A DNA stretch of 64,000 nucleotides, taken from positions 736,001-800,000 of the forward strand of contig CAVSTP010000003.1 of the NCBI GenBank assembly GCA_963730935.1, written 5' to 3'. The DNA is from an uncultured Nitrospiraceae bacterium. Lineage in GTDB: Bacteria > Nitrospirota > Nitrospiria > Nitrospirales > Nitrospiraceae. The stretch's first letter is position 1, and every line of letters begins with the position of its first letter. The notes beneath the pieces were generated by a model that was given only the letters and a program-made list of their open reading frames with translations, did no database searches and was not told the DNA's origin. A program made the position numbers and the translations under genes. This document shows, piece by piece, positions 1-64,000 of the stretch.

Positions 1-2
1 CC

Positions 3-182
3 AAGGAAGTAGGGATCAATCTTTTCGTCATCCGTCCAGACGAGATTCCTGCGGGTCTCGGACTCTTAGAGATCGATGCCAAGGTGATCGAATTCGTCAA
101 GGGGCAGGAACGAAAAAAGATGAAGGATTATCTCGCGGATTTGGAAGCACACAATCTTCGATTTGCACCGCCGCTAAGCTGA
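3..182 (+). CDS. 3' end of a hypothetical protein (truncated by window edge)
   Basis: Open frame KEVGINLFVIRPDEIPAG...RFAPPLS* from the window edge to TGA at 180-182. Confidence 0.6.
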   Translation, partial: KEVGINLFVIRPDEIPAGLGLLEIDAKVIEFVKGQERKKMKDYLADLEAHNLRFAPPLS

Positions 183-228
183 TTCCTCTCTTCGCCATGT
201 GCTCTTCGGGAGACAACACGGAACGCTC

Positions 229-909
229 ATGCCTCGAGTGTTGAGAATCGGCCATCGCGGTGCTGCCGGACATGCGCCGGAGAATACCTTAGCCGCTGTT
301 CGTAAGGGGATCGAACTCGACGTCGATTTCGTGGAGATCGACCTGCGTCAGACGGCAGACGGCGTCCTCGTTGTGCTTCATGATGCGACTGTCAATCGAA
401 CCACCAACGGGAAAGGACGAGTCGATGCTCTATCCTTTGCCGAAGTCGGGGGGCTCGATACCGGGAACGGGGAGCGTATCCCGATGCTTGAAGAGGTGCT
501 CAAGATGGCTGGAGGACACACAGGACTGATGTTGGAACTCAAGGTCGCTGGGCTGGCTCATCTGACTGTGGAAGCCGTGCAGAAGGCCCGATTGGACACT
601 CCCGTCATCTATGCCTCGTTCTTACATGAGGAACTCACGCACGTTCGGGCGATCGAGACAGAGGCTGCGCTCATGGTCTTGTTCGATAGGCTGCCGCACG
701 CTCCGGTGGACTATGCGATGCAATATCACCCGGCTTACGTCGGTCTTCGGCACGACAGAGCCACCGAACGGCTTGTCGACGCATTCCATCGAGAGCACGT
801 GCTGGTGTGGGTCTACACCGCGAATAGCCTCGCTGAAATCACGCGTGCAATCTCTATCGGTGTTGACGGCGTGATCTCCAACTTTCCTGAGCGCATCCCC
901 ACCCAGTAA
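229..909 (+). CDS. Glycerophosphodiester phosphodiesterase (GDPD/UgpQ family)
   Basis: IGHRG, PENT, VEIDL, HD and VDGVISN motifs; ATG at 229 preferred to GTG at 199. Confidence 0.9.
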   Translation: MPRVLRIGHRGAAGHAPENTLAAVRKGIELDVDFVEIDLRQTADGVLVVLHDATVNRTTNGKGRVDALSFAEVGGLDTGNGERIPMLEEVLKMAGGHTGLMLELKVAGLAHLTVEAVQKARLDTPVIYASFLHEELTHVRAIETEAALMVLFDRLPHAPVDYAMQYHPAYVGLRHDRATERLVDAFHREHVLVWVYTANSLAEITRAISIGVDGVISNFPERIPTQ

Positions 910-1141
910 CTGACTCAGACATGTCCGTGCTCTCTACGGACCATGGGCTGACGTCGGGTTCTATGCGCGAATCATTTGGCTCGAATGACTGCCAACTCGG
1001 TTGCCCATCTCAATAGTTACCGCTGTTCCGAGAAGGTCCTAGCTGGGCTGACCCTTGGTTGAGACGCTTTCGACCCTGGGCACGTGCGTTGACGCGCTAT
1101 AGAAGGATGGGCTAGGCTCCCTCTTCGCCTTTCCAGGAGAG

Positions 1142-1810
1142 ATGGTTATGAAACCTTGTAGGATTTCGCTTCTAACTTTCATGTTTGCCTGTTGTTTGGC
1201 AACCGGTGCCTGGACGGTCAAGGCGGCAGAGCCTTCCTTCGAACTAACCGCCCGCTATATTTTCGAGGTCGTCAAGGCGTTTCGAACGGCCTACGTGCTA
1301 AAAGTCGTCGAGCATGCCAGGGACGGTGGTGTTCGACCGAACGAGGAGTGGCAGAAGGATTCGCATTTCATTCCGTTACCGGCGCAGTTCGTCAAGGCGG
1401 CTGCCGATCAACTCGACAATTTCGAGATCGGCCTGATCGGGCTCACACCGGTCAATCAGGCCAATTTTCCAAAGACGCAGGCCGAGACAGACGCGCTTCT
1501 CCAGCTCATGAAAAATCGGGAGCGGTCGGTGACCTCCTTTGTTGACGGCGATCAATTCAAAGCCATTTCAGCAGACTTGGCGCTGGTGCAATCGTGCGTG
1601 GACTGTCACAACCACCACCCGAAAGCCACGCGACGGAATTTCCAACGATGGGATGTCATGGGGGGGCTCGTCGTGCGATTGAAACGCGAGGCACGCTCTG
1701 AAGGCTCAGAGATCGGTCCAGAGATCGGCCCAGAGCCTTCAAACCGTCCCATGGGCCCGATTGAGAGGATGACCCCTCCGATGACGACCCCGCCGCCCTG
1801 GGTTCGATAG
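1142..1810 (+). CDS. Exported DUF3365/Tll0287-like c-type heme protein
   Basis: Signal peptide, single CVDCH heme motif followed by DVMGGL; GGAG RBS; Pro-rich tail. Confidence 0.7.
   Translation: MVMKPCRISLLTFMFACCLATGAWTVKAAEPSFELTARYIFEVVKAFRTAYVLKVVEHARDGGVRPNEEWQKDSHFIPLPAQFVKAAADQLDNFEIGLIGLTPVNQANFPKTQAETDALLQLMKNRERSVTSFVDGDQFKAISADLALVQSCVDCHNHHPKATRRNFQRWDVMGGLVVRLKREARSEGSEIGPEIGPEPSNRPMGPIERMTPPMTTPPPWVR
1707..1735 (+). repeat. 12-bp tandem repeat (CAGAGATCGGYC, ~2.4 copies) encoding EIGP-EIGP
   Basis: Read directly from the sequence. Confidence 0.7.
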
Positions 1811-1823
1811 GCGAGACCACCTC

Positions 1824-1853
1824 TTGACGCTCAACGCCAGGGGGGCGTAGGCT
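1824..1853 (+). promoter_or_regulatory. Putative sigma70 promoter for the 2118 gene
   Basis: TTGACG-N18-TAGGCT. Confidence 0.4.
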
Positions 1854-2117
1854 TCACCTAGTACTTTTGCCGCCTCGCAATCGAGGTCGCATTATGGTCC
1901 TCCGTGGTAGCCAGAACCGGCCGCGTGGACCTGCCAGGTGTTCGCCTCTCACCAGACGGGACCTACTCCCTCAGACTGTGCCATGTGAGCCATTACCGCG
2001 CTGTGGTGTTCCAGCCGCGGTTTCTCTCTCGCCAGCGTCATTTCACCATACATGTCCAAGTCGGCCGAAACTTCAGGCCATGGCCGCGGTTTTGCCCGAT
2101 GCGGAAAGGAGGTTCGT

Positions 2118-3065
2118 ATGCCCTATCGCTTCAACAGCGTAGACATCCTTGTGGGTGTCGGTCTGTGCGCGATCGTTTTTGGTGCGATGATACTTGTTGT
2201 AGCAACCAGCGGCGCGTTTCTCGTCAGCGGGCCGCAGTCAGCAGCGATAGATGAGGCACTCCCCTCAACAGAGGCAGCCTGGCTGCAGCCGGCCTTGGGG
2301 CAGGCCATTGTTGAGCGGGCGATACTGCAACAGCGTACGGACCAGATCACGGCATCAGCGACAGCTGAATGGAATCAGGCCATGATGGCGCACCGTAACC
2401 TGCAATCGATCCAGGGCGGCCCATTGGCCTTCGTGATGGACCGTGCAGCAAAGGTTCCCCAAGAGCATGACGCGAGGGTGCAAACAGTGATGGGACGGAC
2501 TATTGTGAATTTCACGCAGCGCGGGATTCGCAGTGGTGTGCTGTCGGCTGACTTGTATCTCTCGGATTACAATCAAGGCATGATTGCTGCCACTGAAATC
2601 CGTGGCCGGCGGATGCACGACGAGTTTGCGTCGACATGGCAATCAGTGCTCGGGCGATGGATTGTCGATGTGAGTCGCGAGTACATGCGCCGGACGGCCG
2701 AAGTTCAAGAGCAATTGGGGACCGCAATAGTGCATATGACACAGGCGAAAATGGGCTTGGAGGGTGCGTGGGCAACCAATCAGTACCAGCTGGGCAGCCT
2801 GATGGCTGCTGTCGACCGCACCCCCCCAATGGACGAGGGGGCGGCATTTCTCGCCTCAGGCGATGGCACGCGATCACAGTTCAGTACCTCCTTTAGACTG
2901 CCTTTGATTCCCGACATTCAGGTCGGTTATCTCCTTGCCGCTGCCATGCTGTTGTGCGGTGTTTTCTTCGGAGGCCTCGTCCTGTCTGCGGCATCGCGAG
3001 AGGCGAAAGCGCTCGCAGAATCGAGACGAAACGCCGGCAGATGGGTCTACCGCATGGCATCGTAA
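2118..3065 (+). CDS. Hypothetical membrane protein with two terminal TM helices and internal QxxLGxxIV repeats
   Basis: AAGGAGG RBS before ATG 2118; hydrophobic segments near both termini. Confidence 0.75.
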   Translation: MPYRFNSVDILVGVGLCAIVFGAMILVVATSGAFLVSGPQSAAIDEALPSTEAAWLQPALGQAIVERAILQQRTDQITASATAEWNQAMMAHRNLQSIQGGPLAFVMDRAAKVPQEHDARVQTVMGRTIVNFTQRGIRSGVLSADLYLSDYNQGMIAATEIRGRRMHDEFASTWQSVLGRWIVDVSREYMRRTAEVQEQLGTAIVHMTQAKMGLEGAWATNQYQLGSLMAAVDRTPPMDEGAAFLASGDGTRSQFSTSFRLPLIPDIQVGYLLAAAMLLCGVFFGGLVLSAASREAKALAESRRNAGRWVYRMAS

Positions 3066-3078
3066 TAGGCCGGAAAGA

Positions 3079-3114
3079 TCTTCTGCGGGCCATCGATGTG
3101 TGGCCCGCAGAAGA
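3079..3114. terminator. 14-bp perfect stem-loop, terminator-like (no U tract)
   Basis: TCTTCTGCGGGCCA / TGGCCCGCAGAAGA just after the stop at 3065. Confidence 0.55.
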
Positions 3115-3301
3115 GTGATTGCGCCGCCCAACTTTCCCTGCTCCGCCCTTTCTCGCCGATACCCGAGATCTTGCATCCCCCTGCGTTCTCCACGAGAGGG
3201 GACACTGACCCCATCAATGCTCTTAGAGCCTCCGTCTAGAAACCTAGGATGTGATGAGGCTATGCTAGCCAGGCCGCAGCGTTCACCTAAGGAGATGTCA
3301 T

Positions 3302-3661
3302 ATGAAGGGTTACCCGTGGCTAAGCTTCGTCATCCAGTTGACGGTGTGTGTGACGGTGGCGGGAGCGGGAGCGGCTGAAGTGGTCACGCCCGTGGTCAAA
3401 TCGACCTGTATGATCTCCTGGGATCCGAGCGAGGATGATACGCGAATTATCGAATACCGCCTCACCGTCTGGATGGTAAACGGGCAGCGAGCTGCCGAGA
3501 AGACCACGCATGTCGTCAAGGCTCCGACGACGCAAGTCTCCTGCAAGGAGGTCGGAGCGACCAAAATCGGCCAATGGCAGGCAACGGTTCAGGCGTGCCT
3601 CAACGACGGTACGTGTAGTCAGGCGAGCAAACCCCTGTCGTTCAAGGTGGCCGAAAAGTAA
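3302..3661 (+). CDS. Small secreted beta-rich (FN3-like) protein with cysteines
   Basis: AAGGAG RBS, signal peptide, ISWDP...IEYRL pattern reminiscent of fibronectin type III. Confidence 0.6.
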   Translation: MKGYPWLSFVIQLTVCVTVAGAGAAEVVTPVVKSTCMISWDPSEDDTRIIEYRLTVWMVNGQRAAEKTTHVVKAPTTQVSCKEVGATKIGQWQATVQACLNDGTCSQASKPLSFKVAEK

Positions 3662-3774
3662 ACGAGGTCGGGTTCGACTTCTGAGCCCTTACGTCGGCCT
3701 TCCAGCCCGTTCACAGCTTGTACAAATCTCAAAAATCGTTACCTGATCCATCGGTCCTTGTGTAGAGTAGGCCC

Positions 3775-4170
3775 ATGCAGGGCTCTCCGCTAGCGCCAGA
3801 GGTGTCGCGGCCTCCCACGCTCAATCGCTTCCGGCGTCACCCCCGTGTCCGCATCGAGACGCCGTTTGCATGCGCGCTCTCACCGCTGCGGTCTCGCCGT
3901 TGGCTGAGAAGGCCTCCAACGAATCTGGGCCTGGTATACGATCTCTCGGTGCGCGGCGCGCGCGTGTGTACGGAGGCCCCGTTTAAGCCGGGGGACGAGG
4001 TGACGGTGAGTATGCGATTGCCCAGGCAAATCCGTTCGGCTGAGATCGCCGTGGCGACCATCCGCTGGACCAAAGACCAGTTTTACGGACTGGCGTTTCG
4101 ACGCCTATCCTTCGACGCTCATGACCGGCTGAAGAAATTCGTTTCGATTGCATCACGATCGATGAGGTAG
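3775..4170 (+). CDS. PilZ domain protein
   Basis: RRHPR (RxxxR) and DLSVRG (DxSxxG) c-di-GMP-binding motifs. Confidence 0.85.
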   Translation: MQGSPLAPEVSRPPTLNRFRRHPRVRIETPFACALSPLRSRRWLRRPPTNLGLVYDLSVRGARVCTEAPFKPGDEVTVSMRLPRQIRSAEIAVATIRWTKDQFYGLAFRRLSFDAHDRLKKFVSIASRSMR

Positions 4171-4174
4171 CCTG

Positions 4175-4552
4175 ATGGAGGAAGTCGAACCACAACGCGA
4201 GGTGGGAGTAGATCTACGCCGGTATCCGAGGTATCGAGTGTCGGCTCCATTTCCCTGTGCGTTTTCCCTCTTGGGCCTGAAGCGCTGGACGGCCGTCGAC
4301 CGCAACGGCCTGGGCGTCGTCCTCGATGTCTCGCTGGGGGGTGCGAAGGTCATGAGCACAGCGGTGATGAACCCGGGAGACCACCTGGCCGTGAGCTTCC
4401 GAATGCCCGACCACGTGACGGCTCTGCAGCTGGATGCGAGGGTCAGGTGGATCAAGGATCAGCTCTTCGGGCTGGAGTTCCTCTCGATCCCTCTTCCGGT
4501 CGAAATGCGCCTCAAGAAGTTCCTTGCCCGCTCGTCGCAGCCCTCGGCCTGA
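4175..4552 (+). CDS. PilZ domain protein
   Basis: RRYPR and DVSLGG motifs; paralogous to the upstream gene. Confidence 0.85.
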   Translation: MEEVEPQREVGVDLRRYPRYRVSAPFPCAFSLLGLKRWTAVDRNGLGVVLDVSLGGAKVMSTAVMNPGDHLAVSFRMPDHVTALQLDARVRWIKDQLFGLEFLSIPLPVEMRLKKFLARSSQPSA

Positions 4553-4668
4553 CGCCACGACGTCTTCGCCGGTCTGGTCCCCATACTGAAATCGACACAT
4601 CCGTTTACTTGAGAATTCGACTCGAGGGCAGAGGAGGGGAAGGATCCCGACGGAATGCCGGGATCCTG

Positions 4669-6996
4669 CTACTTGATGGCGACCGCTTTCACTTCTTTGA
4701 AGGTGGTCAGGCCCTGCAAGCACTTCTGGATGCCGTCCTGCATCAGGGTCGTCATCCCATCTTCCATGGCGGCTTTGACCATTTCTTCCGTCTTGGCTTT
4801 CGTCTGAATCAGCCGTTTCAGCTTGTCGGTCCCCAAGCACAATTCGTGCAGAGCCACTCGGCCTTTGAATCCCGTCCGGTTGCAGGTCTCACAGCCTTTC
4901 CCGCGCGAGAGCCGGAAGGCATTGTCCAGCGGGATGCCGAGCTTGTCCCACCCGTCCGGCCCGTAGCCTTGGCGGATTTCCTCATATTCTTCCTTTGTGC
5001 CCACATACTGCTCCTTGCAGTCCTTGCAGACCCTGCGCGCCAGGCGCTGGGCCATTACGCCGAGCATGGCATCGGCGAAGCTGAAGGAATCGCAGCCCAT
5101 GTCCAGCAAGCGGGTCACGGTTTCCACCGCGCTGTTGGTGTGCAGCGTGCTCAGCACGAGGTGGCCGGTGAGCGAGGCTTCAATGCCAATTTCGGCCGTT
5201 TCTTTATCGCGCATTTCTCCCACCATGATCACGTCCGGGTCGGCGCGGAGAAATGCCCGCATGGCCTTCGCAAAGGTGAAATCGATCTTGGGCTGTACCT
5301 GGACTTGTCTGAGCCCATATTGAGTGATTTCGACCGGATCTTCCGCCGTCCAAATCTTGATGTCGGGCGTGTTGATGAATCCCAGGACCGAATGCAGCGT
5401 CGTCGTTTTTCCGGAGCCAGTTGGGCCGACGCAGAGAATGATGCCGTAGGGCTTTTCGGCGATGTCCTTGATCGCCTTCAGATTGCGATCGGAAAAGCCC
5501 ATCTTGTCGAGCGGCAGTGGTTCGCTCGCCGCGAGAATACGCATCACCACGTCTTCGTTGTAGCCGGCGGTCGGAATCGTCGCGACACGAAGCTCGATTT
5601 CTCTGGTCTCGCTGAGTTTGAATTTGATCTTCCCGTCCTGCGGTTTTCTGCGCTCCGCAATGTCGAGGCTCGCCATGATCTTTAAGCGCGACACGATTGC
5701 CCGCCGATAGCTCTGCGGGATTTTCATGTATTCGAAACAGTCGCCATCGACCCGAAAGCGCACCAACGTTTCCCGTTTCTCACCATACGGCTCGATGTGG
5801 ATGTCCGAGGCGTTCTGCCGGTATGCATCGGCGATGATCTGGTTGGCCAGGCGGACGATCGCACTGTCGTTTTCGTCCAGGCCGCCGCCCATGCCTGATT
5901 CTTCCGCGGCTTCGGCCTGGGCTTCCGTGACCAACTCGCCCAGAATGTCGGAGACGTTTTCGTCCAGTTTGCGTCCGGCATTGCCATCGCCGGTGCCGGT
6001 GGCCGAATTCAAGAACTGGGCAATGTCCCGTCTCAGGCTGACCGCAAATCGGATATTGAGGCCGGGGAAGGTGCGTTTGATGTCCGCGACGCGGTCGAGA
6101 TCGCCTGGATCGTCCGTTAGGATCTCGATGGCCGTTCGGTCGCGCTTGAGCGGCATCCAATGATTCTTTTTTAGATAGTCGACATTGAGGTTTCTCAGCA
6201 GTTCGATATCGACGAGGGTGCGCTCGCTGTATTCGATGTAGGGACACTTGTGAAATTGCGCGATGGACCTGCCGATCTCCATCTTAGGCACTTTGTATTT
6301 TTCGATCAGAATGCCTTCGAGGTCCGAGGAAATGCTTTTGCGTGCCTCGGCGATGGCGTTGTCGAGCTCGTTTTGAGTGATTTTGCCGTTGGTCACGAGC
6401 ATGTCGAACTTGGTCGAGGCTTTCTTCGTTGTGACCTTCTTGAGATTGAAGAAGGCAATGCCCAGCGCCTTGGCGATTTCGGCGACCGATTCCTCGTCCT
6501 TCCGTGTGAAACGGAGTCCGCTTTTCTTGTTAAGCAGCTGCAGGACGCCCATAAGGTACTTATTGTCCGCGACGATCGGATACGTCAGGACCTGTTTGGT
6601 CTTGAATCCCGTGCGCTTATCGTAGGACGTATCATGACTGAGCGACGGATGGATGCCCTGCAGTTCCGCCGTGTTATAGGCGTCCGCAATGTTCACGGGC
6701 CGCAAGTATTTGGCGCAGAAGCCGGCCAGGCTCTGCTCGGTGATCGGGATGCGGACCTCCTCGATCGTATCGATGTGGGGGACCTTGTAGAAGATTTCTT
6801 TCTTGTCGGCGTCAAAGGCAAACAGGGTGAGGTCCTCGGCATCAAAGAGGCCCAGAATATCCTTGTGCAGGTCGAGCAGGATTTGGTCTAGATTGCTGGC
6901 CGCGTGGATTTGATTGGTGATCCGCTTGACATGTTCCGCGAATTCGACTTTTTGCTGAAGTTCCTGCAAGTTTTGCGTCGGAGGTTTGGCCTGCAT
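4669..6996 (-). CDS. GAF-domain-containing GspE/PilB family secretion/pilus assembly ATPase
   Basis: N-terminal GAF (YDKRTGFKTKQVLTYPI...GVLQLLNK), Walker A GPTGSGKTT, EDPVE, LRADPD, HTN His box, two CxxC. Confidence 0.9.
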   Translation of the reverse strand: MQAKPPTQNLQELQQKVEFAEHVKRITNQIHAASNLDQILLDLHKDILGLFDAEDLTLFAFDADKKEIFYKVPHIDTIEEVRIPITEQSLAGFCAKYLRPVNIADAYNTAELQGIHPSLSHDTSYDKRTGFKTKQVLTYPIVADNKYLMGVLQLLNKKSGLRFTRKDEESVAEIAKALGIAFFNLKKVTTKKASTKFDMLVTNGKITQNELDNAIAEARKSISSDLEGILIEKYKVPKMEIGRSIAQFHKCPYIEYSERTLVDIELLRNLNVDYLKKNHWMPLKRDRTAIEILTDDPGDLDRVADIKRTFPGLNIRFAVSLRRDIAQFLNSATGTGDGNAGRKLDENVSDILGELVTEAQAEAAEESGMGGGLDENDSAIVRLANQIIADAYRQNASDIHIEPYGEKRETLVRFRVDGDCFEYMKIPQSYRRAIVSRLKIMASLDIAERRKPQDGKIKFKLSETREIELRVATIPTAGYNEDVVMRILAASEPLPLDKMGFSDRNLKAIKDIAEKPYGIILCVGPTGSGKTTTLHSVLGFINTPDIKIWTAEDPVEITQYGLRQVQVQPKIDFTFAKAMRAFLRADPDVIMVGEMRDKETAEIGIEASLTGHLVLSTLHTNSAVETVTRLLDMGCDSFSFADAMLGVMAQRLARRVCKDCKEQYVGTKEEYEEIRQGYGPDGWDKLGIPLDNAFRLSRGKGCETCNRTGFKGRVALHELCLGTDKLKRLIQTKAKTEEMVKAAMEDGMTTLMQDGIQKCLQGLTTFKEVKAVAIK

Positions 6997-7184
6997 CTGT
7001 GCTCCTCTGAGGAACCGATCACACGATTGCGGTCATGCCGGTGGCTGTCCTACAGCCGCGGCGCAAAGATATTCTTTTTTGAGTCGAGACTCAGTCTAGC
7101 CCAACAGAGCGGGAAGGCAAGGAAAAGGCGCTTTCGCGATGAAGTCGCTTGGTGGCGGAAACGGCGCAGAATAAATGGTTGGAA

Positions 7185-8897
7185 TCAGGAGTCCGATCGT
7201 CCCGAAGAAGCCATGGCGAGAATGCCCTGCGGGACGTCGGTTGGAGGGAGTTTGGTCTTCACGCCGGTATTGCGGGATTTCACTTCCAGCAGGCCTTCGG
7301 CGAGGCCCTTATCGCCGACGATCACTTGATACGGTGCGCCGATCAAGTCGGCATCGTTGAATTTCACCCCTGCGCGCTCGTCCCGATCATCCCACAGGAC
7401 CTCGAGACCCACCGCTTCCAACGCCGTATAGAGCTTGGTGGCCGCATCGATCACGGTGGTAGATTGGCCGAGAGCGATGAGATGCACATGGAACGGCGCG
7501 ATGGGAAACGGCCATACGATCCCCTTGTCATCATGGTTCTGCTCGACCGCCGCCGCTGCCGTCCGGCCGATACCGATCCCGTAGCACCCCATGACCGCCA
7601 GGCATTCCTTCCCGTTGGGATCGAGGAACGAGGCACTCATGGCCTGGCTGTATTTGGTGCCGAGCATGAAGACGTGGCCCACCTCAATCCCCTTGGTGGT
7701 CTTCAGGACGCCGTCCTTCCGTGGCGAGGGATCCCCGGCCCGGGCGTTGCGCAGATCCGCGAATTGCTCCACGTGAAAATCGCGCGGACAGTTGACGTCG
7801 ACCAAATGCGTATCGAGTTGGTTCCCGCCGACGACGACGTTTGTGCTCGCCTTGACGGCATGATCGGCGACGATACGTACCTTCAACCCTACCGGCCCCG
7901 CGAAGCCCACCGGCGCGCCGGTCACTTTTTCCACAGTCGCGGGACCGGCCAGTTCCAGATCGGTCACGCCGAGCAGGCGCTTGAGCTTGATTTCGTTTGC
8001 GTCATGGTCGCCGCGGATCAAGACGGCCACGGTCTCAGAGCCCGTCGAATAGAGCAGGGTCTTGACCAGCTTGGATGCCTCGACCTTCAAAAACCTCGTC
8101 ACTTCCTCGACGGTTCGGCAGCCCGGAGTGTTGACGCTGCGCAGAGGGCGGAGCGCTTCCTTGCTCTCCTCATTCGGTGGCAGCACCTCGGCGCGTTCGA
8201 CGTTGGCCGCATAGGTGCCTGGTTCGCTGTAGACGACCGTTTCTTCTCCGGTGTCCGCGAGAACCATAAACTCGTGGGAGGACGTGCCTCCGATCAAGCC
8301 AGTGTCGGCTTCCACGGCCCTGAAGTTGAGCCCACAGCGGGCAAAAACGCGGTGATACGCGTCGTACATCTTCTGATAGCTCAGGCGCGCTCCTGCCTCG
8401 TCCCGGTCGAAGCTGTAGGCGTCTTTCATGATGAATTCGCGCCCGCGCATGAGTCCGAAGCGGGGCCGGATTTCGTCACGGAACTTCGTTTGAATCTGAT
8501 AGAAATTCAGCGGCAGTTGCCGGTAAGAGCGGACTTCACGGCGGAACAAATCCGTGATGACCTCCTCGTGAGTCGGGCCAAGGCAAAAGTCGCGTTCGTG
8601 CCGGTCCTTGAAGCGAATCAGTTCCTTGCCGTAGTAATCCCAGCGGCCGGTTTCCCTCCACAATTCCGCGGGGGAGGCAATCGGCATCAACAGTTCCTGG
8701 GCGCCAGCCCGGTTCATTTCTTCCCGGACGATCTGTTCCACTTTGCGGATGATCCTCAGACCCAGTGGGAGATAGGTATAGATGCCGGCGGCCACCTTGC
8801 GAATCAGTCCAGCGCGAAGCATTAGCCGGTGGCTAACGGTTTCGGCTTCCCCGGGATCTTCCCGCAGGGTGGGGAGAAGGAGTTGAGACGTGCGCAT
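7185..8897 (-). CDS. proS: Proline--tRNA ligase
   Basis: [29 protein letters not shown] motifs; INS editing domain. Confidence 0.97.
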
Positions 8898-8903
8898 GAA
8901 GCG

Positions 8904-10301
8904 TCAGTGGGAGAAGAAGATCCGTTCGAGGTCGTTCCAAAAAGCAAAGATCATGACGCCTACGAGAAGGACCAATCCGACCTGCTGCGCCAATTCTCGC
9001 TGCCGTTCGCCCAACGGCTTGCGCAGGATGCCCTCGATCAGGAAGAAAAGCAAGTGGCCGCCGTCGAGGATCGGAATGGGCAGGAGATTCAACACACCCA
9101 GGTTGATGCTCAGCAGCGCAATAAGGAAGATCACATTGGCCGGGCCTTGCGCAGCGGCTTCGCCGGAAATCTTGGCGATCGTCAAGGGGCCGCCGATGTT
9201 CTTGCTCGAGATATCGCCCACGATCATCTTGTACAGACCCACGACGGTCAACTCGGTCCACTTATAGGTGGCTTCCAGGCCGTTATAGATCGCGGCCAGC
9301 GGAGTCGCGGATCGCATCAGCGAGCGGTCTGGTCCCGCGATACCAATTTTGCCGATCTGCACCGTCTGGCCGTTCACTGTCGTGCTTTCTGCGACAGGCG
9401 TGACCGACAGAGAGACCCGATGACCGTCGCGCAAGACGTCCACCTGGAGGGTTTTCCCCGGATTGTCTTTCACCAGGCTCGTCATCTGCGTCCAGGTATG
9501 GATGGGGGTGCCGTCGATTGACAGGACCCGATCGCCTTCCTTGAAGCCTGCAGTCGCCGCTGGTTTGCCGGGCACCACTTCGTTGACGACGGGAGGAATC
9601 TCCTCGATGCCGAGATAGTAGCCTGCCTCCTCGCCCTTATGGGCCGGTCCAGGCGCCGGAATCGGCGTCACGGTCAGGGTTTCAAGGCGGCCGTCCCGCA
9701 ACACTTCCAGCGCGAGCGGGGCGCCCTTTCCTTTGGCGGCGGCGTCGAGCAGTTCCACGCGGGTCGCAATGTCGCGGCCGTCGATCTTCTTGATTTGGTC
9801 GCCAACCATCAGCCCGGCCTTTGCGGCCGGGGAGTCGGGTGCCACCGCTTCCAGAACCGGCGCGATATCCTTGAACGACGGCACCGGCAGCGTATAGCCG
9901 GTGGCGAGCCAAGCCGCAAAGATGAGATAGGCAAGAATGAAATTGAACCCGGGCCCGGCGGAGACGATCAGCACCTTGCCCCACAGATTCTGATGGATGA
10001 AGGACCGTCTTCGATCCTCGGGAGTAATCGCCTCCGCCTCATCTTCGCCGAAGAGCTTGACGTAGCCGCCCAATGGGATGGCAGAGACCAGATACTCCGT
10101 TTCTCCGACTTGCCGCCCAAAGAGCTTCGGTCCGAACCCCAGGGAAAACTTCAACACCTTTACGCCGACCCAGCGCGCGGCGAGGAAATGGCCGAGTTCA
10201 TGAAAGGCGACGAGTACCCCGAGCACGACGAGAAACCACCAGGTCTTCTGCAACAGGAGCCAGAGACTATCGGGCGACAAGGTCCAGGCGAAAAAGGTCA
10301 T
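8904..10301 (-). CDS. rseP: RIP metalloprotease RseP with two PDZ domains
   Basis: HELGH, NLLPIPILDGG; follows dxr. Confidence 0.95.
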   Translation of the reverse strand: MTFFAWTLSPDSLWLLLQKTWWFLVVLGVLVAFHELGHFLAARWVGVKVLKFSLGFGPKLFGRQVGETEYLVSAIPLGGYVKLFGEDEAEAITPEDRRRSFIHQNLWGKVLIVSAGPGFNFILAYLIFAAWLATGYTLPVPSFKDIAPVLEAVAPDSPAAKAGLMVGDQIKKIDGRDIATRVELLDAAAKGKGAPLALEVLRDGRLETLTVTPIPAPGPAHKGEEAGYYLGIEEIPPVVNEVVPGKPAATAGFKEGDRVLSIDGTPIHTWTQMTSLVKDNPGKTLQVDVLRDGHRVSLSVTPVAESTTVNGQTVQIGKIGIAGPDRSLMRSATPLAAIYNGLEATYKWTELTVVGLYKMIVGDISSKNIGGPLTIAKISGEAAAQGPANVIFLIALLSINLGVLNLLPIPILDGGHLLFFLIEGILRKPLGERQRELAQQVGLVLLVGVMIFAFWNDLERIFFSH

Positions 10302-10352
10302 GGTTCATACTCGATGGTGAAGGTTTGCAATGGTCACGGCTTGTATACTTTC

Positions 10353-11513
10353 TCAGCGGGCCAACGTATGGACCAGCGAGTCGGCCTTCTCCCGCGCCCA
10401 CCGGTCGGCTTCCAAGGCCGCTTCCACCGAGAGGACGGGCTGTGGGGTATGAGCCTGCATGGTGCTCTGGATGATATCAGAAATATCGGTAAAACGGATG
10501 CCGCCGTTGAGAAACGCGTCAACGGCGATTTCGTTGGCGGCATTCATCGCGGCAGGCATCGTCCCGCCGATCCGCAGCGATTCATATCCCAATCGCAGGC
10601 ATGGGAAGCGATCATGGTCAGGCTTGCAGAACGTCAGAGTGCCGATCTCGGTCAGGTCCAATGAGGGCAAATCGAGCGGCAGCCGGTCCGGGTAGCGCAT
10701 CGCGTACGAGATGGGCGTCCGCATGTCCGGCAATCCGAGTTGTGAAATCATGGATCGGTCTTCGTATTCTACCAGAGAGTGGATGATGCTCTCCCGATGA
10801 ATCAGCACGTCGATGCGTGATTCCGGGATGTCGAACAGCCAGCGGGCTTCCACCACTTCAAGTCCCTTGTTCATCAACGTGGCAGAATCGATCGTGATTT
10901 TCGCGCCCATTTTCCAGTTCGGGTGCTGCAATGCGCGCTCCGGTGTGACGTCAGGGAGCGCCTCTTTCGGCAAGTTCCACAGCGCGCCTCCGGACGCCGT
11001 CAGGATCAAGCGGCGGACATCCTTGATGCGGTGCCCCTCCAGCGATTGAAAGATCGCGCTGTGCTCGCTGTCGACGGGAAAGATTCTGACGCCTGCGCGT
11101 CGCGCTTCCTCCTGCATCAGCTGGCCTGCCATCACCATCGGTTCCTTGTTCGCCAGCGCGATGTGCTTCTTGCCGCGAATCGCTGCGAGCGTCGGCACGA
11201 GCCCCGCGCCGCCGACGATGGCCGACACCACCAGTTCGGCGTCAGGAAGCGAGGCGACTCTGGCGAGGCCCTCTTGACCGCTGACGATCTCGGTCGGCAG
11301 TCCCGAACAACGCTCTCTGAGCCTGACCGCCGCGGCTTCCGTGGACATGGCGACGGCCTGCGGCCGGAAGCGGCGGACCTGCTCAGCCAGCCTCTCGTCG
11401 TTATTGCCGGCCGTCAGGCCGACGACGCGAAACTCGTCGGGGAACCGCTCGACGATGTCGAGCGTGTTGGTGCCGATGGATCCGGTCGAGCCGAGGATGA
11501 CGATCGATTTCAT
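10353..11513 (-). CDS. dxr: 1-deoxy-D-xylulose 5-phosphate reductoisomerase
   Basis: GSTGSIG, LANKE, PVDSEH, NKGLE motifs. Confidence 0.97.
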   Translation of the reverse strand: MKSIVILGSTGSIGTNTLDIVERFPDEFRVVGLTAGNNDERLAEQVRRFRPQAVAMSTEAAAVRLRERCSGLPTEIVSGQEGLARVASLPDAELVVSAIVGGAGLVPTLAAIRGKKHIALANKEPMVMAGQLMQEEARRAGVRIFPVDSEHSAIFQSLEGHRIKDVRRLILTASGGALWNLPKEALPDVTPERALQHPNWKMGAKITIDSATLMNKGLEVVEARWLFDIPESRIDVLIHRESIIHSLVEYEDRSMISQLGLPDMRTPISYAMRYPDRLPLDLPSLDLTEIGTLTFCKPDHDRFPCLRLGYESLRIGGTMPAAMNAANEIAVDAFLNGGIRFTDISDIIQSTMQAHTPQPVLSVEAALEADRWAREKADSLVHTLAR

Positions 11514-11523
11514 AAGCGGGTCC

Positions 11524-12399
11524 TCAAGGGTGAGGGGCGACTCGTCCCATGAACGCTACATAGTAGTAGAAGGCAGGTGCGGTGAACAAGAGACTGTCCA
11601 ACCGGTCGAGCATCCCGCCATGGCCTGGGAGCAGACCTCCGGAATCCTTCACGCCGACGCCGCGTTTGATGGCCGATTCCACAAGGTCCCCCCACAAGCC
11701 GGCGAGCGTGAGAAAGACGGCCAGGACCAGGGTATCGAGATTGGAGAATTCCGGCACGAACGTCCAGCGCGCGACAAATGCCACGATGGTTGCGCCGATG
11801 AGTCCTCCCACCAATCCCTCGACCGTTTTCTTCGGACTGATTCTGGGCGCGATCGCACGCTGTCCGTACAAGGTTCCCACGTAGTACGCTCCCGTATCGG
11901 CCGCCCAGGTCACCAGCAGGAGAAAAAACAGGAGCGATTCTCCCTCCGGCCGGAGCCGGACCAAGACCAGATAGCTGAGGGTGAGACCGACGTAGAGCAT
12001 TCCCGTCAACACGATGGCTCCCTGCCTGAGACTCTCCAGCAGGGGGACCTCGACCAGCAGCGGAATCGAGAGGATGGCGATGACCGCGACGAGCAATCCC
12101 GTCTGTACAAGGGCGGGGTAATGCGGTCCGACGATCAACCCAGCGCAGCCCAGCAGGCCCACGCCGACAGCCAGGGGCCGGGAGGAGTCCTGAAAGCAGA
12201 GTCGGTAGAGTTCCATGAGGGACAGGCAGCCGGCGAGGGCTACGATGCCGGTGAAGGCGATGGGAGGAAGATACCGGATGGCGCCATACAAGAGCGGAAC
12301 GACCAGCAACACAGTGTAGATCCGGCGGGGATCGAAGCGAGCCCGCGTCTTGTGGACGGTTTTCGCCGGTTCTTGATTCGTCGATCCGCACTCGAGCAT
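11524..12399 (-). CDS. cdsA: Phosphatidate cytidylyltransferase
   Basis: SPKKTVEG and KDSGGLLPGHGGMLDRLD signature. Confidence 0.95.
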   Translation of the reverse strand: MLECGSTNQEPAKTVHKTRARFDPRRIYTVLLVVPLLYGAIRYLPPIAFTGIVALAGCLSLMELYRLCFQDSSRPLAVGVGLLGCAGLIVGPHYPALVQTGLLVAVIAILSIPLLVEVPLLESLRQGAIVLTGMLYVGLTLSYLVLVRLRPEGESLLFFLLLVTWAADTGAYYVGTLYGQRAIAPRISPKKTVEGLVGGLIGATIVAFVARWTFVPEFSNLDTLVLAVFLTLAGLWGDLVESAIKRGVGVKDSGGLLPGHGGMLDRLDSLLFTAPAFYYYVAFMGRVAPHP

Positions 12400-12419
12400 G
12401 TCGGTGGTTCCTGGGCGGA

Positions 12420-13205
12420 CTATGAAGACAGGCTGCTGAAGACGCGGCCGAAGCGTCGTTCCCGCCGTTGAAATTCGAGCAGGGCCAGCAACAGCTCACG
12501 CCGCCTGAAGTCCGGCCAGAGCGTCGGGGTAAAATAGAGCTCTGTATAAGCCAGCTGCCAGAGGAGAAAATTACTGATGCGCGTCTCGCCGCTGGTGCGG
12601 ATGAGCAGATCGGGGTCGGGCAAGTCGTGCGTGTACAGGTACTGTTGAACGTGGAGTTCGTCGATATCCTCCGCCTGAAGCTTCCCGTCCTGAGCGTCGC
12701 GTACCAGTCCTCTGACGGCGTCCACGATCTCTGAACGCCCTCCATAGCTCAGCGCGACCGTGAGATGCAGCTTGTCGAGGTGCGCCGTCTCCTGTTCGGC
12801 CGCCCGTACCCACTGAAGGGCGGAAGCAGGAAGCGCATCGGTACGACCAATCGTGCGGAACCGCACGCCCTGTTCGATCAACTTGTTGCGTTCGGTTGAA
12901 AGGTAGTGCTCGAGCAGTCCCATGAGGCCGTCGATCTCCGTCGTCGGACGGTTCCAGTTTTCCTGCGAGAATGCGTAAATCGTGAGGGCCCGGATGCCGA
13001 GTTCCAGGCATAGCGAAATGGTGTCGCGAACGGACTTGATGCCCTCGCGATGTCCGGCAATCCGTGGCAGACTCCGTGCCTCGGCCCACCGCCCGTTGCC
13101 ATCCATGATAATGGCGAGATGCTTGGGGAGCAGGTCAGGATCGAGTTTTGCCGTCAGTTCTGTGTCCGACAGGTGGTCAAGTCTAGAAGGTAATCGAGTG
13201 TCCAT
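12420..13205 (-). CDS. uppS: Undecaprenyl diphosphate synthase
   Basis: IMDGNGRWA, FSQENW, RTSGETRISNF; start moved to ATG 13205, downstream of a putative promoter. Confidence 0.95.
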   Translation of the reverse strand: MDTRLPSRLDHLSDTELTAKLDPDLLPKHLAIIMDGNGRWAEARSLPRIAGHREGIKSVRDTISLCLELGIRALTIYAFSQENWNRPTTEIDGLMGLLEHYLSTERNKLIEQGVRFRTIGRTDALPASALQWVRAAEQETAHLDKLHLTVALSYGGRSEIVDAVRGLVRDAQDGKLQAEDIDELHVQQYLYTHDLPDPDLLIRTSGETRISNFLLWQLAYTELYFTPTLWPDFRRRELLLALLEFQRRERRFGRVFSSLSS

Positions 13206-13260
13206 GAGTGCCGGTCTGGCAGCGATCCTTTCACATGAAGCGCGTATGGCAGGTGAGGAA

Positions 13261-13289
13261 AGTCTACTGACGGTCCTGGCGAAAGTCAA
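13261..13289 (-). promoter_or_regulatory. Putative sigma70 promoter of the uppS-cdsA-dxr-rseP-proS operon
   Basis: Minus strand TTGACT-N17-TAGACT. Confidence 0.55.
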
Positions 13290-13339
13290 ACGATATTTCC
13301 TAAATCCTTTGCAAAAGCGAAGAGTTGGAAGCGCTCGCA

Positions 13340-13369
13340 TTGCGCCTCGAAAAATGAATCGGCTATACT
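13340..13369 (+). promoter_or_regulatory. Putative sigma70 promoter of tldD
   Basis: TTGCGC-N18-TATACT. Confidence 0.4.
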
Positions 13370-13414
13370 CTGCCTTCTCGCGTATATCAACTATTTTATA
13401 AGGAATTTTCAACG

Positions 13415-14848
13415 ATGGGACAACTCATTCCCTTGGATTCGTTCGGGGTCACAGAGCATGACGTGCTGGAGGCCTTGGGGCGAGTGAAGGTCCGCGACGT
13501 GGATTACGCGGACCTCTACTTCGAATCCTGCATTTCGGAATCCGTCTCGATGGAAGAATCGCTCGTGAAGCGAGCGACGAAGAGTATTTCTCAGGGGGTG
13601 GGGGTACGCGCCACCGCCGGAGAAAAAACCGGTTTTGCCTACTCCGATGATCTGACCCGACGCGACCTCGAACTCGCCGCCGATACGGCCCGGTATATCG
13701 CCAACTCACCAGGAGGGTCCCAGCCTGTCCCTGTCCCGGTCCATTCCAGGCCGGCAAGAGATCTCTACCCGGTCCCCCACGAACAAGCGGATGTCGCCAC
13801 GGCGGACCGCGTCGCGCTGTTGAACCGCATCGATGCGGAGGCGAGACGTTATGACCCTCGCATCAAAAATGTCATGGCCTCTTTTAATACGGAATACAAG
13901 ATTGTGATGGTGGCGACATCGGACGGCACGTTGATCGGCGACGTGCAGCCCCTGTCCCGCTTGCAAGTGACCTGTATTGCCGAGGATGGTGGAAATCGCC
14001 AGATCGGATCCTTTGGCGGAGGCGGTCGCATCGGCTTCGACTTTTACCGCCAAGGGGACCGTTATCTCAATTACGCAAAGGAGGCCGCCCGTATTGCGAT
14101 TCTCAACCTGTCAGCGGTCGATGCGCCGGCTGGCGTCATGCCGGTTGTTCTAGGGGGCGGGTGGCCTGGAATTCTTTTGCACGAAGCGATCGGCCATGGA
14201 CTCGAAGCGGATTTCAACCGGAAAAAGACCTCTGCCTTCTCGAATCTTCTGGGTAAACGAGTCGCCTCCGATGTCTGTACGATCGTGGACGACGGCACAT
14301 TGCCGGACCGGCGCGGATCGCTCAACATGGATGACGAAGGCACGGCGACCGCTCGTACCACGCTCATCGAGAAAGGGATCTTGCGCGGCTATATCACCGA
14401 CAAGTTGAATGCGCGTCTCCTGGGCATTCCTCTGACAGGGAATGGAAGGCGAGAAAGCTATCAGAGCATCGTCCTGCCTCGCATGACGAATACGTTCATG
14501 CTGGCCGGGGAGTCGAATCCAGAGGACATCATTAAATCGGTCAACAGGGGTCTCTACGCCGTGTCGTTCGGAGGAGGCCAGGTCGATATCACGAACGGCA
14601 AGTTTGTGTTCTCGGCCAGCGAAGCGTATTTGATCGAAGACGGAAAGGTGACCAAACCGGTCAAAGGAGCAACATTGATTGGGAGCGGGCCGGATATTCT
14701 GACGAAGGTCTCGATGGTCGGCCATGATTTGAAGCTGGACGAGGGCATCGGGACCTGCGGTAAGGAAGGACAATCCGTGCCGGTCGGCGTCGGATTGCCG
14801 ACGATACGAATCGATGAAATTACCGTCGGCGGCACCCAGGCGGGATGA
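13415..14848 (+). CDS. tldD: Metalloprotease TldD
   Basis: HEAIGHGLEAD, PRMTNT, CGKEGQ motifs. Confidence 0.95.
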   Translation: MGQLIPLDSFGVTEHDVLEALGRVKVRDVDYADLYFESCISESVSMEESLVKRATKSISQGVGVRATAGEKTGFAYSDDLTRRDLELAADTARYIANSPGGSQPVPVPVHSRPARDLYPVPHEQADVATADRVALLNRIDAEARRYDPRIKNVMASFNTEYKIVMVATSDGTLIGDVQPLSRLQVTCIAEDGGNRQIGSFGGGGRIGFDFYRQGDRYLNYAKEAARIAILNLSAVDAPAGVMPVVLGGGWPGILLHEAIGHGLEADFNRKKTSAFSNLLGKRVASDVCTIVDDGTLPDRRGSLNMDDEGTATARTTLIEKGILRGYITDKLNARLLGIPLTGNGRRESYQSIVLPRMTNTFMLAGESNPEDIIKSVNRGLYAVSFGGGQVDITNGKFVFSASEAYLIEDGKVTKPVKGATLIGSGPDILTKVSMVGHDLKLDEGIGTCGKEGQSVPVGVGLPTIRIDEITVGGTQAG

Positions 14849-14861
14849 AGGACGAATCACC

Positions 14862-16250
14862 ATGAGTGAAACACGAGAGCCTAGTCGATCACTCCAGCCG
14901 ACAAACGGCCATCTGTCGCAACTGGCCTCTGACGTGCTCGCCATGGCCAAGAAACATGGCGCGACGGAAGCCGACGTGGTCGTGGCCGACGGCGAAAATC
15001 TCTCCGTTCAAATCCGTCTGGGATCTGTCGATCGGCTTTCAAAGGCTCGGGAAAAACGGTTGGGGCTGCGCATTTTCGTCGGCAAGCGGTCCGCCACCTC
15101 GTCCACCTCTGACTTTTCATCTGAATCCCTACGACGGCTGGTGTCGGAAACCTGTACGCTGGCCAAGGCTGTCGTCGAAGATCCCGTCTCCGGCTTGCCC
15201 GGCACTGATCAACTGGCGACGGACCAACCGGACCTCGATCTGCATGACGAGACCCGGCTGGATACGGATCGACAGATCGATTTGGCCAAGCGGGCGGAGG
15301 CCGCGGCATTGGCCAGCGACGACCGCATTACCAACTCAGAAGGAGCAGATTTCGACTCTTCCTGGGGGCGTGTAGTGCTGGGGAACAGCCACGGATTTAT
15401 CGGAGACTACCGCAGTTCCAGCTATTCGCTGGCCGTGTCGCCGATCGCCGTCGATCCGGTCTCAGGCAGTATGCAACGCGATGCATGGTACGACGTGCGG
15501 CGAAAATTTCACAAGCTCGACGCGCCGGAGGCCATTGGCCGTGAAGCCGCCAAGCGGACGGTCAGACGGTTGGGCGCACGCAAAGTGGGGACCAAACGGG
15601 TGCCGGTCGTGTTCGATCAGGAAACTGCCGGGAGCCTGCTCGGCAATTTGTGCAGCGCTGTGTCGGGGTATGCCCTCTATAAAGGGGCATCCTTTCTGGG
15701 TGGACAGTTGGGAAAACGGCTGGCACCCGACTGGTTCAGCGTGTATGACGATGGCCGGATAGTCGGGGGACTTGGCTCGCGCCCGTTCGATGGGGAAGGA
15801 CTGCCGACGAGAAAAAACACGGTCGTCGACAAGGGGGTGCTCACCAGCTATCTGCTTGATACCTATTCCGGGAAAAAGTTGGGATTGCCATCGAGCGGCA
15901 ATGCCTCAAGAAGCGTGGGAGAAAGTCCCTCGGTCGGTCCGACGAATTTCTACCTCACTCCTGGGACCTGCTCGCCGGAGGACATGATCCGCGGTATCAA
16001 GGACGGCCTGTACGTAACGGAACTGATCGGCTTCGGGATCAATATGGTGACCGGAGACTATTCCCGGGGGGCAGGCGGATTTTGGATCGAAAATGGTGAA
16101 CTGGCCTATCCAGTGGAGGAAATTACCATCGCGGGGAACTTGAAACAGATGTTCCGCGACATCGAAATTGTCGGCAGTGATCTCGTCTTCCGAGGGCGGA
16201 TTGCCAGTCCGACCTTGAAGATCGCGGAAATGATGGTGGCGGGGGATTGA
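14862..16250 (+). CDS. pmbA: TldE/PmbA protease partner
   Basis: FDGEG, TGDYSRGA, EITIAGNL motifs; adjacent to tldD. Confidence 0.93.
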   Translation: MSETREPSRSLQPTNGHLSQLASDVLAMAKKHGATEADVVVADGENLSVQIRLGSVDRLSKAREKRLGLRIFVGKRSATSSTSDFSSESLRRLVSETCTLAKAVVEDPVSGLPGTDQLATDQPDLDLHDETRLDTDRQIDLAKRAEAAALASDDRITNSEGADFDSSWGRVVLGNSHGFIGDYRSSSYSLAVSPIAVDPVSGSMQRDAWYDVRRKFHKLDAPEAIGREAAKRTVRRLGARKVGTKRVPVVFDQETAGSLLGNLCSAVSGYALYKGASFLGGQLGKRLAPDWFSVYDDGRIVGGLGSRPFDGEGLPTRKNTVVDKGVLTSYLLDTYSGKKLGLPSSGNASRSVGESPSVGPTNFYLTPGTCSPEDMIRGIKDGLYVTELIGFGINMVTGDYSRGAGGFWIENGELAYPVEEITIAGNLKQMFRDIEIVGSDLVFRGRIASPTLKIAEMMVAGD

Positions 16251-16345
16251 CGGGGAGACCTCCATATCTGTATCGGGCGCTGCGAGCCGCGACGCTGACT
16301 GCGGCCATGACGGCGATGGCCGTTTCAACCCGAGGGGAGGGCAAC

Positions 16346-16810
16346 ATGCGGATTGTCTCAACCGCGTTCACCCATGAGGGTGCGATCCCTTCGCTCTATA
16401 CCTGTGAAGGCAACGATGTGTCTCCCCCCCTCTCCTGGTCGGAGGTCCCGCCGGGGACGAAGAGTTTGGCCCTGATCGTCGATGATCCGGACGCTCCCGA
16501 TCCGGCCGCGCCGAAAATGACCTGGGTGCATTGGGTCCTTTATAATTTGCCGCCGAAGAGTGACGGACTGCCTGAAAGCGCGAAGCCGCTGCCGGTGGGA
16601 ACTAAGGAAGGCATGAACGATTGGAAGCGCACGGGCTACGGAGGACCATGTCCGCCGATCGGTCGCCACCGGTATTTCCACAAGCTGTATGCGTTGGATA
16701 CCGTGCTGCCGGATCTGAAACAGCCGACCAAGGGGAAGCTCGAAGAGGCCATGAAGGGCCACATTCTTAGCGAAGCCCGTTTGATGGGGACCTATCAGAA
16801 GACCAAATAA
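16346..16810 (+). CDS. YbhB/YbcL (PEBP/RKIP-like) protein, cytoplasmic type
   Basis: DPDAP, HW, GPCPP, HRY motifs; GGAGG RBS before ATG 16346; no signal peptide. Confidence 0.9.
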   Translation: MRIVSTAFTHEGAIPSLYTCEGNDVSPPLSWSEVPPGTKSLALIVDDPDAPDPAAPKMTWVHWVLYNLPPKSDGLPESAKPLPVGTKEGMNDWKRTGYGGPCPPIGRHRYFHKLYALDTVLPDLKQPTKGKLEEAMKGHILSEARLMGTYQKTK

Positions 16811-16858
16811 ATCAGCCAACAGGCATTGAACAGCGGCCAGGAGAAGAGAGGAGAACGT

Positions 16859-17413
16859 ATGCGACGGGCATGGAGCGTGGTCCTGACACTACTTGTGCTT
16901 CCGAGTCTAGCGGCGGCAGCCGATTTTCGGTTGACGAGTCCGACCGTGAAAGATAAGGGCATCATCAGCAACGAACATGTCTTCAACGGGTTTGGATGCA
17001 ACGGCAACAACATTTCGCCCGAACTGCGGTGGGAGCGAGCGCCGAAAGGCACAAAGAGCTTTGCGGTGACGGTCTATGATCCCGACGCGCCGACGGGAAG
17101 CGGATGGTGGCATTGGGTGATCTTCAATATGCCTCCGGAGACCACGTCCTTACCGGCAGGCGCCGGCAAACCTGAGGGCGGAGGAGCGCCGCAAGGCAGC
17201 GTCCAATCCATGACGGATTTCGGTCAGCCGGGTTACGGCGGGCCCTGTCCGCCTCCGGGGGATAAGCCGCATCGGTACATCTTTACGCTGTACGCGCTGA
17301 AGCTGGATCAATTGCCTTTGCAGAAGGAGGCGTCGGGTGCGATGGTGGGCTACTACCTGAATCAGAATAAGTTGGCAAAAGCCTCGTTCACGGCGAAGTA
17401 CGGTCGGAAATAA
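16859..17413 (+). CDS. YbhB/YbcL (PEBP/RKIP-like) protein, exported type
   Basis: Signal peptide; DPDAPTGSGWWHW and GPCPP motifs. Confidence 0.9.
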   Translation: MRRAWSVVLTLLVLPSLAAAADFRLTSPTVKDKGIISNEHVFNGFGCNGNNISPELRWERAPKGTKSFAVTVYDPDAPTGSGWWHWVIFNMPPETTSLPAGAGKPEGGGAPQGSVQSMTDFGQPGYGGPCPPPGDKPHRYIFTLYALKLDQLPLQKEASGAMVGYYLNQNKLAKASFTAKYGRK

Positions 17414-17475
17414 GAACCTTTTCACACGTTGGACTGACGGCATAAAGGAAGAGATGCCGCTGACGGAGGAATTGA

Positions 17476-17934
17476 ATGCCGCTTGATACCGAACTCGGAA
17501 AGAAAATGCTGCAGCTCGTGACGTCACGGTATGACGATCGGCATTGGCGCAAGAAGATCGAAAAGACGTTGAGCCTGCCTCAGTCGGGTGTCAGCGACCC
17601 CATTCAACAGCAGATCTTCATGTATCTCAAGGTCGGGCTGAAAGCCTACAAGTCCCGACGCGCTGATCCGGACTCCTGGATTATTGGCGGCTTTGCCACC
17701 AAGGAAGTGATCGAGCGGGCGAAATACCAGCCGAAACAAGTTGGAGCCGACCTCACCAAGGATGATGTCGCGTTTCTGGGCACCGATCCGGGTAGTGACA
17801 TAGATGAGGTCTGGTGGGATGAGATGCTGGTCCAGTGGTTCGACGTGCCGGAGGAAGAGAAGCCCGCCAACGAAGACGAGGTAGTCGCTCATGAGGATCC
17901 CGCCGTCGTAAGACCTCCTGAATCACCCAACTAA
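17476..17934 (+). CDS. Hypothetical protein
   Basis: GGAGG RBS, natural composition, acidic tail; no recognised domain. Confidence 0.7.
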   Translation: MPLDTELGKKMLQLVTSRYDDRHWRKKIEKTLSLPQSGVSDPIQQQIFMYLKVGLKAYKSRRADPDSWIIGGFATKEVIERAKYQPKQVGADLTKDDVAFLGTDPGSDIDEVWWDEMLVQWFDVPEEEKPANEDEVVAHEDPAVVRPPESPN

Positions 17935-17972
17935 GCCTCGCTCGCTCAATCCTGTAAACTCGCAAAGAGGTT

Positions 17973-18178
17973 GGCCGCGTCTCGCGACGGCCGCTTCCGC
18001 CAGCGCCTGCTGGCTCGCCGTTACGCTCAGTCACACTTGGCACAGAAACTAGTTCCGTTCAGACCGTTTGTCGAACGGAACGTCAAACATCTATGCCATC
18101 CGCGAAGCGCGGCCAGCGCGACTTCGCTACGGCGAGAAACGCGGCGCTGATGCGTGCGTCAGCCCGCGCGACGCGGCC
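17973..18178. ncRNA. Structured non-coding element A (long hairpin with conserved core)
   Basis: 17973-17986 pairs with 18165-18178, 18014-18021 with 18129-18136, GTTCCGTTC/GAACGGAAC apical stem; core homologous to element B. Confidence 0.5.
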
Positions 18179-18307
18179 TTGATGAAAACGGGCAGCAAGC
18201 TCGGTAGGATCTTTTGTGGCAGTTGTGTCTCGATTCATCCGGTCATCGGCGGCCACGATCCTCGTGAGCGACTTGAGGAAGGGAACAGCTCTCTTCTCGC
18301 GGGGTGA

Positions 18308-18492
18308 GGATAGTTGGGACTCCGGCGACTTGCGATGGGTGGCATAGCCCTGTCGCCGCGGGCGCCGAAGGCGATGGCGAGCATTGTTCGAAGTTCCGTT
18401 CGGATGCAATCCGGAACGGAACAAGTTGCGGAGCCAAGTGGCGACAGGCTATGCGGTCTAACCCATCGCTGAAGCCGGGTTCTCAACTATCC
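18308..18492. ncRNA. Structured non-coding element B (inverted homologue of A)
   Basis: GGATAGTTG/CAACTATCC, GCGATGGGT/ACCCATCGC, GCATAGCC/GGCTATGC, CTGTCGCC/GGCGACAG, GTTCCGTTC/GAACGGAAC stems. Confidence 0.55.
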
Positions 18493-19131
18493 GAACAAAT
18501 CCATCTGGGCGGGATTGGGCGGTTCGATGGTGAGAACCGGGGCGGCGGGTGCGGCAGCTTCAGTCTCAGCAGACTGTTGCGTGTGCCGGTCGAGGAAGTC
18601 CTTCAGTTTCTTGAAATCCTCCTTCAACGTATCGAGCAGGTTGCCCTGGTGTAAGGCGGCTGCCGGATGCAGGAGGGGGAAAATGACGAAGTCCTTCATA
18701 TAGAAGGCCTGCGCCTTGACCTTGGTAATCCCGACTTTCCTCTCCAACAGTGTCTGGGTGGCCCAGTTGCCCAGCGTGCACACCAGCTTGGGCCGGATCA
18801 TCTGGATTTGTTGCATCAGGAACGGCTTGCAGGTGTCCACTTCATCAGGTTCCGGATCGCGGTTGTTCGGGGGCCGGCACTTGATGACGTTCGCGATGTA
18901 GATCTGGTCGCGCGATAGATTCGCCGAGGCCAGCAGATCGTTCAGGAGTTTTCCCGCTGCACCCACGAACGGCTCGCCCTTTTGGTCTTCGTTGAATCCG
19001 GGCGCCTCGCCGACGAACATGATGCTCGCATGCGGATTCCCTACGCCGAACACCACCTGGGTTCGGCCCAGCTTCGCGAGTTTGCACTGCTGACAGTTGT
19101 GAAGTGATTTGGCGAGTTCTTGAAGCGTCAT
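18487..19131 (-). CDS. Family 4 uracil-DNA glycosylase (Fe-S)
   Basis: Cxx[22 protein letters not shown] motifs. Confidence 0.93.
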
Positions 19132-19212
19132 GATGAGAGAGATGATCGAAGGAGGGCATCTTAGGAGCGGTACCGAACGTTGTCAACGGTAGAAAATGCC
19201 AACGAGGAAACG

Positions 19213-20523
19213 CTAGAGACCCAAGGGCTGCAGAATGATCTCTGCGCATCGTTCGCCGCTGACAATGGCGCTTTCCAGATTGGCCGGCCAACCGGTGTCT
19301 GTCCAGGCTCCAGCGAGGAGCAGATTGCGAATGGGACTCCGCTGAAGCGGGCGTCGGACTTTCGTGCCGGGTGGTAGTGCCAACCAGGCATGGGCTCGGT
19401 CTTCTTGTCGGAATCCCGTGATCTGACGGTCCGGTTGAAGCAAGTTGAGCGATCGAAGCAGCGTGGAGACTCGCTGGACGGGCTCCGTGACCGCTTGATC
19501 CTGCGGCATCGTCACGGTCGCGACCAGGCCGCGATCGAATTGCGACGGCTTACACGCAATCCAATTAAACGGGCCGGAGCCCATCAGGATATGACGGGGA
19601 CTCGTCATCGGTTCCCCCGTCCGAACTTGCAAGACAGTGGGGGAGAAGGTCTCAAGGTCGACGATTTGCTGGAAATAGGCGTAGCGGCTGAGCCACCGTT
19701 CCGGCAACAAGCCCGTCAGCCCACGAGGTGGCAAGGCCGCGACATACCAATCGGCTTGAAGAGAGGTTCCATCGTTGACGCGCAGCCCGGTGATCCGATC
19801 GTCATGATACTCGAAGCCCACAGCAGGCATTCCCGCACACACCATGGCCTGTGCCTTTGCAAGGGCATCCGTCACCGGCTGCACGAACGCCCGGTCCCAG
19901 GCTTGGCTGGGAACCCAGATACGGCTGTCCGCCGCATGTGAGAGAAAGAACGGCTTCAACGCCATGACCAACGCATCCGCCGAGAGGTGGTGCAGATCGT
20001 TGCCGGTCAGCCAGCGGGCGAGCGGAGCCCAAATGGTCTGTCGGGATGACGGGCTATGGGAGAGCGAGTCAAGCCAACTCTCCGCTGTGCGCTGTTCGAG
20101 ATCGACCGGCAACTCGACCGACCCTTCCCAAAGCTGTTCCAGCCAGGAAAGCAGTTTCCACCGTTCGCCTGCTCGAAGGCCTGAAAAACGACCGATCGTC
20201 AGGAGTTGCTGAATGGGAGTTGGGAAACGCGTTTTTGGATAGCGGACCACTCGACCGCTTGGGAGCAGGAATTCCAACTGGGCTTCGGCGAAGCATGGCT
20301 GATCCGGCCGAAGACCGAGCGCATCCAGGAGTGCCCAGGTTGCTCCATGACAACCCAGGATGCTGGTCGGCGGATCGCTTTCGCGTCGCAGATGTTCGCC
20401 GATCCGAGCAGATGGAGTGAGCACAGTGACCCGAAGGCCGCCCAGTGCCAGCCGATAGGCAGCGGTCAGTCCCGCCGGTCCGGCGCCAAGCACAATTACC
20501 GATTGGCGGCCATCCGGCGTCAC
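19213..20523 (-). CDS. hpnE: HpnE-like hydroxysqualene dehydroxylase / FAD oxidoreductase
   Basis: GAGPAG, C-terminal LAGAWTDTGWPANLESAIVSG; GTG start overlaps the hpnD stop (GTGA). Confidence 0.75.
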   Translation of the reverse strand: MTPDGRQSVIVLGAGPAGLTAAYRLALGGLRVTVLTPSARIGEHLRRESDPPTSILGCHGATWALLDALGLRPDQPCFAEAQLEFLLPSGRVVRYPKTRFPTPIQQLLTIGRFSGLRAGERWKLLSWLEQLWEGSVELPVDLEQRTAESWLDSLSHSPSSRQTIWAPLARWLTGNDLHHLSADALVMALKPFFLSHAADSRIWVPSQAWDRAFVQPVTDALAKAQAMVCAGMPAVGFEYHDDRITGLRVNDGTSLQADWYVAALPPRGLTGLLPERWLSRYAYFQQIVDLETFSPTVLQVRTGEPMTSPRHILMGSGPFNWIACKPSQFDRGLVATVTMPQDQAVTEPVQRVSTLLRSLNLLQPDRQITGFRQEDRAHAWLALPPGTKVRRPLQRSPIRNLLLAGAWTDTGWPANLESAIVSGERCAEIILQPLGL

Positions 20524-21386
20524 GAGAATTTCGAGCGAAGCCACACGCCGCCGGCAATGGCCAACCGATGAGAGGTCGATAGGCGGACCCGCGGGCCGAA
20601 AACCGCATGATCGGGACGTTCAATGCGTTCCAGGATCCGGGAGTAGACGGCCCTCATGATTTCAGCGACGGTCAGCGCACGGCGATCTTTCGACGGCAGG
20701 GAAGCGAGCGCAGCCCGGGCCTTTGCATAGTAGGCCCTCGCCCTTTGCGCTTCGAAACGGACCAATTCGTGATGGCGGGGGTTCTCTTTCCGCTCCAGGA
20801 ATTCCGCTTCACTGCAACCGAATTGTGCCAAATCCTCGTGAGGAAGGTAGATGCGGCCCTGTTCGGCATCGGTCGCCAGGTCGCGGAGAATGTTGGTGAG
20901 CTGAAAGGCCATTCCGAGATCCACCGCATAGTCCTGTGCATGGGCCGAAGTCGAACCGAAAATGTGCAGACAGATCAGACCGACGATCGAGGCGACACGG
21001 TAACAATACAGCGATAATTCTTCGAAGGTACTATAACGCGTTGTCGCCAGATCCATTTCGACGCCCTTGATGAGTTCCTCGAAGTAGGCCTTCGGGATTG
21101 AAAGCCGCTTGGCATGATGCGCCAGGCTGATCATGAGCGGCCATGTGGGTTCACCGGCATAGACCAAGTCAAGTTCGGAGCGCCAGCGACGAAGCTCTTC
21201 CTTGGGGTCGCTCCCGGGCGGCGGCTCGTCGACGGCGCTATCCACCGCTTTGCAAAAGGCGTAGACGGTGTACATCGCCTCGCGCCGGGCCTTCGGCAAG
21301 AACATGAACGAATAATAGAAGTTGCTTCCGCTTTGTTTTGTGAGATTGGTGCAGTATGCCTGAGCCTCCGCAGACGTCATGGTCAT
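20520..21386 (-). CDS. hpnD: Presqualene diphosphate synthase (squalene/phytoene synthase family)
   Basis: SNFYYSF, YAFC, YCYRVAS, QLTNILRD motifs; paired with hpnE. Confidence 0.85.
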   Translation of the reverse strand: MTMTSAEAQAYCTNLTKQSGSNFYYSFMFLPKARREAMYTVYAFCKAVDSAVDEPPPGSDPKEELRRWRSELDLVYAGEPTWPLMISLAHHAKRLSIPKAYFEELIKGVEMDLATTRYSTFEELSLYCYRVASIVGLICLHIFGSTSAHAQDYAVDLGMAFQLTNILRDLATDAEQGRIYLPHEDLAQFGCSEAEFLERKENPRHHELVRFEAQRARAYYAKARAALASLPSKDRRALTVAEIMRAVYSRILERIERPDHAVFGPRVRLSTSHRLAIAGGVWLRSKFS

Positions 21387-22321
21387 CTCGATTGACCTGT
21401 GAGACATACGCTGCCCGTCAAATCGCGAACGGCATCGTTCGGGCGGTCGGCATGCACCGTTCCGGTACAGATGTCGGCCATCAGCTCCACGCCGTCCACG
21501 AGACGAGGACCGGGACGACTGAAGTATGAGCCGGCATCGACAACATAGGTTTTGGCGGCGGAGAGCAGAAGACGCGAGGAAGCCGAATCCTCCCGGCAGA
21601 GAACGGTCAGTTCAGAGACGGTGCGGGCCAGCGAAAATCCGCAAGGCATGACGATGAGAATGTCGGGCGCCGCGTCTCGCACTTCTTCCATGGTGACTTG
21701 CCGGGAGGGCTCGCCGGCATGTCCTAGTACATCGAGCCCCCCGGCGGCGTCCACCATTTCTGGAATCCAGTGTCCGCCCACATACAGAGGGCTCAGCCAC
21801 TCGAGGCAGACGATGCGTGGCCGTGGTTGTTGCGTCGATCTCTCGCGAACGGCGGCCATCCGGCTCCGGAGCGAACCCGCAAGGTTGCGTCCACGCAAAT
21901 CCACCCCCAGTGCGGCTCCGATACGTTCGACATCGTTGATCACATCGGTGAGCGAATGGGGAGCGAGCGTCAGGAGCTGCGGTTTCCGGGGCAGCGATTC
22001 CATGGCGCGCTCGAGCTCATGCGGCGTCACTGCGCACACGTGACAGACGTCTTGGGTCAGAATGATGTCGGGCCGCGCCTCAGCCAAGGCCCGCTCATCC
22101 ACGCGATACAGCGGTTGTCCCGACGACGTCAGCGCCTTGACTTGGCGGTCGATCTCGGCGCTGTCCGTGCCGTCCGAATCGACAATGGGGCGCACCATGA
22201 GCGGAACACCGCGGACGGCCGGTGGATAATCGCACTCGTGGCTGATCCCGACGAGCGAGTCGGCCAACTCGAGCGCCATGACGACCTCGGTTGCGCCCGG
22301 CACGAGCGAGCAGATTCGCAT
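21383..22321 (-). CDS. BtuF/TroA-like (cobalamin-binding family) protein lacking a signal peptide
   Basis: MRICSLVPGATE, HECDYP, TQDVCHVC, GHWIPEM, FSRPGPRL. Confidence 0.8.
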   Translation of the reverse strand: MRICSLVPGATEVVMALELADSLVGISHECDYPPAVRGVPLMVRPIVDSDGTDSAEIDRQVKALTSSGQPLYRVDERALAEARPDIILTQDVCHVCAVTPHELERAMESLPRKPQLLTLAPHSLTDVINDVERIGAALGVDLRGRNLAGSLRSRMAAVRERSTQQPRPRIVCLEWLSPLYVGGHWIPEMVDAAGGLDVLGHAGEPSRQVTMEEVRDAAPDILIVMPCGFSLARTVSELTVLCREDSASSRLLLSAAKTYVVDAGSYFSRPGPRLVDGVELMADICTGTVHADRPNDAVRDLTGSVCLTGQSR

Positions 22322-22333
22322 ATCAGCGTCCTC

Positions 22334-23023
22334 TCATGCGGCCGGCCAGAGACGTGTGCGCAGCTCTTTGAGATCGGTCTCCAGGAGGCTATTCGTGATG
22401 GCATGAGCCTCGTGCAGGTCCTGAACGGTGTGCGTGTTTGTCACTGCCAACACCTTCATGCCGGCGGTTCGTGCACCGCGTACTCCAGGTAGCGAATCTT
22501 CGATCACCAGGCACGAGGACGGGATGAGACCGGCGTCGTGTTGCTGGAGCGCTTTCAACGCCAGGAGAAACGGCTGTGGGTCAGGTTTGCCTCTGGTCAC
22601 GTCTTCCGCGCTGGTGATGTGCAGAAATGCTGGTCTGAGACCGGCGGTATCTAGAATGTACTCAATTTCATGCCGCAACGCGCCGGACGCAATGGCCAGA
22701 GGGTAGGTGTGGGCAGCCTCACGGACGAACTCGGGGACACCGGGAAAGATCACCTGATGGTGCCTGACTGATTCCAGGTATGCCTCGGCTTTCCGCTTCA
22801 TCAGACGCCCGACAACGGCGGCGTCGGCAGGACGATGATTCGCTGCCAGCGCGGCCAGAATACAGCCGCGGTCGTCATATCCGAGGTAGTCGGCGTAGTA
22901 TTCCGCTTCAGTCAGTTCGATGCCGATTTCTTTGAGCGTTTGGCACAGGCCGGCATAATGCAACGGCTCTGTGTTGGCAATGACGCCGTCGAAATCGAAA
23001 ATGAGAGCTTGAAGTGTCGACAT
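22334..23023 (-). CDS. HAD-superfamily phosphatase (beta-PGM/CbbY-like)
   Basis: FDFDGV, KPDP, IEDS motifs. Confidence 0.9.
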   Translation of the reverse strand: MSTLQALIFDFDGVIANTEPLHYAGLCQTLKEIGIELTEAEYYADYLGYDDRGCILAALAANHRPADAAVVGRLMKRKAEAYLESVRHHQVIFPGVPEFVREAAHTYPLAIASGALRHEIEYILDTAGLRPAFLHITSAEDVTRGKPDPQPFLLALKALQQHDAGLIPSSCLVIEDSLPGVRGARTAGMKVLAVTNTHTVQDLHEAHAITNSLLETDLKELRTRLWPAA

Positions 23024-23113
23024 AGAAACGACGGGAAGATCATGTTGGAAGTTTCGGCGCGGATTATAGCACAGGGGTCACAAAAAGAAGGCGGACCAAC
23101 GCAGTCGTAGGCT

Positions 23114-23764
23114 TTAGAACTTCAATCGCAGCCGCTTTTCCGGGATCCAGCCCTTGACGCCGTCGTCCGTCCGAACCGAGTAGACCCAGCCGCTCGGTTG
23201 GAGATCGCCGTCGAGCACGCTCAATGTGACGCCGGGACGGACCACAGGACCCGGCTTCACACCCGCGGGGTCCAGAGAGAGCGGAATCGTTTCGCCTGGA
23301 GCGGTCGGATTCCCGATCGCGGTCACCTTTTGCCCTTCGGCAAACATTGGAGAAGCAACAGCGGATGCCGGTGCTGTCGGAGCCATCGCTGGAGCGGTCG
23401 CAGAAGGAGGCATCGGCGCGGTCGGAGTACCTGAAGGAGCTGTTTCGGAAGGGGTCGGTGGCGTTACCGGAGCTGTGGAAGCGGGCGGAGGAGCCGTCGG
23501 TGGCGCAGTCCTTGGTTTTGTCGCCGTCGCGTGCGGTTCAGGCAGATTGTCACCCGTAAAGGGAGCCAGCCAGTCCGCGAGTTGTTCCGGTTCCATGGCG
23601 AGGTAGCCGATCCCTGCGACCAAGAGGAGGAGGAAGATCCACAGCAGCGGTCGTCCGCCACGCGATTTCTTTCCGGACTTCATGGAAGAGGCAGGTTTGG
23701 TGGCAGTCGTCTGATCCAGTTCCTCTTCAGTAAACTCCAAATCCGGCTCCGGTTGACGGGCCAT
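23114..23764 (-). CDS. Single-pass membrane protein with Pro/Ala/Thr linker and C-terminal SH3b-like domain
   Basis: TM helix, low-complexity linker, GWVYSVRTDDGVKGWI. Confidence 0.65.
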   Translation of the reverse strand: MARQPEPDLEFTEEELDQTTATKPASSMKSGKKSRGGRPLLWIFLLLLVAGIGYLAMEPEQLADWLAPFTGDNLPEPHATATKPRTAPPTAPPPASTAPVTPPTPSETAPSGTPTAPMPPSATAPAMAPTAPASAVASPMFAEGQKVTAIGNPTAPGETIPLSLDPAGVKPGPVVRPGVTLSVLDGDLQPSGWVYSVRTDDGVKGWIPEKRLRLKF

Positions 23765-23853
23765 CGAATACCTCCAAACTAACGATAGAAGCTTGTCTTA
23801 TCACCATCCCCCCTGAGAGTCAATTTTCCCTTTGAAAATGCCGCGAGTCGCGA

Positions 23854-25626
23854 TCAGCAGGGTTGTGCGGGAGAGCAGGACAGGACCTGAGCTTCACGGC
23901 TGCCGCTGCGAAAGACCGTCAAGCCCTTACACCCCAGCTCATAGGCCAGGAGAAATGCATCGGCCACGTCTGCCTTGGTGGCGGACGATGGCAAATTGAT
24001 CGTTTTTGACACGCCGCTGTCGCTGAGGCGCTGAAAGACGGCCTGCATGCGAACATGTTGCTGCGGCGGGACGTCGTGTGCGGTGACAAAGAGCCGGCGG
24101 ATCTCTTGCGGAATACGTGCGATATTCTGAATGGAGGGGCTCGCTGACAGCTCATTCCGAAGCGTATCGAGGGTAAGGCCGTGCGCGCGGATCATGCGCG
24201 CAAAAGCCGGGTGGACCATCGTCAGTTCCAGGTCTTCCAGAGCCCGGCGCAGAATGCGCACTCCATACAGCGGTTCAATGCCGGGCGAACAGCCTGCGAT
24301 GAGACTGATCGTTCCCGTTGGCGCGATGGTAGTCACCGTGGCATTGCGCCGTCGCTCGTGGCGGGCTTCAAGCTGGCTTCCACGGTAGGCTGGGAAGAGC
24401 CCTCGCTCCAAAGCGAGTTGGCGTGAGGCGTCGTGAGCACGCGTCTGGACAAACGACATCAGCGTGGTCGCCTGGGCAATGGCGGCGTCGGTATCATAGG
24501 GGATGTGCAGGGCAATCAACAAATCGGCGAATCCCATGATCCCAAGTCCAATCTTTCGCGTCCGTAGTGTAGCGGTTTCGATGTCCTTGAGCGGGTAGTG
24601 GTTGCGATCAATCACATTGTCCAGGAAGCGGACAGCCAGGCCGATCGTTTCCTCGAGCCTCGCATAATCGATGGTTGCCGTGCCGCCGGTACGCAGGACG
24701 AACTTCGAGACATCGATGGATCCGAGGGTGCAGGATTCGTACGACAGCAGCGGTTGTTCGCCGCAGGGGTTCGTGGCTTCGATGTTCCCTAGCCGGGGCG
24801 TCGGATTGGCCGCGTTGATCCGGTCCAGATAGATGACACCTGGCTCTCCCGTGGCCCAGGCGGCCTCCGCCAGCCGATCAAACACCATCTGGGCTGGCAG
24901 CCGCCTGACCGCTTTTCCGGTGCGCGGATTAATGAGGCCATAGCGCCGCCCACGTTCGAGGGCACGCATGAAGTCCGGCGTGATCCCGACCGACAGATTG
25001 AAGTTGGTCATTTCAGCCGGATCCTGCTTCAACCCGATGAATTCTAGAATGTCGGGATGATCCACACGTAAAATGCCCATGTTGGCTCCGCGCCGTGTGC
25101 CACCCTGTTTGATGACGTCCGTGGCCATGTTGAAAATGCGCATGAACGACACGGGGCCGGAAGCGATGCCATGCGTAGAGGCCACGAGGTCGTCGTGTGG
25201 GCGAAGCCGACTGAACGAAAATCCCGTCCCGCCTCCCGACTGGTGGATCAGCGCCTGCTGCTTCACCGCATCGAGGATGGAACTCAGCGAGTCTTCGACC
25301 GGCAGGACGAAGCAGGCAGCCAATTGTTGCAGGGGACGTCCGGCGTTCATGAGTGTCGGCGAATTGGGGAGAAATTCCAGGCGTGCCATGCATTCGTAAA
25401 ACCGTTGTGCGGCGCCGGCAAGGCGCGTTGAGCCCGGATAGAGCTGTTCGGCTTGTGCGACGTCAGTGGCAATGCGCCAGAACAATTGCGGGATCGTTTC
25501 CGTGACGACGCCGTGGTGATTCTTGATGAGGTATCGCCGCCGAAGCACGACCTTCGCTTCGGGCGACAACCGCGGGACGGGCCTGGAAGGGGGCGCCGTC
25601 GACCGGACAGAGCGGGGAGAACGCAT
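23854..25626 (-). CDS. nrdJ: Adenosylcobalamin-dependent (class II) ribonucleotide reductase, compact form
   Basis: [42 protein letters not shown] motifs. Confidence 0.9.
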
Positions 25627-25721
25627 GCGGTATTATAACCGCCGCACCTCCGTTTGACGATATTACCGGGCTTGAATCTTCTCGGCTTCCGGTCTCACAA
25701 TGCAGTGCCGGTGACACGATC

Positions 25722-26135
25722 ATGCGCTCTTACCGCGAAGAACTCTGGTTCGAAACGAAGACACGGCGCGCCTACCTCAACATCACGCCTCAGGTCGAGC
25801 AGATCGTCAAAAAGAGCGGCGTTCAGGAAGGGCTGGTGCTGGTCAATGCCATGCACATCACGGCCAGCGTCTACATCAACGACGACGAACAGGGGCTGCT
25901 GCACGACTACGATCGCTTTTTGGAGCGGATCGCGCCTCATGACGACGTGTATCGCCACAACGAAACGGGTGAGGACAATGGGGATGCGCACATCAAGCGG
26001 CAAGTGATGGGTCGTGAAGTCGTGGTAGCGATCACCAACGGCCGGTTGGATTTCGGACCGTGGGAACAGATTTTTTATGGTGAGTTCGACGGCCGGCGCA
26101 AGAAGCGGGTGTTGGTGAAGGTCGTCGGTGACTGA
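25722..26135 (+). CDS. yjbQ: YjbQ/UPF0047 family protein
   Basis: [25 protein letters not shown] motifs. Confidence 0.9.
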
Positions 26136-26251
26136 GGCATCGACTGTGAGAGTCGATAGGCGAGGTTCAAACCGATTGAGCGCTTGCTCCTCGATGGAAA
26201 GTTTGGCAACATGGATGTCTACGGCTCATCGTCTACTGCCCGGAGTATTTC

Positions 26252-27265
26252 ATGCAAAGTTGGTCTCGTCCCGATCCCCTGACCAGAGACTTGGTTCATC
26301 TGATCAACGCCCGCCGTCACGATCACGGTGACACCGACGCGGCGATCGATACGCTTCAGGCGTTTCTCGAGCAGGGGCGTGAAGAAGATCTGTTGACGGT
26401 GCTCGCCGCGCTCGATGAGGACATGGCGGAATGGCTGTTCGATCTAGTGGCCGAGGCGTCCTGTTCCGTGATGCTCGACACCACAGCCGACGAAAAACTC
26501 TCCTACGCTGTGATGGCTGCGCTGGAGCTTCCGCTTCAGGCCAACCTTTCCCACCCGTTGAAGCTCAAAATCGATCCCGTCGCCACGGCTGAAGTGTTGC
26601 ATCGGCATCTTCGGCTGTCCTCGGGGACCGTGGTCCGCGTGGAGCCACGGCTGTTGACGGATGCCACGCTCGAGGCGTTGAGTTTGCAAGCGTTGAACGA
26701 GCACCTGACCACAGTGGCGGAATCCCAGCGCGGCCGCTCGATCGCGGCTCGGTTGTATCCTCCGGTCGAGAACACGGCGTTTCTGTTTTTCGAATTGATC
26801 GGCGTGCCTGATGCCGGTCTGCCGGATTCGCTCGAGGATCCGCACCGCCGTGCATTGTTGGAGGGCTTGGTCGAGCAATGTCCCGAATTGGCGCTGGCTC
26901 CCGACACGATCGAGGCGCCTGTATATGCCGCCTACGCCATGTTCGATGCGCAGAACGCTGTCCGCCTTCATCATCTGGCCGACGAAACCGCTGCCGTCTG
27001 GCGGGATCTTGATCCGCTCGTCCGTGCCCGAACCATCGTGCACCTCCACACGCAATGCGGGAACGGGGTGTATATGCCGGTGTGGACCGATCTGTTCGAC
27101 CCCGAACTTCCCGAGGAACACGGTCCTGTCTGGACGTCGCCCGATGTATGGGTCTTCACCGCCGACCTGCCGATCGAATGGCCGGGGGAGATGCTGACCA
27201 ATCGCCTACTGGCCGAAGGCTGCACAAGGTTTGAGAATCATATCGTCGAAGCCCCCGAGAACTAA
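26252..27265 (+). CDS. Hypothetical acidic protein
   Basis: 337-aa ORF with GGAG RBS; no recognised motif. Confidence 0.65.
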   Translation: MQSWSRPDPLTRDLVHLINARRHDHGDTDAAIDTLQAFLEQGREEDLLTVLAALDEDMAEWLFDLVAEASCSVMLDTTADEKLSYAVMAALELPLQANLSHPLKLKIDPVATAEVLHRHLRLSSGTVVRVEPRLLTDATLEALSLQALNEHLTTVAESQRGRSIAARLYPPVENTAFLFFELIGVPDAGLPDSLEDPHRRALLEGLVEQCPELALAPDTIEAPVYAAYAMFDAQNAVRLHHLADETAAVWRDLDPLVRARTIVHLHTQCGNGVYMPVWTDLFDPELPEEHGPVWTSPDVWVFTADLPIEWPGEMLTNRLLAEGCTRFENHIVEAPEN

Positions 27266-27389
27266 CTTCTACTGATCTCCCGCTGACCTTCCGCGGAAAT
27301 TCACTGGTTTCTGCTTGTCCGAATCCGCGCATTTCGTCGATTTTTTGAGCCTCTTGACCTATGCTCAGGACTCGTCGAGAGGAGCTCTC

Positions 27390-27998
27390 ATGAGTCAGCA
27401 GCCGCTTTCCACCCGGATTCTGGCAGGTGCGATTACGTTTATTGGGCTTGGGTTTGTCTGGATGGCGATTGCCAGCAATTTGCCTTCTCAACAGGAACTA
27501 TCCGCCAAGGAATCGCCGCAGCCGCCGGCTCATGCGGTGCCGGTACCGCCTCTGCCAGAACCGGTGCTTGATCTGTCGATTCCTGGCGTGCCAGCGACGC
27601 CACCGGCATCCGAGATCCCGCCATCTGCGTCGGCCGACAGACCGTCGGTCTCGAGACCGACGGATCGTCGTGCAGCCCAGGTGGCCCGGTTGCGGTGTGA
27701 GGCTGAAGTCGAGCAGCTCTGTCCGGAGGCATCGGATGGGTCAGGACGCCGCCAATGTCTGGAAAAGCGCGCGCAACAGTTGTCAGCGCCCTGTCATCAG
27801 CAAATGCGGGAGCGTTTGGTCAGGTGGAAAGAGGAGCGGAGTCGATTGACGCTGGCCTGCCACGCCGACATCAGGCGATTCTGTCCCGACGTCAAACCGG
27901 GTGGCGGGGAGACGCAGTGTTTGCAACACCATGCGCAGGAATTATCCGACGGCTGTTACGGGATGCTTCCCAAGGGCACGCTGCACTTCAAGCAGTGA
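27390..27998 (+). CDS. Membrane-anchored protein with two cysteine-rich (GLG1-like) repeats
   Basis: N-terminal TM, Pro-rich linker, two C-x7-C...QCL...LSxxC repeats. Confidence 0.75.
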   Translation: MSQQPLSTRILAGAITFIGLGFVWMAIASNLPSQQELSAKESPQPPAHAVPVPPLPEPVLDLSIPGVPATPPASEIPPSASADRPSVSRPTDRRAAQVARLRCEAEVEQLCPEASDGSGRRQCLEKRAQQLSAPCHQQMRERLVRWKEERSRLTLACHADIRRFCPDVKPGGGETQCLQHHAQELSDGCYGMLPKGTLHFKQ

Positions 27999-28020
27999 GC
28001 CCTGCCTTCTCGCTCGAACA

Positions 28021-28223
28021 ATGAACATGGCAATTTCTCACCCGCCCGCCCAGGCGAACTAGTTTTTCACCCTCCCACCCACCGATTGCTTTGCAATCGT
28101 TATCCCGCGGCGCGCCTCACCCAAGCATCGTTCTCGCTTCTTCGCTCCCTGCGACGTACCTAAAACTGTACGCCTCGGGGGCTCAGTCGCCCGGACCTTA
28201 CGGGAACCCATTTTGATCATCCT
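28021..28223. mobile_element. MITE-like dispersed repeat, copy 1
   Basis: TCACCCGCCC motif, CGATTGC-TTT-GCAATCG hairpin, right end CATTTTGATCATCCT matching the copy 3 TIR. Confidence 0.65.
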
Positions 28224-28232
28224 GGACTGAGT

Positions 28233-28937
28233 CTATTTCGTTTTCGGCGGGATGACATAAAACGTCATCGACACGCCGGCTACTTCAATTACATCCCCGT
28301 CCTTCAGTGCCTGCGGCACGGCCACGTCTCTTCCGCTGACCAGCAGCCGCTTGCATCCCTCTGAAGGGCTGATGGTGAAACCGCTTCCACGACTCGAAAT
28401 CAGGGCCGCCGCCTTGGGTGCGAACCATCCGGTCAGGCGGATGGCCGCGCCTTCCTGCGATCCAATCAGGTTCGCCGTTTTTGTGAGATGGTACTCCAAG
28501 CGGTCCGTCTTTCCCCAAGTGATCACGACCTTGGCCGTGATCGATGGCCCAGGAGAGAGATGTTTGCCGGAGATCGCCATGGTTTGGTCCAAATCCGACG
28601 AGGCTGAGACGGACACCGCACGAGATGGCGCGGTGTCCTGGAAGATGATTCGATGATGCCCGATCGTGATCACATCGGCATCGTGGAGCTGAGCCCGCTC
28701 GACCGGCTTGCCATTCACCGCCGTGCCGTTCGTGCTCTTGAGGTCTTCGAGGAAGTACACCGATTGCACCCGCACGATCTTGGCATGACGGCTTGAAACC
28801 GTGTGGTCGTCGATCGGCAGATCGTTATCTGGTTTGCGGCCGATGGTGAAGCTGTCCGCAGTGAGATCGATGGACCGCGAGCCTTGGCCGTGTAGTTTGA
28901 CCAGAAGTTTCGCCGAGTCAGTGAGGATGTTACCCAT
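28233..28937 (-). CDS. Tandem FHA domain protein
   Basis: IGR...VSSRHA...DLKSTNGT (canonical FHA) plus a degenerate second FHA. Confidence 0.88.
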   Translation of the reverse strand: MGNILTDSAKLLVKLHGQGSRSIDLTADSFTIGRKPDNDLPIDDHTVSSRHAKIVRVQSVYFLEDLKSTNGTAVNGKPVERAQLHDADVITIGHHRIIFQDTAPSRAVSVSASSDLDQTMAISGKHLSPGPSITAKVVITWGKTDRLEYHLTKTANLIGSQEGAAIRLTGWFAPKAAALISSRGSGFTISPSEGCKRLLVSGRDVAVPQALKDGDVIEVAGVSMTFYVIPPKTK

Positions 28938-28955
28938 ATGCTGCTCCTGTGAGGG

Positions 28956-29777
28956 TTAAGACGCTTTCAAAAACCACCGTTGCTTGATGCGGTGCCAGAG
29001 GCGACCGACGGCACCGTCTTCGACGGCGACTAGCATGACGGTGATGTTGTCCTCTCCTCCGGCATCGTTGGCCAGAGCGATCAGCCGGTCGGTCTTCTCG
29101 CTCAACTCGCCGTCCTGTTCCAGCGTTCTCAGCATCTCGCTGCAGCGGACGCCGCGAGTGAGTCCGTCCGAACACAGCAGCAACAGGTCGCCGGTGGACA
29201 CCGGCAGTTCCGCTAACTCGATATCGACGATATTCTCGACGCCTAACGCACGAGTGACGATATTCCGTCGCGGCGAGCGTTCCGCTTCCTGTTCCGTCAT
29301 GTATCCCTGCGCGACCTGTTCGGCCACCCACGAATGATCGACGGTCAGCACCTGCATGACTCCGTCCCTGATCAGGTACACGCGGCTGTCTCCGACGTGA
29401 GCAATCGACAATGTGTGCCCTGACAGACGGGCGGCGGCGACGGTGGTGCCCATCCCGGCGTATTTCGGATGTTCCCAGGACGCACGGAAGATGGCAGCGT
29501 TGGCGGCACGGATCGCCTGTGCGAGCTGATTGGTTGCCGGTGTCAGGTTGGGATCGTCCTCTGGGGTGTCGGCTGTGGGTTGGTCGCTCGGCGATTTTAT
29601 GCGGGCCAGAATGGTCTCGATTGCCATGCGGCTTGCCACTTCACCCGCGTTGCCTCCTCCCATGCCGTCACAGACGACGTAGAGCCCGAGCGAGGAATCC
29701 GCGACGAAGCAATCCTCGTTATGGGGCCGTTTCCGCCCGATGTCGGATTTGGCGGAGTGCAGCCGGTCAATCGCCAC
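28956..29777 (-). CDS. PP2C/Stp1 family Ser/Thr phosphatase
   Basis: NED, VCDGMGG, HVGDSR, CSDGL, GEDNIT motifs. Confidence 0.93.
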   Translation of the reverse strand: MAIDRLHSAKSDIGRKRPHNEDCFVADSSLGLYVVCDGMGGGNAGEVASRMAIETILARIKSPSDQPTADTPEDDPNLTPATNQLAQAIRAANAAIFRASWEHPKYAGMGTTVAAARLSGHTLSIAHVGDSRVYLIRDGVMQVLTVDHSWVAEQVAQGYMTEQEAERSPRRNIVTRALGVENIVDIELAELPVSTGDLLLLCSDGLTRGVRCSEMLRTLEQDGELSEKTDRLIALANDAGGEDNITVMLVAVEDGAVGRLWHRIKQRWFLKAS

Positions 29778-29792
29778 GACCTACGTTGCCTC

Positions 29793-31196
29793 CTACGCTG
29801 CGAGGCTGTGCAGACAGGCCCGCAGGTCTTGCGCCAACTCTCCTGCCCGACGATACCGCTGCGGCAGCTCCTTCTGCAGGGCGCGGTTGATGATCTCCTG
29901 GAACATCGGCGGAAGCTCGGGGCGAAGCGTGTGCGGATCTGGATGTGGATGGTGGGCAATCGCGAAGAGCAGTGCCGACAGGTTATCGGCGGTAAAGGGC
30001 GGCTGTCCGGTCAGCAACTCGAAGAGCACGACGCCCAGGGAAAAGACATCCGACCGGCCGTCCACCTTCTTGCCCGCGATCTGCTCCGGAGACATGTAGG
30101 TCGGCGTTCCGAGCACGACGTCCGTCTGAGTCTTGCTGCTCGAAGAGATTTTGGCGATGCCGAAGTCCATGACTTTGACCAGCCGGTCCTTGGTAATCAT
30201 GATGTTTGCGGGCTTAATGTCGCGGTGCACCACGCCTTGCTGGTGGGCATAGTCGAGCGCCTCGGCGACCGAGGCTATCGTCGGCACAACTTGGAGGAGC
30301 GGCATCAGATTCGGTTTGCGCGACCAGTCCTTGAGCGACTGACCCTCCACGAGCTCCATTGCGATGTATCCCAGCTCGTCCTGTTCGCCTGCGTCGTAGA
30401 TCGTCACGATGTTCGGATGCGACAGGCGTCCTGCCGACTCGGCTTCCCGGAAGAAACGGACCTTGATCTCCTGAACCTTGTCCGGCTCCTCGATTTGGTC
30501 CAAACGCATGGTCTTGATCGCGACAAAGCGTTGAATGGTCGGATCTTTCCCGAGATACACGAGACCCATGGCGCCGCGTCCGAGTTCCTTGAGGATCTTG
30601 TAGCGGCCGAGACTCGCCGGTGGTTGTCCATTGCCATTCATCACGATGGCCGTGCTTTTGTCGACCGGCTCAGCGGCGATCTCCGCACTGTCGTCAGGAA
30701 CCGGCGACTCCTCAGGCGCGGGTGCACGGACCGGCTTTCGTTTGACGGGCGCAGGAGCAAAAGTGTTGCGCAGGAGCTCCAGATGACGCAGCCAGGCGAT
30801 GGTGAGCCAGAGCCCGGATGCAACGAGCATGATCGTATAGCCTTGCGCAAACAGGGAGGGGCCGATCTGGAAAATGAGCGGGGAGCCAAGGGTGCGGAGG
30901 GTCCTCGCACCGAAGATCACCACGGCCAACGCGGCTGATGGCAGCACGATGGTGCGAAGAAAGCTCGATCCGCGCCCATTGTCCGGGAGCTGCTGATAGG
31001 CGGACGCGGCAAGCGCCATGAGAAGGCCAAGCGCGATCCCCTGGCTCACCAGCCGCACGGCGTTGGCCCCGGTCACAGAGGTCAGCGGGATGCTGAAAAA
31101 CTCGACCCATGCCATCCCGCTGAGCAGAGGGCCCAGGAGGAGAGCCGCGAGAATGCCGCTTGCCTGAGGGATAATCCAGTGCAGGGTCTTGGACAT
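29793..31196 (-). CDS. Membrane-anchored Hanks-type Ser/Thr protein kinase
   Basis: About four N-terminal TMs; GRGAMG, VAIK, HRDIKPAN, DFG, YMSPEQ. Confidence 0.93.
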   Translation of the reverse strand: MSKTLHWIIPQASGILAALLLGPLLSGMAWVEFFSIPLTSVTGANAVRLVSQGIALGLLMALAASAYQQLPDNGRGSSFLRTIVLPSAALAVVIFGARTLRTLGSPLIFQIGPSLFAQGYTIMLVASGLWLTIAWLRHLELLRNTFAPAPVKRKPVRAPAPEESPVPDDSAEIAAEPVDKSTAIVMNGNGQPPASLGRYKILKELGRGAMGLVYLGKDPTIQRFVAIKTMRLDQIEEPDKVQEIKVRFFREAESAGRLSHPNIVTIYDAGEQDELGYIAMELVEGQSLKDWSRKPNLMPLLQVVPTIASVAEALDYAHQQGVVHRDIKPANIMITKDRLVKVMDFGIAKISSSSKTQTDVVLGTPTYMSPEQIAGKKVDGRSDVFSLGVVLFELLTGQPPFTADNLSALLFAIAHHPHPDPHTLRPELPPMFQEIINRALQKELPQRYRRAGELAQDLRACLHSLAA

Positions 31197-31343
31197 AGTA
31201 TTGCCGTATTGCAGTAAAAGTGAATGGACATGTATCGCCGGAAAACTGAATGGACTTCAGTCTAACGGACGGCGACCGAGAGTCAACGAATTGAGGGAAA
31301 TGTGCGGTGATTGCGCTTGAAGAACGGTGCTATGCGATCGGCT

Positions 31344-32192
31344 TCAACGTCCGGCCGCGGCTGCTTTGAGCGGCTCCAGCAGACGGGGATTCACTTTGAG
31401 GTCGCCTCGTCCATACCCGACTTCGATGTCGGGCTTCGTGATCCCGTGAAAATCGCTTCCGCCGGTGACCAGCAAGTCGAGGCGCTGCGCCAATTCGAGG
31501 TAACTCGACGTCTGAGATTTGCTGTGAGTGCTGTAATGGACCTCGACACCGTCAAGGCCTGCTTCTTTCAAGGCGGTGACGCAGCCGCGGAGCCCGTCGC
31601 CGCTGTCTTTGACCCAGGTCGGATGCGCGAGCACCGCGACCCCCTTGGCCTCCCTGATCCACTTGATCGCTTCGGCGGGCGCGGGAAGCTCGCGGGCGAC
31701 GTAGGCCGCTCTCCCCTCCGCCAGATATCGGTCGAAGGCCTCTTTGGCGGACGACACATATTTCTTCTGCATGAGTAACTGCGCGATATGAGGGCGTCCG
31801 ACCGATTCAGTGCCGGCCAGTGCGCGGACTTCCTCGTAAGTGACGTCCAGTCCGGCGGACCGGAGGCGCTCGATGATGAGCGGATTTCTCCGATGCCGAC
31901 TGGCTCGAAGCGTCGCCAGCCGCTCATTAAACAGGGGGTCTTGCCAATCGAGGCAATAGCCGAGAATGTGAAGTTCGCTCCGGCCGTCAAAGGAGCTGAT
32001 TTCGACGCCCGGAATCACTTCAATGCCCAGCTCCTGGCCGGTCGCCATGGCCTCAGGAATTCCGCTCGTGATGTCGTGATCCGTGATCGCCAACGCCGTG
32101 ACGCTGGCTTTCCCGGCCAACTTCAGGACTTCGGCCGGCGGGAGGCTTCCGTCGGAATGGGTGGTATGGAGATGAAGATCAATGCGGCTCAC
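31344..32192 (-). CDS. PHP domain phosphoesterase (YciV/TrpH-like)
   Basis: DLHLHTTHSDG, TDHD, AHP, GSDFHG motifs. Confidence 0.9.
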   Translation of the reverse strand: MSRIDLHLHTTHSDGSLPPAEVLKLAGKASVTALAITDHDITSGIPEAMATGQELGIEVIPGVEISSFDGRSELHILGYCLDWQDPLFNERLATLRASRHRRNPLIIERLRSAGLDVTYEEVRALAGTESVGRPHIAQLLMQKKYVSSAKEAFDRYLAEGRAAYVARELPAPAEAIKWIREAKGVAVLAHPTWVKDSGDGLRGCVTALKEAGLDGVEVHYSTHSKSQTSSYLELAQRLDLLVTGGSDFHGITKPDIEVGYGRGDLKVNPRLLEPLKAAAAGR

Positions 32193-33148
32193 GGCGACTC
32201 GTGCGTGGGAACGGCCTGACGAGGCTTTTGCGCCACTAACTGCGCAGTAAAGACGGACCCCATGCCGGGGCCTCCTTCATGTTCACCCTCGTCATAGGAG
32301 AGAACGCGGAGGGAGGATGTTAGCCGAAGTAACTCGTTCTGCGCCAGGCAGAACTCCCAGCGACGGGGATGGCGATAGCGTACGTAGTTGTCGATGGTGA
32401 ACGTTTCATACAGCAGGACCCCCTGCGGCTTCAAGGCCTCAACGAGCCAAGGGAACAACGGTCGGTGGAGGTAGAAGCAGACCACGATGGCATCGTACGT
32501 GTTCGCGGGAAATTCTGGCCGATCGTCGGTGCGCCGTTCCAGGTCGACCTGCTTGACGGTGAGATGTGGGAGGCGCCGCTGGGCGGCCGCGGCCGAAACC
32601 TTTGCGAGATTTTCGTGGTCTCGATCGATCGCCTCGACCTCGAATCCATGAGCGGCCAGATAGAGGGCATGACGTCCATTTCCGCAGGCGACATCGAGCG
32701 CACGCCCTTTCGGGAGGCGGTAGAGCTGTTGGGTGACAAAGCGGGAAGGCACCGGATCGGTGGCCTGAGCATGGTGAGCGGCGCGTGGCCGGTCGATCTT
32801 CACACCGACGGACCCCGTCTTTTGTGCAATCGGAGGTGCCAATTTCCGAAGCCAAAGGCGTGCGCGGCTGACCGGAAAGTCTGTGAAAAGCAGGGTCAGT
32901 ACTTTCTCGCCGAGGGTTTCCACAAGGGCGCAGACTTCCTTGCTCCCAAGTTCGACGATCCGCTCCGCAACCTGAGCGTAATCAACCGTGTCGCTCAAAT
33001 GACCGGAAGTGGCGGCCGAGGCTGTTTCGCAGTCCAGTTCAAGGTCGATGGCCATGGGTTGGGGCCGCTGCCGCTCCAAGGGCGTGATGCCGCACCGCGC
33101 TTGAAATTCGAGGCGTTCGATAACAATTTTGTCGGGCATTTCGGTCAT
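32189..33148 (-). CDS. folB: Dihydroneopterin aldolase fused to a class I SAM-dependent methyltransferase
   Basis: N-terminus ER..Q..IDL, TVDY, LVE, K (FolB); C-terminus ALDVACGNGRHA (TehB-like MTase). Confidence 0.8.
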   Translation of the reverse strand: MTEMPDKIVIERLEFQARCGITPLERQRPQPMAIDLELDCETASAATSGHLSDTVDYAQVAERIVELGSKEVCALVETLGEKVLTLLFTDFPVSRARLWLRKLAPPIAQKTGSVGVKIDRPRAAHHAQATDPVPSRFVTQQLYRLPKGRALDVACGNGRHALYLAAHGFEVEAIDRDHENLAKVSAAAAQRRLPHLTVKQVDLERRTDDRPEFPANTYDAIVVCFYLHRPLFPWLVEALKPQGVLLYETFTIDNYVRYRHPRRWEFCLAQNELLRLTSSLRVLSYDEGEHEGGPGMGSVFTAQLVAQKPRQAVPTHESP

Positions 33149-33262
33149 TGTCCGGGATGAAAAGAGAGGCTGTCAACCTGTCGTTAGATGGGTAACGAGA
33201 GGAAGGCGCAAGCGTTCAAGCTATTCAGTTCCGCCGCACCAACCTCATCATCCCTATCTCTA

Positions 33263-33292
33263 TTGACTCACTCTTTCACCCCCTCATATAAT
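33263..33292 (+). promoter_or_regulatory. Sigma70 promoter of the moa operon
   Basis: TTGACT-N18-TATAAT, 41 nt upstream of moaC. Confidence 0.65.
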
Positions 33293-33333
33293 TACCGGTC
33301 GACGCAATCTAACCGACTGATTCAGCGGGGAAA

Positions 33334-33864
33334 ATGGCTGAGTTTACACACTTCAACGAGTCCGGCCGCGCGCGGATGGTCGATGTCGGTGGGAAGGCTC
33401 AGACCGAGCGGGTCGCAACTGCGCAAGCCAAAGTCTATCTCCGACCGGAAACCCTGGAAAAAATTCAGCGGGGCAAGATCGCCAAAGGGGATGTCCTTGG
33501 CGTCGCCCAGGTGGCGGGTGTGATGGGCGCCAAGAAGACCCCTGATCTCATTCCCATGTGCCATCCTCTATTCCTCACGTCCGTCGACATCTCCTTCAAG
33601 GAAGAACCTCAACCGGACCAGGAGGGCCGCTGTTCGATCCTCGTGACGGCAACCGCCAAAACCAGCGGGCAGACCGGAGTCGAGATGGAGGCCATGACCG
33701 CCGTTTCAGTTGCCGCGCTGACCATTTACGACATGTGCAAGGCAATCGACCGGGGAATAAGCTTTAGCGATGTATGGCTGGTCTCAAAGTCGGGTGGGAA
33801 GTCCGGCGCCTACGACCGAGAGAGTGGAGCCTCACGGCATCGCGGCGAGGACGGGGACGAATGA
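33334..33864 (+). CDS. moaC: Cyclic pyranopterin monophosphate synthase
   Basis: MVDV, LIPMCHP, TGVEMEA, YDMCKA, KSGG motifs. Confidence 0.96.
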   Translation: MAEFTHFNESGRARMVDVGGKAQTERVATAQAKVYLRPETLEKIQRGKIAKGDVLGVAQVAGVMGAKKTPDLIPMCHPLFLTSVDISFKEEPQPDQEGRCSILVTATAKTSGQTGVEMEAMTAVSVAALTIYDMCKAIDRGISFSDVWLVSKSGGKSGAYDRESGASRHRGEDGDE

Positions 33865-33874
33865 GTCGAAACGC

Positions 33875-34249
33875 ATGATCACCGTGAGACTGTTCGGCAT
33901 GACGAAGTCGCTTGCGGATAACCAGTCGAGCCTGACGCTGGCCTTGGGAAAGAACCAATCCGTGAGAAATGTTATCGAACTGGTCAACAAGCGTTATCCC
34001 AAGATCGGCGAGTTGATATACCAGAAGAAGATCCTGGTGTCCGTGAACCAAGAAATCGCCCACGACGATACCAAGGTGCAGGAAGGCGATGAAGTGGCCC
34101 TGCTGCCTCCGTTTGCAGGAGGAACGCCGGCCGGCCGATTGCAAAGCGATCGGGGTGAAAATGTTCGCCGAGGTGGGTGGGTGAGCTCGGGTGAGGCGCG
34201 TCTTGGCGTGCTGGGGTGGGCGGGTGAGAATAAACGCGAGGTCGAATGA
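33875..34249 (+). CDS. moaD: Molybdopterin synthase sulfur carrier with a 41-aa extension after Gly-Gly
   Basis: MITVRLFG...VSVNQE...GDEVALLPPFAGG, then reads on through a repeat to a TGA overlapping the moaE ATG. Confidence 0.85.
   Translation: MITVRLFGMTKSLADNQSSLTLALGKNQSVRNVIELVNKRYPKIGELIYQKKILVSVNQEIAHDDTKVQEGDEVALLPPFAGGTPAGRLQSDRGENVRRGGWVSSGEARLGVLGWAGENKREVE
34136..34230 (-). mobile_element. MITE-like dispersed repeat, copy 2 (inside the moaD 3' extension)
   Basis: CGATTGCAAAGCGATCG hairpin and GGCGCGTCTTGGCG...GGGCGGGTGAGAA, the reverse complement of the repeat core. Confidence 0.65.
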
Positions 34250-34689
34250 GCACGGTCGAGCAGAATGAACTGTTGGTTCGCGTGCAGCGCGAAGACTTTT
34301 CCGTCGATGCGGAGATCAATCGCGTGCGAAGCCGCTCCAGGCGGATCGGCGGCATTTCCATTTTTCTCGGCACGGCCCGGGACCATTCCAAGGGACGTGA
34401 CGTCGATGGGATCACTTTTGAGCATTACGAGGGCATGGCCCAAAAGAAGCTGCGAGAGATCCGCGAGAGAGCGCTGAAAGATTTTGACATCCTGGAATTG
34501 TTGATCGTTCACCGGTACGGCGAGATCACGATCGGAGAAAACATCGTGTTGATCATTGCCGGAGCAGAACATAGAGCGGACGCGTTCCGCGCCTGCAAAT
34601 GGGCCATCGATGAGTTAAAGCAGATCACCCCGATCTGGAAGTTGGAGCATACGCCGAGCGGGGAGGTCTGGGTCGAAGAACACCCGTGA
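34246..34689 (+). CDS. moaE: Molybdopterin synthase catalytic subunit
   Basis: FLGTAR, EHYEGMA, HRYG, HR..AF, PIWKLE motifs. Confidence 0.95.
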   Translation: MSTVEQNELLVRVQREDFSVDAEINRVRSRSRRIGGISIFLGTARDHSKGRDVDGITFEHYEGMAQKKLREIRERALKDFDILELLIVHRYGEITIGENIVLIIAGAEHRADAFRACKWAIDELKQITPIWKLEHTPSGEVWVEEHP

Positions 34690-34842
34690 GGATGGTGAAA
34701 ATGCAGCAGTTCACACCCACCCACCCCGCCGTGCAAGGCACGTCGTGACCCGGGCTGCGTTCTCACGCTGCGGCCTTGTTTCGGGTGAGGCGCGTCGCGC
34801 CGGGGCGGGCGGGTGAAAACTGACACCATTTTGACCATCCTC
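34688..34842. mobile_element. MITE-like dispersed repeat, copy 3, with 16-bp terminal inverted repeats
   Basis: GAGGATGGTGAAAATG ... CATTTTGACCATCCTC (15/16 complementary); internal CACCC-rich cores. Confidence 0.75.
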
Positions 34843-34878
34843 TCAATGAATGTAGTTTGACCATGATCTCTGGAGCCG

Positions 34879-35952
34879 ATGGAAGCCACTACTCACCATA
34901 GCGATAGCGCCGCTATAGAAGCCGTCGTCGATGTGTTTGGGCGTCCGCTGAAAAGTCTGCGGCTCTCCGTGACGGACCGGTGTAACCTGCGATGCTCCTA
35001 TTGCATGCCGGAGGAGGAGTATGTCTGGCTTCCCCGTGAGGATGTGCTGACGTTCGAGGAAATGGCGGCGCTCTCCGGCTATTTTACGGATCTTGGCGTC
35101 GACAAGGTGCGGCTCACAGGAGGAGAGCCGCTCCTGCGGCGTGATCTGCCCAGGCTCATTCGGCTGCTGCTTCAGAACCACAACATCAGGGAAATTGCAC
35201 TCACGACGAACGGGATTCTGCTGTCGGACCATGCGGAAGCGCTCTACCAGGCCGGTTTGAACCGGGTGACGGTCAGCCTGGACACGTTGAGGCCGGAGCG
35301 GTTCAGACAGTTGACCCGCCGCGACGAGTTCGCGCGGGTCTTGGAAGGGATTGAATCAGCCGGCCGTGCCGGGTTTACCGGGCTCAAGCTCGATACCGTC
35401 GCCATCCGCGGGTTCAACGACGATGAGTTGGTTGGGCTGATCGAGTTCGCGAAGCATTTCCAGGCCGAGGTGCGCTTCATCGAATACATGGATGTCGGAG
35501 GCGCCAACCGGTGGGCTCCCGAACAGGTGCTCTCGCGTGAAATGATGCTGACGAGCTTGGGCAAGTACTATGGGTCCATTGAACCGTTGCCAGAACGCGG
35601 ATCGGCTCCTGCGCAACGATTCCGGCTCCCTGACGGCGCCACGTTCGGCATCATCCCATCCACGACAACGCCGTTCTGCTCGGCATGCGACCGGAGCCGC
35701 GTGACGGCCGACGGAATGTGGTACCGCTGCTTGTACGCGACCACAGGCACGGATTTGCGCAAACCGCTTCGCGAAGGCGTTGCGGCTCACGAAATGCTGG
35801 CGCTCATTCGAGCCGGCTGGGAAGCGCGCCGTGACCGGGGCGCAGAAGAACGAAAGGCGCTGGAGCGTACGGGGCTGCGTGAAGGCGGGCTGATCGGCAT
35901 CGATCGCTTGCGCGAGGATCCGCATCTCGAGATGCACGCACGCGGCGGATAA
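34879..35952 (+). CDS. moaA: GTP 3',8-cyclase (radical SAM)
   Basis: CNLRCSYC, C-terminal CSACDR...C, terminal GG. Confidence 0.96.
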   Translation: MEATTHHSDSAAIEAVVDVFGRPLKSLRLSVTDRCNLRCSYCMPEEEYVWLPREDVLTFEEMAALSGYFTDLGVDKVRLTGGEPLLRRDLPRLIRLLLQNHNIREIALTTNGILLSDHAEALYQAGLNRVTVSLDTLRPERFRQLTRRDEFARVLEGIESAGRAGFTGLKLDTVAIRGFNDDELVGLIEFAKHFQAEVRFIEYMDVGGANRWAPEQVLSREMMLTSLGKYYGSIEPLPERGSAPAQRFRLPDGATFGIIPSTTTPFCSACDRSRVTADGMWYRCLYATTGTDLRKPLREGVAAHEMLALIRAGWEARRDRGAEERKALERTGLREGGLIGIDRLREDPHLEMHARGG

Positions 35953-36052
35953 CAGCAGGCAATCTCCGTCCGGTTCGTGTCTCGCTCTCTCGTGCAAATC
36001 ATGCAACACATCTCCGTCCTGAACGCCTTCGGCGAATGGCTCTGGGTTCCGC

Positions 36053-36760
36053 GTGGCTGATTCTTCCTATCTCACCGTTCTCGGGCTCGGTTTTATCCTT
36101 GGGCTGCGTCATGCCTTGGATTCGGACCATCTTGGTGCTGTCTCGACGGTGCTCGCCGAGCGGCCCTCATGGCGCGCTTCGGGCCTGGTGGGTCTGAGCT
36201 GGGGAGTGGGCCATACCGCTGTCCTGCTCTTCGTGGGAGCGATCGTCCTCGTGCTCCGTGTGCCGATTCCAGAGCCGCTTGCGGCGGCGGCAGAGGGCCT
36301 CGTCGGCGTCATGCTGATCGTCCTCGGCGGTCTGCTCGGCATGAAATTGATTCGGGAACGGTGGCATCTCCATCACCATGATCACGACGGCAGGAGCCAT
36401 TTGCATCTTCACAGCCACTGCGATTCCCAGAATCACGGTCATGCCCATTGGTGGCGAGAATCACTGCGGCCGCTCTGCATCGGGATGGCTCACGGTCTGG
36501 CTGGTTCCGCAGCGCTGCTGCTGCTGGTTGTGACGTCGGCGGACAGCGTGATCGACGGACTGATGTACATCGCGGTGTTCGGCTGCGGTTCGATTCTGGG
36601 CATGATGCTGATCGGTCTTGCGCTGAGTCTTCCGGTGATGTGGTCTTTGCGGCTTGGGCGGCCGCTCTTCCTCGCTGTGCAGGGATTGGCGAGTGTGGGA
36701 AGCATCGCGCTGGGCTGTGCGATCGTGTATCGCATCTTTCTGGCCGAGTCGCTGTCGTAA
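36053..36760 (+). CDS. NiCoT/UreH-like nickel/cobalt transporter
   Basis: RHALDSDH motif, His-rich loop, HGLAGS, about six TMs. Confidence 0.8.
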   Translation: MADSSYLTVLGLGFILGLRHALDSDHLGAVSTVLAERPSWRASGLVGLSWGVGHTAVLLFVGAIVLVLRVPIPEPLAAAAEGLVGVMLIVLGGLLGMKLIRERWHLHHHDHDGRSHLHLHSHCDSQNHGHAHWWRESLRPLCIGMAHGLAGSAALLLLVVTSADSVIDGLMYIAVFGCGSILGMMLIGLALSLPVMWSLRLGRPLFLAVQGLASVGSIALGCAIVYRIFLAESLS

Positions 36761-36885
36761 TGAGAGATGCAATGTTCCCACGAGCGGGAAACTACGTGCG
36801 CAGACGAGCCTGCTGTGCTATTCTCCAGCACGCTCCTGAATGTATCGAGTCACCGTGGCCGATTGAGCGGTGAAAGGAGTCGGGG

Positions 36886-37722
36886 ATGGCGTGGTTCAAG
36901 AAGCAAAAGGGTGCTGAGCCGGATGTCCCGAAGCGGTCCAAGGTGGCCGAGGGGATGTGGCTCAAATGCAACCACTGCCGTGAAATCGTCTACCGTAAGG
37001 AAGTCGAGCGAAACAGCAAGGTCTGTCCGAAGTGCGACTACCATTTTCCGATTTCGGTGATGGAACGCATCACGCTCCTCGTGGATTTCGGAACTTTCAA
37101 GGAGTGGGATGCCGACCTGGGGCCGCTGGATCCACTCAATTTTCACGACACCAAATCCTACAAGGAGCGCGTCAAGGCTCAACAAGAAAAGACTGGGCGA
37201 AAAGACGCCATCATGATCGGCGAGGGCTTGATGAACGGCCACCGAGTGGCGCTCTGCGTGTTCGATTTCGGATTTATGGGCGGCAGCATGGGGTCGGTGG
37301 TGGGTGAGAAAATCTGTCGCGCCATCGATCGTGCCATTGAGGGCCGCTTGCCCGTTGTGCTCGTGACGGCGTCCGGTGGCGCCCGCATGCAGGAAGGAAT
37401 TCTCTCGCTCATGCAGATGGCCAAGACATCCGCGGCTGTGGCCAAGCTTGGCGAGGCCAAGCTTCCGTTGATCTGTCTGCTGGCCGATCCGACCTTCGGG
37501 GGCGTCACGGCCAGCATTGCCATGCTGGGTGACGTGATCCTGGCCGAGCCGAAGGCATTGATCGGCTTCGCCGGTCCTCGGGTGATCGAGCAAACCATCA
37601 AGCAACAGCTCCCCGATCAATTTCAGCGTGCGGAGTTTCTTCTGGAGCACGGGATGATCGATATGATTGTCGAGCGCAAGCAGCTCAAAGAGACTCTCAG
37701 CACTCTCGTCGCCCATTTCTAG
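36886..37722 (+). CDS. accD: Acetyl-CoA carboxylase carboxyltransferase beta subunit
   Basis: Zn ribbon CxxC...Cxx[23 protein letters not shown]. Confidence 0.97.
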
Positions 37723-37723
37723 C

Positions 37724-37806
37724 AGGGTGATGAAAGAGCCTTTTCTCACCCGCCCAACCCTGGCGCGCCAAGACGCGCCTTTCCCAGGCGTCGTTTCCTC
37801 GTCGCC
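37724..37806 (+). mobile_element. MITE-like dispersed repeat, copy 4
   Basis: TIR-like AGGGTGATGAAA plus TCTCACCCGCCCAACCCTGGCGCGCCAAGACGCGCC. Confidence 0.65.
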
Positions 37807-38031
37807 TAGAGCACTGCTGAGAACAAGGACTGCTCCCCAGACGATGGGAAGACGGATCAAGGAGGTTCAGCTACGAGGCCCCGTGTCGTGACGGCAGAGC
37901 GGCGTGCCGGGAGAAAAGCACCGGTCAAGTTCAGGCCGGATCGTCAAGGACGTTGGTCTGTGAGGGGTGATGCTCGGAGTCCGAAAACGAGTAGCTCCTA
38001 ATGTACTCGTGGCCATGCTCCCGACCATACC

Positions 38032-39327
38032 ATGACCTACACTGCAGCTGTTTCCTACCTCTACAGTCTCCAAAAGCACGGCATCAAGCTTGGATTGGAC
38101 ACCATGACGGCTCTGGTAGGCCGTCTTGGTATGCCGCAGTCTCGATATCGAAGTCTCCACATTGCCGGTACCAACGGCAAAGGCTCGACGGCCGCCCTGA
38201 CGGCCACCATGTTTCAGACGGGCGGCTATCGGGTGGGATTGTACACCTCGCCGCACCTCGTCGAATTCGGGGAACGCATCCGAGTGGACGGCCGCATGAT
38301 TTCCGAATTGGATATTGCGCGGCTGACGAACCTGGTGAAGGGCATTTCCGAGCCGGACCTGTCGCCGACGTTCTTCGAGTTCACAACGGCGATGGCGTTG
38401 CAGTATTTCGCCGAGTCGCAAGTCGACCTGGCAGTGCTGGAAGTAGGACTTGGAGGCCGGTTCGACGCGACCAACGTAGTGTCCCCCCTGGCATGTGCCA
38501 TTACGACGATCGCGTTGGACCATCAGCAATATCTGGGCAGCACCCTGGAGTCCGTTGCGTTCGAGAAGGCCGGCATTATCAAGCCGAACGTGCCAGTGAT
38601 CCTCGGCCGTCTCCCAGGCGAGGCTCGCGACACGATCGAACGAATCGCGATTGACCGGGATGCGCCGGTCTTTTGTCTGGGCCGTGACTTTGAGGTCGAA
38701 GGCGAGACGCCGGCGCGATTTAGATATTCCGGGTTCGGCGTGCGGTATGACGATTTGTCCTGTCCCTTGCTCGGAACGCATCAGCTCGAGAATTGCGCCT
38801 GCGCGTTGTCCCTGGTGGAAACCTCCCGTCGCGACCGGCTCGCGGTTGGAGAGGTTGCCATCCGCAAAGGGCTCCGGGAGGTCCAATGGGAAGGGCGTTT
38901 GGAGGTCGTGGCACGGGATCCGATGACCGTCCTCGACGGGGCCCATAATCCTGCGGCGGCCAAGGCCCTGGCTGATTACCTCCGCACATTTCGCCTCTCG
39001 AATCCCATGAGCCGGGTCATCCTCGTACTGGCCATGATGCGCGACAAGGATCATCGCGGATTCGTCGAGTTCTTCAAAGGACTCGTGGACGAGGTCGTGG
39101 TGACGCAGGCAGATTTGAAGCGGTCTGCTACGGCGGACGAACTGTTGCCGCTCGTCGTTGAAACCTGGCCACGGGCGAGAACGAACGCACGGGTCTCGGG
39201 GGCGCTCGGCGCCGCCAAACAGCTTGCACGCCCACAAGATTTGATCTGTGTGACCGGCTCCTTGATGCTCGTCGGTGAAGTGAAAGCATCGTTGCGCGGC
39301 TGTGGGCTGTCCCGGCTGCGGGGTTGA
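38032..39327 (+). CDS. folC: Folylpolyglutamate synthase / dihydrofolate synthase
   Basis: GTNGKGS, TSPHL, EVGLGGRFDATN, DGAHN motifs. Confidence 0.96.
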   Translation: MTYTAAVSYLYSLQKHGIKLGLDTMTALVGRLGMPQSRYRSLHIAGTNGKGSTAALTATMFQTGGYRVGLYTSPHLVEFGERIRVDGRMISELDIARLTNLVKGISEPDLSPTFFEFTTAMALQYFAESQVDLAVLEVGLGGRFDATNVVSPLACAITTIALDHQQYLGSTLESVAFEKAGIIKPNVPVILGRLPGEARDTIERIAIDRDAPVFCLGRDFEVEGETPARFRYSGFGVRYDDLSCPLLGTHQLENCACALSLVETSRRDRLAVGEVAIRKGLREVQWEGRLEVVARDPMTVLDGAHNPAAAKALADYLRTFRLSNPMSRVILVLAMMRDKDHRGFVEFFKGLVDEVVVTQADLKRSATADELLPLVVETWPRARTNARVSGALGAAKQLARPQDLICVTGSLMLVGEVKASLRGCGLSRLRG

Positions 39328-39328
39328 T

Positions 39329-41782
39329 ATGGCGGGAGTCGTGACGCGAGTCATTGACCGCCTAATGCGAGCGCTGCTGGTCACTCTTTTATCGATGCCG
39401 CCGTTGGCGGCCGCGGCCGCTTCGCCTGGTCAGTCCGGTTCCGGATCCCCGCCGCTCGACGTAAAAGCTGAACGCATCGACTATCTTCAAGAACAGGAAA
39501 TCTACGAGGCGGACGGGTCCGTCGTGATCGATCAGGGGGCGGTGCACCTCACCGCCGACCACGTGACCATCCAGGCGCTGCCAGGCGTCATGATTGCCAC
39601 CGGGCACGTCCGGTTGACGGATCCCAAAGCCGACATTGTCGCTGAGCGGTTGGAGTTGAACGTCAATACCGAGGCGGGGGTCGTCACCCACGGGGAAGTG
39701 TACATCAAGGCGTCCAACACGACGGTCGACGGACGTCTGATTCAGCGGTTTTCGGAGGACCATTATCGCTTTAAGGAAGGCCGGTTTACCAACTGCGATG
39801 CGCCGGAAGGGGAAACGCCCGCCTGGCGCTTTCGGTTCAAAGATCTGGATCTCAACGTGGGCGACAGTCTCGCGTTCAAAGGGAGCTGGTTCTGCGTGGC
39901 TGATGTGCCGGTGATTCCGTTTCCCACGATGACCTATCCCCTGTCGCCTCGCCAAAGTGGATTCTTAATCCCCACCCCGGCCTACGACAACCGGTTCGGG
40001 TTCCATTACCAGCAAGGGTACTATTGGGCCATCAATCCAAGCCAGGATCTCACCATTTCGCCGTCGTATTACTCGAATTTGGGATACGGTAGCGATTTTG
40101 AATACCGCTACGCGCTAAACCGTGTTGCAAGAGGACAATGGTTTGTCAGTTATCTCCAGCAGACGACGCTGCCGAATGTCTCGGGAGTGACCGATACAGG
40201 CCAGAGTGCGAAGGAGGCGCGGGCGCTGATCACCGGCACCCATACCCAGCAAGTGACGCAGGATCTCCTGTTGCGGATCAACGCCAATCTCGTGAGCGAC
40301 CCCCAGTACCTGCAGCAACTCAGCAACTCGGGTGCGCAGCGTGCGCTTCCCAGTAACGAATCGAACCTTTTCGCCAACCAGCGCTTGCGCTATGGGAACG
40401 CGTATCTGCTCGGTCAATATCTGCAGCCGTTGCTGGCCGGCGGCGCAGACACTTTCCAGCGCCTTCCTGAGGTCGGCTACAGTCTACCGAACCTCGCGCT
40501 GTTCAATTCACCCTTGTTGTTCGGGGGAGACACCAACGCGGTGTATTTCTTCCGGGAGGAGGGATTCACGGAGAACCGCTTTGATGTCGTGCCCGGGCTC
40601 TCGACCGACGTCCTCGATGTGGGCCATGTGGTGGGGTTCACGCCTCAGGCCAAGTTTCGTGAGGTCTATTATTCGCGCGGCGCGCAGGAGACCAGCAGTC
40701 TGCACCGGGAAACGTTCTGGGCGGCCCTCGATGCGACCTCTAAAATGAGCCGTCGCTTCAACCGGGATGACGGCGATGCCATGATGCATACGATCGAGCC
40801 GAGTGTGATCTACGAATACGTTCCGGCGACGGATCAATCGCAAATAGCGCAGATCGATCAGGTTGACAACCTGCCGAAAAAGAATCTGTTGACCTATATG
40901 GTAAGGAGCCGGCTGCTGGAACAGGACGGGGACAAAAGCTTCAATTGGCTGGATTTCACGCTGGCCCAGAGTTACCACGTCGGCGCCGTGCAGACGGAGG
41001 CGAGGGATTTTGCGCCGGGAGCCGTGCCTCCGCTCGGCACCGTGACGCAGCCTTTGCAGCCGGCGACGGTTCCGATCGCCGGCAAGAAATTTTCCGACGT
41101 CTGGCTGCGTGCGGTCATCGGCAACAATGAGCCCCAACTCGCGGTGGCCCAGCTGGCCGGCCCGGTATTCGGGCGCGGCGCCGGCGCCGTCTCGCTCGCC
41201 AAGCCCCCCATCAACCGGTACGTGACGGTGGACGCCTTTTTCGATCCCTATAGCGCCGGTCTCAGTCAGTTCAATACCGACTTTCGGCTTCAGCAGTCCA
41301 ATGAGTGGTATGTGGAAGTCGGGCAGCGCTTCTCGAGGAATGGGAACCGGGTACAACGGGGAGACCTCTGGAACCCCATCTCGTTCAATCAGGTGTTCAA
41401 TCCCACTGAGGAAGTCCAGTTTGTGACGGCTGGCGGCGCGTTTCGGACACCCTTTGGATGGCTGGTCGGCGCGAAAGGGTATTACGACATCAATAATCGC
41501 CGGAGTCCGGAATACGACGTGGTCGCGCTGTATCAGAATCCGTGCAAATGCTGGTCGCTCGGGTTGTTTTATCTCCAATTTCCCGACCGGGCGCAGTACA
41601 ATTTTATGCTCAGTTTGACGGGAATTGGCTGGACCGAGAATTATGGCACGAATGTCGTGAAACAGATCCTCAGTCCTCTCACGTGGGGCGAGAAAGGATT
41701 GCCATGGGCTTCGCCGGGTGGACACTATGGTCACTTGGAAACCGCTCAACCGCAGCCGGGTGTCGGCGGAGCTCCGCGATGA
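39329..41782 (+). CDS. lptD: LPS-assembly outer membrane protein LptD
   Basis: N-terminal jellyroll, FTNC...W, RQSGFLIP, YYWAI, C-terminal CKCW beta-barrel. Confidence 0.85.
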   Translation: MAGVVTRVIDRLMRALLVTLLSMPPLAAAAASPGQSGSGSPPLDVKAERIDYLQEQEIYEADGSVVIDQGAVHLTADHVTIQALPGVMIATGHVRLTDPKADIVAERLELNVNTEAGVVTHGEVYIKASNTTVDGRLIQRFSEDHYRFKEGRFTNCDAPEGETPAWRFRFKDLDLNVGDSLAFKGSWFCVADVPVIPFPTMTYPLSPRQSGFLIPTPAYDNRFGFHYQQGYYWAINPSQDLTISPSYYSNLGYGSDFEYRYALNRVARGQWFVSYLQQTTLPNVSGVTDTGQSAKEARALITGTHTQQVTQDLLLRINANLVSDPQYLQQLSNSGAQRALPSNESNLFANQRLRYGNAYLLGQYLQPLLAGGADTFQRLPEVGYSLPNLALFNSPLLFGGDTNAVYFFREEGFTENRFDVVPGLSTDVLDVGHVVGFTPQAKFREVYYSRGAQETSSLHRETFWAALDATSKMSRRFNRDDGDAMMHTIEPSVIYEYVPATDQSQIAQIDQVDNLPKKNLLTYMVRSRLLEQDGDKSFNWLDFTLAQSYHVGAVQTEARDFAPGAVPPLGTVTQPLQPATVPIAGKKFSDVWLRAVIGNNEPQLAVAQLAGPVFGRGAGAVSLAKPPINRYVTVDAFFDPYSAGLSQFNTDFRLQQSNEWYVEVGQRFSRNGNRVQRGDLWNPISFNQVFNPTEEVQFVTAGGAFRTPFGWLVGAKGYYDINNRRSPEYDVVALYQNPCKCWSLGLFYLQFPDRAQYNFMLSLTGIGWTENYGTNVVKQILSPLTWGEKGLPWASPGGHYGHLETAQPQPGVGGAPR

Positions 41783-42321
41783 ACCGAGTTGTCGGCCTCA
41801 ATCCCGGCTGGTCTGCCGGCTGCGTAGTCGCCGCCGCCCTGTGGGTGACGGGTTGCAGCACGTCGGCGATGACCGCTGCTTCCACGCCGCCCACCCACTT
41901 ACAGCGTGCAAAAGTCTTTCTCGCAGCCGGAGATTATCGGCGGGCCGTCGAAGCCTGTCGGCAAGAGGTTCAGGAACATCCCTCCGCACGGAGCTATTTG
42001 TACCTGACCTACGTCTATCAAGCGCTCGATGCGCATGTGGAATCGCTGGCGAAAGCGGATCAATGGGTGGCGATGGAGCATCTCTATCTGAATTTGAGCT
42101 CGGGCGGGCCGGAAGAGCTCCTGGATCCTCCCAACGTCCTGGCTCGTATGGCGAAGGAGATGATTCAAGCGTCGGCACGACAACAGGCAGACGTTACGTC
42201 CGAACTCGCTACGAGACTCGATCCGTCCGTCGTCGCGGTTGTCTGGCCTCAGCAAACGGCTTGGCGGAAAGCCAAACAAGAGGGTTGGTGGTTCACGGTT
42301 CCCCCTGAATGGGCGTGGTAG
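41779..42321 (+). CDS. TPR-like lipoprotein
   Basis: Lipobox VTGC, TPR-like helix pair; ATGA overlap with lptD. Confidence 0.65.
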   Translation: MNRVVGLNPGWSAGCVVAAALWVTGCSTSAMTAASTPPTHLQRAKVFLAAGDYRRAVEACRQEVQEHPSARSYLYLTYVYQALDAHVESLAKADQWVAMEHLYLNLSSGGPEELLDPPNVLARMAKEMIQASARQQADVTSELATRLDPSVVAVVWPQQTAWRKAKQEGWWFTVPPEWAW

Positions 42322-42340
42322 ACCGGTGTGGCATGCCGGT

Positions 42341-42370
42341 TTGACTCCTCGAAGAAGGCTGGGGTACGAT
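42341..42370 (+). promoter_or_regulatory. Putative sigma70 promoter of trxA
   Basis: TTGACT-N18-TACGAT. Confidence 0.55.
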
Positions 42371-42419
42371 GATTTCCCATTCATTCCTGCGATTCAATTG
42401 ATTTTCAAGGAGGATAGAC

Positions 42420-42767
42420 GTGGCAGGTAATGCGTTGAAGGTCGAGGATGCGAGCTGGGATTCCGAAGTCATGAAGGCCCCGGAGCTGGTGATGGTGGAT
42501 TTCTGGGCGGTCTGGTGCGGACCTTGCCAGATGGTCGCTCCGATCGTGGACGAATTGGCTAACGAGTATGCAGGAAAGGTCAAGGTTCGTAAGCTGAACA
42601 CCGATGAAAATCCCGAAGTGGCTGGACGCTACCAGGTCATGAGCATTCCGACGATTCTCTTCTTCAAAAACGGCCAGGTCGTGGAAAAACTCGTGGGCGC
42701 CAGGCCGAAGCGGCAGTTCAAGGAAATGATTGATCAGCTCTTGGCGCAACACGCCGGCTCCGCCTAA
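42420..42767 (+). CDS. trxA: Thioredoxin
   Basis: WCGPC active site; AAGGAGG RBS. Confidence 0.96.
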   Translation: MAGNALKVEDASWDSEVMKAPELVMVDFWAVWCGPCQMVAPIVDELANEYAGKVKVRKLNTDENPEVAGRYQVMSIPTILFFKNGQVVEKLVGARPKRQFKEMIDQLLAQHAGSA

Positions 42768-42768
42768 C

Positions 42769-42870
42769 AGGTTGGTGAATAAGGCCTCTGTCTCACCCGC
42801 CCAACCCCGGCGCGCCAAGACGACGCGCCTTGCCCCGCGCTTCGTTCTCGCGTCGCGGGTGCAAAGGGTG
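42769..42870 (+). mobile_element. MITE-like dispersed repeat, copy 5
   Basis: AGGTTGGTGAATAAGG plus TCTCACCCGCCCAACCCCGGCGCGCCAAGACGACGCGCC. Confidence 0.65.
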
Positions 42871-42908
42871 AGCACCGCGATTACTCGAGAGGTTCCTCAC
42901 TCGTAACG

Positions 42909-44594
42909 ATGCTTGCCGAGCTGCGCATTGTCAATTTTGCTCTCATAGAACAGCTCCACATTCAGTTCCAGTCGGGATTTACGGTGCTCACCGGCGAAAC
43001 CGGCGCCGGCAAATCGCTGCTCATCGACGCCATCGCCTTACTCGTGGGCGGAAGGGGCTCGGTTGAGCAGATCCGATCCGGTGAAGAAGAGGCGCAGCTC
43101 GAAGCCTCATTTCACCTTCCTGCAACGCATCCGCTGCTCGGGCAACTGCAGGCGATGGACCTGCTGGGCCCTCACGACCGTGACCTCGTACTCAAGCGGA
43201 TTCTCTCCAGATCAGGACGGCATCGGGTTTATGTGAACGGGGGGCTCAGTTCCCTTCGCGTGCTCGAAGAGTTGGGGGGTACCCTCGTGGACGTACACGG
43301 CCAGCACGAGCAGCAGTCGTTGTTGGCGCCTGTCAAGCAACTCGATGCGGTGGACGCGTTCGGATCTGCTCAGTCCATGCGGGATCTGTACGAGGCGGCC
43401 TACCGAGACTGGAAAAATTTGGAAGGGCAGCTTGACGGCCTGCGCCGGCTGGGCGCCGATCGCGCTCGGCTCGAAGAGCTGTTGCGTTTTCAAGTGCAGG
43501 AGATCGAGCAGGCGGCGTTATCGACTGCTGAAGAAGATCGGTTGCAAGCGGAACGACAGCGGTTGGGGCACGCCCATCGACTCCGAGAATTGGCGGAGAC
43601 CTCTTATGCCGAGTTGCAGGGTGACGACCAGGGGATTTTGATGCAACTCGCCCGGGTCGGGCGCCTGCTGGGAGAATTGGCACAGACCGATCCGGGGATG
43701 AGAGATTGTGAACCTCAGGTCCGCGATGCAGCGATTCAACTCAAGGATCTCTGCGGCCGTCTTCGGGATTATGCGGCCGATCTGGAGGCTGATCCGGCGA
43801 GACAGGGGCTGGTCGAGGACCGGCTCGAGTTGATTCAACGGCTCAAGGCCAAATACGGAGGATCGATCGAGGCGGTTTTGGCCACAGGCCTGCGCGCCCG
43901 ACAGGACCTGCAGGCCATGGAAGATCATGAGAGTCGGATCGCCGATCTCACCAAGCGGCTCGAAGTCTCGGAACGTTCCGTGTTGGAGAGGGCCGATCAG
44001 TTGACAAAAAAGCGCCGGGAGGCTGCAAAGCGGTTGACGGCTCTTGTCATGAAGGAATTGGCTGCGCTCAAAATGGAACACACCGCGTTCGATATTGCCG
44101 TCTCGACAGAAGAAACGGTGGCTCGGTTCGGACCGACGGGGCGTGACCATGTCGAATTTCTGCTGTCCAGCAACGTCGGAGAGCCGCCGCGCCCCCTGAA
44201 CCGCATCGCGTCCGGTGGAGAACTTTCGCGCATCATGCTTGCGCTGAAGACCGTCTTGGCAGAGAGAGATCATGTGCCAGTGCTCGTGTTCGACGAGGTG
44301 GACACGGGTGTCGGCGGCGCAGTGGCCGCAGCCATGGGGACCAGGTTGCGGAAGCTGGGGGCCTACCACCAGGTCTTCTGCATCACCCATCTGCCTCAGG
44401 TAGCTTCCCAAGCCGAACACCATCTGTTGGTGGCCAAGGGCCAGGATGGCAAGAGGACCACCACGTCGGTGAAACCCCTGGCCGGTCTTGGCCGCGAGGA
44501 GGAGATCGCACGCATGATTGGTGGGGAAACGGTCACCAGTAAGGTGCGGGCTACCGCGGCGGAGTTGATTGCGGGCGCGAAGACAAAACGCTGA
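42909..44594 (+). CDS. recN: DNA repair protein RecN
   Basis: TGETGAGKS, HGQH, ASGGE, FDEVD, THLPQVA motifs. Confidence 0.96.
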   Translation: MLAELRIVNFALIEQLHIQFQSGFTVLTGETGAGKSLLIDAIALLVGGRGSVEQIRSGEEEAQLEASFHLPATHPLLGQLQAMDLLGPHDRDLVLKRILSRSGRHRVYVNGGLSSLRVLEELGGTLVDVHGQHEQQSLLAPVKQLDAVDAFGSAQSMRDLYEAAYRDWKNLEGQLDGLRRLGADRARLEELLRFQVQEIEQAALSTAEEDRLQAERQRLGHAHRLRELAETSYAELQGDDQGILMQLARVGRLLGELAQTDPGMRDCEPQVRDAAIQLKDLCGRLRDYAADLEADPARQGLVEDRLELIQRLKAKYGGSIEAVLATGLRARQDLQAMEDHESRIADLTKRLEVSERSVLERADQLTKKRREAAKRLTALVMKELAALKMEHTAFDIAVSTEETVARFGPTGRDHVEFLLSSNVGEPPRPLNRIASGGELSRIMLALKTVLAERDHVPVLVFDEVDTGVGGAVAAAMGTRLRKLGAYHQVFCITHLPQVASQAEHHLLVAKGQDGKRTTTSVKPLAGLGREEEIARMIGGETVTSKVRATAAELIAGAKTKR

Positions 44595-44599
44595 ATGGC

Positions 44600-45751
44600 T
44601 CAGGCGTCTGAGCGGCTGGAGGGATTGGTCGCAATGGCCATCGCGGGCAACGACGCCTTGCATTCCTGCACGACCTGGGTGAACAAGACGGTGAGCGCGG
44701 GGTCGAAATAGGTCCCCGCCCGTTCGGTAAGAAACCTGCTGGCGTCGTCGATCGAGAGCGCGGTGCGGTCCGGGAGTTCGGCGGTGAGGTGGTCGAACGC
44801 TTGGGCCAGGCTGACGATTCTCGCCAGGATCGGAATGCCTTCCCCTTTCAGCCCGTGCGGATACCCTGAGCCGTCCCACCTTTCGTGGTGATAGGCAATG
44901 ATCTGCCCGGCGGCTGCGGGCAGGCCGAGGGGGCCCACCATCTTTGCACCGATTTCCGGGTGCGCACGCAGCTCGTTCTCGCGGTCTCTCGCCACGATTT
45001 CATCGTCGGCAAAGCGGTACGGCTCTTTGCCGATCTTGCCGATGTCATGGAGAAACGCGCCAAGCGCCAGTGATTTCTGCTCGTCCACGGTGAGATTGGT
45101 CCGGTTGGCAAGCAAGGTGGCGTAAAAACTCACGCGGCTGCAATGGTTTAAGAGCTGACGGTCTTTGGCTTCAAGGAGATCGGAGAGCATGGGCAGCAGA
45201 TCCGCAGTATCGTCTCCCCATGGCAGGGTCGGGCTGCCTGATCGACCGATGGCCTCGTACCCGGCCCGTAGCTCCTGCCAGGCCTGTGCACATTGGGCTT
45301 CAGACCCCCACAGAGCATTGGACGCCTGAAGATAGCGGCGAAGATAGTCGAGCCGCTGTTTCTTTTCCAGCGTCTGATTGACCAGGGTAATGAGTTCCGT
45401 GACGTTGAAGGGTTTGAGCAGATACCCTGCGGCCCCATGCCTGATACCTTCCATCGCAGATCTGAGACTGCCGTATCCGGTAATGATGATGACTTCGATA
45501 TCGGCATGATCTTGTTTGATTTCCTGCAGTAGATCGAGGCCTTGCCGATCGGGAAGCTTCTGGTCCAGCGTAATAAGGTCGATCTGCTGCTGATTCAGCA
45601 CATCGATGGCGGCTTGGGCCGATTCGGCGGATTGAATGTTGAAGAAAGGACGGAGGATGACTTTCAACGCATCGCGTGGTCCTGCCTCATCATCGATGAC
45701 CAAGACGGTGGGCTTCTGCGTGGCCCTGTGCGGCTCGAAGGACGTTGCCAT
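44600..45751 (-). CDS. Response regulator with HD-GYP domain (RpfG-like)
   Basis: REC (DD, D, T, KP); HDIGK; HHERWDGSGYP. Confidence 0.9.
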   Translation of the reverse strand: MATSFEPHRATQKPTVLVIDDEAGPRDALKVILRPFFNIQSAESAQAAIDVLNQQQIDLITLDQKLPDRQGLDLLQEIKQDHADIEVIIITGYGSLRSAMEGIRHGAAGYLLKPFNVTELITLVNQTLEKKQRLDYLRRYLQASNALWGSEAQCAQAWQELRAGYEAIGRSGSPTLPWGDDTADLLPMLSDLLEAKDRQLLNHCSRVSFYATLLANRTNLTVDEQKSLALGAFLHDIGKIGKEPYRFADDEIVARDRENELRAHPEIGAKMVGPLGLPAAAGQIIAYHHERWDGSGYPHGLKGEGIPILARIVSLAQAFDHLTAELPDRTALSIDDASRFLTERAGTYFDPALTVLFTQVVQECKASLPAMAIATNPSSRSDA

Positions 45752-45787
45752 ATGTTGTTCATGTACCCCGATGTACCTATTCTGTCA

Positions 45788-45803
45788 AGCAAAACGTATT
45801 CCT
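45788..45803 (-). promoter_or_regulatory. Putative sigma54 (-24/-12) promoter for the REC-HD-GYP gene
   Basis: Minus strand AGGAATACGTTTTGCT = GG-N10-GC with TTGCT, 36 nt upstream of the ATG. Confidence 0.5.
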
Positions 45804-45956
45804 TTTCAGCTATTTATGCGTGGAAATTCTAGTGGATGTGGTGATGTGGCGCGATGGCCCTATATGTAGTTTCCACGTATGTGGCTCTACGTAGATTGGA
45901 ATTACGAAAACGCATGAAATGCTGCAGAATTCACGCAGTTCGAAACGCGGAGTGTG

Positions 45957-47405
45957 TTATTCCTGCCCGACAGGTTCAGGTTCAGGAGGGGTTGTGTCAT
46001 TGTCCGGACGGCCGATACCCAGTGTATCCATCCGGTACTTGAGCATGCGCCTGCTGATCCCGAGCTGGGTCGCGGCGTGGGTTTGCACATAGTTGTTCTT
46101 TTTCAATGCGTCAAGAATGATCTCCCGCTCGAATTCCATCACGGCCTTTTCGAGCGAGAGGCGGCCGGCTAGGGTGTCGTCTCGTAAAGAGGAGGACCGG
46201 GTGTCGTTGCGAAGGATGGTCGGAAGATGTTCGGGGGTGACGGCCTCTGAGCCCTTGGACCAGATGAACGCCTGTTCGATGATGTTTTCCATCTCTCGCA
46301 CGTTACCCGGCCACGGGTACCGGGTCAGGAGCTCAATCGCCTCCTTGGAGAACTCCTGGTTGGGCCGGCTCTCCTCCTCGATCCGCTTGGACAGGAAATG
46401 TTTCGCCAACAACGGAATATCTTCTCCTCGATCGCGAAGCGGGGGCAAGTACAACGCGATGACATTGATTCGGTAGTAGAGGTCCTCGCGGAACTGCCCT
46501 TTCCGGACCAGATCCTCGAGGTTCTTGTTCGTCGCGGCGACGATGCGAACGTCGACTTTGATGGCCTGTACGCCGCCGATGCGCGTGAATTCGCGTTCTT
46601 GCAGAACCCGCAGCAGCTTGGCCTGCGTCATGGGACTGAGGTCCCCGATTTCGTCGAGGAACAAGGTGCCGCTGTTGGCGAGCTCGAATTGACCCACGCG
46701 GCGAGCCGTCGCATCGGTGAACGAGCCCTTTTCGTGGCCGAACAGCTCGCTTTCGATCAACGTCTCGGGGAGGGCGGCGCAGTTCAACGCTATGAACGGG
46801 CGGTCCCGCCGTCCGCTGTTGTAATGCAGGGCCTTGGCGACCAGTTCCTTGCCGGTGCCGCTCTCACCGGTGATCAGCACCGTTGTCCTGCTATCGGCAA
46901 CCTGTTCGATCTTGCCGTAAATCTCCTGCATTGGCCGACTTTTGCCGATGAGGTTGTGGAACGCATATCGCTGAGTCACCTGCGCGCGCAGCTGTTTGAC
47001 TTCGCGCTCGAGCTCCTGAGAGTTGAGCGCGCGGTCCACGACGATCCGCAGTTCTTCGACGTCGAACGGCTTCGAGAGATAGTCTGCGGCTCCCAGCTTC
47101 ATGGCGTCGACCGCCGTTTTCACGGACTTGGTGCCGGTCAGCATGATGACGGGGGTCGGATTCTGCTCCGTCCGTAGCGCCTGGAGAACGGACAACCCGT
47201 CGGTTCCGGGAAGAATGACGTCGAGCAGCACGACATGCGGCGCTTCTTTGTGGAACAGATCGAGGCCTTCCTGCGCGTCGGCGGCCTGAATCACCTCATA
47301 CACCGGCTCGAGGACGGCCTTGAGCGACGCCCGGACACGGGCTTCGTCATCGACTAAGAGCACGCGCTTCTTCACACTCGACTCACTGCCGTTTTTTGAT
47401 GTCAT
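45957..47405 (-). CDS. Sigma54-dependent response regulator (NtrC/AtoC family)
   Basis: REC, GESGTGKE, GSFTDA (GAFTGA variant), LFLDE, WPGNVRE, Fis-type HTH. Confidence 0.95.
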   Translation of the reverse strand: MTSKNGSESSVKKRVLLVDDEARVRASLKAVLEPVYEVIQAADAQEGLDLFHKEAPHVVLLDVILPGTDGLSVLQALRTEQNPTPVIMLTGTKSVKTAVDAMKLGAADYLSKPFDVEELRIVVDRALNSQELEREVKQLRAQVTQRYAFHNLIGKSRPMQEIYGKIEQVADSRTTVLITGESGTGKELVAKALHYNSGRRDRPFIALNCAALPETLIESELFGHEKGSFTDATARRVGQFELANSGTLFLDEIGDLSPMTQAKLLRVLQEREFTRIGGVQAIKVDVRIVAATNKNLEDLVRKGQFREDLYYRINVIALYLPPLRDRGEDIPLLAKHFLSKRIEEESRPNQEFSKEAIELLTRYPWPGNVREMENIIEQAFIWSKGSEAVTPEHLPTILRNDTRSSSLRDDTLAGRLSLEKAVMEFEREIILDALKKNNYVQTHAATQLGISRRMLKYRMDTLGIGRPDNDTTPPEPEPVGQE

Positions 47406-48661
47406 GATGGGATCGCTGGGAGGTTGACGAGAAATGTCGTGCCGGCGCCGGCAACGCTTTTGACCTGTATGTCGCCATGGTGCTCTTCGATGATCTGGTG
47501 CACGATCGTCAAGCCGAGGCCGGTGCCTTCGTGTTCGCCGCTCTCGTGCTTGGTCGTGAAGAACGGATCAAAAATATGTTCGAGATTCGCCTCGGAAATC
47601 CCCTGTCCTGTGTCCTCGGTTTCTATTTGCACCCAGGGCCTGCCGCCAGGCTTGGCCAGCAACCTCGTCCGAACCCGCAGCACCCCGCCCTTTTCGCTCA
47701 TCGCATCCAAGGCGTTGAGAAACAGGTTAAGAAACACCTGCTTGATTTGCTGACGGTCCAGCATGACACGAGGGAGGTCGGGTGCCAATTCTTTTTCGAT
47801 CTTGATCCCGCGGCTGTCCGCCTTGACCTCGATGAAATATAAGCAGGAAGACACGATGTCGTTGACATCCTCCTCCGTTAGCTTCGGCTCCATGTAACGG
47901 GCGTAGTCGAGGATTTCCTCGATGAGGCGTTCGATCCGATACACGTCATCGAGCACGATGCGGCTGAATTCACGGATGAAATCGGCATCGTCTTTCCGTT
48001 CAGGGGCCAGCTGGATGAAGGTCTTGATGGAGGTCAGCGGATTGCGGATTTCGTGCGCAAATCCTCCAGCGATCGTTTCCAGCGACCTCAAGCGGTCTGT
48101 TCGCTTCATCAGGGCGTGCGAGCGGTGCAGGTCTTCCAACAGCATGCTGGTGTCGAGCGCATTGGTGGCGGTTTGAGCGAGCGCGTTGAGCAACGACACG
48201 ATAGACGTCGTGTCGTGCTCCTGGGTCCGGTTTCCTCCGAGGAGCGAAAACGCGATGAGCCGGCCGCGGCTGACATGCGGCAGGTTCCGCTCAGCTCGCA
48301 TAGCTGCGAGCGCATCAGCCAACGCCGTGCGGCACCCGTTGTGCGGCTCGGGGACCGTTTGGAGAGAAGACGACAGATGTTGCGGGATGGTGTGGGTCAG
48401 TGGGAGCGTACCGGGAAAACAGGACTCGGCGGCCAGGCCGACCAGGCCCGCACGACGAAAATGTTCATGCTCACGATCCAGGAGATACAGGGCGCCGTGA
48501 GTGGTGCCGCCCACACGGCAGAGTTCCTGAATAATGCGTTCGGACAGGGCGCCGAGATCGGTCATCGCGCCGATTTCGGTGGAGAAACGAGTCACCAAAT
48601 CCAGGAGATGTATGGGTGAAGCCGTCGACGCTGAGGCCATCTCGGTCGGTCGTACGCTCAT
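47402..48661 (-). CDS. Cytoplasmic GAF-domain histidine kinase
   Basis: AHEIRNPL H box, NLFLNA N box, DTGQG, FFTTK, GTGLGL; no TM; ATGA overlap with the regulator. Confidence 0.92.
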   Translation of the reverse strand: MSVRPTEMASASTASPIHLLDLVTRFSTEIGAMTDLGALSERIIQELCRVGGTTHGALYLLDREHEHFRRAGLVGLAAESCFPGTLPLTHTIPQHLSSSLQTVPEPHNGCRTALADALAAMRAERNLPHVSRGRLIAFSLLGGNRTQEHDTTSIVSLLNALAQTATNALDTSMLLEDLHRSHALMKRTDRLRSLETIAGGFAHEIRNPLTSIKTFIQLAPERKDDADFIREFSRIVLDDVYRIERLIEEILDYARYMEPKLTEEDVNDIVSSCLYFIEVKADSRGIKIEKELAPDLPRVMLDRQQIKQVFLNLFLNALDAMSEKGGVLRVRTRLLAKPGGRPWVQIETEDTGQGISEANLEHIFDPFFTTKHESGEHEGTGLGLTIVHQIIEEHHGDIQVKSVAGAGTTFLVNLPAIPS

Positions 48662-48770
48662 AGAGAGAAGGACGCGCCCCTATGCATGAGTCATCGCCGA
48701 CAGGAACGGGTTAGGTCATCATGTGCACATGAATGTGCAAACTTGTACAGAGAGGGGAGTATACACCGGC

Positions 48771-51700
48771 CTATCCAAGGGAGCCAGAGGAATTCTGTTT
48801 GCCGACAATGGCGACCAACGCCTGCCCATCGAAGATGGGAAGGATTCGGAAGGAGACGATTCCGCATTGTCTCAAGAGCGCCCCAAGACCCGCTTCATCG
48901 AATGTATGCAGGATGCCGTGACGGATCGCTTCTTGTAGCCGGGCAAAGTAGTGAAGCAGCGGTTGCGCTTGGGCACTGAACTCGTCCTGGTTGGCCTGCC
49001 GCAGATGCCGCCGATAGACAGGAGAAAGATCCGTGTTCGGATGGAAGACGGTGAGAATCAGGCGGCCATCGGGATGTAGCACGCGGTGCCATTCCTTGAG
49101 GGTGGCGAGCGGGGAAGGCACATAGGGGAGTGCAAAGTTGCAGACCAGCCGGCTCACAGAGCCGGTCTTAAACGGGAGCGCAGACCTCCGATCGGCCTGA
49201 AGCCAGGCGATGGCAAGCGGCGGCATGGCAGACAGCCGGCCGACAAAGCCCGTCGCGAGCTCGCGTTGCAGCACCAGCACCGCATGGCGGGCCTGCCCGA
49301 TCCGCTCCCGCGACCGTCCGACGCCGACCATCAGCGGCGAAGGCCGGTCAGTCCAACTGGCCTTGCCGGCGCGGTACGTGTGATTGACCAGCGCAGTGCG
49401 GGTCAAATCACTTTGGCCGACGCCCGCATCGACCAGCAAGGCACCCGGCTCGAGCGGGCTCATCAGGCCATAGAGATCATCCAGCAGTTTTCGGTACTCA
49501 TGCAGGTTGCCCAGATGCGGCAATTGCGCGAGATGGGCCGCACAGAGCGCCTCTCGGTTGATTTGCGAACCGTCATGCCGCAGGAAGTTGTATTCCTGCT
49601 CGATGCGGTGTTGTCGCGCGACATAGGGCTGTGCGGCGATTTCCTGTTGAGGTGACATGGTCTGCACCGAAATGACGGAACTGATCTGCTTGAGCAGCTG
49701 TGTGAAGGCGGCGGGTGGCGCTCCGTGGACGTCGAGATGCCGGTCAGTGACCGGAGAGGAAAGGTTCACCAGCCTCGTATGGGTGCCCAACGCGGTCATG
49801 AATGCGTGCGGCAGATCGGTAGGCGGTAAGGCGGTGGAGTCAGCGGGGCTTGTGGCAATGCAGAGCGGCGAGCGAATCAACCGGAGATCTTCCAGGGTCG
49901 ATTCGAGATCGGCACACCGGCCGGCGAGTAGATCGCTGACGAACTGATCCACGTTGACGTTCAAGCCCAGCAGGTTACAGACGCCGCGCCGCAACCCGAA
50001 CTGGTAGTCGGCGAGGAGATCATGTCCATGGACCGCCATGAGGAGGCTCGCCACATCGATGGCTGGATTCACCAACAGGAGCAAATCCAGGGGGCGCGTA
50101 TGAGCGGCGATCTTCAATGCAGCGCGGGCAGCCAGATCGCCGGCGATCACCACGATCGGCGCTTGCGGCCAGGTGTGCCGTACAAACTCCAACACTTTTT
50201 CGAGATCATGCTGCATGCTGCGCAATGTTGTCTGTTGGAGTTCGCCCTCGCTGTTCCCGAGGTGATTGGTCGGATCGTAACGAAGCACGCGGAACCGATG
50301 TTGGGCCAAGTAGTAGCTGAAGGCCATATAGTCCGAGGCCGTTTGCCCATACCCCGGGGCAATGATGATCGTGGGGCAGTTGGGATCGGATAATTGACTG
50401 AGATGGTCGTCCGTGATCGCGATGGTCTGACCACGAGCGTTACGGCATTCGCGTGGCAGGCTGATCACCGGCGCCGCCGTTGAAAACGCTTCGCCGGATC
50501 GCTGGGCGCGGAGATGTTGTCTGATGACTCGGTTCAGCTCGCGCTCGGCATAGGGGGTCAGCGGCTCAAACCGGAGTCCTGCCCGTACCGCACTGGCCTG
50601 GTCCGCCGTATGGAATGCGCTAGGCGCCGTCGGATCGGCTGCCGTCCAGACGACACGCGCTGCGAGCGTGGTATCCGGCGCTCCCGGCTCATGTGACCCT
50701 GGCTCGCTGCGATGGGCGGGGGCGAAGTGAATTTCGACGCGTTCTCTCAGCGCCTCGGACCGTTCCCGCGTCAGGATGCATGCGCCGGAGCGGCTGAGAT
50801 TCATCACCTGTGCCTGAAGGCGAGTGCCGGCTTCCTGCTGGGAAGTCGTCTCCAGGCGGGCGGGTAAGGCCGTCGATACGCGAACTGTTTCCCGGCGGTC
50901 ATATTCGGCGAGCTCGAAAGAAAGGGGCCGATCAGTCTGCGGCAGAGTGACCGGGGTGGGGAGGTGGATGTCCAGTGTGAAGGCAAGTGCTCGCTCATGA
51001 GCGGCCGCGATGAGCGAGGCAAGGACTGCCGTCTCCGTCTGATTCGGCCCAGTAAATTGCACGATAAGTTGAATGTCCGGCTGAATCGACAGCTGGATCC
51101 CTGACGCTGCGGCGGTCCGTGTATGAGCCTGACCGCCAAGCTCCAATGTGGCGACAGCAGTCGTGATCCGGATGACCGCTTCCTGGGATGAGAGAGGTGG
51201 AAAGTCACCCTGTACTCGTATCCCAGCTCCACTCACACTGACGTTCATGACCGTTCCTTCCCAGACGGACGATCCTCTGGTGATCTTTGCCGGCAACGCC
51301 GTCTGGATCCGTGCGTTGCTGCGGCGCTCGGTGCGCGCGGTAGTGGCCAGGTCCTGGTCCGCCGAAGGGCTCACGGATGACGGCGCTTCGGCGGTTCGCT
51401 CGATGGCCGCCGCGTCAATAACCTGCGGCTGAAGGGATGCAGGAGCGTGCCCCGTCGGGAGGCGGACGATCATGCGAAACGGCCCTGAGGCCGGCGCGGA
51501 CACATCGAGCGTTGCTCCGAGCGCTCCGGCCAGTCGGTAAAGGCTGTGGACATCAAGGGTGTCGGTCAACGAAGGCAGGATGCGGCCTGAGGGGTTCACG
51601 GCCTCGGTTTCAGTGATGTCCAGATGGATGTGCGTGGCGGAAGCCACGGGAAACAGTGTGGGTGTGTCAGCCGAATCGCCCGTTTTGATGGAGAGGAGAT

Positions 51701-52955
51701 GAGGCCGAGCGACCGTTGCCAGATACGCGCCTGCATAGGCCAGCAACTGTCGGAATAAGCGGGCGGTGGTCTCGCGATCGCCGCTGTAGTCGGGAAGGGC
51801 CGAGGTGAAATCTGTCGTGAAGCCGCTCGATCCGGCGGCCGTCGATGCCGATTGTAACACCTCGTCGAGAAGGCGATTGATGATGTGCGCGGTTCCCGCC
51901 GGACGGGCCAGGCGCATCAATTGCTGAACCAGTTCTGCCGAGGCCGTGGCCTGGCCACGTAACGCTTGGAGACGGTCGAGGATGCGGGATTCGAGGAGCG
52001 TATCGGCGAGTTGCTGTGATTCGTGCACGAGAGTGGAGAGCGGCTGCTCGAGCTCCTGCGAGAGTTCAGCCATCTGCCGAATGACGGTCTGGAGTTCTTC
52101 TGCTCGCTGCCGCTGCTCGATGAATGCCTGCTGAGCGGTCTGCTCTTTTCTGCGGTGAGACACGTCTCGAATGATGCCGATGGTGCCGAGGAAGCGCCGC
52201 GACGCGTCGTACAATCCACGCGCAGTGACGGAGGCGAGCATGTGGCCCATGCCCTCGGCCGTCTTTCCTTGAAGTGTCACTTCAAATTCACTGACCGCCC
52301 GGTCGCCGGCGCGCCGCTCGTTGAAGCGAAAGTGTGCAAGCCGTTGCTCGGCCTCGGAAAACAACGTGGAGTATGAACGGCCGATCAGTTCTTCCGATCG
52401 GTAGCCCAGCGATGCCGGCAGATTGCGGCTCAGCGAGAGAAACCGTCCATCGGCGTCGAGTTCGTACAGGACATCCCCCAGGGAGTCGACGACCCAGGAA
52501 TGCCGGCGCTCCGCGCGTTCCGCCGCCAACCTGCTCTCACGTCTGTCGATGGCCTCCCTCGTGCAAAACAAGAGCTCGGTCAAAAACGCCGGAGAGTGTT
52601 TGTAAAGGAACAGGTCTGCGCCCATCTGAAGCGCCTCGAGCGCCGCCCCGGAATCGGTTCGGGACGTCTGTAAGATGATTGAGGCGTAGGGCATCCGATG
52701 CTTGAGGGCAGAGATGAAAGTTGAAGGCGGATCGGGCAGGGAGCTCTCGTCGACGAGTGCCATGGCCCACGCTTGCGCCGGGGCCTGAATCATTCGGTCG
52801 GCCTCCTCGGCGGAATAGGCGACTTCGATGCGGACGTCGGCAAAGAACCCGCGCAGGCTGATAGTGACGAGTTTGATCTCTTCGGCGTTCTCGTTGACGA
52901 GAAGGATGGTTATGGGTTCGCTCTGCGGCATCGGACCGGTATCCAAAGGAAACAC
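48771..52955 (-). CDS. Multidomain protein: REC-PAS-degenerate HK-PilZ-PilZ-LuxD-like alpha/beta hydrolase-SAM methyltransferase
   Basis: Domain motifs listed in findings; GTG start at 52955 or ATG at 52931. Confidence 0.8.
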   Translation of the reverse strand: MFPLDTGPMPQSEPITILLVNENAEEIKLVTISLRGFFADVRIEVAYSAEEADRMIQAPAQAWAMALVDESSLPDPPSTFISALKHRMPYASIILQTSRTDSGAALEALQMGADLFLYKHSPAFLTELLFCTREAIDRRESRLAAERAERRHSWVVDSLGDVLYELDADGRFLSLSRNLPASLGYRSEELIGRSYSTLFSEAEQRLAHFRFNERRAGDRAVSEFEVTLQGKTAEGMGHMLASVTARGLYDASRRFLGTIGIIRDVSHRRKEQTAQQAFIEQRQRAEELQTVIRQMAELSQELEQPLSTLVHESQQLADTLLESRILDRLQALRGQATASAELVQQLMRLARPAGTAHIINRLLDEVLQSASTAAGSSGFTTDFTSALPDYSGDRETTARLFRQLLAYAGAYLATVARPHLLSIKTGDSADTPTLFPVASATHIHLDITETEAVNPSGRILPSLTDTLDVHSLYRLAGALGATLDVSAPASGPFRMIVRLPTGHAPASLQPQVIDAAAIERTAEAPSSVSPSADQDLATTARTERRSNARIQTALPAKITRGSSVWEGTVMNVSVSGAGIRVQGDFPPLSSQEAVIRITTAVATLELGGQAHTRTAAASGIQLSIQPDIQLIVQFTGPNQTETAVLASLIAAAHERALAFTLDIHLPTPVTLPQTDRPLSFELAEYDRRETVRVSTALPARLETTSQQEAGTRLQAQVMNLSRSGACILTRERSEALRERVEIHFAPAHRSEPGSHEPGAPDTTLAARVVWTAADPTAPSAFHTADQASAVRAGLRFEPLTPYAERELNRVIRQHLRAQRSGEAFSTAAPVISLPRECRNARGQTIAITDDHLSQLSDPNCPTIIIAPGYGQTASDYMAFSYYLAQHRFRVLRYDPTNHLGNSEGELQQTTLRSMQHDLEKVLEFVRHTWPQAPIVVIAGDLAARAALKIAAHTRPLDLLLLVNPAIDVASLLMAVHGHDLLADYQFGLRRGVCNLLGLNVNVDQFVSDLLAGRCADLESTLEDLRLIRSPLCIATSPADSTALPPTDLPHAFMTALGTHTRLVNLSSPVTDRHLDVHGAPPAAFTQLLKQISSVISVQTMSPQQEIAAQPYVARQHRIEQEYNFLRHDGSQINREALCAAHLAQLPHLGNLHEYRKLLDDLYGLMSPLEPGALLVDAGVGQSDLTRTALVNHTYRAGKASWTDRPSPLMVGVGRSRERIGQARHAVLVLQRELATGFVGRLSAMPPLAIAWLQADRRSALPFKTGSVSRLVCNFALPYVPSPLATLKEWHRVLHPDGRLILTVFHPNTDLSPVYRRHLRQANQDEFSAQAQPLLHYFARLQEAIRHGILHTFDEAGLGALLRQCGIVSFRILPIFDGQALVAIVGKQNSSGSLG

Positions 52956-53170
52956 GGTTCCAGAGCGAGAGAAGTCACCATCCCGCGCCTCAACAAGTCG
53001 GACGGAACGGTCCCAGGCGTGGGTAGACGAATATCTACTGCTCGGGTCGGTAAGTGATTAGCACAGGTGTGCGCAAGAAACCCAGCCTGGCTCTGGGGGA
53101 AAGAGCTCCTACTTTCGTAGGGGACTGGGTGGCGTCCCGAAGGAAGTGCACCGGGTTTCTCGTTAGACGG

Positions 53171-54166
53171 CTACCGGACGCTCGCCGTGGCGGGGGACGG
53201 ACAGGTTCCCGGAGTCATGTACAACAGGTAATTGCCCATGCCGTGCTGCGGATCCTGTTTCTGCAGGGGATGATGATGCACCATCACCATCTCGTAGTCG
53301 TCGTCCTTGGTGACAGGAAACCCTTGGGCGTCTTTGTAGACCTGATGCGGTTGAAACTCGAGGAAGGTGCCGTCGCGCATGACGTCCGGCACAGTGCGTA
53401 GGAGCGTCTGGTGTTTCGTCTTGTTCTCGAGCGCGATGAGCAGCAGCTCGTCGTGGCCGTGCGGATAGGCGAATTTCACGCAGCCATCCATGGCGAACTT
53501 CAATGGTGCGGTGTGGACCTGAACACCCGGCTTGATTTCGATGCCTTCGTCGGTCTGGTCCGGGCCACGCTGCGCGAATTTGCTGTAACACACGACGTTG
53601 ACGCCCACCTGGTAGACGTCCATCTCCTTCACCGGTTGATCCTCGGGCGCCATGTACATAGTGAAACTGGCCATCACATGCTTGGTCGGAGGCGCCTTAT
53701 GATAGAACGCCACGACCGACATCAGGTGTTGACCCTTGGCAAGCTTCACGCCGTAGCCTTCCGGGAATTTCGCTTCCGTCATCTCCAGTCCCGCTCCACC
53801 GAAAAACAGCGGCTCGCCGGGACAGGACACGCTGGGCTTGTCGTTGTTGAGCATGAGAATATGGTGCAGATAATTCCGGGGAAGCGCCTTCCCTTCCTGA
53901 GTGAACACCGCGGATTTGAAGCCCACCATATACATGTCTTTTGGAAGTTGGAAAATGTGCTTGGGCATCGAGGCGGCCAGGTCGCCTTCATGGCCTGAGG
54001 GAAGATCGATCGGTCCGAACGTCAGGGTGACGGCATTGTCTTTGATCGTGACGACGGTAGTAATCTGATTCTTCAGTGTCGGTACCGCATGGTGAGCATG
54101 GCCGCCGTCGGCAGAGACCGTAGAAGGCCACAGCCAGAGGGCTGCGAGAAGCACGATCCAACGCAT
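53171..54166 (-). CDS. Secreted His/Met-rich protein, copper type II monooxygenase (PHM/DBH)-like
   Basis: GGAGG RBS, signal peptide, LHHIL, FYH, HGH and HGM motifs. Confidence 0.55.
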   Translation of the reverse strand: MRWIVLLAALWLWPSTVSADGGHAHHAVPTLKNQITTVVTIKDNAVTLTFGPIDLPSGHEGDLAASMPKHIFQLPKDMYMVGFKSAVFTQEGKALPRNYLHHILMLNNDKPSVSCPGEPLFFGGAGLEMTEAKFPEGYGVKLAKGQHLMSVVAFYHKAPPTKHVMASFTMYMAPEDQPVKEMDVYQVGVNVVCYSKFAQRGPDQTDEGIEIKPGVQVHTAPLKFAMDGCVKFAYPHGHDELLLIALENKTKHQTLLRTVPDVMRDGTFLEFQPHQVYKDAQGFPVTKDDDYEMVMVHHHPLQKQDPQHGMGNYLLYMTPGTCPSPATASVR

Positions 54167-54262
54167 AGTTCCTCCAAAACGACGTGAGTTCATCGAAGCT
54201 TGACATCTCGAGCGTTTAGCATGCGCCGCCTGTGCCTGAGCAGTCTGTTCAATTCTGATCAA

Positions 54263-55162
54263 TCACGGGGCTACGGGCACCGGCGTGATCCGCTTCCATT
54301 GATAGGTGCCGCCGTGTTCGCGCGGCGGGATGTTCTTATGGTTGCCGACTCTGGTGTACCACCAGACGCCTTTGGCTTCTTTCCCGTCCTCTGAAAGCAG
54401 GACCTCGAAGCCGCCTTCGCGATCGTTGCCCGGCTGTTGCCAGGTTCCCTGCCATAGACGATTAGTGAACTGTGTGGTGACGAAGCGGCCGCCGTGCTGC
54501 GTATAGGGACCATTGCCGCCTTTGTCCAACGTCGCCCGATAGCGCTTATCGTCCTCTACCTCAAGGATTTCCCATTCTCCGCTCAAGTCGGGTGCGACCT
54601 GAGCTGTGGCTGACGCCGTCAACGTGAGCGCTGGCGGCGATGGCTGTCGATCGTTCAGTGTCACCGCGCTTCCTGCATTGCGAAACGACTCGTGCCAGGA
54701 CAGGAGGACCCACTGTCCGTCCCTACGCTCCAAGACGCCGGTTTCGCGCAGCGGAAGCAGCGCCCGCTGGGGGTCGTTGCCATCGGTCACGGTTCGAATG
54801 TAGTCGAGCTCCATGGCGTACCAGGCGAGGTCGCCTTTGGTCCACACCTTCAACTCCCGGATGGAAATCTCAATGGTGGCCGCTGAATCGAATTCCTCCC
54901 GTAGATCCTGCTCAAGACGCGACCAGCCGACGTATTTTCTGCCTCCTATCGTGTAGCTGGTGATGTCCGCGTCGTGCGCCATCATCCGCGACATCGTCCG
55001 CATGTCCTTCTCGACATTGGCCCGTATGAGGGCACGCACGGCGGCTTCCGCACTCTGGTCGTCGGAGGCGAGGCTCACACAGGCCGGTGCCGCCAGGGCC
55101 GTTACGCAGAGGACCCAGCAGACAAGGGAACCTCGAATTAACAACATCTTAGATCGCTCCAA
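54263..55162 (-). CDS. Secreted NTF2/SnoaL-like domain protein with C-terminal beta domain
   Basis: Signal peptide; RETGVLERRDGQWVLLSWHES NTF2-like end; Trp/Gly-rich C-terminal domain. Confidence 0.7.
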   Translation of the reverse strand: MERSKMLLIRGSLVCWVLCVTALAAPACVSLASDDQSAEAAVRALIRANVEKDMRTMSRMMAHDADITSYTIGGRKYVGWSRLEQDLREEFDSAATIEISIRELKVWTKGDLAWYAMELDYIRTVTDGNDPQRALLPLRETGVLERRDGQWVLLSWHESFRNAGSAVTLNDRQPSPPALTLTASATAQVAPDLSGEWEILEVEDDKRYRATLDKGGNGPYTQHGGRFVTTQFTNRLWQGTWQQPGNDREGGFEVLLSEDGKEAKGVWWYTRVGNHKNIPPREHGGTYQWKRITPVPVAP

Positions 55163-55214
55163 CTAGTCGATATCACGGATGGCGCGCGAAGGAGTGTGTG
55201 GCTAGATTCTGAGG

Positions 55215-56024
55215 CTACATTGGCGGTAGGGTCTTGTCAATGGCCAGACTTCCGACTTTCCCAGGCGTCGTGTACGCGCAGACGATGACGGTCACATTGT
55301 CTTCGCCTCCCCGAGCCAAAGCCTCTTCCACCAGGTCGTGACATGCGCGTCGGGGATTGCGTTGTGTTTGCGCGAGGATGGACGCTATGTCCGCATCATC
55401 GAGCATTTTCGTAAGTCCGTCGCTACAGAGCATCAGGACATCATCGTCCGTCAGCGCCGTCGAAGTGACCTCCGGCGTCATGTCGAGTCCCATCCCCAGC
55501 CCTTTGGCGAGCACGTGCCGATCCGGATAGGCGCGGGCTGTCGCGTCGTTGATCAAACCGCGCTCGAGCAAGAGGGCGACCAGCGTGTGATCGCGGGTGA
55601 GCTGGGTGAGGGTGCCGGCATGAAACCGATACGCGCGACTGTCCCCCAAGTGGGCAATGTGGGCCACCGGCGGAGACGTCGGCGCAATGGTCATGGCGAC
55701 GATTGTCGTGCCCATGCCCTTGAGGGCCGGCTCGTCCCGTATTTTCTCATGAATGGCGCGATTGGCCTCCGTAATCGTTTCGGCCAGGTGTTTCTCCAGG
55801 ACCTCCGGTGCCTGGTCCTTCGCGGCAAGCACCGCCTTCGCCCGTTGCGTGGCCACGTGAACCGCGAGATGAGCGGCCACGTCTCCGGCAGGATGCCCCC
55901 CCATCCCGTCGGCGACGATCCAGAAATTGCAGCTGTTGATCGCGGCGAAGACGTCCTGGTTCATGCTGCGCACATACCCGGTTTCCGTTCGGCCGACGCC
56001 CAACCATCGCGGAGATTTTTTCAT
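55215..56024 (-). CDS. PP2C family Ser/Thr phosphatase
   Basis: NQD, VADGMGGH, HLGDSR, CSDGL, GEDNVT motifs. Confidence 0.92.
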   Translation of the reverse strand: MKKSPRWLGVGRTETGYVRSMNQDVFAAINSCNFWIVADGMGGHPAGDVAAHLAVHVATQRAKAVLAAKDQAPEVLEKHLAETITEANRAIHEKIRDEPALKGMGTTIVAMTIAPTSPPVAHIAHLGDSRAYRFHAGTLTQLTRDHTLVALLLERGLINDATARAYPDRHVLAKGLGMGLDMTPEVTSTALTDDDVLMLCSDGLTKMLDDADIASILAQTQRNPRRACHDLVEEALARGGEDNVTVIVCAYTTPGKVGSLAIDKTLPPM

Positions 56025-56827
56025 GGGGTCACCGCTCCGCCGATCGGCGCAGGCCGATCAGCGGGGCCCACCGAAGCCGGGCCGTAACGCCCCGCCATCT
56101 GCTGGAATAGAAGTTCGGCCAAAGGTTCCAGGTTTCGGGCATCGGCGGCATTGTAGCGCAGCAGGAGATCGAGCGCTGCATCCTCGCCGCCCCGCCATCG
56201 ATGCCAGAGACGGACCGCATCCCAGCCATCCAGGCCTTCGATGGTCTCCTCCCGGTGGATCTGCAGCTCACGCTCGATGAACTTTAATCCGCCTTGCAGT
56301 CCCAGTCGACGGGCGGCGAAGCACAAATCGAAATGCGGCTTGTTGAAATTCAATCGGGGAAACGCCGCTTGGAGATAGGGAATGTCGAAGACGCTGCCGA
56401 AAAACGTGACGAGCAGATCGGTCTGCTCGAGGGCCTCGCGCAGGCGGTCTTCGGTCAGATTTTCGCCGCGGACCAGACTCTCCATGCGTCCGTTCCGATA
56501 CAGCCCCACCACGGTCACGAATCCCTCGCGGGCAGAGTGGCCCGTGGTTTCGATGTCGAGATACAACGCGCGATGACGGAAGGTGTCGAACAGGCGCCAA
56601 TGGTCGCTGCCCTTGAGGCACGTTCGGAAGAAATCCACCCCGCCGACCGCCAAGCGTGATTGTGCCGTGGCGAGCGCGTCGTCATACCAACATTTTCTCA
56701 TTGAGGAAATGTAGGGAATCACTGGTCGGTTGAGAAAGGCGGACCAATCGGCGATGCCATCCTGCCACAGCCGTCGTTCGGTTGCAGGACCGATTCCTTT
56801 GAGAAGAACGAAGGTGGAGGTCAGCAT
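56021..56827 (-). CDS. YprB-like RNase H-fold (DEDD-type) nuclease
   Basis: LDIETTG, FDIPYL, GGLK, YNAAD motifs; N-terminal GIG HhH-like segment. Confidence 0.85.
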   Translation of the reverse strand: MLTSTFVLLKGIGPATERRLWQDGIADWSAFLNRPVIPYISSMRKCWYDDALATAQSRLAVGGVDFFRTCLKGSDHWRLFDTFRHRALYLDIETTGHSAREGFVTVVGLYRNGRMESLVRGENLTEDRLREALEQTDLLVTFFGSVFDIPYLQAAFPRLNFNKPHFDLCFAARRLGLQGGLKFIERELQIHREETIEGLDGWDAVRLWHRWRGGEDAALDLLLRYNAADARNLEPLAELLFQQMAGRYGPASVGPADRPAPIGGAVTP

Positions 56828-56881
56828 CGTGACAGCTGATTGTAGCCTTGATTTCACCGGTTAAACAAGCTAGAGTCCGCG

Positions 56882-57310
56882 ATGGGAGCGGGTTTTGTCT
56901 CGTTGCAGAAAGAGAGCGTTCCGTCGTTGGCTGACCCGGTCAGGAAAATTCGCATCACGGTCGGAGCCGTGCAAGTGGAAGCTGAGCTGAAAGGCAATAA
57001 AACGGCTCAGGAGGTATACGCGGCGCTCCCTGTGGAAGCTCCGGTGAATACCTGGGGTGAAGAGTTCTATTTCAGGCTCGACGGCGTCAAGGATTACCGG
57101 GAGACGGCAACCAATCAGGTGAAGATCGGTGATGTTGCCTTCTGGGGGGCGGGGCAGGTGTTGGCCATTTTTTTCGGGCGCACGCCGATGAGCATGGGAC
57201 CCGACCCTGTTCCGGCGGACCGCGTCAATGTCATCGGCCGCATCTCGGGCGATCCCACGGTCCTGCGGCGGGTAATGGAAGCGCCGCGGATTCGGGTCGA
57301 ACGGGTCTGA
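56882..57310 (+). CDS. Cyclophilin-like fold protein
   Basis: ALP...WGEEFYF...GDVAFW...IFFG pattern; start uncertain. Confidence 0.75.
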   Translation: MGAGFVSLQKESVPSLADPVRKIRITVGAVQVEAELKGNKTAQEVYAALPVEAPVNTWGEEFYFRLDGVKDYRETATNQVKIGDVAFWGAGQVLAIFFGRTPMSMGPDPVPADRVNVIGRISGDPTVLRRVMEAPRIRVERV

Positions 57311-57313
57311 GCG

Positions 57314-57595
57314 ATGCGGCTGTCCAAGGAGCGGGTCAGGCATATGGCTGAAGCCCTGGTGGCGCGGTTGGTCCAAGAAGGTCATATCTCGCTGACGGGA
57401 ACGCCGAAGGCGTTTGTGGAGGCGCTGAATCAGACTGTCACCGACGAGTTATCGATAGAGGACCGGTTGAACGGCGAGGTCCGCCAATTGCTCAAGGCCT
57501 ACGAACGTGAGATTGAAGCTGGTCAGGTCGATTATCAGAAGATGTTCACGATGATCAAGCAGAAACTGGTCCGTGAAAGAGGCATCATTTTGTAA
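57314..57595 (+). CDS. DUF507 family protein
   Basis: MRLS...EV...DYQKMF...K.KL pattern. Confidence 0.7.
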   Translation: MRLSKERVRHMAEALVARLVQEGHISLTGTPKAFVEALNQTVTDELSIEDRLNGEVRQLLKAYEREIEAGQVDYQKMFTMIKQKLVRERGIIL

Positions 57596-57624
57596 GAGTG
57601 GATCATACGAGCGACGAACCACAG

Positions 57625-57897
57625 ATGCTTTCCGAAGACAAGGTCAGCCACCTCTCGCATGTCATCCTCATGGTGGTGAAGAAAAGCCCGCTGGTCCAGG
57701 TGAAAACCGAGGATGGACGGATCTTAAAAGAGATCAAGCGGGTGCTTGCCGGCGAGCTGGCGCAAGAACAGGACATCGATCGAAAGGTCCGTGCCAAGCT
57801 GGGGTCATACTCTCGCGGAATCGTGGAGGGCAGTCCGGAATGGGAGGTCCTGTATCGTAAGACGTTTGAGGAAGAATCCAGGAAGCATGCGAAGTGA
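57625..57897 (+). CDS. DUF507 family protein (second paralogue)
   Basis: MLSEDKVSHL...EGSPEWEVLY pattern. Confidence 0.7.
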   Translation: MLSEDKVSHLSHVILMVVKKSPLVQVKTEDGRILKEIKRVLAGELAQEQDIDRKVRAKLGSYSRGIVEGSPEWEVLYRKTFEEESRKHAK

Positions 57898-57925
57898 CGA
57901 GTTGACTGTTGCAGGGAGGAACAAC

Positions 57926-58360
57926 ATGAAAGCGTGGTTATTGGTCCTGGCGCTCGTGGTCATCGTTGGTCTCGCAGGCTGCGCGAAAAAGGGGAGGCCG
58001 CTCGCGCCACTGGCGCTGGACCGCGGTGCGACGCCGCAGGCTGTGACGTTGACGGAACAGGGAACGCAAGCCTATCAAACCCGACAGTTCGACGCGGCGA
58101 AGCAGTATTTTTCGCAAGCCCTGACGGCGGATCCGCAGTCCGGTCAGGCCCATTACAACTATGCGCTTGCGCTCAATGCGTTGGGCGATGTCGATGATGC
58201 GAGGCAGCATTTCATCGAGGCGGCCAACCTGGCGCCCGGCGATAAGACAATTTGGGATTCGCCCGCCCTGCATCAGTATGGCAATCCGCAGACGGAAAAG
58301 GTGTCTAAAGAACATAGGACGACGAACAGCCGCCCGACGTTCGGCGGTGGGCCTCGGTAG
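57926..58360 (+). CDS. TPR lipoprotein
   Basis: GGAGG RBS, lipobox LAGC, two TPR motifs. Confidence 0.8.
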   Translation: MKAWLLVLALVVIVGLAGCAKKGRPLAPLALDRGATPQAVTLTEQGTQAYQTRQFDAAKQYFSQALTADPQSGQAHYNYALALNALGDVDDARQHFIEAANLAPGDKTIWDSPALHQYGNPQTEKVSKEHRTTNSRPTFGGGPR

Positions 58361-58371
58361 AGAGGATCAGC

Positions 58372-58842
58372 ATGGCCACAGAGCTCACGGTGGGAGACCC
58401 TGCGCCAGACCTGTCGCTACCTGACCAGCAGGGCAAGTCGGTGACCTTGAGAAGTTTCCGAGGAAAGCAGGTCGTGCTGTACTTCTACCCGAAGGACGAC
58501 ACGCCGGGCTGCACCAAGGAGTCGTGCGAATTTCGTGATGTGGAGTCCCAAATTGTGAGAGCGGGTGGGGTAATCCTCGGGGTGAGTTTGGACGACAAAG
58601 AATCCCACCAAAAATTCATCAAGAAATTCGGGTTGCCCTTTCCGCTGTTGAGCGATGAGGACGCCGCCGTGTCCAAGGCGTACGGTGTCTACAAAGAGAA
58701 AAATATGTACGGAAAGAAATACTGGGGGATCGAGCGCAGCACCTTTGTCGTTGATCCAAATGGCAAACTCAAGGCTGTGTTCAGGAAAGTAAAAGTCGAC
58801 GGGCATGTCGATGAAGTCCTGACAGCGCTCCGGTCCTCCTAG
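58372..58842 (+). CDS. bcp: Peroxiredoxin Q / BCP
   Basis: YFYPKDDTPGCTKESC motif. Confidence 0.94.
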   Translation: MATELTVGDPAPDLSLPDQQGKSVTLRSFRGKQVVLYFYPKDDTPGCTKESCEFRDVESQIVRAGGVILGVSLDDKESHQKFIKKFGLPFPLLSDEDAAVSKAYGVYKEKNMYGKKYWGIERSTFVVDPNGKLKAVFRKVKVDGHVDEVLTALRSS

Positions 58843-58884
58843 CGCCACTCCGCTCTGCAACCATCGACGTTCCGACTCCACCCG

Positions 58885-59754
58885 ATGCAGTCCCGCCGAC
58901 GCATAGCCCACGCAACCTTCTTCCTGTTACTCGTGCTCCATTGGTGCAGCGATGGCGCCGTGAACGCTGCAGACAAGGTCTCCGCGACGGTCCTGGTCAA
59001 AGACAGTCTCGCGGCACCCAGGCAAGAGGCGACCATCGAAGCCAAACTGTTGGCGAAGGGGATTCTCCATAATTCGCCGTTGGGCGGAGAGCCCGTGGAA
59101 CTCCTCGTGAATGGCGTGGCGGCGGCGACGAGCATGACGGGTGGCGACGGCAGGGCTCTCCTGCCGTTCGTTCCGACCGGGAAGGGCATCGTGCAGGTTC
59201 AGGTGCGTGTGGGAGCGAGCCCCCGCGTATCGGCCGCGGAGGCCCACGCCAATCTGGTGGTATGGGAGCGGCGGACTCCCGTGCTCGTGGTCGAGCTGTC
59301 GTCACTGATCGAAGACGCTCGCTCCGAAGGGCCGTTGTCTGGCATTAGCTCCGGTCTCCAGCAGGACCTGAAGCCTATGGCCGATGCTGCCGAGGAACTG
59401 GCCAAACTGAGCCAGTTTTATTACGGGATCATGTACGTCGCAACGGTGCCTTCGGGCGCCGATGCATTTGCGATCAGCACTGACACGAGGAACTGGCTTG
59501 CGACGCACAAATTTCCTCCTGGTTTCGTACTGACGCTTCCGCGAGGAGAAGACGCGCTTGGGGCGAAAATCGATGAACTCCACGAGGCGGGCTGGAAAAG
59601 CGTGAAGACCGGAATCGGTCGCTCCAAAGTCTTCGTCGAAACGTTTCTTCGCCGCCGCCTCGAGGCGATCATGATGATTGACCCCTCCAGTGGCGACGCA
59701 CCCAGAAAGGCCAAGGTGGCGAAGAACTGGAAAGACGTACGGAAGAAGCTGTGA
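58885..59754 (+). CDS. Exported protein with Ig-like domain and degenerate HAD/LNS2-like domain
   Basis: Signal-like N-terminus; VVELSSL at the DxDxT position; WL...FPPG. Confidence 0.55.
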   Translation: MQSRRRIAHATFFLLLVLHWCSDGAVNAADKVSATVLVKDSLAAPRQEATIEAKLLAKGILHNSPLGGEPVELLVNGVAAATSMTGGDGRALLPFVPTGKGIVQVQVRVGASPRVSAAEAHANLVVWERRTPVLVVELSSLIEDARSEGPLSGISSGLQQDLKPMADAAEELAKLSQFYYGIMYVATVPSGADAFAISTDTRNWLATHKFPPGFVLTLPRGEDALGAKIDELHEAGWKSVKTGIGRSKVFVETFLRRRLEAIMMIDPSSGDAPRKAKVAKNWKDVRKKL

Positions 59755-59764
59755 CGGCATGTCC

Positions 59765-59946
59765 AGGAATGCCGGATGCTTCCTCACCTCCCGGAGCGAC
59801 CCTTCCGGACTCAGCCGAGTGGAAGCCTCCTGGAATTCCTTCGACTGCGGTCGTTGACCGCAGTGTCTCAGTCAGTTCCAGCTTTCCTCCTCGGCCGAGT
59901 CTCGGTGGGACCCCGCTCCTTCGGCGAAGTTGCATCCGGCATTCCT
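59765..59946. ncRNA. 182-nt rod-like hairpin element of unknown type
   Basis: Perfect 15-bp terminal IR AGGAATGCCGGATGC/GCATCCGGCATTCCT plus nested stems up to the apex. Confidence 0.5.
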
Positions 59947-60077
59947 AGCCACGCGCTTTGCTTTGGAGAGAGCGGTATGAAAGAAAGCGGCCAATAAGAG
60001 CGAGGCCTTCCTTCCTTTTAGTCTAGACTTTCCTCTATTATAAGGGCCGTCACATCTCTTTGGGGCTCACCAAAATC

Positions 60078-61439
60078 ATGAAAGCAAAGTCCGTCTTTTC
60101 CTGCCAGTCCTGCGGGCACCAATCTCCGCGGTGGCTGGGGCGCTGCCCGGATTGCGGCGGCTGGAACACCATGAAGGAAGAGCGTCAGGCTGCTACCGGC
60201 AAAGGACGTCCGGTTGCCCTCAAGAACTTGCAGGCGAAGCCGACCCCGATTGGAGAGATCGAAGTCATCGGCGAAGACCGTCGGCTGACCCGTATTGGTG
60301 AATTTGACCGTGTGCTGGGTGGAGGCGTGATTCCGGGTGCCGTGATCCTGATTGGTGGGGACCCGGGAATCGGAAAGACCACTCTGCTGTTACAGGCATT
60401 GCCCCGCCTTGCGTCGAGCACAGAGCCGGTCCTGTATGTCTCGGGCGAAGAGTCGCCCAGGCAGATCAAGATGCGGGGACAGCGGCTGGGGGTTGAGCAT
60501 CCACATTTACTGATTCTGGCCGAAACCTCGCTCGAAGAAATCTTGAAAGCCGTCCAGGCGATCCAGCCGGCGGCCATCGTCATCGATTCCATCCAGACGG
60601 TCTATACGGAGCAAATAACCTCGGCGCCAGGCAGCATCAGTCAGGTGCAGGAAGTGGCTGGACAACTCATGTGGTTCGCCAAGCGGGCGGGCATCCCGGT
60701 GTTTATCATCGGACACGTGACCAAGGAAGGGGCAATTGCAGGTCCGCGCTTGCTGGAACACATCGTCGACACGGTGCTGTATTTTGAAGGTGACAAGGGA
60801 CACAGCTATCGCATTCTCCGCGCCGTCAAAAACCGTTTCGGGTCCACGAACGAGATCGGTGTGTTCGAGATGAAAGAATCCGGCCTCGAAGAAGTGGCCA
60901 ATCCGTCTCAGTTGTTCTTAGGCGAGCGCCCGCAGCGGAGCACGGGTTCGGTCGTCGTGTCGAGTCTCGAAGGCTCGCGCCCCATCCTGGTCGAGTTGCA
61001 GGCGCTGGTCTCTGCGACAAGCTATGCGATGCCCAAGCGGATGGCCAACGGCGTGGACTTGAACCGGGTGTCGCTGCTGTTGGCCGTCATGGAGAAGCGG
61101 CTGGGCATGCATCTGTCGGGACAAGACGTCTATGTGAACGTGGTGGGCGGCATGCGCATCGACGAGCCTGCGATCGATCTGGGGATCGTCGCTGCCGTGA
61201 CGTCGAGTTTACGCGAAGTGGCGATAGAACCTGGTTTGCTCGTGCTGGGAGAAGTGGGGCTTGGAGGGGAAGTGCGGGGCATCACCCAGGCTGAATTGCG
61301 CATCCGCGAGGCCGCGAAGATGGGCTTCAAGCGTTGTCTCTTGCCAGAGCGGAATCTCGCGAAACTTGAAGCCATCGAGGGCATGGACCTGGTAGGAATC
61401 AGCGAAGTCGGGGAGGCGTTGGATGTGGTGTTGGCTTAA
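60078..61439 (+). CDS. radA: DNA repair protein RadA/Sms
   Basis: C4 zinc finger, GDPGIGKT, KNRFG, Lon-like C-terminus. Confidence 0.97.
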   Translation: MKAKSVFSCQSCGHQSPRWLGRCPDCGGWNTMKEERQAATGKGRPVALKNLQAKPTPIGEIEVIGEDRRLTRIGEFDRVLGGGVIPGAVILIGGDPGIGKTTLLLQALPRLASSTEPVLYVSGEESPRQIKMRGQRLGVEHPHLLILAETSLEEILKAVQAIQPAAIVIDSIQTVYTEQITSAPGSISQVQEVAGQLMWFAKRAGIPVFIIGHVTKEGAIAGPRLLEHIVDTVLYFEGDKGHSYRILRAVKNRFGSTNEIGVFEMKESGLEEVANPSQLFLGERPQRSTGSVVVSSLEGSRPILVELQALVSATSYAMPKRMANGVDLNRVSLLLAVMEKRLGMHLSGQDVYVNVVGGMRIDEPAIDLGIVAAVTSSLREVAIEPGLLVLGEVGLGGEVRGITQAELRIREAAKMGFKRCLLPERNLAKLEAIEGMDLVGISEVGEALDVVLA

Positions 61440-62256
61440 ATCGCCGACCGGGCGCTCTCCGAGCTTCTGGCATCTTCTTGTGTTCTGTGTACTCATCGCC
61501 GGCTGTGCGACGTCCGCGCCGCGCGAGGATCTTCAGCTGAAACGGGCCACGGTGGAGGAGTTGACGGCGCTGCTCCGCCAACGTGAATCGGCCATTCAGA
61601 CGATGAAAGGCCTCTTTAGCGCAAAAGTCCGTGGCGGGATCCTCCCGATTGCGACCCGCGTTGAAGGCACCATGTATTATCGACGTCCGAATGCCATGCG
61701 GCTTCGTGGCTTCACGGCCATCGGCAGCGAGTTGTTTGAATTCGTTCAGGGTGACGACCAGTTCACCTTGCGCCTTCCCACCATGGGCCGGGTGCTTACC
61801 GGCCATCCTGCCGACATGAGCGAAATGGGCAAACTGGCCCGACCGTTCCAATTGAGTGTGTGGGCAATGCGGGGGGTACTTGGAACCGGCACGATCGGCG
61901 TCAACGAAACGGCTCAGGTGGTCGAGGATGGGGATCAGTACCGGCTCGACATCTCCGGTCCTGCGCCCAATGGCGGATTACTGGTCCATCGCCGGCTTTG
62001 GTTCGACCGGCAGACTCTCTTGGTCGTAAAAGAGGATCGATTGACGGACACCGGCGAGATCGACGCCATCATCCAATATGAAGATTTCCGCGCGGTAGGT
62101 GAATCGGCCGGTGTTTCACTCGTTCCTGACGGCCGCTTGCTGCGTCCCTTCAAGATCTTGCTGGAAGATGGGCGAGGGCAGGGAAGCGTCCAGGTGACGT
62201 TTCATGAGTTAATCCCTAATACCGTCCTCAAGCCGAGCGAACTCGCACAAGGATAA
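61423..62256 (+). CDS. Lipoprotein, LolA/LolB-like (DUF4292-like) fold
   Basis: Lipobox IAGC; beta-rich RP..MRL...RLWFD pattern. Confidence 0.6.
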   Translation: MWCWLKSPTGRSPSFWHLLVFCVLIAGCATSAPREDLQLKRATVEELTALLRQRESAIQTMKGLFSAKVRGGILPIATRVEGTMYYRRPNAMRLRGFTAIGSELFEFVQGDDQFTLRLPTMGRVLTGHPADMSEMGKLARPFQLSVWAMRGVLGTGTIGVNETAQVVEDGDQYRLDISGPAPNGGLLVHRRLWFDRQTLLVVKEDRLTDTGEIDAIIQYEDFRAVGESAGVSLVPDGRLLRPFKILLEDGRGQGSVQVTFHELIPNTVLKPSELAQG

Positions 62257-62259
62257 CCG

Positions 62260-62433
62260 CCTCGTACCGGCGCCTCAGCTCGCATCTCAAGGCCCTGCGG
62301 GAAAAGGGCGCGTCTCGGCGCGCCCAGGGTTGGGTGGGTGAAATGCGGAGAAGGGCGCGTCGCGGGCGATCGATTGCACAGCAATCGGTGGGTGGGGGCG
62401 GGTGAAAAGATCGCGCAGGGTGGGTGGGTGAGC
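62260..62433 (-). mobile_element. MITE-like dispersed repeat, copy 6
   Basis: Reverse complement contains TCACCCACCCAACCCTGGGCGCGCCGAGACGCGCC and CGATTGC-TGT-GCAATCG, collinear with copy 1. Confidence 0.7.
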
Positions 62434-62440
62434 TCAAATC

Positions 62441-63223
62441 ATGAAGGTGCTTGCAGTCGAAACCGCAACGGCCTGGCAAAGCGTCGCCATTCTTAGTGGT
62501 GAACGGGTTCTTGCCCGTTGCGACCAGGCTGCGGCCGGCTCCCATGCTCGGCTGCTGCTCCCCGCCATCGACCGAGTTTTGTCGGATGCCGGCGTCCTGC
62601 CGGGAAAATTGGACGGGCTTGTCGTGTCCATCGGACCGGGATCCTTCACTGGGCTGCGAGTCGGCCTCTCCGCGGTGCTCGGTATCCGCACGGTCACGCA
62701 GGTGCCTCTGGTTGTCGTACCTACCCTCGAAGGGATGGCGTGGAACCTGCGCGATGCGGCCATGCCAGTCTGTCCAGTCATCAATAGCCGGCGCGGCGAA
62801 GTCTATTGGGCGCTGTTTCAATGGCGAGGCAACGACCATCTGGAGCGGCTCGTGCCGGAGCAGGTCGGCACCGCCGAAGCGTTGGGAAAACAACTCAGCG
62901 GCCGCGTGATCGTCTATGGTGAAGGATGGGAGACGGAGAAGGCGGCCATCAAGGCAGCCGTCGGGACCGCCGTCATCATGGAGGCCGCTGAGCAGATGAG
63001 ACCGTCGGCTGTGTCGGTCGGCTTGGCAGGACTGCTCCGGCTGTCTCGCGGCGATCGGGCCGGGCTGGGAATCAGTCCGCTGTACATTCAGCGCCCTGAA
63101 GCTGAACTCAAGTATGAACAGGCCGGAGGAATCTCACCGGTGATAAGGCGGCAGGAAAAGGTCGCGCAAAAACTCAAACGCCGTCTGGACAAGAAGCTGG
63201 CTCGTCCCAGGCGGAAGGCATGA
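62441..63223 (+). CDS. tsaB: tRNA threonylcarbamoyladenosine biosynthesis protein TsaB
   Basis: LAVETAT, GPGSFTGLR, RRGEVY, PLY motifs. Confidence 0.93.
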   Translation: MKVLAVETATAWQSVAILSGERVLARCDQAAAGSHARLLLPAIDRVLSDAGVLPGKLDGLVVSIGPGSFTGLRVGLSAVLGIRTVTQVPLVVVPTLEGMAWNLRDAAMPVCPVINSRRGEVYWALFQWRGNDHLERLVPEQVGTAEALGKQLSGRVIVYGEGWETEKAAIKAAVGTAVIMEAAEQMRPSAVSVGLAGLLRLSRGDRAGLGISPLYIQRPEAELKYEQAGGISPVIRRQEKVAQKLKRRLDKKLARPRRKA

Positions 63224-63756
63224 CGGCTTGCAATTGGTCCATAGAACCCGCAACCCTTGGATCTCTTTCAGATATTTTAAAGATAGAAGAAGCTTGCTTC
63301 TCGGCACCGTGGACGCGCAAAATGCTGGAAGCAGAGCTGAGCGGCAACCCCTTCGCGCATTTCCTGGTGGCCAGGCAGGAGGGGAGGACCGAGGTCTTGG
63401 CTGAGACGATAGTCGGGTATCTCTGTTATTGGATCGTCTTCGAGGAACTCCGGCTGATGAACCTGGCGGTCATCGAGTCGATGCGGCATCGCGGGATCGC
63501 CAGATCCCTGGTTTCCACCGCACTACAGACCGGTCTATCCCAATCTGCCCATCGTGCGGTTCTTGAAGTCCGGGCCTCGAACCAGGCCGCCCAACGGTTA
63601 TACGAAGGGTTCGGCTTTTCTCAAACGGCCATTCGGCCGAAGTATTATACCAATCCAGAGGAAGATGCCGTGCTCATGGAGTTGGACCCGATTGTCGTCA
63701 AGCCTGCCGGTTCGCCGGTGTGCCATGACGAGGAAGGACACCAGCCACTGCAATAA
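63220..63756 (+). CDS. rimI: Ribosomal-protein-alanine N-acetyltransferase
   Basis: NLAV...RHRGIA, LEVRASN, R.KYY...EDA; coupled to tsaB. Confidence 0.92.
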   Translation: MTACNWSIEPATLGSLSDILKIEEACFSAPWTRKMLEAELSGNPFAHFLVARQEGRTEVLAETIVGYLCYWIVFEELRLMNLAVIESMRHRGIARSLVSTALQTGLSQSAHRAVLEVRASNQAAQRLYEGFGFSQTAIRPKYYTNPEEDAVLMELDPIVVKPAGSPVCHDEEGHQPLQ

Positions 63757-63779
63757 TCACTCAACCAGGAGGTACAACA

Positions 63780-64000
63780 ATGCTGACGGACAATCTGATC
63801 GTGGAGCGGCTCCGCCAATCGAACACAGAATTCCGCGAACTGGAAGAGTCCCACCATCGCCTCGACCTGGAATTGAATGAGTTGCAAAAACGCCATGTGT
63901 TGACGCCGACGGAAGAATTAACCAAGAAGCAGATGCAGAAGGAGAAACTTGCGAAGAAAGACAAGATGGCGGAGTTGATCCGCATCTATCGCGATCACGA
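63780..64000 (+). CDS. DUF465/YdcH-like coiled-coil protein (runs off window end)
   Basis: AGGAGG RBS; F..L...H..LD...KEKL..KD pattern; absent from the ORF track because no stop is in the window. Confidence 0.7.
   Translation, partial: MLTDNLIVERLRQSNTEFRELEESHHRLDLELNELQKRHVLTPTEELTKKQMQKEKLAKKDKMAELIRIYRDH

Follow-up and report, generated by a model that had tools for sequence, protein, structure and literature searches.

REPIN-like hairpins behind stop codons in Nitrospiraceae, a self-nesting non-coding family that may move as single-stranded DNA

The 552-nt gap that separates the stop codons of a 152-aa gene (TAA) and a uracil-DNA glycosylase (UDG) gene (TAG), in the 64,000-nt stretch of an uncultured Nitrospiraceae genome analysed here (the window), contains two inverted hairpins, A and B, which are two of 38 dispersed copies of one family in the source genome. 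The best reading of this family is a REPIN-like, Nitrospiraceae-specific non-coding hairpin that is partly under constraint. We put at slightly better than even, roughly 0.55, the probability that A and B are copies of a non-autonomous single-stranded DNA element mobilized in trans, by an enzyme of the HUH type or one with a comparable specificity for structure, acting at the conserved loop of resident hairpins, with gene conversion spreading the tips. The unit is asymmetric, folds on one strand, lies behind stop codons, nests by replacing the tips of older hairpins and makes no target duplication. No published description of the family was found in the literature searched, with subscription papers and supplements outside its scope, and ‘undescribed’ is accordingly used in a provisional sense.

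The 152-aa gene (17476–17934, plus strand) has no assigned function and no Pfam family, and is conserved in the genus, with a match in 30 of 32 genomes; the UDG superfamily gene (18487–19131, minus strand, 214 aa) matches PF03167 with an E-value of 9e-36. The genes further out, at 13415–17413 and 19213–25626, are ordinary neighbours: a TldD/PmbA pair, two PEBP-family genes, a squalene/phytoene synthase and oxidoreductase pair, and a ribonucleotide reductase. Hairpin A occupies 17973–18178 on the minus strand, with outer arms at 17973–17986 and 18165–18178, and hairpin B occupies 18308–18492 on the plus strand, with outer arms at 18308–18326 and 18474–18492. The first-pass annotation had described the two as homologous, covarying structured elements; their positions and outer arms were confirmed, and the core strings match at 23 of the first 27 positions. 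The core covariance model scores A at 70.5 bits (18022–18132) and B at 104.2 bits (18343–18452), and orthologues are 77–87% identical to A and, behind UDG, 81–87% identical to B. The outer stem of B overlaps the last codon and stop of UDG by 6 nt, and B has no clear leader of the kind that precedes A (see below).

Folded as RNA, A gave −125.6 (z −7.1) on the minus strand against −109.7 (z −5.4) on the plus strand, and B gave −114.7 (z −8.9) on the plus strand against −94.4 (z −7.8) on the minus strand; none of 200 shuffles folded as well, for either element on either strand. These energies and the wobble bias agree with the earlier view that A folds better on the minus strand and B on the plus strand. 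The absence of a match to known RNA families also held, because tRNA and tmRNA scans were empty and Rfam 15 gave no covariance-model match at the gathering score and, by E-value, chance-level matches only. No sigma-70-like promoter or terminator consensus was found in the gap, or specifically between A and B, and RNA contigs from four runs, which carry no strand, end or level information, cover the gap patchily. The proposal of two divergently transcribed ncRNA genes (a decoy, a ribozyme or a 6S-like RNA) is not supported in view of the 38 copies, the turnover of sites, the self-nesting, the lack of a promoter between the two and the DNA-type loops.

In the core, read in the orientation of B, a stem leads to a three-way junction that bears a side hairpin. 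A further helix follows, then a conserved asymmetric loop in which TGTYYGA faces nAGTT, a helix of 9 bp and, past a bulge, the small hairpin of the tip. The 9-bp helix and tip lie at 18052–18081 (minus strand) in A, flanked in the alignment by the conserved unpaired TGTYYGA and nAGTT, and at 18393–18422 (plus strand) in B, where the tip is a GCA triloop and the loop is GCA, GAA or GTA in seven of eight orthologues. The covariation and three-way junction first noticed between A and B extend to 92 homologues, in which the junction, core helix, bulge and tip hairpin are all kept. Over these 92 rows 87.2% of cells are paired, against 74.8% when shuffled and 26–42% when slid, with 98.9% pairing in the core helix, and 22 of the 27 pairs have changes on both sides; part of the invariance seen in columns comes from the search pattern and the anchoring regex with which the rows were collected. 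Wobbles of the G.T type outnumber A.C by 132 to 53 overall and by 42 to 3 in the core helix, and the B-orientation strand is the better fold in 29 of the 38 copies of the source genome. Only one strand has the working fold: it adjoins the stop codon of a gene and lies antisense to that gene. Among the 38 copies the outer stems differ and the tip is conserved.

The 38 copies were collected with an iterated profile, for which the best E-value in a reversed-genome control was 0.18, and 17 of them cluster within 155 kb (G000:C4:1382027-1536765) among accessory and storage genes. Two more back-to-back inverted pairs like A and B occur, after secA (G000:C2:196283-196787) and near a PhzF gene (C4:788599-788854). 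The further homologues that a covariance model was expected to reveal were found both in the source genome and in its relatives: the core model was positive in 113 of 150 Nitrospiraceae genomes, which represent 31 of 33 genera and have from one to 25 or more matches each; the remaining 37 had none, nor did any of 127 genomes that belong to the phylum's other families. When species genomes were scanned with a pattern, at least 116 matches were obtained, 113 of them, by record title, from Nitrospira, Nitrospiraceae or Nitrospirota. The other three (L095, L184 and L179) are not titled Nitrospirota; the 2-kb record L095 has proteins in common with Nitrospira loci and was probably assigned to the wrong bin. 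Viral contigs, phages and plasmids contained no match to the family. Other repeats are present in the same intergenic DNA, with at least eight further families of 10–15 copies each in the source genome, none of those probed being found in the window. A distinct REP-like module, CTCACCCGCCC... with the palindrome GACGCG, stands alone in the window at 28036–28130, 34230, 37743 and 42790; it has 28 matches in the genome against none in the control, and in at least nine copies of the hairpin family it interrupts the loop of the side hairpin.

The neighbours of the copies are ordinary genes, such as sucC, secA, purC, tenA, glnE, moaB and a DEAD-box helicase gene. Thirty-seven of the 38 copies could be scored for stop codons (one could not be anchored): the 3′ side faces an opposite-strand stop in 24 of them, compared with a background of 43% (p 0.005; genes called by a home-made program). 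For 18 copies this stop lies 60–90 nt after the AGT motif, at the end of the stem, a distance at which no start codon was found. In relatives the 3′ side faces 85 stops and 31 starts, against 58 of each on the other side, the rows not being independent. The opposite orientation of A and B is a consequence of this arrangement, because each copy sits antisense behind its own gene. No replication-strand bias was apparent (about 20 versus 18, by hand count in a six-contig assembly).

In 23 relatives with both gene ends, the orthologous gap ranges from 37 to 1061 nt, is 61 nt or shorter in five and holds the core in 10; filled, empty and nested states all occur at this site, and B is absent from many close relatives. 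At seven other UDG loci, two of them from another genus, B is 81–87% identical over approximately 172 nt, whereas third positions of UDG at the measured loci are only 46–59% identical. This excess over the neutral value speaks most strongly against the family being selfish DNA and nothing more, and means that B is under constraint or is repeatedly exchanged at such sites. The ends of purC, tenA, secA, purQ and glnE also carry copies across genera. Toxin–antitoxin and defence genes (RelE-HTH, ParE, nSTAND3, PIN, AbiJ and an RT) lie directly beside copies at L153/L154, L108, L147, L151, L085 and L148; at L154 a RelE-HTH pair is found between two near-identical copies. The L154 locus also has a separate MITE with CTAG ends. 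Such frequent neighbours are compatible with either insertion hot spots or cassette traffic. At L103 and L122 a Fic-family gene behind glnE is accompanied by another hairpin and by a duplicate, now decayed, of the 3′ end of glnE, which suggests integration of a circle at the gene end.

A third hairpin, C, which is degenerate and was overlooked in the first reading of the gap, encloses A. Its 3′ arm (17883–17964) and 5′ arm (18218–18273), both on the minus strand, were recognized as an inverted repeat and by comparison with relatives, three of which (L053, L075 and L079) carry C intact; its kinship to the A/B core is weak (model E-values 0.07–0.7), and it is a degenerate relative or a member of a sister family. 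Together, C and A fold as one rod (−199 on the minus strand against −188 on the plus strand). Unit A is complete, running from 18217 to 17965 on the minus strand, and consists of a leader (18181–18217) with an AT-rich start, a small hairpin and a pyrimidine tract, then the hairpin, and finally a pyrimidine-rich 3′ tail (17965–17972), read from the sequence and similar to the tails of other units; it replaced about 64 nt of the tip of C. The last 17 codons and the stop of the 152-aa gene (17883–17934) are the 3′ arm of C, and since relatives of this gene have a different C-terminus, in some cases with C after the stop, the repeat rewrote the end of the protein.

The leader, in the form of a TAYAN-ATG start, a small hairpin and pyrimidines, precedes many copies; it has 31 matches in the genome, against one in the reversed control, and is the common 5′ end of several Nitrospira hairpin families. 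An abundant sister family under the same leader, of about 100 nt and with a shorter tip, nests in up to several layers (metagenome loci L308–L430; G000:C1:137147, C4:1444725) and is missed by the core model. Among 310 distinct leaders, 75 are preceded by the 5′ arm of an older hairpin that has been cut, in most cases shortly after the junction, and 53 by the cut 5′ arm of the sister family. Fourteen stranded 3′ arms, counted after two of 16 rows had been dropped as intact copies, begin within approximately 9 nt of the AGTT motif, several with one common junction, and nests with mirror-matched arms are present in the source genome. Tip replacement was seen directly in a relative, approximately 94% identical, that keeps the outer arms of copy e38 and has three nested layers as its tip. 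No inverted leader partner was found within 600 nt of any of 208 leaders, nor were terminal inverted repeats found, and 18 of 19 simple leader-bearing sister units show no target duplication (0–3 nt common across the ends). Junctions are imprecise, host sequence is deleted and what is seen in relatives is a replacement rather than a clean insertion. Nested and non-nested units have the same AT-rich 5 nt ahead of the leader, which so look templated, and the idea of an untemplated junction was dropped. An origin of the 5′ arm as a guide copied out of the gene was also set aside, because the overlap between B and UDG is just 6 nt and the arm is close in sequence to the family consensus. Tandem repeats of a 7-nt unit are often found immediately ahead of a leader (L086, L145, L321 and G000:C4:674320).

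Among the 92 rows 70 tip loops are triloops, 33 are c-GNA-g and three are c-GNA-g on the other strand, and none is GNRA or UNCG. The side hairpin loops include 17 c-GNA-g, three GNRA and two UNCG, and no c-GNA-g loop was present in 143 control 3′ hairpins after stop codons. All four middle bases occur in the GNA tips, across 13 stem contexts; these loop counts are not independent, 15 of 31 sharing one stem context. The tip of A itself is a 5-nt loop without the GNA signature. GNA mini-hairpins are described in PMC13037366 as extraordinarily stable as DNA, the RNA forms being far less so. Because c-GNA-g triloops are common and GNRA and UNCG tips absent, we infer from this sequence signature that the selected, folded form is probably single-stranded DNA, which lends support to a folded single-stranded DNA recognition site, the last of the alternatives offered in the first-pass annotation.

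The search for an enzyme that might move the element gave, in the source genome, one Y1 protein with TIRYT-type ends (the end motif being that of PMC6006769), 13 tyrosine-recombinase matches and one GIY-YIG match, the last in a 603-aa frame that is probably UvrC. No RT, IS110, DUF559 or IntI exceeded the cut-off there, and no Y2 was found, in a search whose control also gave no match; the Y2 family did match in another search. No transposase was recognized by eye among the multi-copy proteins listed. The hairpin element or leader was beside none of 24 Y1 loci and none of 11 RT loci, and one of 30 RAYT-like loci had a convincing repeat link, in a screen that covers the best-scoring loci and that divergent HUH proteins could escape. 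Consistent links to Y1, RT, Y2, IS110 or RAYT-like loci were not found in relatives. Among 212 neighbouring proteins compared with Pfam (131 + 81) there was no partner enzyme, and the IS3, IS66, one RT and one HNH among them were not tied to the element; a further set of 69 neighbours was compared with NCBIfam. RTs occur in nine of 33 genus genomes, none of them beside the hairpin element, and at L469 an IS110 lies 2.3 kb from a copy, with no motif beside the IS110. A 225-aa Y1 transposase at L051:4430-5180 lies between GGGGACAG-type inverted repeats (TIRYT), whose end motif occurs in 13–14 intergenic regions.

IntI exceeded the cut-off in 16 of 151 genomes. The leader or hairpins were seen by eye near five of 25 integron-integrase genes, and a loose motif scan had 60 false positives in 400, so that enrichment near integrases is not demonstrated by it. 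None of 16 extended integrase loci contains a hairpin array; there, many genes are followed by an ordinary GTTAG-type site. Many Nitrospiraceae integron integrases (L431–L455) are extended at the N terminus, and their genes are followed approximately 170 nt downstream by a GTTAG-type site, like reverse integrons, with almost no attC nearby in a crude scan.

In the mechanism that we propose, a trans-acting enzyme, for which our best guess is an HUH/Y1-type nuclease, would recognize the leader and the conserved loop-plus-helix, nick a resident hairpin near the conserved loop and join in the new unit. New units would thereby replace older tips, giving rods nested like Russian dolls, and gene conversion between copies would spread both tips and nests. 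Some old copies, such as B behind UDG, might then be kept under constraint, as preferred sites of re-insertion or as hairpins that affect the mRNA at the stop. The occurrence of a fixed core within unrelated but paired outer stems would be accounted for, because the outer stems would be older layers. Several observations count against a single-stranded DNA element: the absence of a partner enzyme beside the loci examined; the absence of the lagging-strand-template bias of IS200/IS605 (about 20 versus 18 here); the imprecise, host-deleting junctions, unlike clean HUH strand transfer; and the non-independent loop counts, the 5-nt loop of A and the leader's own wobble, which favours the strand opposite to the hairpin fold.

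The hairpin works most like a REPIN. In the accounts of PMC3116915 and PMC6006769, REPIN–RAYT systems share with it an extragenic, multi-copy and lineage-restricted occurrence, a long imperfect hairpin with compensatory changes, a 5′-tailed asymmetric form and long persistence, the asymmetric intermediate with a 5′ tail and the compensatory changes being those described in PMC3116915. However, REPINs as presented there conserve two ends and vary in the middle, whereas the Nitrospira hairpin conserves the tip and varies the outer stem, has no REP doublet and no linked RAYT that we could find, and nests by tip replacement. With its conserved tip and without a cognate RAYT, it is not a member of the REPINs.

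The attC sites of integrons have box sequences, RYYYAAC/GTTRRRY, at the base of the stem, and it is their bottom strand, antisense to the upstream gene, that folds. The Nitrospira hairpin likewise folds antisense to the upstream gene, adjoining its stop, but RYYYAAC/GTTRRRY at the stem base is not conserved in the 38 copies. As attC sites are portrayed in PMC9024848, the likeness extends to a sequence-variable, structure-conserved hairpin right after a stop, with toxin–antitoxin and defence genes nearby; the Nitrospira hairpin differs in having no R/L boxes, arrays or tie to IntI and in sitting behind housekeeping genes, and the part of PMC9024848 that bears on the phylum gives only two CALINs, in one genome. 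With ERIC/IRU and related MITEs, as outlined in PMC3184786, it has in common a palindrome of 100–200 nt, a location at gene 3′ ends and a TA-rich start, but it has neither terminal inverted repeats nor a target duplication, and has a one-strand fold and a branched tip. The phage G4 origin, ssiA and the N4 vRNAP promoters also present c-GNA-g triloops on a folded single strand, according to PMC13037366, but they are single functional sites on phages or plasmids, where the Nitrospira hairpin has no match. Finally, 6S RNA, ribozymes, riboswitches and other Rfam families are similar in their rod-like fold, conserved internal loop and three-way junction; the Nitrospira hairpin, in contrast, is multi-copy and dispensable and has no gathering-score match.

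Several other explanations have to be weighed against these data. We think it unlikely, although a serious possibility, that the family is a multi-copy structured RNA, transcribed from the leader side antisense to the gene end as a decoy, antisense regulator or catalytic RNA, or else a hairpin of the mRNA at the stop. Such an RNA would fit the one-strand wobble bias and strong covariation, the invariant unpaired strands (in part a product of row selection), the AT-rich bases before the leader and the pyrimidines after the stem, and the copies kept across genera at the ends of UDG and of the five genes named above; for the mRNA version, PMC12306157 cites earlier work in which REP hairpins within 15 nt of the stop reportedly stall ribosomes. 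It is hard to reconcile, however, with the lack of GNRA and UNCG tips in all 92 rows, a copy number of 1 to 25 or more with 37 of 150 family genomes unmatched and empty sites in close relatives, a conserved tip that is repeatedly destroyed by nesting, the missing promoter consensus between A and B, and an mRNA strand that is the worse-folding one. Old conserved copies such as B may nevertheless have a role as RNA. A retro-element resembling a SINE, in which an RT copies RNA of the folding strand, using a nick in a resident hairpin as its primer, so that the 3′ junction is fixed, the 5′ junction ragged and target sequence deleted, has a slim chance of being correct: the asymmetric head–body–tail unit, the deletion without duplication and the 14 3′ remnants that start some 9 nt or less from the AGTT motif, several sharing one junction, are as expected, but the source genome has no RT, the RTs of nine of 33 genus genomes are not beside the element, the AT-rich 5 nt before the leader look templated, and the would-be RNA strand carries DNA-type loops.

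It seems doubtful that the copies are dispersed attC-like landing pads, at whose folded bottom strand a recombinase would insert accessory cassettes behind core genes. The folding strand, antisense to the upstream gene, is that of attC, runs of gene–element–gene–element with toxin–antitoxin and defence genes occur at glnE, secA, UDG and other sites, and there are the five integron-integrase genes with leader or hairpins nearby; yet the stem base has no attC box and the tip is conserved instead, IntI exceeds the cut-off in few genomes and not in the source genome, the integrase loci have ordinary GTTAG-type sites in place of hairpin arrays, and the cargo at glnE brings a duplicated gene end, which points to homologous integration. 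A classical cut-and-paste MITE of the ERIC or Correia type, bounded by terminal inverted repeats and duplicating TA or YTAR at its target, is very improbable and largely refuted. The leader does start with a TAYAN word, and ERIC-type elements, in PMC3184786, have TA at both ends and sit at gene 3′ ends, but an inverted leader was found for none of 208 leaders, 18 of 19 units have no duplication, the outer stems differ between copies and the host tip is deleted. Insertion into YTAR was seen neither at B nor in the sister units examined for duplication. The first-pass annotation had named high copy number with target-site duplication as the mark of a MITE; the high copy number is there, whereas the duplication was not seen. 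Returning to a single-stranded DNA element, a bolder version is quite unlikely but worth stating, namely a new mobile class in which an enzyme swaps and stacks modules at the bottom-strand loop, the long-lived hairpins behind core genes being self-renewing landing pads for units and for toxin–antitoxin and defence genes. If true, this would be an integron-like platform across Nitrospiraceae with a different chemistry.

The family illustrates that a covarying intergenic fold of Rfam quality can be a DNA element, and the occurrence of GNA triloops as opposed to GNRA or UNCG loops offers a cheap test for sorting such candidates. If it is passive repeat DNA only, it is one more lineage-specific palindrome family. 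Its tip-conserved, self-nesting and duplication-free design lies outside the rules of REPINs, MITEs and attC sites, so that the missing enzyme could be a new nuclease or recombinase specific for single-stranded DNA structures, and, in a nitrifier family of worldwide importance, the hairpins shape both the ends of genes and the hot spots of insertion.

Follow-up and report, generated by a model that had tools for sequence, protein, structure and literature searches.

A pseudo-enzyme that appears to derive from a lipid-signal synthase is encoded on the minus strand (48771..52955) of the window analyzed here, a stretch of 64,000 nucleotides from an uncultured Nitrospiraceae bacterium. In our preferred reading, to which we give about even confidence, this protein is now a non-catalytic regulator of a sensor-less kinase and reads c-di-GMP and phosphorylation. 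Catalytic residues have been lost from three of its domains (a histidine-kinase remnant, a hydrolase and a methyltransferase).

Domain architecture and regulatory modules

The reading frame is open for 1394 codons from GTG 52955. Because most full-length orthologue matches begin at residue 7-9 and the Atlas record at residue 9, translation probably starts at ATG 52931, which gives a protein of 1386 aa. From the N to the C terminus, it contains a receiver (REC) domain, a PAS domain, the kinase remnant, two PilZ domains, a LuxD-like hydrolase and a methyltransferase. This reading frame and domain order had been proposed in an initial annotation of the sequence, and both were confirmed by Pfam, by the open frame and by the presence of all quoted motifs at their places. 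Orthologues are fused in the same way, the sole exception noted being one split form (G035).

The REC domain (52551..52916, minus strand as for all features below; aa 14-135) is atypical. Its Pfam match is weak in the window protein (E 0.089, 13 vs 30 bits) and reaches 1e-15 in homologues. D69 (52749-52751), T97 and K119 are kept, in agreement with the initial annotation (position 97 being T or S), and the acid pair reads N-E, with the first acid replaced by N or S. Among 120 homologue rows, D69 was found in 104, K119 in 106 and E22 in 99, with 12-13 rows gapped; E22 was present in 14 of 24 same-genus rows. The PAS domain follows (52152..52508, aa 150-268; Pfam match 156-265, E 4e-9). The DHp-like and CA-like kinase remnant (51456..52103, aa 285-500) has Q300 at the position of the phospho-His, where only 3 of 120 homologues have His. 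Its HisKA match is at E 0.47 and no HATPase_c match was found in the protein at E<=1 in the Pfam scan; the dead kinase core recognized earlier was supported. This region is poorly conserved (1-6% invariant columns), and forms of 1059-1251 aa lack most of it.

Two stretches of the protein matched PilZ (Pfam, E 2e-16), and the canonical motifs RxxxR as well as [D/N]hSxxG, previously described as intact, are indeed present in both. PilZ1 (50976..51338) contains R545 and R549 and an NhSxxG motif at 571-576; this second motif is variable, S573 being found in 92 of 120 homologues and 20 of 29 same-genus rows. PilZ2 (50511..50909; R688 and R692, NhSxxG at 719-724) is the predicted main c-di-GMP site. 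It is nearly invariant, with both arginines in 119/120 homologues and [ND]719, S721 and G724 in all 120, and it very probably binds c-di-GMP. The whole genome contains 48 PilZ and 7 GGDEF matches.

Degeneration of the hydrolase and methyltransferase core

The hydrolase region (49662..50474, aa 828-1098) is closest to LuxD by sequence. In Pfam, Acyl_transf_2/LuxD (aa 859-1039, E 2.6e-13) ranked ahead of Hydrolase_4 (E 8.9e-9), the best PDB sequence match was LuxD 1THT (E 3.6e-8; its Ser114 corresponds to D940), and the family profile matched LuxD at E 5e-35, compared with 9e-13 for the next hydrolase. In a structure search with the hydrolase half only, LuxD was also on top (Z 24.8), tied with generic esterases (Z 24.4). 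The nucleophilic Ser, whose loss had been noted before, is replaced by D940 (50136-50138), which lies at the strand-helix elbow of the predicted structure and is Asp in 120/120 unselected close homologues; N963 is fixed in the same clade. A larger set of 150 rows was chosen for Asp at this position (the elbow-Asp set), and its 150/150 is thus by definition.

In LuxD, His241 and Asp211 have catalytic roles alongside Ser114. The catalytic His, overlooked in the initial annotation, is also lost in the window protein and is kept in only 7 of the 150 elbow-Asp rows. The catalytic Asp position is occupied by D1039; its weak conservation among homologues was overlooked as well, an acid being kept there in only 37/150 of these rows. 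No invariant His was found after strand 8 (1025-1098) among 120 homologues, nor did they contain any alternative Ser/His centre. An alternative triad via D1047 or H1050 was ruled out, as the latter position is His in 73 and Gln in 47 of the 120 homologues. In total, 8 of 26 thioesterase family-fixed positions are lost in the window protein. Judged from these residues, the thioesterase is almost certainly catalytically dead. The oxyanion-loop and lid motifs (P867, G870, R892, D894, G900, G904 and G997) are kept, and it is possible, if somewhat doubtful, that binding of an acyl ligand persists in the dead core.

The initial annotation had reported no lux genes in the window, and the 99.9%-complete genome gave no match to the LuxC or LuxE families. 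PF02273 has a single match in this genome, and neither tblastn, PF02273 nor the family profile revealed an active paralogue in it.

The C-terminal domain (48798..49628, aa 1110-1386) has a class I methyltransferase fold and is probably inactive, its degenerate motifs having been overlooked previously. Motif I reads DAGVGQS for DAGCGNG: D1176, G1178 and G1180 are kept, the third Gly is Ser, and a Rossmann-type fold is present. The motif II Asp, which contacts the SAM ribose, is replaced by G1213 (49317-49319), and the family-fixed W, Y, K and E are lost. The motif II position is G in 23, R in 3, A in 2 and E in 1 of 29 same-genus orthologues. The Methyltransf_11 match is confined to the second half of the model (1243-1301, E 1.3e-7), whereas in several intact relatives it spans the full model. 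In the elbow-Asp rows, the methyltransferase residues F, K, I, E and F survive in 0-2 of 150. The D and G of motif I and the strand-3 Asp (D1255 in the window protein) are kept in 119, 119 and 117 of 120 homologues, respectively. Of the methyltransferase assigned earlier, the fold and its location were confirmed, while the reaction proposed as the output of the protein was not supported, given that 14 of the 28 positions at least 90% fixed in 98 intact relatives are missing from the window protein, motif II Asp included. Residue conservation suggests that the ancestral methyl transfer has likely been lost.

In spite of this degeneration, no domains of the protein are better conserved than the hydrolase and the methyltransferase (69-70% mean identity, 20-24% invariant columns). 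Across five genome pairs, the hydrolase had a dN/dS of 0.09-0.21 and the methyltransferase one of 0.04-0.24, compared with 0.43-0.75 for the linker. Since the dead domains are the best-conserved parts, they retain some role. The gene is near-core in its genus, a strong match being present in 30 of the 32 other genomes of the genus. In genus g14, a match was found in 39 of 73 genomes when only four candidates were scored per genome, and some complete relatives gave no match.

Intact relatives and the adjacent kinase

What the initial annotation missed is the origin of the protein, which according to sequence comparison is an intact thioesterase-methyltransferase with a 7TM kinase as its partner. 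Such relatives occur in Nitrospirales and Opitutales with the full triad and SAM motifs and align at LuxD Ser114, Asp211 and His241; one of them (P0256) is collinear with the window protein over its full length. Of the 357 core rows aligned, 174 retain Ser-Asp-His, and every one of these also has the motif II Asp. When the tree was rooted on Opitutales, the intact state was ancestral and the Asp clade derived (SH-aLRT 100); all trees here are quick trees with SH-aLRT support only, and among the distant TE-MT clusters the Opitutales subclade is the one placed taxonomically. A 7TM kinase gene lies directly after 24 of 25 distinct intact loci (one gene intervenes in the 25th), and in Opitutales it is present in 67/74 loci. 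The lipid context of the Opitutales loci includes a FadL channel gene in a divergent operon, and some cassettes carry inserted genes for PilZ-KAS III, PilZ-heme-oxygenase-like or PilZ-aldehyde dehydrogenase proteins. A second cassette of enzyme, 7TM kinase and FadL is found in the same genome as the window protein. It is likely, based on the resemblance to LuxD and on the gene neighbours, that the intact ancestor makes a fatty-acid-derived signal.

The gene next to the window gene, 109 bases away, encodes a GAF-HisKA-HATPase kinase of 419 aa (47402..48661) with intact catalytic motifs and no 7TM region. When it was compared with the C-terminal part of the Nitrospirales 7TM kinases examined, identity was 52-55% for most of them and 37-49% for the rest. 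By sequence, the 419-aa kinase is a truncated orthologue of the 7TM-GAF kinase found after intact synthases. Its identity over its whole length to most of these kinases, together with its nested position in the tree, ruled out that it is a separate second kinase. Its stop codon is overlapped by 4 bases by the gene for a sigma54-dependent REC-AAA+-HTH activator (45957..47405), which is followed by a REC-HD-GYP protein (44600..45751), a predicted c-di-GMP phosphodiesterase that is syntenic in relatives and matches a NosR-family c-di-GMP PDE model at E 4e-57, below the cut-off. In three RNA libraries, contigs span portions of the gene and of the neighbouring genes, although such contigs prove neither transcription nor an operon. 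Promoter, terminator and sigma54 consensus scans at the locus gave nothing above shuffles.

A kinase lacking TM segments follows all 37 Ser-to-Asp loci (30 and 7 in two samplings), across lineages whose cores share only 31-58% identity. These kinases form one clade nested among the 7TM kinases, and the loss of the 7TM region falls on the branch on which the Ser was lost. The joint loss was probably one evolutionary event, and since it may be a single event, the 37/37 should not be counted as replicated evidence. G034 (L037) had been considered as a second, independent loss of both features, but neither the kinase tree nor an AU test, which did not reject one clade (p 0.37), supported independence. 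According to trees and motifs, a single Nitrospiraceae lineage changed Ser to Asp, lost the His and the kinase 7TM region, and changed the substrate-side methyltransferase residues; the acid that binds the SAM ribose disappeared later and in a patchy manner, the window protein included.

Possible functions and comparison with known systems

In the ancestor, release of a fatty acid from acyl-ACP by the thioesterase would be followed by its methylation by the methyltransferase, and the adjacent 7TM-GAF kinase would sense the product. In the window protein, c-di-GMP bound at PilZ2 and phosphorylation of D69 may cause a conformational change in the dead core, which would take over from the lost sensor as the input to the kinase, the sigma54 activator and the HD-GYP module. 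By lowering c-di-GMP, the HD-GYP protein could close a feedback loop. Whether the protein acts on the adjacent kinase pathway at all is, in our judgment, an evenly balanced question. A complex prediction for the dead core (559 aa) and the 419-aa kinase from 31-row alignments scored 0.00, which is no answer and neutral. A bolder version, which we regard as improbable, is that the synthase became a receptor: the dead core would still bind its former substrate (acyl-ACP or a fatty acid, and perhaps SAM/SAH) and, under c-di-GMP and phosphorylation gating, take the place of the 7TM region directly as the sensor of the cognate kinase, an extracellular lipid quorum-sensing circuit having been made intracellular, with the intact relatives being an undescribed family of fatty-acid-methyl-ester signalling in Nitrospirota and Verrucomicrobiota.

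The initial annotation combined a dead acyl-binding hydrolase with a methyltransferase output controlled by c-di-GMP and phosphorylation; the methyltransferase would then still be active, on a new substrate. The predicted fold is intact (pLDDT 85.6; Atlas features 0.96 to SAM methyltransferases), D1176, G1178, G1180 and D1255 are kept, purifying selection is strong, and lineages L078-L080 and L086 of the Asp clade keep both GCG and the motif II Asp, where D or E is found in 31 of 120 close homologues. A changed activity is possible because the motif I and strand-3 residues are retained, 51 of 150 elbow-Asp rows keep the motif II acid, and this acid is, in a passage of PMC1282579, only partially conserved across class I methyltransferases. 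However, G1213, the lost family-fixed positions and the half-model Pfam match argue against it, the Arg of 3/29 same-genus rows fits badly with ribose binding, and we consider an active enzyme unlikely. It is similarly unlikely that the dead core serves another partner as a sensor or scaffold for acyl-ACP, fatty acid or SAM/SAH, with the kinase a syntenic leftover that receives its input via its own GAF domain. The kinase does keep this domain and all catalytic motifs, the hydrolase keeps its oxyanion-loop and lid motifs, and the trees of kinase and core mirror each other, so that descent alone could explain the synteny. On the other side stand the adjacency of the pair in every such locus despite the divergence of the core, and the losses of 7TM and Ser on the same branch.

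Epoxide hydrolases and haloalkane dehalogenases use an Asp nucleophile, and the invariance of D940, its elbow position in the model and its pairing with clade-fixed N963 might suggest an active hydrolase with altered chemistry. Asp-nucleophile hydrolases require a His base, whereas the family His and acid are mostly gone from the elbow-Asp rows and no other invariant His exists in 1025-1098; we thus regard this as very improbable. A view of the C-terminal half as an inert relic being lost, with only REC, PAS and PilZ of importance, would agree with the disappearance of catalytic residues from all three enzyme-like domains, but it is largely refuted by the strong conservation of the hydrolase and methyltransferase (dN/dS <=0.24). 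The presence of the gene throughout most of the genus also speaks against it, and we give it hardly any credence.

Members of Nitrospira are major nitrifiers of soils, waters and treatment plants. The intact relatives provide candidates for a new lipid signal between cells and for the receptor of that signal, with one enzyme, an adjacent 7TM kinase and, in many cases, a FadL channel. The window copy offers a natural experiment in the rewiring of a synthase-receptor pair after the loss of catalysis and sensor. If the core proves to be the new input of the kinase, a pseudo-enzyme would have taken the place of a receptor domain, which is rare. Literature searches (listings and abstract starts) revealed no published description of this protein or architecture, consistent with the earlier claim that it is undescribed. 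Hydrolases were unmentioned in the two main texts on canonical PilZ receptors that were searched, as were thioesterases in the text checked.

The closest hydrolase by sequence and the top fold match is LuxD of Vibrio harveyi (1THT, PF02273, NCBIfam NF052253), a myristoyl-ACP thioesterase/acyltransferase. Unlike LuxD, the window protein lacks the Ser and His, is fused to PilZ and methyltransferase domains, resides in a genome with no luxC/luxE match, and scores 48.7 bits against the LuxD NCBIfam model (cut-off 420). The kinase and activator match TIGR02916 and TIGR02915 and share the GAF-kinase and sigma54 layout of PrsK/PrsR (PEP-CTERM), although the scores are below the cut-offs (100 vs 300 and 436 vs 503 bits) and the window kinase has no membrane part. 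In the Phc system of Ralstonia, the methyltransferase PhcB makes a methyl ester of a fatty acid (3-OH PAME/MAME) that is sensed by the two-component PhcS-PhcR, as outlined in PMC7912708. The intact ancestor would resemble it in combining a methyl-ester signal with two-component sensing, a likeness at the level of logic; NCBIfam scans of three intact members listed no PhcB-named model. It differs from Phc in the fused LuxD-like thioesterase, the PilZ/REC/PAS control, the HisKA_7TM-GAF kinase and the sigma54 output, and the window copy is degenerate.

In the DSF system of Xanthomonas, the same source places the acyl-ACP thioesterase synthase RpfF, the membrane kinase RpfC and the REC-HD-GYP phosphodiesterase RpfG in one cluster, where synthase and kinase bind each other (PMC7912708). 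A synthase gene beside a membrane sensor kinase is found in the intact relatives and not at the window locus, whose kinase has no 7TM region or other membrane sensor. In addition, RpfF is of the enoyl-CoA hydratase type and has no methyltransferase, whereas the window protein has an alpha/beta hydrolase and a methyltransferase, as well as PilZ. Finally, the canonical PilZ receptor MapZ binds the methyltransferase CheR1, while the window protein has its tandem PilZ domains in cis, fused to an unrelated methyltransferase fold of the small-molecule type.

The window protein and its thioesterase-methyltransferase family

The reading frame at 48771-52955 (minus strand) is open over 1394 codons; ATG 52931 is the likelier start, since the Atlas record begins at residue 9 and most full-length orthologue matches do so at residue 7-9. 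Pfam and NCBIfam models matched a PAS domain, a pair of PilZ domains and a LuxD-type acyl transferase domain as well as, over its second half only, Methyltransf_11, which bears out the multidomain protein described in the initial annotation. The REC and HisKA matches were weak, and HATPase_c gave no match in this protein. Its top PDB sequence match was LuxD (1THT), in which Ser114 was aligned with D940.

Using a profile of 15 thioesterase-methyltransferase (TE-MT) cores, we found 557 clusters (E ≤ 1e-30, 50%-identity representatives), many of them stand-alone proteins of ~560 aa. The family profile matched LuxD at E 5e-35 (next hydrolase, 9e-13) and aligned Ser114, Asp211 and His241, the latter two being the other residues of the catalytic triad. 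In a redundant core alignment of 357 rows, from which rows with at least 60 gaps had been dropped, these positions were Ser-Asp-His in 174 rows, carried Asp at the nucleophile elbow in 150 and were otherwise occupied in 33. Ser114 is described as the acylated triad residue of LuxD (PMC6279958). When an intact core was modelled with AlphaFold, the structure search ranked 1THT first. It also came first for the window core model (pLDDT 85.6, pTM 0.84), but there generic esterases drew level with it (Z 24.4 against 24.8 for 1THT). An intact homologue (P0256) is collinear with the entire window protein at 28% identity, and intact REC-PAS-PilZ-PilZ forms occur, such as that at locus L096; so, judged from sequence, the regulated and active enzyme imagined in the initial annotation does exist among relatives. 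Some TE-MT proteins (L033:6439-10029 and L035:6588-10133) have an additional C-terminal region of ~300 aa, for which a scan of the L033 protein alone gave no Pfam match at E ≤ 1e-4.

The gene is single-copy in the host genome, in which, at 99.9% completeness, neither LuxC nor LuxE was matched. Strong matches were present in 30 of 32 other genomes of the genus, the two misses being 74% and 76% complete. Across the order, the core was matched in 192 of 301 genomes (E ≤ 1e-20, four candidates scored per genome); under the same settings genera g6 (0/38) and g8 (0/5) gave no match, nor did 34 of the 73 genomes of genus g14. Some genera carry intact and dead copies together at separate loci, and the host has the dead copy only. 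Close homologues carry Nitrospira in their source names. One full-length homologue at 61% identity (P0061) bears a cyanobacterial species name and is probably mis-binned Nitrospira DNA.

Kinase partners and cassettes

After excluding five duplicate or flank-less intact rows and checking kinase domains with Pfam, we observed a HisKA_7TM-GAF kinase directly after the intact TE-MT gene in 24 of 25 distinct loci, with one gene in between at the 25th; one further intact copy (L092) has no kinase behind it. PMC5847659 names HisKA_7TM as a sensor domain and nothing more. In one genome (G294, L052:481-4614), PilZ-PilZ-TE-MT is fused in frame to HisKA_7TM-GAF as a single ORF with a 1666-aa open frame, which could reflect the loss of a stop codon or faulty assembly. 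The stand-alone form of Opitutales is accompanied by a 7TM kinase in 67 of 74 loci, and at least 36 of the loci have a FadL channel in the divergent operon. At L106:1343-11173 and other Opitutales loci (L098-L171) the arrangement is conserved: one strand encodes a REC-kinase, the FadL channel and a HATPase protein, and the opposite strand TE-MT, the 7TM kinase and an uncharacterised GAF protein of 450-480 aa. Where the serine is replaced by Gly or Asn, another PilZ-fused enzyme is often next in the cassette. Such enzymes, heme-oxygenase-like/TenA, KAS III (FabH-like) or aldehyde dehydrogenase, follow the TE-MT gene at L033:4804-6150, L089:7446-8723, L083:3-1082, L036:5162-6757 and L082:7417-9591, and their insertion suggests a swapping of signal chemistry.

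At Ser-to-Asp loci, a GAF kinase of 419-443 aa without 7TM follows in all 37 examined (sets of 30 and 7), and wherever the DNA extends it is succeeded by a sigma54 activator and a REC-HD-GYP protein, in the same order as in the window (kinase 47402..48661, activator 45957..47405 and HD-GYP protein 44600..45751, all on the minus strand). The window kinase has intact catalytic motifs. Compared with the C-terminal part of the Nitrospirales 7TM kinases examined, it shows 52-55% identity to most and 37-49% to the rest, and the 7TM-less kinases form one clade nested within the Nitrospirales 7TM kinases. Two genomes (G035 and G167) retain a 7TM kinase at the equivalent chromosomal place, beside recN. 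The sole remaining 7TM-GAF kinase of the host, 47% identical to the window kinase, lies in a second cassette (L173:8417-14165; C3, ~433400-439200) directly after a 572-aa NAD-binding reductase-like protein, and a divergent FadL channel gene adjoins this cassette.

Upstream of the window protein gene, in a position syntenic in many relatives, is a gene for a 363-aa protein (53171-54262, minus strand). This protein contains His/Met-rich motifs and is predicted to carry a signal peptide. It had no Pfam or NCBIfam match, and our guess is that it is possibly metal-binding or copper-monooxygenase-like.

Losses, constraint and competing readings

The core tree (a quick tree of 37 selected rows, rooted with four Opitutales sequences) placed the intact state as ancestral and a long Asp clade as derived (SH-aLRT 100), with the most degenerate methyltransferase branch, comprising the window genus and genus g18, nested inside it. 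One genome, G034, was separate from the Asp clade. Since a single clade was not rejected (p 0.37) and the G034 kinase groups with the TM-less clade in the kinase tree, the losses of serine and sensor are probably coupled as one event, to be counted once rather than as replicates.

Across the 120 close homologues, the receiver largely retains D69, T/S97, K119 and E22; its first acid position is N or S. The kinase remnant has its His in only 3. By the motif definition of 10.1101/814665, the PilZ2 motifs are kept in 119-120, and those of PilZ1 less strictly (S573 in 92).

The dead LuxD-like hydrolase proposed in the initial annotation stood: Asp occupies the D940 position in 120 of 120 close homologues. 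The hydrolase of these homologues has no invariant His downstream of D940, and elbow-Asp rows keep the family His in 7 of 150 and the catalytic acid in 37 of 150; that D940 itself serves as the nucleophile of an Asp-nucleophile hydrolase deserves very little credence. The methyltransferase output of that proposal fared worse. Of 28 positions at least 90% fixed across 98 non-redundant intact members, the window protein lacks 14. Among these are the motif II Asp, which every intact row carries (174 of 174), two residues of GCGxG (Cys and the final Gly) and positions fixed as W, Y, K and E; five of the 14 are kept in just 0-2 of 150 elbow-Asp rows. The motif II acid contacts the SAM ribose, yet class I enzymes as a whole conserve it only in part (PMC1282579). 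The loss is not a clean one: 51 of 150 elbow-Asp rows still have D/E at motif II, as do 31 of 120 close homologues, and the motif I D/G and D1255 are retained; within the genus (n=29), the motif II position is G in 23, R in 3, A in 2 and E in 1. A methyltransferase that is still active is unlikely.

The C-terminal half can scarcely be an inert relic: no other part of the protein is as well conserved as the hydrolase and methyltransferase (mean identity 69-70%, 21 full-length orthologues), with dN/dS of 0.04-0.24 vs 0.43-0.75 in the linker by simple Nei-Gojobori counts on five genome pairs. It is also unlikely that the dead core acts with a partner other than the adjacent kinase.

A proposed mechanism and its known parallels

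We infer that the window locus is a degenerate lipid-signal synthase-kinase cassette. In the ancestor, acyl-ACP would have been cleaved and the freed acid methylated, and the product would have reached the 7TM kinase. In the window protein, the dead core might have become a switch that changes conformation through PilZ2 and D69 and supplies the input of the kinase that lacks its sensor, and the HD-GYP protein would close a c-di-GMP loop in a genome that has 48 PilZ matches, mostly small stand-alone ORFs, vs 7 GGDEF matches; on this reading as a whole we are evenly divided. Intact relatives are a better experimental target than the window copy.

In the literature searched, outside which most subscription papers lie, we found no description of a LuxD and PilZ combination or of a LuxD-type thioesterase-methyltransferase fusion, nor anything else on this family. 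The main texts of two PilZ surveys (10.1101/2020.02.11.943704, 10.1101/814665) do not include the hydrolase fusion, and their supplements could list the architecture. The logic that we propose for the intact ancestor is parallel to that of PhcB-PhcS and of RpfF-RpfC-RpfG as outlined in PMC7912708, a likeness of logic that need not extend to sequence.
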